Shown here: one piece after another, positions 1-32,000 of the stretch
Position numbering within the stretch: position 1 is the first letter of the stretch
Layout of the letters: the number at the start of each line of letters is the position of its first letter
Assembly (NCBI GenBank): GCA_024277355.1
Contig: JAJRVL010000004.1
Span: 270,001-302,000, forward strand
DNA: 32,000 bases
From: an archaeon
GTDB taxonomy: Archaea > Iainarchaeota > Iainarchaeia > Iainarchaeales > 1-14-0-10-31-34
Reading direction: 5' to 3'
Translations under genes and position numbers: made by a program
Notes under the pieces: generated by a model
Told to the model about the DNA's origin: nothing
The model's database searches: none
What the model saw: the letters and a program-made list of their open reading frames with translations, nothing else

Positions 1-185
1 AAAATTATTACTCCTATTTCAGATAAAAACATTAAGATTTCTTCATGGCCAGTAATAAAACCAAATAAACTTGGCCCTAATAAAACTCCAACTAATAATT
101 CTCCTAAAACTCTTGGCTGTTTTATTTGATCAAACAAATATCCTGCAAGTTTTGCAGAAATTAATATTACAATTAGTTTAAGCAT
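1..185 (-). CDS. cation:proton antiporter (CPA2, Kef/NapA-like), N-terminal fragment cut by window edge
   Basis: Own minus-strand translation from ATG at 185: MLKLIVILISAKLAGYLFDQIKQPRVLGELLVGVLLGPSLFGFITGHEEILMFLSEIGVI. This has the Q-P-x-V-x-G-E-x-L-x-G-x-x-LGPS pattern of the first CPA2 helices. The frame stays open upstream to 269, so TTG at 218 is an alternative start. Absent from the ORF track because it is truncated. Confidence 0.6.
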   Translation of the reverse strand, partial: MLKLIVILISAKLAGYLFDQIKQPRVLGELLVGVLLGPSLFGFITGHEEILMFLSEIGVII

Positions 186-438
186 TATTTCAGCTATTAC
201 TTCACTTCCTCCAGACAAAAAAATTCCCCCTGATTCAATTCTAAAAGAAAAAAATAATCTCAGAAAACTTTAAAAACTTAATTAAATAAATTCAGAAATT
301 CAAAAAAAAATATTGTTTTAAAAAAAACATTAAAAAAAATAAGAAATAATTAATTAAAATTTAGTTTAGAAATAACTTTAATTAATGCAACAACAAAAAG
401 AATAACTTTAATTACTTATTATTCTTTTTTAATATCAG

Positions 439-663
439 ATGTTTGTCAAGACAATAAAAAAAATATTTAAAACTTTAAAAAAAATAGTTTCTGGTTTAAT
501 TAATTCACTTCTTCTTTTATTAGTTTATTTCACTGCAGTGGCTTTAACTTCAATTTTTGCAAAAATTCTTGGGAAAAAATTCCTTGAAACAAAAGCAAAA
601 AAAAGCTACTGGCAGGAAATGAAATTAAACACAAAAAAAGAAGATTATTACAGGCAATTCTGA
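439..663 (+). CDS. small single-TM membrane protein, SxtJ-like C-terminal region
   Basis: 74 aa with one hydrophobic helix (LINSLLLLLVYFTAVALTSIFA). It then reads GKKFLETKAKKSYWQE...YYRQF, which resembles my recollection of the SxtJ-family C-terminus (GKDPL..KSYW..NQF). First gene of the carbamoyltransferase cassette. Confidence 0.45.
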   Translation: MFVKTIKKIFKTLKKIVSGLINSLLLLLVYFTAVALTSIFAKILGKKFLETKAKKSYWQEMKLNTKKEDYYRQF

Positions 664-673
664 GGAAAAAAAA

Positions 674-1537
674 ATGAATGCAGGAGAAAAAGTAAAAGAA
701 TTTTATAACAAAACACCTTTTCCTGGTTTTGAATTAAAAAAATTTAACAGCAAAAAAGAACTCAAAATTACTGCTTCTTCTTTTGCTGAAACATTAGACA
801 GAAGTATCCCTGAAAATGCTTCAGTAATTGATGTAGGAACAGGAACAGGCCAGTTAGCAGGATTACTTTCATTAAGAAGAAAAAAAGTTATGGGAATAGA
901 TTTCTCTGAAAATTCTTTGAATCAAGCAAAAAAACTAAAAGAAAAATTAAAATTAAATTCACTGGAATTAAAAAAAATTGATTTATTAAATGACAAAGAA
1001 ATTGAAGCAATAGGAAAATTTGATTATGTTTTATGTTTAGGAGTATTACAGCACACTGCAAATCCATATAAAGGATTTACAAACCTGCTGAAACTACTAA
1101 AACCTAAAGGATTTATTGCAGTAGGATTATACAACAAGTTTGGAAGAATTCCACTGAAAATAAGAAAAGTTCTGACAAAAACAGTTTTCAAAGACAATGA
1201 AAAAATAAAAAAACATTTTATTTCAATGCAGTTGGATTCACTTAAAGATAAAAAAAAAACTGAAGCATGGTGGCAGGACCAGTATTTTCATCCATTTGAA
1301 TCAACTCATTTTTTAGGAGAAGTTTTAGACTGGTTTAAAAAAAATAAAATAGAATTTTATCAGACAATTCCTTCATTGAATTTTTTTGACGAACAAAAAC
1401 TGGAAATTGCAGGAGTATGGAACAAATACAATGAAACAAAACCTTCTTTTTTAAAAAGAAATTTAATTCAGTTAAGCTGGATTTGGAAAACACAAAAAGA
1501 AGGCGGATATTGGATTACTTTCGGGAGAAAAAAATGA
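674..1537 (+). CDS. class I SAM-dependent methyltransferase
   Basis: 287 aa with SAM motif I VIDVGTGTGQLAG, followed by GIDFS and a Rossmann-type layout. Its stop TGA overlaps the next start (ATGA at 1534-1537). Confidence 0.8.
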   Translation: MNAGEKVKEFYNKTPFPGFELKKFNSKKELKITASSFAETLDRSIPENASVIDVGTGTGQLAGLLSLRRKKVMGIDFSENSLNQAKKLKEKLKLNSLELKKIDLLNDKEIEAIGKFDYVLCLGVLQHTANPYKGFTNLLKLLKPKGFIAVGLYNKFGRIPLKIRKVLTKTVFKDNEKIKKHFISMQLDSLKDKKKTEAWWQDQYFHPFESTHFLGEVLDWFKKNKIEFYQTIPSLNFFDEQKLEIAGVWNKYNETKPSFLKRNLIQLSWIWKTQKEGGYWITFGRKK

Positions 1538-3255
1538 CTTATATTCTGGGATTAAGCTGCTATTACCATGACTCTTCCGCCTGCCTGCTTAAAAACGGAA
1601 AAATAATTGCAGCAGCAGAAGAAGAAAGATTTACAAGAAAAAAACACGACAACTCTTTTCCTTTTAATGCAATAACATTCTGCTTAAAAAAAGAAAAAAT
1701 CACAATACAAGAAATAAACTTTATTGCTTTTTATTAAAAACCTTTAATTAAATACGAAAGAATTCTTTCACAATACATTGAAACTTTTCCTTTAGGTTTT
1801 GTGAATTTTATTAAGAATATGCCTTTATGGCTGACAGAAAAATTAAAAGTAAGAGAAACAATCAAAAAAAAACTTAAATTTAAAGGAGACATTTTTTTTA
1901 TTGAACACCACTTATCACACGCAGCAAGTGCATTTCTTTGTTCTCCTTTTCAGGAAGCAGCAATACTTACAATTGACGGAGTAGGCGAATGGACTACAAC
2001 TGCTTTTGGAACAGGAACAGGAAATAAAATAAATTTAATAAAAGAAATAAGGTTTCCTCATTCAATTGGATTACTTTATTCAACAATTACAGCTTATTTA
2101 GGTTTCAGAGTAAATAATTCTGAATACAAAATAATGGGTTTGTCAGCTTACGGCAACATGAACAAAAAAAGAAATGAATATTATGAAAAACTAAAAAAAA
2201 TAATTGAAATAAAAGAAGACGGAAGCTTTAAACTTGACATGAAATATTTTGTTTTTCATTACGCAGAAAAAATGCCTTCAAGAAAATTATGTGAACTACT
2301 TAAAGGAAAAATAAGAAAACCAAAAGAAAAATTAACTCAAAGACACAAAGACATTGCAGCTGCCTTACAATTAATCACAGAAGAAACAATAATAAAAATT
2401 TTAAATAATGTTTTTGAAAAAACAAAAAAAGAAAATTTAGTTTTAGCAGGAGGAGTAGCATTAAACAGTGTAAGCAATGGAAAAATCTTAAAAAACACAA
2501 AATTCAAAAACATCTGGATTCAGCCTAATGCTTCAGATGGAGGAGCAAGTTTAGGAGCAGCATTATATGTATTTAATTCAATTTTAAGCAATGCAAGAAA
2601 TTATGAAATGCAGAATGATTTTTTAGGACCTGAATATTCTTCTGAAGAAATCAAAAGCATTCTTGAAAAAAACAAAATAAATTATTTTAAATTCAAAAAC
2701 GAAACAGAACTAATAAAAAAAACTGCAGAATTAATTTATCAAAATAAAGTTGTCGGCTGGTTTCAGGGAAAAATGGAATTTGGGCCAAGAGCTTTAGGAA
2801 ACAGAAGCATTATAGCTAACCCATGTAATCCAGAAATGAAAAAAATATTAAATGAAAAAGTTAAACATCGAGAATCATTTAGGCCTTTTGCACCCGCTGT
2901 ATGCAAAGAAAATGCAGTACAATTTTTTGAATGCAGTCCCTTACAAAAACCAGCTGAATTTATGTTAATGACTTTTCCAGTTAAAAAAGAATTTGAAAAA
3001 AAAATTCCTTCCGCGATTCATGTCGATAATACATCAAGAATTCAGGCAATAGACAAAAAAAACAATGAATTGTATTATAATTTAATTAAAGAATTTGAAA
3101 AATTTTCAGGAATACCCATTTTAATTAACACTTCATTTAATGTTAAAGGAGAACCAATTGTCTGTTCACCTCAGGATGCATTAAATTGTTTCATGAAAAC
3201 AGAAATTGATTTTCTTATTTTAGAAAAATACTTAATTGAAAAGAAAAAAAACTAA
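1534..3255 (+). pseudogene. carbamoyltransferase (NodU/CmcH/TobZ family) interrupted by a single in-frame TAA at 1735-1737
   Basis: Track ORFs 1483..1737 and 1801..3255 are in the same frame. Joined from ATG 1534 they give about 573 codons with family motifs: ILGLSCYYHDSSA, HHLSHAASAF, GGVALNSVSNG, NASDGGASLGAAL, FGPRALGNRSIIANP, RESFRPFAP, HVDNTSRIQ, NTSFNVKGEPIV. The stop falls inside FY[*]KP, where the family has FY-E/D-KP. Confidence 0.85.
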
Positions 3256-3263
3256 GTGAAAAA

Positions 3264-4313
3264 ATGGAAAAAGAAAAATTAAAGGAATTTGGAAAAAATT
3301 TTGCTTTACTTTTAATTACAGTCATTTTATTTCTTTTTTTTCTTGAATTAACTTTAAGGATTTTTCCATGGTTGTTTGGACAGCAGATACAAAATCAATT
3401 AATTACAAAATTCCATTCAGGAGAAACAGGAATATACAGTTATGATTCAAATATAGGAATGTTACTGCTAAAACCTGGAATTGAAACTGAAGTTTTCAGG
3501 AACGGGCATTACTGGATTCATAAAACAGACTCAAAAGGATTCAGAAATGAAAAAGAAATTAATCAAGCAGACATTATTCTGCTTGGAGACTCAATAATTT
3601 ACGGAACAGGACTAAACTATAAAAAAACTACAGCATACTTCCTGCAAAAAGAAACAGGATTAACAGTATTCAATTTATCAAGAGAAGGTGATTGTTCTTT
3701 TGAACAAAAATTCCTGTTAAACAAATATGCTCCTGAATTAAAACCAAAACATATTTTTTATTTTTTCTTTGAAAACGATTTATATGACTTAAAAATAAAA
3801 TTAACAAAAAAAGAAATGAATTATTTTATTCAAGAACAGTCAATTGATGATTTTTCTGTTAAAAGAAAAAAAATTACAGGAACAGAAACCGCTAATTTAT
3901 ACAAAAAGTTAGTTGAATACTCTTTTGTTGCAAGAACAATTCATATTTTAATTCACTTAAAAGAAGACCAAATAAAATTAACAAACAAAATTGCAAACAA
4001 AATCATTGACACAAACGGAATTGAATGGCAGTACACAGAAAAAGCAATAAAGCAGATGAAAAAATTCTCTGATTCAATCAATTCAGAATTCATTTTAGTT
4101 CCACTGACAAACGAAAAAAACCAGCAGGAAAAACTAAAACAAATTGCAGAAGAAAATGGAATTCCTTTAATTGAAACAGAAGAATTAATTGGTTATAATC
4201 AGATTCCTACAATAAAAAAAGAATATGCTTTGGAAAGAGACTGGCATTTAAATGAAAAAGGACATGAAAAACTTGCAGAAATTTTATTGAATTACCTTAA
4301 AAAAAATAAATAA
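3264..4313 (+). CDS. membrane-anchored SGNH/GDSL-type hydrolase
   Basis: 349 aa with an N-terminal TM helix (FALLLITVILFLFFLELTL). Block I is ILLGDSIIYGTG and the C-terminal block V-like sequence is RDWHLNEKGH (DxxH). Confidence 0.6.
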   Translation: MEKEKLKEFGKNFALLLITVILFLFFLELTLRIFPWLFGQQIQNQLITKFHSGETGIYSYDSNIGMLLLKPGIETEVFRNGHYWIHKTDSKGFRNEKEINQADIILLGDSIIYGTGLNYKKTTAYFLQKETGLTVFNLSREGDCSFEQKFLLNKYAPELKPKHIFYFFFENDLYDLKIKLTKKEMNYFIQEQSIDDFSVKRKKITGTETANLYKKLVEYSFVARTIHILIHLKEDQIKLTNKIANKIIDTNGIEWQYTEKAIKQMKKFSDSINSEFILVPLTNEKNQQEKLKQIAEENGIPLIETEELIGYNQIPTIKKEYALERDWHLNEKGHEKLAEILLNYLKKNK

Positions 4314-4357
4314 TCAATTAAGCAATTATTATTAATATAAAAGAACTTTATTTTTTT

Positions 4358-4519
4358 ATGGAAAAAAACAAGCCTTATCTAAAAGAATTATGGGATTTTC
4401 TTAAAGTCAGAAAAAAATGGTGGCTGGCTCCAATAATCATAATGCTGATTTTAGTTGGAATAATAATTATAATAGGAAACAACAGTGTCGTTTCAACTTT
4501 TGTTTATGCCTTGTTTTAG
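4358..4519 (+). CDS. DUF5989-family small membrane protein (53 aa, missed by ORF track)
   Basis: Own translation: MEKNKPYLKELWDFLKVRKKWWLAPIIIMLILVGIIIIIGNNSVVSTFVYALF*. It matches the remembered DUF5989 pattern ELW.FL..RKKWWL.PII......G........S....F.Y.LF. Ends at TAG 4517-4519. Confidence 0.75.
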   Translation: MEKNKPYLKELWDFLKVRKKWWLAPIIIMLILVGIIIIIGNNSVVSTFVYALF

Positions 4520-4675
4520 TTATTCAAGCATCACTAAAGCTAAATAAGAATTATGTTCATGTGAATCAGCAGTAGCAGAAAACTTAATATCAATTATTTT
4601 TTTATCTTTAATAAATTCATTTACAGCTTCTTCCAATAATTGATAATCATTAAACTCAAAAAGTTTTATTTTCAT
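4520..4675 (-). CDS. small hypothetical protein (51 aa, below ORF-track cutoff)
   Basis: Own translation: MKIKLFEFNDYQLLEEAVNEFIKDKKIIDIKFSATADSHEHNSYLALVMLE*. ATG at 4675, TAA at 4522-4520. Lies 54 nt downstream of tRNA-Gln on the same strand. No family recognised. Confidence 0.4.
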   Translation of the reverse strand: MKIKLFEFNDYQLLEEAVNEFIKDKKIIDIKFSATADSHEHNSYLALVMLE

Positions 4676-4729
4676 TAAAACACCCTATTAACTGAGTTTT
4701 AATTAGTATTTAAATGTTTAGAAAAATAA

Positions 4730-4802
4730 TAGCTCCGAGGAGATTCGAACTCCTGTCAACGGGTTCAAAGCCCGTCATCCTTGGCCACTAGACTACGGAG
4801 CT
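4730..4802 (-). tRNA. tRNA-Gln(UUG)
   Basis: Hand-folded cloverleaf: AGCUCCG UA GUCU AGUGGCCAA GGAU G ACGGG CUUUGAA CCCGU UGAC AGGAG UUCGAAU CUCCU CGGAGCU A. The A1:U72 pair is typical of archaeal tRNA-Gln. No encoded CCA. Confidence 0.9.
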
Positions 4803-4864
4803 AGCAAACCGTAGTCTAAATTTTGTTCAACCTTTTTTTAAAAGGTTGCTAGACTACGGAGCTA
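4788..4864 (-). repeat. 16-nt direct repeat (tRNA-Gln nt 1-15 plus the preceding U) flanking a palindrome and an antisense 9-mer
   Basis: CTAGACTACGGAGCTA occurs at 4788-4803 and at 4849-4864. Between the copies, in minus sense: CAACCUUUUAAAAAAAGGUUG (perfect hairpin) AACAAAAUUU AGACUACGG UUUGC. AGACUACGG is the exact complement of tRNA nt 5-13 (CCGUAGUCU). Confidence 0.85.
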
Positions 4865-5007
4865 TTAAATTAATTAATAAAATAAAAATAGTCTTATAAA
4901 TAATTTAATTTCAATAAGTTTAAATTGGTTTACTTAAAGTACTTTTTATTACTGTTTGTGTTTACAGTCCGGCTAAATAAAGTTAATAGCAAGTATGCAC
5001 TCAAACA

Positions 5008-5175
5008 GCAAAATATTTTCAAAAGTTTTTAGTAAAGCTTTTTTTGAAAAAGGTTTAGTTTGTGTTTGCAAAGCAAACCGTTTTTGATAAAACTTTTTTC
5101 TAAAAAGTTTGTTTTAATAAAACTTTTTCCAAAAAGGATTATGTTTTTGATAAAACTTTTTTCTAAAAAGTTTTT
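5008..5175. repeat. locus L1: cluster of A/T palindromic R units (about 31 nt), homologous in inverted orientation to 22049-22135
   Basis: Units lie at about 5034-5056, 5081-5110, 5111-5141 and 5142-5175. Consensus is TTTTTGATAAAACTTTTTTCTAAAAAGTTT, with a GTTTGC-AAA-GCAAAC hairpin at 5064-5078. The reverse complement of about 5020-5110 aligns by eye to 22049-22133 at roughly 85 percent identity. Confidence 0.8.
5142..5175 (+). promoter_or_regulatory. TTGA-box plus 10-bp perfect A/T hairpin ending 1 nt before tRNA-Ile
   Basis: Sequence TGTTTTTGATAAAACTTTTTTCTAAAAAGTTTTT|G. The stem pairs 5152-5161 with 5165-5174. TTGATAAAA is centred about 26 nt upstream of the mature 5' end, where an archaeal TATA box would sit. 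A related element precedes tRNA-Thr. Confidence 0.4.
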
Positions 5176-5249
5176 GGGAGAGTAGCTTAGTTTGGTGGAG
5201 CATTCGACTGATAATCGAAAGGTCGAGGGTTCAAATCCCTCCTTTCCCA
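5176..5249 (+). tRNA. tRNA-Ile(GAU)
   Basis: GGGAGAG UA GCUU AGUUUGGUG GAGC A UUCGA CUGAUAA UCGAA AGGUC GAGGG UUCAAAU CCCUC CUUUCCC A. All stems pair, and there is no encoded CCA. Confidence 0.92.
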
Positions 5250-5252
5250 TTT

Positions 5253-5663
5253 ATGAAAACTTTAACTAAATACATTTATTTTAATACAAAAAACAGAATT
5301 GAATTTGTTAATATTACTAATCAAATAGAAGAAATTGTTTCTGAAAGCAAAATAAAAGAAGGAATAGTTTTAGTTAATCCAATGCATATTACTGCTTCAG
5401 TTTACATTAATGACGCAGAATCAGGTTTAATTGAAGATTATAAAGAATGGTTAAAAAAATTGGTTCCAGAAAAAGATTACAAGCATAATTTAACTGGAGA
5501 AGACAATGCTTTTTCTCATTTAATGAGAACAATAATGGGAAGAGAAGTTACAATAGCAATAACTAATGGAAAACTTGATTTTGGCACCTGGGAACAAATT
5601 TATTACGCTGAATTTGACGGTCAAAGAAAAAAAAGAGTTTTAGTTAAAGTTTTAGGTGAGTAA
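5253..5663 (+). CDS. yjbQ: YjbQ/UPF0047 family protein (secondary thiamine-phosphate synthase-like)
   Basis: 136 aa with [27 protein letters not shown] and [16 protein letters not shown] motifs typical of UPF0047. The ATG is 3 nt after the tRNA-Ile discriminator base. Confidence 0.8.
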
Positions 5664-6155
5664 TTCAACTATTTTTTTTCCAAACTCTCTTGCAGCTTTT
5701 GGTCCATTTGCAGTAATAATATTTCCTGAAACTTCAATGGAATTCCCTGAAAACAAAGCTCCTTTTTCTGTTAAATTTTCTTTTTCGCTTTCAAATGAAG
5801 TAGCTTTTTTTCCTTCCAATAAACCTGCATTAGCTAAAATTGAAGGCGCAATACAAATTGCCGCAACAACTTTTTGTTTTCTGTTAAATTCTTCAGCTAA
5901 ATTCAATACAGTTTGATTGTCAAAATATTCTGCTGCACCGCTTCCGCCAACAAAAATTACTGCATTAAATTCTTCTGAATTAATTTCTTCAATTAATAAT
6001 TCTGCTTTTATTGTTCCATTTAATTTTCCTTTGCATTCCCCTTTTTCAGTTGAAGCAACAACAGTTTCAATTCCTGCTTTTTCTAATTCTTCTTTTGGAT
6101 GAAATAATTCTTCATCCCTAAAATTCTGTTTTGCAATAACAAACACAACTTTCAT
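5652..6155 (-). CDS. DJ-1/PfpI family protein
   Basis: 167 aa with the nucleophile-elbow motif [17 protein letters not shown] and the upstream FVGGSGA. Its 3' end overlaps yjbQ by 12 nt (convergent). Confidence 0.85.
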
Positions 6156-6225
6156 ATAAATCCCATATAAAAAATGAAAGAAAAAAAATAAGAATGTTTT
6201 TAAAGAAAGAGAACTTGAATTTATT

Positions 6226-6726
6226 ATGCAGGAAAAAAAAGAATCAGAATATAAAATTGTTTCAGATTACCAAAAACTAGAAAAACAAGTAGAAAAACAA
6301 ATAAGAAACGGCAACATAAAACTTCCTTTTGGGGGTTTTTATCAAACAGGTTATTTAGGGCATTCAATAAAAGCAATAGTTAAAGAAGAAAAACTTGTAA
6401 GTTTAATGGTTTATTCAATTAATGAAAAAACATGCGATATTGCATATATTTGGCATAATCCTCGTCTTGCAGTTGAATACAAAAAAACAAACAAAATATC
6501 TCCTTCAAAATTTTTATTAAAATCAATTGCTAAAAAAGGAATTACATCATTTACAACACAATATTTAACAAAAACCGGCAGAAAAATGGTATTAAAATTA
6601 ATTAAAGAAAACGTAATAATTGAAAAAGGATTGAAAAGAATAAATCCAAAACCCAAATTCAGGAAATTTCTTAACAAAATGCCAACAGAATATAAATTTA
6701 AATTAGTAAAACGACATCCCAAATAA
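6226..6726 (+). CDS. hypothetical basic protein
   Basis: 166-aa ORF filling the gap between flanking genes. No motif recognised. Confidence 0.4.
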   Translation: MQEKKESEYKIVSDYQKLEKQVEKQIRNGNIKLPFGGFYQTGYLGHSIKAIVKEEKLVSLMVYSINEKTCDIAYIWHNPRLAVEYKKTNKISPSKFLLKSIAKKGITSFTTQYLTKTGRKMVLKLIKENVIIEKGLKRINPKPKFRKFLNKMPTEYKFKLVKRHPK

Positions 6727-6730
6727 AATA

Positions 6731-32000: not shown

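Follow-up and report, generated by a model that had tools for sequence, protein, structure and literature searches.

The window analysed here, a stretch of 32,000 nucleotides of archaeal DNA, holds five closely packed genes that we tentatively read, somewhat short of calling it probable, as a DPANN-archaeal copy of the sxtI-sxtJ-sxtK-sxtL type of cassette with an added methyltransferase, working as a trans-membrane carbamoyl relay. The cassette's probable function is the carbamoylation of a sugar on the cell surface. If the TAA found in the carbamoyltransferase gene is real and not read through, the enzyme ends after 67 codons, and the pathway encoded in this assembly is then probably switched off or impaired. 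The cassette type is widespread, already known and uncharacterised, and is fairly common in these archaea.

Results

Layout of the cassette

The five genes lie on the plus strand (Table 1), with spacings of 10, -4, 8 and 44 nt in order along the cassette; the interrupted carbamoyltransferase frame runs from 1534 to 3255, and its start shares an ATGA with the stop of the methyltransferase (1534-1537). SD-like GAGG/GGGAG motifs are present. An earlier, sequence-only reading of the window had described such a block of close-set genes with one stop/start overlap in an archaeal genome, and both the layout and the host hold: an archaeal SSU model scores 1403.6 bits in the genome, which is 1.13 Mb in size and 96%-complete. 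The neighbours of the cassette in the window are housekeeping genes, with no glycan cluster among them. The genome encodes STT3/AglB, and therefore N-glycans are available as possible acceptors.

Table 1. Features of the cassette and its edges (positions in the window)
Feature	Position	Strand	Basis
AT-rich spacer, presumed promoter region	219..438	.	stops in all three frames
SxtJ C-terminal-third-like 74-aa single-helix membrane protein	439..663	+	profile-profile comparison
Class I SAM-dependent methyltransferase, 287 aa	674..1537	+	Pfam
Carbamoyltransferase, first 67 codons	1534..1734	+	Carbam_trans_N positions 2-66, E 1.8e-15
In-frame TAA interrupting the carbamoyltransferase	1735..1737	+	translation, homolog alignment
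Carbamoyltransferase, remaining 505 codons (rest of Kae1-like domain and YrdC-like domain)	1738..3255	+	
Membrane-anchored SGNH/GDSL enzyme, 349 aa	3264..4313	+	Lipase_GDSL, AlphaFold model
DUF5989 microprotein, 53 aa, one helix	4358..4519	+	PF19451
tRNA-Gln, downstream limit of the block that only some genomes of the genus carry	4729..4803	-	ARAGORN, Rfam

The soluble enzymes

The methyltransferase is matched by the Pfam models Methyltransf_31/12/11/25 (E 5e-19 to 2e-13), in agreement with its first assignment to class I. Two genomes of another family (G105 and G106) have full-length homologs (56-61% identity) between their carbamoyltransferase and DUF5989 genes, and the gene is missing in most other cassettes inspected; it is a recurrent accessory of the cassette.

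The carbamoyltransferase had been described as a NodU/CmcH-type enzyme. The family assignment stands (NodU/TobZ type; E 1e-15 to 4e-73 for Carbam_trans_N and Carbam_trans_C), but the gene is not a single open frame. Downstream of the stop, the segment 1738-3255 matches Carbam_trans_N 73-346 (E 4.5e-63) and Carbam_trans_C 1-170 (E 3.7e-73; Pfam), the two pieces of the gene following one another in consecutive profile coordinates, and the translation shows HxxxH and DGxGE motifs. Relatives in the PDB are 7xb6, GdmN, NovN and TobZ (E 2e-90 to 6e-68). Identity reaches 62-71% with DPANN homologs as against 45-48% with bacterial examples.

The TAA stands in frame after codon 67 and replaces exactly one alignment column, at which the same sense residue is invariant in 116 of 116 close homologs. 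Accordingly, 1483-1737 and 1801-3255 stand as separate entries in the ORF listing, and the public annotation gives a truncated product of 478 aa; uninterrupted homologs measure 575-609 aa, and the window copy offers no open frame of ~570-600 aa. TAA is the main stop of the genome, ending 510 of its 756 long frames, and a search of the genome for a suppressor tRNA found none. Apart from the stop, the coding sequence departs from a conserved residue at 17 columns, compared with 14 in the intact copy of another archaeal genome (G001), and contains no frameshift. Given that private in-frame TAAs also occur in at least three other conserved genes of the genome, those for TctA, RtcA and NrdD, the carbamoyltransferase stop may reflect decay, an assembly error or leaky termination. 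The interruption of nrdD is hard to square with viability and hints that at least some of the TAAs result from assembly errors or are tolerated.

The membrane proteins

The DUF5989 and SGNH assignments of the sequence-only reading are both supported by profile searches. The DUF5989 protein, encoded by a single-copy gene, matches PF19451 at 74.7 bits, where the cut-off is 27 (E 5.7e-21). It ends in FVYALF followed directly by the stop, an exact match to FXYXXF, the published acyl-shuttle motif of DltX and PatA (PMC12148441). The same FxYxxF end is found in 107 of 121 DUF5989 relatives, with the tyrosine kept in every listed tail variant, and it is rare in the genome (12 of the 7,911 frames with 40 aa or more). 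Charges of +3 on the N side and 0 on the C side of the helix form a positive-inside pattern that places the tail outside, which suggests an N-in, C-out topology with the tail at the outer face. From size and position, we infer that DUF5989 corresponds to SxtK.

The SGNH protein scores 26.9 bits with Lipase_GDSL (cut-off 23.6), and its Ser110, Asn171/Asp172 and His328 do not vary across 24 homologs. An AlphaFold model (pLDDT 89.6) has an N-terminal helix at residues 2-33, whose flanking charges (+1/+1) indicate no preferred orientation. The fold search with this model returned generic SGNH esterases, such as TesA and sialate and xylan O-acetylesterases, and neither DltD nor PatB. The SGNH partners of the cassettes are not a single orthologous family: the protein is only 16-18% identical to the type found at loci L014 and L017.

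The first gene had been labelled SxtJ. A direct match to the SxtJ model, PF19588, is not obtained for its product at E <= 0.1, and the same model finds nothing across the genome at E <= 10. What remains of the label is a distant relationship to the last third of SxtJ. When the family of the 439-663 product, which has about 323 representatives, is compared with bacterial PF19588 proteins by hhalign, the probability is 95-96% (E 3e-8 to 2e-9; negative controls 0.1-1.8%), and the alignment covers SxtJ residues 77-139 of 139, the C-terminal 63 residues. The product and its G001 counterpart share 49% identity (E 5e-22). G001 also carries a two-helix ORF of 67 aa (L010:4211-4414) of a kind that precedes the cassette in relatives, and tblastn with this family gives no significant match in 219-438 or elsewhere in the genome studied here. 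The archaeal SxtJ equivalent is split or truncated, in this case to a single-helix protein of 74 aa with a conserved aromatic tail of its own.

Distribution

The archaeal setting of the cassette had been thought unexpected. It is not: the nearest relatives of the carbamoyltransferase and of DUF5989, at 62-77% identity, are mostly labelled DPANN archaea. DUF5989 scores above the cut-off in 19 of the 215 genomes of the phylum, with a match in 14 of 79 genera, nearly always beside a carbamoyltransferase gene, an SGNH gene or both. The proposed conserved co-localisation is confirmed by a survey of 20 archaeal DUF5989 loci, in which the carbamoyltransferase is adjacent in 15, SGNH in 11, and an SxtJ-C-like ORF lies directly upstream of the carbamoyltransferase in six, co-directional and divergent layouts both occurring. 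Gene order is shuffled among these cassettes. DUF5989 stays next to SGNH even where the carbamoyltransferase is on the opposite strand, and in G001 the two genes have been duplicated together. The bacterial neighbourhood mentioned in the sequence-only reading is real as well, three carbamoyltransferase-SxtJ-DUF5989 triads having been found, and none of the three has an adjacent SGNH gene. Relatives' cassettes lie among glycan genes, including those for SIS and PMM proteins, an epimerase, a Wzx-type flippase, GT2/GT4 glycosyltransferases and STT3.

Within the genus, four of six genomes are without the cassette. In one of these, G002, the tRNA-Gln is directly followed by the homolog of the 542-aa gene upstream of the cassette in the window, leaving a clean empty site. 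The block is thus present or absent at one site within the genus, and among DPANN archaea the cassette recurs regularly, though with a patchy distribution.

Discussion

Membrane-associated O-carbamoylation of a glycan, the function first suggested for the locus, is kept as the most reasonable one in view of the glycan loci in which relatives' cassettes lie. How could the group reach an exported acceptor? In the relay that we propose, the cytoplasmic carbamoyltransferase would form carbamoyl-AMP from carbamoyl phosphate and ATP, like TobZ; the carbamoyl group, aided by the SxtJ-like membrane protein, would pass to the invariant tyrosine of the DUF5989 FXYXXF tail on the outer side of the membrane; and the membrane-anchored SGNH enzyme would accept it on its catalytic serine and transfer it onto an exported glycan, for example an S-layer or N-glycan or a lipid-linked sugar. 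The methyltransferase would add a second decoration. Such a relay would do for carbamoyl what the Dlt and PatAB relays do for acyl groups, and would operate without an MBOAT or AT3 protein. The more specific claim, that DUF5989 is a carbamoyl-carrying counterpart of DltX which together with the SxtJ-type protein forms an MBOAT/AT3-independent relay from an adenylating carbamoyltransferase to an outer-face SGNH transferase, is conceivable and rather more doubtful. Among the papers searched, none mentions DUF5989 or a carbamoyl acyl shuttle.

The closest known arrangement is sxtI-sxtJ-sxtK-sxtL of the cyanobacterial sxt clusters, where an O-carbamoyltransferase, two small membrane proteins and a GDSL/SGNH protein are encoded side by side, and stand-alone homologs of this type occur in many bacteria. 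The window cassette differs in having no toxin scaffold pathway, an SxtJ equivalent cut to its C-terminal third, an inserted methyltransferase and an interrupted carbamoyltransferase. Dlt (DltA/C/B/X/D) and PatA/PatB are MBOAT and SGNH relays with a tyrosine acyl shuttle. Like them, the cassette combines a membrane microprotein ending in FXYXXF at the predicted outer face with a membrane-anchored SGNH protein and a cytoplasmic activating enzyme that adenylates the group; unlike them, it has no carrier protein, the proposed group is carbamoyl rather than acetyl or D-alanyl, and the proposed membrane partner, the SxtJ-like protein, is unrelated and tiny. Moreover, a search of the genome for MBOAT (PF03062) and AT3 (PF01757) found nothing. 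The two-domain Carbam_trans_N and Carbam_trans_C architecture is that of TobZ, NodU, CmcH, GdmN and NovN, whereas the cassette enzyme is always linked to membrane microproteins and its window copy carries the in-frame stop.

Several observations count against the relay. None of the membrane proteins of the cassette offers a plausible trans-membrane conduit, the SxtJ-like protein having one helix and the two-helix 67-aa partner being missing. The fold neighbours of the SGNH protein are generic esterases, its orientation is not set by charge, its counterparts are not a single orthologous family, and the bacterial triads have none beside them. Likewise, the window copy lies among housekeeping genes, outside any glycan cluster.

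Is anything made from the cassette in this organism? It comes close to an even call that the locus is a decaying remnant, the nonsense codon being real and inactivating, the 67-aa partner ORF lost and no product formed. The TAA at an invariant column (TAA being the normal stop, with no suppressor tRNA found), the absence of an ORF that G001 and other archaea possess, the empty site in G002 with three further genomes of the genus also lacking the cassette, and the private TAAs of tctA, rtcA and nrdD, consistent with AT-biased decay, all point this way. Yet the carbamoyltransferase shows no damage beyond the stop, the other four genes are intact, and the nrdD interruption hints at TAAs that are tolerated or artefacts of assembly. 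A different reading, which we consider unlikely, keeps the chemistry inside the cell: the carbamoyltransferase would act on a nucleotide- or lipid-linked sugar at the cytoplasmic face, as has been suggested for WapO in the Pseudomonas LPS core, the small membrane proteins would only tether or regulate it, and SGNH would be an esterase removing O-acyl or carbamoyl groups. LPS core assembly occurs on the cytoplasmic face. The characterised relatives TobZ, GdmN and NovN all act directly on soluble acceptors, the SGNH model resembles hydrolytic enzymes, the bacterial triads do without an adjacent SGNH gene, and a role like that of the SGNH esterase in this reading was earlier proposed for the GDSL protein SxtL. 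WapO (PA5005), a putative carbamoyltransferase assigned to heptose II of the Pseudomonas LPS core during core assembly, is a precedent for cell-surface glycan O-carbamoylation by the same enzyme family, and no SxtJ, DUF5989 or SGNH partners are described for it (PMC8005017). What the cytoplasmic reading leaves unexplained is the exact FXYXXF tail of the 53-aa protein, with its invariant tyrosine across archaea and bacteria, and the attachment of DUF5989 to SGNH, which persists when the carbamoyltransferase is on the other strand and extends to their duplication as a unit.

The carbamate kinase gene at 8152-9060 had been suggested as a source of carbamoyl phosphate for the cassette. It is a bona fide arcC (equivalog score 387.7 against 358.25 bits), and carbamoyl phosphate is used by carbamoyltransferases of this family, as established for TobZ. 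A self-contained pathway in which this kinase specifically feeds the cassette is nevertheless very unlikely: arcC lies five genes away, with two tRNAs and four genes of mixed orientation in between, the same arcC neighbourhood is kept in G002, which lacks the cassette, no arcC is seen beside the other archaeal and bacterial cassettes inspected, and the genome also encodes a CarB-type carbamoyl-phosphate synthetase and two OTCase/ATCase-family genes. Least probable of all, and barely to be entertained, is that the genes form the tailoring module of a small-molecule cluster, alkaloid or aminoglycoside-like. The sxt clusters do carry the same four kinds of gene in a row, but the window contains no core biosynthetic genes among its housekeeping neighbours, the genome is very small, and the cassettes of relatives lie in glycan loci.

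What the window adds to a known cassette type is its patchy DPANN occurrence, the split or truncated SxtJ, the recurrent methyltransferase and presence or absence at one site within the genus. Because its carbamoyltransferase gene is interrupted, the window copy is a poor experimental starting point. Ever since the description of the sxt cluster, SxtJ and SxtK-type microproteins have been neighbours of carbamoyltransferases with no role assigned to them. If the relay that we propose is true, a tyrosine shuttle would give them a function, carbamoylation would join the modifications that cells are known to place on exported polymers, and the archaeal versions would define the minimal membrane part of a carbamoyl relay.

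Gene content and layout of the cassette

The cassette consists of five genes for an SxtJ-C-like protein, a methyltransferase, a NodU/TobZ-type carbamoyltransferase (CT), a membrane-anchored SGNH/GDSL enzyme (SGNH) and a DUF5989 protein. The sequence-only reading described five packed same-strand genes with gaps of 45 nt or less and one ATGA overlap, and both points hold; the measured spacings are 10, -4, 8 and 44 nt, and the ATGA lies at 1534-1537. Shine-Dalgarno-like GAGG and GGGAG stand upstream of genes two and three. The window spans C2:270001-302000 of a genome of 1.13 Mb (11 contigs, 28% GC), for whose rRNA the archaeal SSU and LSU models are the clan winners; the window also carries Nop5 and fibrillarin genes, and NCBI labels the same-genus genome G001 Candidatus Diapherotrites, a DPANN lineage.

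Features discussed in the text, in window coordinates unless prefixed by a contig (C) or retrieved locus (L)
Feature	Position	Strand	Evidence or remark
SxtJ-C-like ORF	439-663	+	ORF listing
Class I SAM methyltransferase	674-1537	+	ORF listing; Pfam, best E 5e-19
CT, whole frame	1534-3255	+	ORF listing; in-frame TAA at 1735-1737
CT piece one	1534-1734	+	Carbam_trans_N, profile positions 2-66
CT piece two	1738-3255	+	Carbam_trans_N 73-346 and Carbam_trans_C 1-170
SGNH	3264-4313	+	ORF listing; Lipase_GDSL, 26.9 bits (cut-off 23.6)
DUF5989	4358-4519	+	ORF listing; Pfam E 5.7e-21, 74.7 bits (cut-off 27)
Direct repeat, 21 nt	4788-4808 / 4849-4869		90% identity
Repeat of a 31-nt unit, four copies	5025-5173		
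arcC (carbamate kinase)	8152-9060		
Complete class II synthetase paralog	13125-14426		
tRNA (Rfam)	14469-14634	-	166 nt
Truncated class II synthetase paralog	14645-15364		
Split class II aminoacyl-tRNA synthetase	16116-17497	-	catalytic-core ORF 16116-17096; OB anticodon-binding ORF 17075-17497
Inositol-1-phosphate synthase and CDP-alcohol phosphatidyltransferase	25641-27340	-	21 kb from cassette
931-aa ORF (a 185-aa ORF follows)	28209-31004	+	no Pfam match for either (931-aa at E <= 1e-4)
TctA, TAA-split	C2:524366		profile 1-217, then 238-422
RtcA, TAA-split	C11:58238		RTC 3-169, then RTC_insert and RTC 171-221
NrdD, TAA-split	C2:410822		profile 1-457, then 460-526
G001 tandem SGNH-DUF5989 duplication	L010:7206-9698		
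Inos-1-P synthase, archaeal locus	L014:2775-3860		two genes 5' of cassette
CDP-alcohol phosphatidyltransferase, bacterial locus	L019:5169-5777		directly 3' of DUF5989

Housekeeping genes surround the cassette, and STT3 is encoded on another contig. The cassette is not a compositional island, as its GC content of 24-30% equals that of the genome, nor an integrative element with tRNA-derived repeats, as no repeat pair occurs on either side of it. The sole duplicate of a tRNA-Gln fragment is the 21-nt repeat, which copies the 5' end of this tRNA 61 nt away; together with the reversed relative orientation of tRNA-Gln in the cassette-less G002, of the same genus, it suggests a past rearrangement at tRNA-Gln. 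The 31-nt units, each with a short palindrome, fill the spacer immediately 5' of tRNA-Ile. Elsewhere in the window the two ORFs of the split synthetase are in different frames, with a 22-nt overlap, and the truncated synthetase paralog lies next to a complete one. The Rfam tRNA between those paralogs is probably an archaeal tRNA with an intron, because of its long span and because the default ARAGORN scan does not report it.

Family assignments

Profile searches proposed with the sequence-only reading matched DUF5989, the methyltransferase, Carbam_trans_N/C and Lipase_GDSL; the SxtJ model (PF19588) matched neither the first ORF nor, at E <= 10, anything in the whole genome. Despite the absent match, this ORF is a genuine gene. 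It shares 49% identity with the corresponding protein of G001 (E 5e-22), and its family of about 323 representatives comprises mostly proteins of 74-85 aa and some of 146-152 aa with an extra two-helix N-terminal part. The SxtJ reference for profile comparison was three PF19588 bacterial proteins, all from CT-SxtJ-DUF5989 triads. The archaeal 83-aa family aligned with it end to end, at SxtJ 77-139 of 139 (probability 95.1%, E 3e-8), and an alignment of fused and split forms reached probability 96.2% (E 2e-9). Control comparisons gave 0.4% (E 0.14) for the 83-aa family against DUF5989 and 0.1% (E 0.42) for DUF5989 against SxtJ. These matches indicate that the product corresponds to the C-terminal third of SxtJ, with the last helix and a basic tail, so that the SxtJ label stands for this third only. 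A conserved SYW lies in the tail, whose C-terminus is aromatic. Upstream of the SxtJ-C-like ORF other archaea have a two-helix ORF of 67 aa; it is missing here. The profile comparison failed to identify it as the N-terminal part of SxtJ, similarity being undetectable (probability 1.8%, E 0.028), and that it is this part is a guess from its position and from the fused 146-152-aa forms.

The nearest solved structures to the large CT piece are the O-carbamoyltransferases 7xb6, GdmN, NovN and TobZ (E 2e-90 to 6e-68). SGNH keeps Ser110, Asn171/Asp172 and His328 unchanged across 24 homologs, and in its predicted model (pLDDT 89.6) residues 2-33 form an N-terminal helix, after which comes an SGNH core with a beta-hairpin and a helical insertion. 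Among solved structures, the methyltransferase comes closest to protein-lysine and ubiquinone methyltransferases, aligned over the Rossmann core only. A role as NodS-like partner to a NodU-like enzyme is rejected, NodS being missing from the 17 Pfam matches. An apparent frameshift in the G001 copy of the methyltransferase does not represent a second decaying gene, as the G001 assembly simply has 13 consecutive N at the break.

An in-frame stop in the carbamoyltransferase gene

CT is not a single open frame; the sequence-only reading overlooked the TAA that splits it. When the two pieces were aligned as separate rows with 116 close homologs, the stop occupied exactly one column, at which all 116 encode the same, invariant residue. 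Departures from the conserved residue number 17 of 207 columns, the stop included, vs 14 in the intact G001 copy, with a clade median of 1. By this measure the copy is, the stop aside, no more divergent than that of G001, which argues that the lesion, if real, would be recent. Restart at the next GTG/ATG would cost the Kae1-like domain roughly its first 90-95 residues, and such a product is unlikely to be active.

CT is not the only gene affected. The genome was screened for pairs of segments in the same frame with one stop between them, and both sides of ten junctions were scanned with Pfam; in three further conserved genes, TctA, RtcA and NrdD (L053, L057 and L060), the profile runs on across a TAA. 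The interrupted column holds one sense codon in every relative with both flanks alignable. Thus at least four conserved genes, CT among them, are each broken by one private in-frame TAA. Another seven long pairs of same-frame segments were seen (L047, L049, L052, L054, L056, L058 and L059).

Reassignment of TAA is rejected: TAA terminates 510 of the 756 long frames, ARAGORN found no suppressor tRNA in the genome, and, relatives compared, the replaced residue varies from gene to gene among the four columns and therefore does not support a new meaning of the codon. The interruptions may instead reflect scattered nonsense substitution or decay, consensus error, or tolerated leaky termination. Because nonsense, consensus error and leaky termination are all possible for CT, we place the chance that it is truly inactive at roughly even.

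Distribution and neighbourhood

There are many CT homologs at 62-71% identity, and those named belong to Diapherotrites, Pacearchaeota, Nanoarchaeota and Nanoarchaeia, with one Methanoperedens label; sampled bacterial CTs share 45-48% identity. DUF5989 relatives with 64-77% identity bear the label Woesearchaeota or Nanoarchaeota. DUF5989 scores above cut-off in 5 of 61 relatives and, across the phylum, in 19 of 215 genomes; at E <= 0.001 there is a match in 14 of 79 genera. Conserved co-localisation of the families is borne out: in a set of 20 archaeal DUF5989 loci, each about 3 kb long and co-directional or divergent in layout, CT is adjacent in 15 and SGNH in 11, and bacteria have CT-SxtJ-DUF5989 triads. 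The SxtJ-C-like ORF lies immediately 5' of CT in six of the eight loci with the CT 5' end in range. Most other cassettes are without the methyltransferase. A sparse related-loci result had pointed to restriction of this gene to the genus; G105 and G106, genomes of another family, exclude this, since each has a full-length homolog (56-61% identity) placed between CT and DUF5989.

The syntenic G001 locus has an intact CT, the 67-aa ORF and an SGNH-DUF5989 pair doubled as a unit; with 60% and 70% identity, the window copies are nearest the second pair. In G002 both flanks are kept and the cassette and the neighbouring antiporter-like gene are absent; about 740 bp beyond tRNA-Gln comes the homolog of the 542-aa gene that lies upstream in the window. 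A carbamate kinase had been proposed as supplier of carbamoyl phosphate. The gene is indeed arcC. We see no specific link to the cassette, given that two tRNAs and four genes on mixed strands intervene and that arcC occupies the same locus in G002. The genome also encodes a CarB-type synthetase and two OTCase/ATCase-family proteins.

Cassettes of relatives lie amid glycan genes, including SIS isomerase, phosphomannomutase, epimerase, Wzx-type flippase, GT2 and GT4 glycosyltransferases and STT3. Genes for inositol-1-phosphate synthase and a CDP-alcohol phosphatidyltransferase occur in the window; the former recurs in one archaeal cassette locus, the latter immediately 3' of DUF5989 in two bacterial loci. 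These may hint at a polar-lipid head group as acceptor.

A possible carbamoyl relay

In DltX and in MBOAT proteins such as PatA, an FXYXXF tail forms the extracytoplasmic C-terminus, and the tyrosine in it is acylated and delivers the group to an SGNH transferase (PMC12148441). The window DUF5989 ends in FVYALF, an exact match. An FxYxxF ending occurs in 107 of 121 relatives, with Tyr in every tail variant listed. Of the genome's 7,911 frames with 40 aa or more, only 12 have this ending; the other 11 resemble off-frame segments of AT-rich DNA. DUF5989 has a charge of +3 before its helix and 0 after it, and we predict an N-in, C-out topology.

MBOAT and AT3 proteins were absent from the genome. 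We infer that the parts fit a carbamoyl relay, in which a cytoplasmic adenylating CT would activate the group, the shuttle-tailed DUF5989 and the co-conserved SxtJ-type protein would form membrane parts together with the anchored SGNH, and an exported glycan would be the acceptor. The main rival is direct carbamoylation in the cytoplasm, with SGNH acting as an esterase; the fold search with the SGNH model returned generic SGNH esterases at 9-16% identity. In the literature searched, DUF5989 is not mentioned, and carbamoylation is not connected with an acyl shuttle or with glycosylation in DPANN archaea. The original observation is confirmed in part and its interpretation supported in part: the window holds a slightly reduced, possibly broken archaeal member of a known, functionally unexplained cassette.

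Follow-up and report, generated by a model that had tools for sequence, protein, structure and literature searches.

The REP/BIME, Correia and ERIC families and the Rickettsia palindromic elements are short, multi-copy, gene-less hairpins with target duplications, which are co-transcribed and tolerated if harmless. Bacterial palindromic repeats and MITEs have been reviewed (PMC10969869). In the tRNA-Thr locus of the archaeon Caldiarchaeum subterraneum, a 5' tRNA fragment lies upstream of the complete gene with a 1.8-kb recombinase-encoding insert between the two, and the authors saw in it the ongoing disruption of a tRNA gene (Sugahara et al., 2012, PMC3293823). Transposition of tRNA introns has been described in Thermoproteales, with similar short sequences at different tRNA genes, as the work is quoted in later papers (Fujishima et al., 2010, via PMC4033280 and PMC4090602). 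For Asgard tRNA introns, a 2026 preprint gives no general route of arrival (10.64898/2026.10.13.758758). The present locus relates to the open question of how introns, long leaders and splits come about in archaeal tRNA genes.

The leader of a tRNA-Gln(UUG) gene was analysed in a 32,000-nt stretch of archaeal DNA, called the window here, to which all plain coordinates refer. As in the Caldiarchaeum tRNA-Thr, a 5' fragment, inserted mobile DNA and a complete tRNA gene follow one another, but the insert is 45 nt long and gene-less, the fragment corresponds exactly to nt 1-15, and an inverted copy is present as well. With the Thermoproteales introns, as characterised in the quoting papers, the locus shares small elements that are spread among the tRNA genes of one lineage; unlike those bulge-helix-bulge introns, it leaves the mature tRNA intact, has no such motif and carries its element in the leader. 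Short, multi-copy, gene-less hairpin units with flanking target duplications are also the hallmark of the bacterial repeats and MITEs, whereas the duplication here is unusually long (15-18 nt), the target is the tRNA D-loop and the target is also present as an inverted copy. We know of nothing comparable to these last two features among the bacterial palindromic families.

The combination of a 45-nt gene-less insert, a triplicated target and a putatively self-masking leader is absent from the nearest published cases, those of Caldiarchaeum and Thermoproteales. A literature search found no description of the direct-inverted-direct layout or of the hairpin repeat, and a layout carried by many tRNA genes of related archaea has apparently gone undescribed. 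What is new is this architecture, how widely it occurs across tRNA types and families, and what it means for the folding of the precursor. With about even confidence, we read the locus as a 45-nt mobile hairpin repeat inserted in tRNA-Gln(UUG), whose leader would be self-neutralised and removed by RNase P, and not as an attenuator.

Layout of the tRNA-Gln leader

The genome that carries the window (G000; 1.13 Mb, about 27% G+C, 11 contigs, 96% complete) belongs to an archaeon (DPANN, Iainarchaeota-like), as the archaeal model gives its SSU rRNA 1403.6 bits and the bacterial model 1105.2 bits. RNase P RNA is present (111.7 bits), as is one splicing endonuclease gene of 171 codons. Long introns are found in many of the tRNA genes.

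Read on the minus strand, the locus consists of a TATA-like box, an upstream copy of the tRNA 5' end that we call the decoy, a hairpin, a linker, an antisense arm, a spacer, the intact tRNA-Gln and a T-rich tract. The tRNA-Gln(UUG) itself (4730-4802; Rfam, 66.8 bits) has an A1-U72 pair, the discriminator A73 and no encoded CCA, and the ARAGORN call differs from that of Rfam by one extra base at either end. Transcription in archaea terminates at oligo-T tracts, and the T-rich tract TTATTTTTC directly 3' of the tRNA (4721-4729, minus strand) is likely an archaeal terminator.

The decoy (4849-4864, minus strand) is a direct duplicate of T(-1) plus tRNA-Gln nt 1-15, identical to 4803..4788, and forms the left copy of a 16-nt target duplication (-1 to 15). 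The insert between the two copies measures 45 nt and stands after D-loop position 15, between 15 and 16. It begins with a perfect palindrome of 21 nt (4828-4848; 9 bp and a 3-nt loop), the core of a dispersed hairpin repeat, followed on the minus strand by the A-rich linker AACAAAATT (4819-4827), which represents the ATCAAAA-type tract of the repeat family. The antisense arm TAGACTACGG (4809-4818, minus strand) is a 10-nt inverted copy of tRNA/decoy nt 5-14; if the linker is taken as 4827..4818, it reads AACAAAATTT and includes T4818. Between this arm and tRNA +1 lies the spacer TTTGCT (4803-4808, minus strand), whose GCT may be a remnant of an inverted copy of nt 1-3.

The decoy, hairpin and antisense segment reported in an earlier note on this DNA were thus recovered at the same positions, and they are not a product of chance. 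In 20000 shuffles of the 120 upstream nt, a direct match of at least 15 nt to the first 20 nt of the tRNA never appeared (the longest was 10 nt), and an inverted match of at least 10 nt appeared once. The note had described the antisense segment as a 9-mer (AGACTACGG, 4817..4809) against tRNA nt 5-13; the complementarity stands, but T4818 lengthens it to nt 14, and the segment is in fact a 10-mer and the core of an inverted target copy. A repeat search recovered the direct repeat of decoy and tRNA as family D4 and the hairpin as family D3. A 10-mer is also common to the antisense/spacer region and positions 5072-5081 (family D8), and given this match, part of the antisense arm and spacer may be native repeat sequence.

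Known RNA classes did not account for the leader. A search of positions 3500-6500 against Rfam at a permissive threshold returned only the two tRNAs and no cis-regulatory match. A C/D-box or H/ACA guide RNA was rejected, as 4803-4864 holds no RUGAUGA/CUGA or ACA motif and no Rfam match. The attenuator in a tRNA leader that had been suggested earlier, or a leader riboswitch, was likewise abandoned: the genome is archaeal and has an RNase P RNA, and the leader contains no terminator/antiterminator pair and only U3-U4 runs.

The candidate archaeal TATA-type promoter box TTAAATTATTTATAAG (4893-4908, minus strand) is located 30-45 nt upstream of decoy +1, and the block is conserved between G000 and the related genome G004 at equal distance from the decoy. 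Over 25 instances of the layout, TATA-like words peak at -35 to -31 from decoy +1. Taken together with the filled and empty sites described below, this peak argues that the old promoter stands in front of the decoy, and transcription probably starts upstream of the decoy, so that the whole leader would be transcribed. Transcription might instead begin within the insertion, as the TTTTAAAAAAA tract of the hairpin (T4A7, about 31-41 nt before +1) resembles a TATA box some 36 nt before +1. This tract is one basis for reading the leader as a scar at the DNA level, in which transcription would start inside the insertion with T4A7 as TATA box, decoy and antisense would never share an RNA, and their complementarity would be kept by palindrome correction or gene conversion instead of RNA function. 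We consider this unlikely: at promoter distance in front of the decoy there is a conserved TATA-like box, the hairpin stands anywhere from 23 to more than 100 nt before +1, and the same hairpins occur within introns and behind 3' ends, where a promoter would be senseless.

A dispersed hairpin repeat and its target duplications

On the plus strand, 4821-4848 form a repeat unit made of TTTTGNT and an A/T-run palindrome. In a pattern search, the palindrome (4828-4848) fitted the family form N-AAC(C)-T4-6 .. A4-6-(G)GTT-N of about 9 bp, and the ATCAAAA-type tract beside it is present as AACAAAA (4827..4821). The family has no Rfam entry. The pattern of hairpin plus linker had 104 matches in G000 in its loose form and 53 in a stricter one. 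The hairpin side of these copies adjoins the 5' ends of tRNAs (Val, Ile, Ser, Lys), their 3' ends (His, Asp, Ala, Leu) or the 5'-exon ends inside introns (Gly, Arg, Ser, Asn, Leu); at tRNA-Gln(UUG), it adjoins decoy nt 15. Near protein genes, it faces gene ends eight times and gene starts once, within 40 nt and by a crude ORF mapping. The tRNA-Gln hairpin is one copy of this dispersed repeat. The idea of the hairpin as a promoter with a start right after it was discarded on the ratio of gene ends to gene starts and on the copies in introns and behind 3' ends.

Directly upstream of tRNA-Ile(GAU) (5176-5249), positions 5022-5174 of the plus strand contain four copies of the repeat in tandem. The last of these hairpins ends 1 nt before tRNA-Ile +1, and the copy in the tRNA-Gln leader has the same plus-strand orientation. 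Another copy, in the opposite orientation, lies inside the RNase P RNA gene (C7:21963-21989 within C7:21768-22061), where it presumably does no harm by lengthening a peripheral helix.

Several copies outside tRNA genes lie between direct repeats (16, 15 and 12 nt), and flanking repeats of at least 10 nt were found at 6/44 copies compared to 1/44 in a displaced control. Two copies of G000 outside tRNA genes, C9:14443 and C3:27644, have perfect flanking direct repeats of 16 nt and 15 nt, respectively, without an inverted target copy. As family members carry flanking duplications of 15-16 nt, the 16-nt duplication at tRNA-Gln is typical of the family. The second suggestion of the earlier note, a 45-nt palindromic element with a 16-nt duplication of its target, is strongly supported by membership in the repeat family, by these duplications elsewhere and by the filled and empty sites.

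The element has no clear terminal inverted repeats, and neither Cas1 nor Y1 transposase was found when both were searched for in G000. A casposon-type insertion would produce a duplication of similar length (14-15 bp), but was rejected because Cas1 (PF01867) was not found in this 96% complete genome, and mobilisation by IS200/IS605 was rejected for the lack of a Y1 transposase in it. An att-site duplication by an integrase was dismissed with only 45 nt and no ORF between the copies. The outer stem is not a general trait of the repeat either, as it was not enriched over the control in G000.

The junction of exon with hairpin and linker at the decoy is the same as at canonical introns of G000. 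This would fit a D-loop intron, with the decoy as the true exon 1 and a stretch of 61 nt, running from the hairpin to the end of the second copy, spliced out by endonuclease and ligase. Relaxed motifs are possibly accepted by the alpha4-type endonucleases of DPANN (PMC5829648), the minimum free energy structure of one construct has the decoy as acceptor strand, and the second tRNA-Gln (CUG) of G000 has a D-loop intron. We nevertheless consider splicing very improbable. A hand analysis of the sequence gave no bulge-helix-bulge (two 3-nt bulges, 4-bp helix) at any k = 1-17; since the two copies are identical, only a self-complementary 4-mer (AGCU or CUAG here) could form the central 4-bp helix, and it does not stand beside the right flanking helices. 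Moreover, a complete 73-nt tRNA always follows downstream, with its mature sequence uninterrupted, and divergence strikes the decoy (the D-stem in G008, the acceptor strand in G010) and never the downstream copy. Two genomes considered as cases of obligate introns, G142 and G164, were discounted, as the real 5' ends there lie farther downstream, beyond extra hairpins.

The second tRNA-Gln (anticodon CUG) of G000, overlooked by ARAGORN, is located on contig C10 at about 67265-67400 of the minus strand. Its D-loop is interrupted by about 35 nt with a plausible bulge-helix-bulge motif (central helix CGGC/GUCG), and the insert appears to be a non-canonical D-loop intron with a proper motif.

Recurrence in relatives and the inverted copy

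The comparison of orthologous loci that the earlier note had proposed divided the relatives. The same insertion, with its duplication, is present at the orthologous locus in G004 and G001 and absent in G002, G003 and G005. The G001 sequence upstream of the decoy aligns with the G002 sequence that adjoins the real tRNA, giving a filled and an empty site, and from this alignment it follows that the left copy, the decoy, retains the ancestral upstream DNA. Between G000 and G004, the leader is about 95% identical and the flanks are about 50-80% identical. Through the 15-nt direct repeats, the insertion could also be lost precisely, in keeping with its patchy occurrence within the genus. A cassette of promoter plus tRNA-Gln is inverted relative to tRNA-Ile in G002 (L007) and G003 (L005) when compared to G000, G001, G004, G005 and G010, and both genomes with the inverted cassette are also without the leader insertion.

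A covariance model (R1) built from nine instances, whose alignment leans towards its own structure, matched over its full length, at E <= 1e-6, in 30 genomes from 8 families of the order, genomes that are not independent of one another. No match of this kind came from other orders, which the phylum sample represents by few genomes. The relatives' genomes were assembled from metagenomes and often lack tRNA loci. Twenty-five instances were read by eye, before the genes for tRNA-Gln (UUG, CUG), Asp, Glu (CUC, UUC), Tyr and Trp; ARAGORN gives wrong names to some of the genes with introns. The order is the same in all 25: nt 1-15 of the tRNA come first, followed by the hairpin, the A-rich linker and the inverted copy, and the complete tRNA begins after a spacer of 0 to about 100 nt. 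Two pattern searches for a duplicated D-arm alone yielded six and four places, all of which also had the hairpin and the antisense. A small repeat is thus caught entering tRNA genes at a defined position, in at least 5 tRNA types and 8 families, and annotators should be aware that an intact-looking tRNA gene may conceal an insertion.

The decoy is 15/15 identical to the tRNA in 13/25 instances. What sets the two copies apart is decay: the decoy has lost the D-stem pairing in both G008 genes and the acceptor pairing in G010, and the downstream copy always provides a proper 5' end.

The inverted copy matches the local tRNA in 25/25 instances; it is complementary, for instance, to CCGGTAGTCT in an Asp gene, to CCCCTTAGCTTA in a Tyr gene and to CCAATAGTGCG in a Glu gene. 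In local alignments it extends to nt 1-2 in 16/25 instances and to nt 4-5 in the others. With an extension to nt 1-2 the stem holds a copy of the acceptor stem, a feature expected of a tRNA-minihelix mimic, in which the acceptor stem is continued by seven more pairs and RNase P could cut at +1 of both decoy and tRNA to release a selfish or functional RNA of about 60 nt that exploits tRNA processing. The location of family copies exactly at tRNA cut sites (5' end, 3' end and intron start) is consistent with such a mimic, as is the better conservation of hairpin and linker relative to the flanks. It is quite unlikely all the same, because the pairs opposite nt 3-4 are often broken and the spacer is anything between 0 and about 100 nt long.

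In the nine-sequence alignment, the outer helix of decoy and antisense is 97.7% paired, with 5 of 10 pairs changed on both sides, and the inner hairpin is 96.3% paired, with 2 pairs changed on both sides. The compensatory changes in the hairpin of relatives affect its closing pair and its fourth pair. Counted over 27 instances on the tRNA-sense strand, the outer helix contains 230 Watson-Crick pairs, 17 G-U, 6 A-C and 16 others. A neutrally decaying DNA palindrome should give as many G-U as A-C, so that the excess of G-U fits an RNA helix under selection and hence a transcript with both arms. This count also weighs against the DNA-level scar. Among the 25 instances, differences between decoy and tRNA leave the antisense a better match to the decoy five times and to the tRNA three times, which does not separate the two pairings. 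The proposal that the antisense tracks the decoy rather than the tRNA, suggested by G008 and G010, was dropped, as 5 versus 3 is not significant.

Gene conversion is clearly active at the tRNA-Gln loci, as judged by sequence comparison. The UUG and CUG paralogues of G001 (L024/L025) and G008 (L040/L047) are identical in the 3' part of the leader and the 5' third of the tRNA and differ in their anticodon arms, which indicates conversion between paralogues. The leader of tRNA-Gln(CUG) in G001 contains two hairpin units. On the minus strand of the window, decoy nt 4 (4860), tRNA nt 4 (4799) and its partner nt 69 (4734) are T, T and A in G000; G004 and other relatives have C, C and G at these three sites, a coordinated change. 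The paralogues with identical leaders and this joint change of decoy and tRNA speak for a scar maintained at the DNA level, as do the 13/25 decoys that are still fully identical to the tRNA. The joint change also counts against the masking of the decoy in our favoured reading, for it would be unexpected if the decoy were merely harmful, unless gene conversion is frequent.

Outside tRNA genes, repeat copies show the direct duplication without an inverted copy. Two origins of the latter are conceivable. A single event may have made all three copies, with template switching at the palindrome as the cause of an inverted triplication. Otherwise, a plain insertion may have been followed by a short template-switch mutation that copied the target in reverse, with the inverted copy then kept by selection because an unmasked decoy would be harmful. 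Template-switch mutations, as Loytynoja and Goldman reportedly described in 2017, copy a nearby segment as its reverse complement and create a perfect hairpin in one event; rearrangements of the DUP-TRP/INV-DUP type, said to have been described by Carvalho and colleagues in 2011, have a middle inverted copy between two direct ones. Template switching or inverted triplication is a candidate origin for the inverted copy, at a scale here of 14 nt. A snap-back of a palindrome directly at tRNA +1 was rejected as a general origin, as the spacer is 0-19 nt or longer.

A wider interpretation treats the triplication of tRNA nt 1-14/16 around the hairpin, in direct, inverted and direct order, as the mark of an undescribed D-loop-targeting mechanism. 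It would produce a bistable leader that holds a copy of the acceptor stem and can be released by RNase P, and it could be a stepping stone to a D-arm intron or a split tRNA. We regard this as rather doubtful.

Folding of the precursor

The leader alone folds into a single long hairpin of -25.0 kcal/mol, whose base reaches position -1, and the tRNA-Gln cloverleaf has -23.0 kcal/mol. For leader and tRNA together, two states were compared, with energies that leave aside tRNA tertiary structure and kinetics. In state A (-51.6 kcal/mol), the decoy pairs with the antisense and the tRNA's own 5' strand is in the acceptor stem; in state B (-51.1 kcal/mol), the decoy is in the acceptor stem and the antisense is paired to the tRNA 5' strand, which leaves a gap of 0.5 kcal/mol. 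The claim that the antisense can pair with either the decoy or the tRNA strand therefore agrees with the co-folding energies. When the antisense was scrambled, the fold with the decoy as acceptor strand won by about 6.4 kcal/mol (-42.5/-45.2 vs -36.1/-38.8 kcal/mol). Among ten intron-less instances with an intact decoy, the difference of A minus B was between -2.1 and +4.4 kcal/mol with the antisense present, and between +1.3 and +6.4 kcal/mol in all ten without it.

The near-equality of the conformers, here and in nine further instances within the same range of -2.1 to +4.4, could suggest a regulated folding switch, in which the antisense toggles between the decoy and the tRNA 5' strand and so sets the amount of matured precursor; the conservation of the three-part layout is in line with it. 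Two identical copies, however, produce this near-equality automatically, and it is no evidence of regulation. A switch is decidedly improbable, as there is no ligand pocket, terminator or conserved extra element, the decoy decays in G008 and G010 whereas the tRNA copy never does, and sister species manage without the insertion.

According to the reading that we favour, in which the leader masks itself, the upstream copy would have kept the promoter, the downstream copy would be the start of the intact tRNA, and tRNA-Gln would be transcribed with a leader of about 70 nt. During transcription, the antisense would pair with the decoy to form a long hairpin with the repeat at its tip. Since the decoy and the antisense precede the tRNA in the transcript and lie near each other, state A should form co-transcriptionally and be kinetically trapped. 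The decoy would then be masked from the 3' strand of the acceptor, the tRNA could fold, and RNase P would cut at +1 so that the hairpin leader is discarded. The earlier note had the antisense blocking the cloverleaf: that pairing is possible, but the most economical role of the antisense is the reverse, to mask the upstream decoy. The antisense would act as an antidote to the decoy, and the decoy would equally keep the antisense off the tRNA. Loss of either one alone should hurt, which may explain why both are retained. It counts against this reading that states A and B are nearly equal, so that correct folding depends on the assumed co-transcriptional order.

If the leader does work in this manner, the gene would survive its insertion because the duplicated 5' end, a potential misfolder, arrives with its own antidote. 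The locus also lends itself to clean in-vitro tests of how the structure of a leader guides RNase P and the folding of the precursor.

A second, GC-rich multi-hairpin module is common to the leaders of many tRNA genes of G000, with an example at 22442-22500 of the window, upstream of tRNA-Thr(CGU) (22370-22441) on the minus strand. It has the conserved block CAGCAGGACTGAA..TGAAGTCGTGCA and often ends as a hairpin 0-4 nt before +1.

Follow-up and report, generated by a model that had tools for sequence, protein, structure and literature searches.

Randau and co-workers are reported to have described, in 2008, how tRNA genes of Nanoarchaeum equitans are transcribed without leader from box A promoters at a fixed distance (summarised in PMC3491384). 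Bacterial REP/BIME (REPIN) elements, some of which are transcript-end hairpins, are mobilised by RAYT Y1 transposases. In Thermoproteales, transposing tRNA introns imply a spread of intron material between tRNA genes (Fujishima et al. 2010, reviewed in PMC4033280). For N. equitans, the distance from box A to the transcription start downstream of it is given as 26 nt (PMC3491384). In Methanococcus maripaludis, efficient binding by aCPSF1 takes at least two U4-tracts, termination increases with the number of tracts, and even strong terminators reach a median efficacy of only about 50% (PMC8716108). A literature search for a DPANN hairpin repeat at tRNA genes yielded nothing specific.

In the 32,000-nt stretch of DNA analysed here (the window), belonging to a 1.13-Mb Iainarchaeota/DPANN genome (G000), the box-plus-hairpin preceding tRNA-Ile and tRNA-Thr belongs to a dispersed module of about 30 nt, of which it represents the copy closest to the tRNA; the module is a genome-wide repeat rather than a tRNA promoter element as such. 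It shares with the N. equitans system an A/T-rich element about 26–31 nt upstream of the first tRNA nucleotide, a purine at +1 and a small-genome DPANN host, but differs in the presence of RNase P RNA and proteins, in the restriction of the element to 7 of 41 tRNAs, in a distance varying from 27 to 34 nt, in a G inside the would-be box A and in the additional, mirrored occurrence at 3' ends, in introns and behind ORFs. Like REP/BIME (REPIN) elements, the module combines a short imperfect palindrome with a conserved asymmetric tag and occurs dispersed, in copy numbers from tens to a hundred that differ among close relatives, mostly outside genes and frequently in arrays. Unlike these elements, it is not accompanied by a Y1 transposase in the genome or in four congeners, forms direct tandems instead of inverted doublets, enters tRNA introns and RNase P RNA and shows a strict polarity towards tRNA and exon ends. 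As in Thermoproteales, introns of different tRNAs carry similar sequences, whereas the modules found here, which are tagged A/T hairpins, also border tRNA genes and ORFs outside introns and belong to a DPANN, not a crenarchaeal lineage. Finally, at least two tracts of U4 or longer occur within a stretch of about 30 nt immediately behind tRNA genes and stop codons, also between convergent genes, as in archaeal aCPSF1 U-tract terminators (PMC8716108, PMC7515710); however, the latter need neither a hairpin nor a conserved tag, while here the tracts are arms of a conserved repeat-family palindrome, which is turned towards the tRNA 3' end in the orientation that has the shorter T-run.

The module family and its copies in the window

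The module consensus is composed of a T-rich tag, TTTTTGRT, and an A/T hairpin, AAAC-T(4-8)-N(0-3)-A(4-8)-GTTT. The corresponding pattern TTTTGRTNMAVCTTTT is matched 51 times in G000 versus once by the reversed control, and a profile search with nhmmer resulted in 48 copies at E ≤ 0.01. Most copies are intergenic, 8–10 reside in tRNA introns and one is found antisense within the RNase P RNA gene, where it occupies a peripheral helix. Pattern copies per congener range from 16 to 100, a sixfold spread, and the module was present in all eight other family genomes searched and sporadically elsewhere in the order. Six pattern-defined copies in G000 (seven with a TTTTAAT-tag variant) end 1–4 nt before a tRNA +1, against a chance expectation of about 0.03 obtained by hand arithmetic for 51 copies placed randomly in the roughly 14% of the genome outside long ORFs.

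Table 1. Features of the window discussed in the text.
Feature	Position	Strand	Remarks
tRNA-Gln(UUG)	4730..4802	-	
tRNA-Gln leader hairpin	4803..4866	-	-25 kcal/mol, z = -6.3
AT module copy, inverted relative to tRNA-Gln	4821..4848	+	hairpin-first in the sense of the tRNA
Three more tag-first AT module copies	5026-5055, 5081-5109, 5112-5139	+	span 5026..5139
Small hairpin module GTTTGC-AAA-GCAAAC	5064-5078	+	between array copies 1 and 2
AT module, array copy 4	5144..5174	+	nhmmer E = 2.2e-5; tag 5144-5151, 10-bp hairpin 5152-5174 (5152-5161 paired with 5165-5174), linker T5175
tRNA-Ile(GAU)	5176..5249	+	Rfam RF00005, 72.8 bits; G1 = 5176
tRNA-Asn(GUU), 94-nt intron	14469..14634	-	
Four further tag-first AT module copies	22101-22130, 22050-22079, 21995-22022, 21913-21941	-	span 21913..22130
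tRNA-Thr(CGU)	22370..22441	-	G1 = 22441
AT module abutting tRNA-Thr	22443..22469	-	tag 22469-22462, 8-bp hairpin 22462-22443 (arms 22462-22455 / 22450-22443), linker T22442
GC-rich cassette piece gcaggactgaacaaaagtgaagtcgtgc	22471..22498	-	immediately upstream of the tRNA-Thr AT module

In front of tRNA-Ile, a tandem array (Table 1) includes copy 3 with the tag TTTTAATA and terminates in copy 4, where the tag TTTTTGAT is followed by a perfect hairpin and a single linker nucleotide (U in RNA) before G1. The sequence-only reading had proposed perfect hairpins of 9–10 bp one nucleotide before G1 at both tRNA-Ile and tRNA-Thr, which is correct for the former and for both gaps, while the tRNA-Thr hairpin (arms GCAACUUU/AAAGUUGC) comprises only 8 bp. 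Folded as RNA, the structures reach -4.7 kcal/mol at tRNA-Ile (z = -1.4, with equally good folds in 22 of 200 shuffles) and -8.3 kcal/mol at tRNA-Thr (z = -2.35), each weak when considered alone; hence, their significance is due to recurrence and not to stability. The upstream sequences of both genes do align, as had been noticed, both being members of a single repeat family. Three congeners share one and the same proximal hairpin at tRNA-Ile, while the tag differs (TTTTTGAT versus GTTTTGGC); in G001 the tag reads TTTTGGCA.

The module at tRNA-Thr carries the tag TTTTGATG, starting at -28, and short T-runs (T4, T4). Synteny of this tRNA gene with the upstream class-II aaRS gene is kept across Iainarchaeota. 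Of four close relatives, only one has the AT copy as well, the remaining ones having GC cassettes. The GC-rich piece gcaggactgaacaaaagtgaagtcgtgc adjoining it heads long GC-rich leaders at other tRNAs and its reverse complement is found in trailers; the latter usage led us to discard a general K-turn function of the GC piece (gcaggaCUGA..UGAAGuc). Among the four further copies near this locus, the one at 21913-21941 has its hairpin flush with the stop codon of a plus-strand ORF (21557-21913).

The TTGA positions given for tRNA-Ile (-29), tRNA-Thr (-26) and tRNA-Gln (-28) are numerically accurate, as is the purine at +1 in these tRNAs and in tRNA-Asn. At tRNA-Gln, however, the motif TTGAACAAAA (GGTTGAACAAAA), though correctly placed, represents the tag of an inverted copy read backwards. 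This copy, whose hairpin is located upstream of its tag, forms the loop of a 64-nt leader hairpin (obtained by folding A1, position 4803 in ARAGORN numbering, plus 63 nt upstream) with a 5' arm duplicating the first 15 nt of tRNA-Gln, an arrangement kept in three relatives. The A-rich box assigned to tRNA-Asn at matching distance turned out to be coding sequence, as this tRNA starts 12 nt past the stop of the upstream ORF 14645-15364; the profile search gave no AT module match upstream of tRNA-Asn.

Placement at tRNA, exon and ORF ends

In a placement survey comprising G000 and 91 tRNAs of three relatives, the hairpin end is flush (0–4 nt) with the ends of tRNA genes and exons and also with ORF stop codons, with the tag pointing away. 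Tag-first copies flush with tRNA 5' ends amount to 17 by strict pattern and to about 20 when variant tags are added by eye, and 15 mirrored copies are flush with tRNA 3' ends. Introns contain 20 mirrored copies, 13 of them beginning at the canonical intron site (positions 36–40), and two to three tag-first copies end flush at the 3' exon of tRNA-Arg(CCU), a position within the intron that rules out a promoter. Besides, six ORF stops in G000 have a mirrored hairpin within -2 to +4 nt. In all but one of about 55 flush copies examined, drawn from related and hence non-independent genomes, the hairpin faces the tRNA or exon end, the single exception seen concerning tRNA-Leu-gag, which has a copy in tag-first orientation at its 3' end. 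The mirror rule is followed by GC-rich cassettes without TATA-like or T-run sequence as well, a leader being the reverse complement of a trailer, and leader and trailer copies necessarily have complementary tags, given the way they are built.

This placement may be brought about by a mechanism of insertion or else by selection acting on RNA folding. A pairing of leaders with trailers was considered and dropped, since GC cassettes on both sides were observed at about 3–4 tRNAs in a by-eye count versus 3.7 expected by independence. Release of whole tRNAs by the splicing endonuclease was set aside, too, because the flanking hairpins close on themselves and the continuous opposite strand of a bulge-helix-bulge (BHB) motif is missing. 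Speculatively, and with considerable doubt on our side, the mirror rule, which applies to A/T and GC modules alike at 5' flanks, 3' flanks and both intron ends, might reflect a hitherto undescribed, transposase-independent or trans-acting insertion process that reads the folded-tDNA boundary on either strand, seeding and extending tRNA introns and supplying stable-RNA genes of DPANN archaea with portable start and stop punctuation, with some tRNAs becoming near-leaderless from a non-canonical, G-containing box A.

RNase P and the geometry of the would-be box A

G000 has a full-length archaeal RNase P RNA, matching RF00373 at G000:C7:21768-22061(-) with 111.7 bits (gathering score 84; model positions 1–288) and with an intact core (GAGGAAAGUCC, ACAGAAACGA and the K-turn AUGAUGA..UGAG). 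Pop5 (75.5 bits), Rpp29 (66.8 bits) and Rpp21 (51.6 bits) each exceed the cut-off, while Rpp30, encoded next to Pop5, is marginal (33.3 bits versus a cut-off of 35); a PIN_5 search for a HARP-type protein-only RNase P was without match. The sequence-only reading had considered a Nanoarchaeum-like state, with every tRNA made leaderless by promoters at a fixed distance and with RNase P absent or dispensable. Judged by the refuting conditions which that reading itself had set, the proposal is refuted: RNase P is complete, and some tRNAs have no way of being leaderless, such as the Ser-gct/Leu-cag pair, where the intergenic space is too small for a promoter, and tRNA-Ala(UGC), 243 nt behind the 16S rRNA on the same strand. 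Moreover, the motif is missing at 34 of the 41 tRNAs in G000 and found at distances of 28–34 nt at the other seven. At ten tRNAs, a structured GC-rich cassette lies flush with +1 and the 50 nt upstream (-50 to -15) contain no 8-mer resembling box A. With nothing but the geometry at a minority of tRNAs speaking for it, such a lifestyle is extremely improbable, and tRNA 5' ends in G000 are presumably matured by RNase P.

The geometry itself had been recognized correctly. At tRNA-Ile, the 8-mer TTTTGATA at -31 to -24 takes the position that TTTAAAAA has in front of RNase P RNA, an agreement that is positional only and takes G1 as start. Canonical boxes are located at -31 (RNase P RNA), -29 (SRP RNA) and -32 (5S rRNA) and, in the case of leaderless ORFs, at -30/-29 from the ATG, whereas box-A-like 8-mers of plain tRNAs in G000 cluster at -33 to -35. 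Over four genomes, the tag starts 27–34 nt before +1 in about 20 cases, with a mode at -31, and the linker between hairpin and +1 is mostly 1 nt (range 0–4); a compensation of hairpin length by the linker was sought in these cases and not seen. Hence, the seemingly fixed distance between TTGA and +1 results from module length and flush placement, not from promoter spacing.

Nevertheless, the tag of tRNA-abutting tag-first copies might have been co-opted as box A, with RNAP starting within about 3 nt of +1, so that 7 of the 41 tRNAs would be leaderless or nearly so and RNase P would serve the rest, a possibility we take seriously though it is on the doubtful side. In line with it, the tag 8-mer is found at -31 to -24 in tRNA-Ile and Val-cac, about the canonical range, and position -1 is T and +1 a purine in every case. 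In addition, tRNA-Ile is preceded by four tandem copies with about eight T-runs, which makes read-through from upstream unlikely and requires a promoter within the array. Protein genes show related arrangements, as the ATG of ORF C2:162433-163500 immediately follows a full module copy and a minus-strand ORF on contig C11 begins 18 nt downstream of a copy and has a GAGGG Shine-Dalgarno-like box. In contrast, G/C pairs inside the TATA 8-mer are disfavoured in TBP-DNA contacts, and the supposed 8-mer has an invariant G in its middle. By this G at position 5, the tag deviates from the box A consensus of the genome (TTTAAAAA, TTTTTAAA, TTTTAAT...), and a role as general promoter element was rejected because the -30/-29 peak of 679 ORFs is due to TTTTAAT alone, TTTTGAT and TTTTGGT showing no enrichment at the position of box A. 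Copies antisense to tRNA 3' and ORF ends, in introns and in RNase P RNA show the same degree of tag conservation, and the uncompensated distance from the tag to +1 would place the predicted start inside the tRNA in about one quarter of cases. Furthermore, at tRNA-Thr of the window and at loci L067 and L090 the copy sits behind GC cassettes serving as leaders elsewhere, and the deviating tRNA-Ile tag in G001 is likewise unfavourable.

Stop signal, RNA leader or selfish DNA

The explanation that we prefer, and regard as probable by a small degree, combines a dispersed, flush-placed module with maturation by RNase P and a tag-first copy acting as stop for incoming transcription. As RNA, the tag-first strand would carry two to three U-tracts of at least 4, provided by T5 of the tag, T6–8 of the arm and the following GTTTT. 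Since this corresponds to the known archaeal aCPSF1/U-tract signal, a tag-first copy before a tRNA would most likely halt incoming transcription, in which case tRNA transcription would have to start within or just behind the module array, giving leaders of 0 to about 33 nt; both the stop or insulator role and the start-site position are predicted from the sequence. Considering all copies, the tag-first strand has T5 in the tag, T5–T8 in the arm (T4 in tRNA-Thr) and GTTT(T), whereas the hairpin-first strand offers just T3–T6 and TTTT. The module shows at least two U4 tracts within about 18–30 nt, by which U-tract terminators are defined (PMC8716108). In G000, six ORF stops and four tRNA 3' ends have a copy flush with them, in several cases between convergent genes, and module copies also close composite GC trailers. 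In 5'-flank copies, sense-strand T-runs of the arm reach up to 8, with a median of 6, versus a median of 5 (maximum 6) in intron and trailer copies, a contrast that is largely built into the strand asymmetry of the module and stems from related, non-independent genomes. Counting against the stop role, hairpin-first copies with T5–T6 are found inside introns of essential single-copy tRNAs, so that such tracts must be read through at a useful rate.

Alternatively, the module might be transcribed as part of the pre-tRNA, its hairpin, one nucleotide from the cleavage site, preventing the A/U-rich flank from base-pairing with the tRNA or positioning RNase P, with 3' and intron hairpins doing likewise for RNase Z and splicing endonuclease. 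We consider this unlikely and know of no established requirement of RNase P, RNase Z or EndA for such a hairpin. The linker of 0–2 nt between hairpin and tRNA or exon is the best-conserved variable at all four kinds of processing sites, which would fit a function in maturation, as would the complete RNase P and the GC cassettes that are necessarily transcribed, namely those in the Ser-gct/Leu-cag and 16S-tRNA-Ala spacers, where the hairpin is placed alike. Flanks are also composite: at tRNA-Thr of the window, a cassette piece is followed by the AT hairpin, and in G001 the flank of tRNA-Arg(UCG) is lengthened by a GC module that has entered between the gene and a conserved upstream block. On the other hand, tag-first copies in 5' flanks with two to three U-tracts of up to T8 would end many transcripts ahead of the tRNA (PMC8716108), and as RNA the hairpins have little thermodynamic stability. 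A leader and a trailer, being reverse complements of each other, are different RNAs, which points to a rule acting at the DNA level.

At this level, the module could be purely selfish, REP/MITE-like DNA without tRNA function, its flush placement merely reflecting the insertion preference of an enzyme, which we judge improbable. Such behaviour would agree with the sixfold copy-number spread among congeners, the tandem arrays, the location of copies inside introns and within a peripheral helix of RNase P RNA and the differing presence at orthologous sites, exemplified by the tRNA-Thr AT copy shared by one of four close relatives. The strand-symmetric placement, too, may be as expected from an enzyme recognising a folded tDNA boundary. 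However, RAYT/IS200 or TnpB as mobiliser had to be rejected because neither was found in the genus (G000–G004, genomes with 91–100 copies included); specifically, Y1 transposase (PF01797) was without match in G000, which is 96% complete, and in G001–G004, and the matches in G005, G006 and G008 do not track module copy number. Target-site duplications or terminal inverted repeats were not seen for the AT module, and the identity of the proximal tRNA-Ile hairpin in three species suggests constraint.

Whether RNase P is dispensable outside Nanoarchaeum is a long-standing question, which for the present organism is answered in the negative. The finding also cautions that conserved upstream motifs need not be promoters. 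For annotation, the modules account for acceptor stems drawn too long and for genes missed by tRNA finders in this lineage. One module family makes up tRNA flanks, the interior of tRNA introns of unusual length and protein-gene ends, offering a concrete, testable picture in which archaeal tRNA introns, leaders and trailers arise from dispersed repeats. If the module does carry start and stop signals, it would represent portable transcription punctuation in a very compact, A/T-rich genome.

Hairpin modules at the tRNA genes of the window

The closest relatives of the class-II aminoacyl-tRNA synthetase encoded in the window share 76-83% identity with it and belong to MAGs labelled Candidatus Iainarchaeum, Diapherotrites or Micrarchaeota, and the host is therefore a DPANN archaeon. 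In its genome (1.13 Mb in 11 contigs, 28% G+C, 96% complete), ARAGORN predicts 42 tRNA genes, one of these calls being false and one duplicated at contig ends, and many of the genes bear long introns. Four genes, for tRNA-Gln, tRNA-Ile, the intron-bearing tRNA-Asn and tRNA-Thr, were found in the window by ARAGORN and Rfam, the extra T at -1 that ARAGORN often includes being corrected with Rfam coordinates.

A sequence-only reading had described a TTGA box at near-constant distance (26-29 nt) upstream of tRNA-Ile, tRNA-Thr and tRNA-Gln and, at tRNA-Ile and tRNA-Thr, a perfect A/T hairpin of 9-10 bp ending 1 nt before G1. This observation is confirmed, with corrections. The 1-nt linker holds for both genes and the hairpin length for tRNA-Ile, whereas the tRNA-Thr stem is shorter; as isolated RNAs, both hairpins are weak (-4.7 kcal/mol, z = -1.4 for tRNA-Ile; -8.3 kcal/mol, z = -2.35 for tRNA-Thr). 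The TTGA positions were numerically correct, but the box at tRNA-Gln is part of an inverted copy occupying the loop of a larger hairpin in the leader. No copy of the AT module (a repeat of about 30 nt with a T-rich tag followed by an A/T hairpin) is present at tRNA-Asn, which starts 12 nt past an ORF stop. The ORF upstream of tRNA-Asn encodes a truncated class-II synthetase-like protein (239 aa, C-terminal part of PF00152), the one downstream a full AsnRS/AspRS-like protein of 433 aa. The folded tRNA-Gln leader comprised A1 (ARAGORN numbering) and 63 nt upstream; its 5' arm, AGCTCCGTAGTCTAG, is a duplicate of nucleotides 1-15 of tRNA-Gln, while its loop holds the inverted module. This arrangement, also present in three related genomes (G001, G004 and G008), looks like either the trace of an insertion (a target duplication or foldback) or a leader structure that has been conserved.

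Coordinates of hairpin modules and associated loci in the source genome (bare positions count within the window, which is C2:270001-302000 of the source genome, G000; C2 and C7 are contigs)
Feature	Position	Strand	Observation
tRNA-Gln leader	4803-4866	-	64-nt fold: hairpin of -25 kcal/mol, z = -6.3
tRNA-Ile hairpin	ends 5174; sole linker U5175; G1 = 5176	+	RNA fold of 5144-5176: perfect 10-bp A/U hairpin
tRNA-Asn between two ORFs	13125-15364	-	94-nt tRNA intron
tRNA-Thr hairpin	ends 22443; then U22442; G1 = 22441	-	8 bp by RNA fold
GC-rich cassette	22471-22498	-	cassette piece; cassettes, at many tRNA flanks genome-wide, run piece gcaggactgaaNNaaNtgaagtcgtgc, tag, hairpin AAACGGCGAAACGTTT
tRNA-Arg(CCU)	C2:302757-302977		intron with mirrored AT module first, tag-first last
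tRNA-Leu(GAG)	C7:8721-8777		hairpin of 3' tag-first copy abuts tRNA 3'-half-like fragment gcgggcagtttgaatcctccactctgca
RNase P RNA	C7:21768-22061	-	P7-P9 region bears GAAACUUUUAAAAAAAGUUUCAUCAAAAAC, an AT module in mirrored orientation, its T-run short (T4)

Copy number, polarity and spread of the repeat family

The tRNA-proximal box and hairpin belong to a family of modular hairpin repeats that are strictly oriented towards tRNA and exon ends. A listing of the 70 nt upstream of every tRNA shows the box and hairpin flush against seven of them (Val-cac, Ile-gat, Thr-cgt, Val-gac, Ser-tga, Ser-gga and Lys-ctt). A profile search from 47 seeds recovered 48 copies at E <= 0.01 and 74 at E <= 1, and the pattern TTTTGRTNMAVCTTTT matches 51 times in the genome versus once for the reversed control. 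Among these 51 copies, six (seven including a TTTTAAT variant) are tag-first and flush with a tRNA 5' end, while three (four including a variant) are mirrored, i.e., hairpin-first, and flush with a tRNA 3' end. Mirrored copies are also found within tRNA introns (eight, with none tag-first by pattern), with the hairpin at -2 to +4 nt from an ORF stop (six) and within the RNase P RNA gene (one); the module is therefore tolerable inside an essential ribozyme. The remaining copies are in tandem arrays, beside other small hairpin modules or without a clean hairpin.

Three related genomes contributed the flanks of 91 further tRNAs. Here, ten tag-first copies end beside +1 within 45 nt upstream, the four mirrored ones all being the conserved tRNA-Gln leader, whereas within 45 nt downstream 12 copies are mirrored and none is tag-first; a further ten mirrored copies are in introns. 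Pooled over all these genomes, a mirrored copy starts at positions 36-40, the canonical intron site, in 13 introns. In the two tag-first intron copies, located at the 3' terminus of the intron, the hairpin is directly against the 3' exon, and the tRNA-Arg(CCU) intron of the source genome likewise ends in a tag-first variant. Hence, at four kinds of boundary the hairpin points towards the tRNA or exon and the tag outward, with one exception, the tag-first copy at the 3' end of tRNA-Leu-gag; the fragment beyond it may be the remnant of a duplicated tRNA end. The tRNA-Arg(CCU) introns (130-170 nt; also at L060 in G001 and L103 in G004), starting mirrored and ending tag-first, thus carry terminal inverted repeats derived from the module, and the tags of these repeats could pair.

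The AT module is present in all eight other family genomes searched and sporadic elsewhere in the order; no description of the repeat family was found in the literature searched. Copy number varies sixfold within the genus (16-100 copies in five other genomes), and of four close relatives compared at the syntenic tRNA-Thr, one alone carries an AT copy, the others having GC-rich cassettes. In G001, an inserted GC module separates tRNA-Arg(UCG) from the conserved block upstream of it. Neither Y1 transposase nor TnpB was found in G000-G004 (the source genome and relatives), so that the AT family is REP-like in form but, unlike REP elements, without a cognate RAYT-type transposase in these genomes.

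GC-rich cassettes, RNase P and the tag as a possible promoter box

The mirror rule applies equally to the GC-rich cassettes. Their trailers are reverse complements of their leaders (for example, ATCGTGCTC-AAACGGCGAAACGTTT directly before the tRNA and AAACGTTTCGCCGTTT-GAGCACGAT directly after it), and they contain neither A/T box nor T-runs. Ten tRNAs have such a cassette directly against +1, with no box-A-like 8-mer in -50 to -15. The 126-nt Ser-gct/Leu-cag spacer is made up solely of a trailer and a leader cassette, leaving no space for a promoter, and tRNA-Ala(UGC) is located 243 nt past the 16S rRNA on the same strand. All these tRNAs must have long leaders, which contradicts leaderless tRNAs throughout. 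As to the suggested absence of RNase P as in Nanoarchaeum equitans, a full-length archaeal RNase P RNA with conserved core is present together with Pop5, Rpp29 and Rpp21, and Rpp30, whose gene adjoins Pop5, scored just below the cut-off; PIN_5/HARP gave no match in a search of the genome. The Nanoarchaeum-like interpretation is refuted in its strong form.

The fixed distance of the box had been taken as a possible promoter sign. Over about 20 cases, the start of the tag ranges from -27 to -34 relative to +1 (mode -31) and the linker between hairpin and +1 is mostly 1 nt (range 0-4), with no compensation for hairpin length seen. This spacing of about 30 nt follows from the module length and its flush placement, and the same geometry recurs where promoters are impossible, i.e., at intron 3' ends and, mirrored, at tRNA 3' ends and ORF stops, and is thus not promoter evidence. 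It is rather doubtful, though conceivable, that the tag serves as box A solely at tRNAs with a tag-first copy. In favour of such a role, canonical boxes precede the stable RNAs (TTTAAAAA at -31 to -24 for RNase P RNA, TTTTTAAA at -29 for SRP RNA and TTTTTATT at -32 for 5S rRNA), leaderless ORFs show a T/A signal at -30 to -24, and the tRNA-Ile tag is at -31 to -24; moreover, four copies with about eight T-runs precede this tRNA, so the start site must be inside the array. At plain, module-free tRNAs, box-like 8-mers cluster at -33 to -35; set against -31 for the promoter of RNase P RNA, this position suggests that tRNAs here generally have 5' leaders only about 2-4 nt long. However, the tag 8-mer has an invariant G at its centre, TTTTGAT shows no enrichment at the box position of ORFs, tag conservation is equal in non-promoter copies and the tag-to-+1 distance is widely spread. 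Besides, the tRNA-Ile copy of G001 has an identical hairpin but TTTTGGCA as tag and is located behind a GC cassette, and tRNA-Thr of the window, whose T-runs are short and whose tag (at -28) is preceded by a GC cassette piece, resembles part of a composite transcribed flank.

T-tracts and a possible role in transcription punctuation

In Methanococcus maripaludis, the minimal element efficiently bound by the termination factor aCPSF1 consists of two U4 tracts, and termination rises with the number of U tracts (PMC8716108); in N. equitans, T-stretches are found at tRNA gene ends (PMC3491384). The tag-first strand of the AT module carries two to three U4-type tracts. T-runs in the sense-strand arm have a median of 6 (maximum 8) in 5'-flank copies versus 5 (none above 6) in intron and trailer copies (Mann-Whitney p = 8e-4, overstated since related genomes are non-independent). 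Copies also follow stop codons, separate convergent genes and close composite GC trailers on their outer side. From these T-tracts and copy positions, which support it, we infer that the AT module acts as transcription punctuation, i.e., as a stop or insulator.

Follow-up and report, generated by a model that had tools for sequence, protein, structure and literature searches.

A ~31-nt palindromic repeat, probably mobile, at RNA genes and gene ends of an Iainarchaeota genome

The window (the whole stretch of DNA analysed here, 32,000 nt of contig JAJRVL010000004.1) carries two independent insertion clusters of one family of short palindromic repeats, termed here R units. These units are most probably copies of a small non-coding mobile repeat that spreads by copy-and-paste and leaves long target duplications of variable length; on this reading the repeat is selfish DNA that reshapes RNA genes, not an inversion switch. 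The R unit appears to be undescribed so far: literature searches, both topical and with sequence words, did not turn up an account of it.

Results

Two clusters of one repeat family in the window

The genome from which the window derives (G000; 1.13 Mb, 28% GC, 11 contigs, 96% complete) has numerous intron-bearing tRNAs. In a repeat search of the window, two pairs of inverted arms link the loci: 5023–5072 with 22084–22133 (50 nt, 94% complementary, 17,011 nt apart) and 5144–5174 with 22049–22079 (31 nt, 94%). The 17-nt core TTTTGRTAAAVCTTTTT, allowing up to two mismatches, matched nine times in the window, against a mean of 2.4 and a maximum of 7 in shuffled sequences (0 of 100 shuffles reached nine). 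All nine matches are units: those at 5027, 5082, 5112 and 5145 on the plus strand, those at 21925, 22005, 22062 and 22113 on the minus strand, and the match at 4821, a degenerate copy in the leader of tRNA-Gln. What makes the two loci match over such a length is a composite of ~85 nt, in which a small hairpin stands between two units. The original prediction had placed a repeat family at two loci in opposite orientation, and this is confirmed by comparison of 5025–5174 with 21913–22131, the 50-nt arms of which agree at 94%.

The features of locus 1, around tRNA-Gln and tRNA-Ile, are as follows (G001–G005 are five genomes of the same genus).

4730..4802, minus strand: tRNA-Gln(UUG) (Rfam, 66.8 bits)
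4821..4848, plus strand: degenerate unit in the tRNA-Gln leader (sequence; core match)
4918..4927, plus strand: classical BRE/TATA-like GTTTAAATTG, a putative promoter, conserved upstream of tRNA-Ile in G000, G001, G003, G004 and G005
4964..4999, plus strand: decayed GC-rich 'E' leader element (judged against the intact E elements that precede tRNA-Ile in G001 and G002)
5025..5055, plus strand: unit 1, box then hairpin, 'GTAAAGC' subtype, one stem mismatch (nhmmer, 24.3 bits; repeat search)
5059..5079, plus strand: companion small hairpin GTTTGC-AAA-GCAAAC, the middle of the ~85-nt composite (sequence)
5080..5110, plus strand: unit 2 (nhmmer, 25.6 bits)
5111..5140, plus strand: unit 3, degenerate (nhmmer, 19.5 bits)
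5143..5174, plus strand: unit 4, hairpin ending 2 nt before tRNA-Ile +1, box centre near -27
5176..5249, plus strand: tRNA-Ile(GAU) (Rfam, 72.8 bits; ARAGORN)

Four units therefore precede tRNA-Ile, and not the three tandem units first predicted, with the first set apart by the GC hairpin at 5059–5079. The composite at this locus folds at -21.6 kcal/mol (z -3.1) and recurs at 22049–22131. Unit 4 is placed in the same way before tRNA-Ile in five congeners, which carry one to four units. The GTTTAAATTG block at 4918–4927 may be the promoter of tRNA-Ile, in which case the units before this gene would be part of a long transcribed leader. The unit in the tRNA-Gln leader is flanked by the tRNA-Gln 5′ end, with an inverted copy at 4809–4819 and a direct copy at 4849–4864; this arrangement is kept in G001 and G004, in which tRNA-Gln is inverted relative to G002 and G003.

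Locus 2 contains the following features.

21913..21943, minus strand: unit overlapping the stop codon of the plus-strand ORF 21557–21913 (nhmmer, 20.7 bits)
21944..21992, plus strand: GC-rich two-hairpin module of tRNA-trailer type (a near-identical module lies past tRNA-Ser(AGA))
21993..22023, minus strand: unit of the 'GGTAAAGC' subtype (nhmmer, 24.5 bits)
22023..22049, minus strand: target duplication, a second copy (25/27 nt) of the last 27 nt of the Zn-ribbon gene (sequence)
22049..22079, minus strand: unit with a perfect 10-bp stem (nhmmer, 26.3 bits; -7.3 kcal/mol, z -3.0)
22083..22100, minus strand: companion small hairpin of the composite (sequence, folding)
22101..22131, minus strand: unit abutting the stop codon of the Zn-ribbon gene (nhmmer, 30.0 bits)
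22135..22332, minus strand: 66-aa Zn-ribbon gene (PF01396, E = 2.5e-10; orthologues in five congeners)
22370..22441, minus strand: tRNA-Thr(CGU) (Rfam, 62.4 bits)
22442..22469, minus strand: degenerate unit abutting the 5′ end of tRNA-Thr(CGU), with an E element before it at 22470–22500

The four units expected at 21.9–22.1 kb are present (21913–22131). They had been described as lying next to tRNA-Thr; in fact the Zn-ribbon gene (22135–22332) intervenes and the units sit past its stop codon. The 3′ end of this gene (22131–22157) is the piece that was duplicated on insertion.

Anatomy of the R unit

Each unit is ~31 nt long and consists of a conserved box, TTTTGATAAA, followed by an A/T hairpin of 9–12 bp with a loop of 1–4 nt, in line with the ~31-nt hairpins that had been predicted. 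Variants of the box include GGTAAA, GATCAA and GATTAA. The two arms of the stem co-vary (AAAAC/GTTTT, AAACC/GGTTT, CAAAC/GTTTG, TCAACC/GGTTGA and TAAATC/GATTTA), and the stem is perfect in 33 of the 51 units of G000. A unit by itself makes only a weak RNA hairpin (-4.7 to -7.3 kcal/mol, z -1.3 to -3.0). Often, however, units and a second small hairpin together form composites of ~85 nt, which fold at -18.5 to -21.6 kcal/mol (z about -3 to -3.6). Rfam recognised only tRNAs in the window, both at the gathering threshold and at a permissive E of up to 5, and matched no family to units at the Methanosarcina, ANME and Clostridia loci.

Distribution in the genome and beyond

An nhmmer profile built from the eight units of the two loci was searched against G000 and found ~51 units, none overlapping another, at 36 loci, most of them at genes for tRNAs or other stable RNAs; a single local duplication, the case in which no further copies would exist, is clearly not what is seen. 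Sixteen of the 36 loci lie within 150 nt of a tRNA gene (p = 3e-21 by comparison with the whole genome, 2.5e-6 by comparison with non-coding space). Units abut the 5′ ends of tRNA-Ile, Val(CAC), Val(GAC), Ser(GGA) and Lys(CUU), and the 3′ ends of tRNA-His, Ser(AGA), Leu(UAA), Leu(GAG) and the tRNA-Ala of the rRNA operon; they occupy the start of the intron in seven tRNAs, the introns staying at the canonical 37/38 site, and are also found in the 16S-tRNAAla-23S spacer, inside a variable arm of RNase P RNA (one unit) and within one ORF, C3:80959-81453. The remaining loci are mostly between convergent ORFs, with almost none between divergent pairs; ORF calls in G000 are crude and distances to ORFs are approximate. 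A replication-strand bias was considered and set aside, as unit strands are mixed on the 527-kb contig.

All nine family genomes carry the exact core (3–18 copies), as do 38 of 201 genomes of a phylum sample, with a reversed-pattern control near zero. A longer pattern, for which base composition leads us to expect about one chance match or fewer in the whole collection, was found at more than 115 loci in the species collection. Its carriers are Iainarchaeum, Micrarchaeota, Woese-, Pace-, Nano- and Aenigmatarchaeota, Methanosarcina, ANME-1/Methanophagales and Syntrophoarchaeum; the motif is also seen in records under the name Candidatus Iainarchaeum and in three viral contigs. Several Clostridia/Oscillospiraceae assemblies unexpectedly match the longer pattern as well, the motif there lying within a repeat of ~230 nt.

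Target duplications, empty sites and copy-number variation

At five loci of G000 the direct repeats flanking the unit score 18–39, by comparison with a 99th percentile of 12 and a maximum of 16 among 600 random controls. In other genomes, Methanosarcina included, 12 of 123 units score at least 12 for a flanking duplication, against 0 of 354 controls. The duplicated target pieces are 17–42 nt long and are often the end of a neighbouring gene; they include the final 27 nt of the Zn-ribbon gene in the window, 3′ ends of ORFs and of tRNA-Leu(GAG), and Shine-Dalgarno-plus-ATG regions.

Related genomes supply the corresponding empty sites. The site past the Zn-ribbon gene holds only a T-run in G003, G004 and G001 and a single unit in G005; in G002 and G000 it holds the composite followed by a 25–26 nt copy of the gene end. 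Locus 2 was thus created once the lineages of G003, G004 and G001 had branched off: a composite was inserted past the Zn-ribbon gene and more units were added later. In the ORF C3:80959-81453 a unit together with a perfect duplication of 39–42 nt makes up 26 extra in-frame codons; its orthologues in G004 and G001 have different in-frame units at other positions, and those in G005 and G003 have none. Between one and four units precede tRNA-Ile in six congeners; tRNA-Lys(CUU) has a unit in G000 whereas a classical TATA box, TTTAAATT, stands at the same distance in G003; and tRNA intron content differs between G000 and G003. The suggestion that the units are MITE-like elements (miniature elements of this kind are compared below) gains support from the many copies in the genome, the target duplications, the empty sites in sister species and the variation in copy number.

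Several insertions have an inverted partial target copy beside the unit, for example in the tRNA-Gln leader of G000 and at tRNA-Ile and tRNA-Ala of a further genome, G028. One junction, that of the insertion in the C3:80959-81453 ORF, shows 5 nt of microhomology, which is too little to argue from.

Search for a mobilising enzyme

A search of G000, which is 96% complete, for eight enzyme families yielded no transposase: the genome has no match to the seven Pfam families Y1_Tnp, TnpB, Cas1, RT, DDE_Tnp_1, rve and DDE_3, and the sole tyrosine recombinase found in it is XerA-like. The Y1 family (PF01797) is absent from G000 and from six of the nine family genomes, all of them unit-bearing, and present in three of the nine. 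A link to IS200/IS605 or RAYT elements was rejected on two grounds: G000 has no Y1 gene, and the ends of such elements in its relatives carry unrelated GC hairpins. No parent insertion sequence was found for the unit or the composite, and the ends of neither are inverted repeats of each other.

To our knowledge, variable target duplications of 17–42 nt fit no described transposition mechanism, being far longer and more variable than those known. Given this unlikeness, local slippage during replication could account for some of the pattern. As G000 has no recognisable transposase, copying would fall to a host or unknown enzyme or to template switching during replication; our best guess for the mover is replication-linked template switching or an unrecognised enzyme that acts on the single-stranded hairpin. 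A possible lead is the TTGATA within the box, which resembles the nick sites of HUH enzymes.

Placement of units and possible roles in transcription

The placement of units follows rules. In about 16 of the 17 units that abut a stable-RNA gene or a stop codon, the hairpin points towards the gene and the box away from it, and the copies in introns, the rRNA spacer, RNase P RNA and ORFs have one orientation relative to the transcript. Recent 3′-end insertions with surviving duplications are mostly in the opposite orientation. Around tRNAs, the GC-rich modules are arranged in mirror fashion just as the units are, and the exact position before tRNA-Ile, Val(CAC) and Val(GAC) is kept across the genus. 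Such non-random placement points to function or targeted insertion on top of selfish spread; the rule could reflect targeted insertion, selection on the folding of precursor RNA, or both.

We therefore weighed the idea that the unit is a host regulatory module of stable-RNA genes, combining an oligo-T/hairpin terminator-insulator with a TATA-like promoter of leaderless or short-leader tRNAs, so that the repeats would be reuse of a cassette; taken as a whole, we consider this unlikely. In its favour, the centre of the box lies ~27 nt before the 5′ end of tRNA-Ile, Val(CAC), Val(GAC), Ser(GGA) and Lys(CUU), a promoter geometry that fits if transcription starts at +1; the G003 tRNA-Lys(CUU) has its classical TTTAAATT at an equal distance and the G003 Val(CAC) box reads TTTTAATATAA. 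In two species only a unit separates an ORF stop codon from tRNA-Val(CAC), and in the opposite reading the 3′ arm plus box resembles BRE/TATA, with two copies lying 31 nt before an ATG. The tRNA promoters of Nanoarchaeum equitans offer a parallel, with box A (TTTAAA) at a fixed distance, 26 nt upstream of the start of tRNA transcription, in an organism that has no RNase P (PMC3491384). The likeness consists in an A/T box ~26–27 nt before the tRNA 5′ end; by contrast, G000 has RNase P RNA, most of its tRNAs have classical promoters farther upstream, and the R box departs from the TATA consensus. The presence of RNase P RNA led us to reject leaderless tRNAs without RNase P as a general explanation.

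Against the regulatory module stand several further observations. Most copies, being between convergent genes or in introns, an ORF or RNase P RNA, need no promoter; the tRNA-Ile units are preceded by a conserved block resembling a classical promoter; the box has a conserved G/C, which is unusual for a TATA box; and the motif also occurs in bacteria, which have no TBP. A scan of the distances from units to ORF starts gave no clean promoter peak, and duplicated 5′ ends of genes account for at least part of the excess of units 10–25 nt ahead of ATGs. The T-runs of the units are T5–T6, with a mean of 1.8 runs of at least T5 in one reading and 0.9 in the other. On their sense strand, ORFs contain more T5–T8 runs than expected (T6 alone occurs 1251 times in 874 ORFs), and rarity begins only at T9, so the T-runs of units are unlikely alone to stop polymerase; this also weakened T-run termination as the source of the orientation bias. 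The duplicated promoter or terminator modules that the original prediction had envisaged are thus possible for some copies: the box has a promoter-like spacing before five tRNA 5′ ends, but there is the classical promoter-like block farther upstream of tRNA-Ile, and T5–T8 runs are abundant in ORFs.

RNA-level and recombination alternatives

We find it quite improbable that the unit is an RNA-level module of the discarded precursor parts (leader, trailer or intron), acting as a helper of folding or processing or forming a U.A-U triple helix from two U-runs and an A-run. The strong bias to transcribed but discarded segments, with the hairpin beside mature RNA ends, would suit such a module, as would the stem co-variation, the mirror placement of the GC-rich hairpin modules around tRNAs and an alternative fold in which the T-run of the 'GGTAAAGC' subtype box can pair with the A-run. 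It is opposed by the occurrence of both orientations relative to transcripts, only one of which yields two U-runs and one A-run; by box positions 7–8, which in G000 show no co-variation with loop or arm contacts; and by the weakness of single units as RNA hairpins. It also leaves unexplained the copies in an ORF, between convergent genes and in bacteria, the target duplications and the empty sites. A triple helix or intrastrand triplex is not supported: in G000 co-variation is confined to the two arms of the hairpin, and the third arm does not track the stem. The same feature distinguishes the R unit from the bacterial PIT/BoxC intrastrand-triplex repeats, the mirror-repeat arms of which serve triplex formation (PMC4666352); the two are alike as dispersed repeats with three homopolymer-type arms able to fold back, but in the R unit the third arm has no matching changes.

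That the inverted clusters are recombination substrates flipping the intervening 17 kb, as had been proposed, is highly improbable: despite 50–85 nt of inverted identity at 85–94%, and a small local inversion of tRNA-Gln in this lineage bordered by a unit with inverted target copies, window positions 3200–23000, the segment and both flanks, are collinear in G001–G005, the repeats are short, many other copies in both orientations show no visible rearrangement, and locus 2 was inserted only after three of these genomes had diverged.

Discussion

How the family would spread

In the mobile-repeat reading, which we prefer, the family spreads by copy-and-paste and leaves a target duplication of 17–42 nt. 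Copies survive where extra sequence is tolerated: in tRNA leaders, trailers and introns, the rRNA spacer, a variable arm of RNase P RNA and the 3′ ends of genes, and also in low-complexity parts of proteins, where they are read in frame. The palindromic stem would be kept because the element, or its copier, works via a DNA hairpin, and some copies have probably been co-opted, as suggested by the box in TATA position ~27 nt before five tRNA genes. A more specific proposal, which we advance only tentatively, is that R units result from a copy-and-paste process, itself undescribed, that involves no element-encoded transposase, recognises the single-stranded box-plus-hairpin, makes target duplications of about element length, operates across DPANN, Methanosarcinales/ANME and possibly Clostridia, and is a main source of long DPANN tRNA introns, leaders and trailers.

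Comparison with known repeats

The R unit behaves like REP/BIME elements, MITEs and Rickettsia palindromic elements (RPEs), yet fails the defining tests of each. REP/BIME/REPIN sequences are bacterial repetitive extragenic palindromes moved by RAYT Y1 transposases (PMC2817692, PMC3116915, PMC3733652). The R unit shares with them a palindrome of 20–40 nt with a conserved short head at the foot of the hairpin, tens of copies, a mostly extragenic location past genes and between convergent genes, tandem and composite arrays and, in its ANME and Methanomicrobia copies, head-to-head pairs. It differs in that its head is TTTTGATAAA rather than GTAG or CGTC and its stem A/T-rich rather than GC-rich; in that its host genome has no RAYT/Y1; and in its long target duplications, its archaeal hosts and its presence within tRNA introns, RNase P RNA and ORFs.

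RPEs (PMC10969869) are elements of ~100–150 bp from one bacterial genus. Like the R unit, they encode no transposase and are palindromes that enter protein-coding genes in frame, as well as RNA genes, in a host with a reduced genome. In-frame insertion into a protein is seen for the R unit in the C3:80959-81453 ORF and its orthologues. The R unit is smaller (~31 nt, or ~85 nt as a composite) and occurs across archaeal phyla, and long target duplications are not described for RPEs. The parallel is an analogy, with neither sequence relation nor shared host.

Prokaryotic MITEs include Correia/NEMIS and ERIC and, in archaea, those of Sulfolobus and haloarchaea listed in PMC10969869. The R unit is likewise small, non-coding and multi-copy, is polymorphic among relatives with empty sites, produces target duplications and, as MITEs sometimes do, may supply promoters or terminators. 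Unlike MITEs it has no terminal inverted repeats, cognate transposase or parent IS, and its duplications are of an atypical length, 17–42 nt and variable rather than short and fixed.

A 2010 study by Fujishima et al. in Mol Biol Evol reportedly described transposed tRNA-intron families in Thermoproteales, with modules common to the introns of different tRNAs. Those families and the R unit both imply gain or growth of introns by a mobile sequence; the R unit differs by also occurring at gene ends, in ORFs and in RNase P RNA, with target duplications at the DNA level.

Implications

For annotation, R units are a source of false ORFs, odd tRNA predictions and apparent 'regulatory cassettes'. The motif in cultured Methanosarcina makes the mechanism, and any use as promoter or terminator, open to bench tests; the mechanism and the spread across phyla are the aspects most worth following up. 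Given the long, variable duplications, an unknown enzyme or a replication-based route may await discovery. A 1.1-Mb genome that has no recognisable transposase still has an active repeat entering RNase P RNA, the rRNA spacer and proteins. The R unit offers a tangible origin, at the level of DNA, for two features of DPANN archaea, their oversized tRNA introns packed with hairpins and their structured leaders and trailers, with turnover between species of one genus; if the copy-and-paste hairpin mechanism is true, introns would grow by hairpin insertion.

R units inside a protein gene and RNase P RNA

The R unit, a palindromic repeat of ~31 nt that combines a conserved box with an A/T hairpin of 9–12 bp, was found within genes of the window's own genome (G000), among them:

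C3:80959-81453 (L078:260-754), minus strand, gene for a Lys/Glu-rich protein of 164 amino acids
C7:21768-22061 (L082:69-362), minus strand, RNase P RNA (Rfam, 111.7 bits)

The 164-amino-acid protein has no Pfam domain and combines a conserved C-terminal half with a disordered N-terminal half. In several congeners the N-terminal half is a hotspot where units are inserted in frame, with encoded peptides such as QTFSKKFDQK and QPFLEKKLDQK. In RNase P RNA the unit (hairpin plus ATCAAAAAC) lies within a variable region near P3, and the RNA still reaches 111.7 bits in Rfam with the unit in place.

Units and inverted copies at tRNA genes

In region 4730-4864 of the window, the tRNA-Gln gene is in the opposite orientation to that in two same-genus genomes, G002 and G003. 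Its leader in G000, G001 and G004 contains a degenerate unit flanked by copies of the tRNA 5' end, one direct and one inverted; the arrangement resembles a scar left by a small inversion or an insertion, not an attenuator. A recurring order was seen at L064 and L065 (tRNA-Ile and tRNA-Ala of G028) and at L073 (G033): the gene end is followed by an inverted partial copy of that end, the unit and then a direct copy. The tRNA trailer hairpin in this architecture is the tRNA flank paired with its own inverted copy.

Besides R units, a second repeat family of GC-rich modules (E modules), with no Rfam match, surrounds tRNAs in the window and elsewhere in G000:

22470-22500, minus strand, E module
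4964-4999, plus strand, decayed E module
C2:349-356 kb, C11:68.3 kb and C7:31.44-31.95 kb, further sites of the family

The E hairpin (CAGC..CTGA..GAA..GTGCA), which has a co-varying stem and tandem G.A pairs, is followed by a 7-nt spacer, a GC hairpin and the RNA gene; this module lies upstream of tRNA-Thr, Ser(GCU), Asn, Gly(UCC), Leu(CAG), the operon tRNA-Ala and 23S rRNA. Downstream of other tRNAs it occurs as the reverse complement, and some introns also begin with the reverse-complement module (tRNA-Asn in the window, 14469-14634; tRNA-Arg(CCU) in G003).

The statistics exclude the ARAGORN 'tRNA-Lys' at C9:33821-34313 of G000, 493 nt with a 403-nt intron in an A/T-rich, coding-like region, which is almost certainly a spurious call.

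T-runs in coding sequence

On ORF sense strands across G000, T-runs of 5–8 occur at 2–6 times the frequency of a simple expectation, T9 occurs 27 times and T10 or longer is absent, which hints that only very long T-runs would terminate transcription in this organism.

Copies in Clostridia and euryarchaea

Bacterial copies of the unit (27 nt) are embedded in a conserved GC-rich repeat of ~230 nt, which a single Clostridia assembly carries on seven or more contigs (L097, L100, L102, L107, L116, L173 and L174); Clostridium thermobutyricum (L129) provides a further bacterial copy. Either the unit has been transferred between domains, or these copies share a recognition motif with the archaeal ones.

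At ANME-1/Methanomicrobia loci (L096, L098, L149, L194, L202 and L205) a conserved segment of ~30 nt (AGTGTTAATCTCGTGGAATCTCGTGG plus a T-run) comes after the unit, often with a second unit ahead of the first, head-to-head; the arrangement may represent a pair of the REPIN type or a small transcript. Methanosarcina sp. carries tandem arrays:

L106:4271-4526
L169:4251-4387
L095:7852

These ~110-nt tandem arrays each combine a GC-rich piece of 50 nt with the unit and another palindrome (AAGCC-T6-G-AAAAGGCTT). The Methanosarcina arrays make a cultured host available for testing the element.
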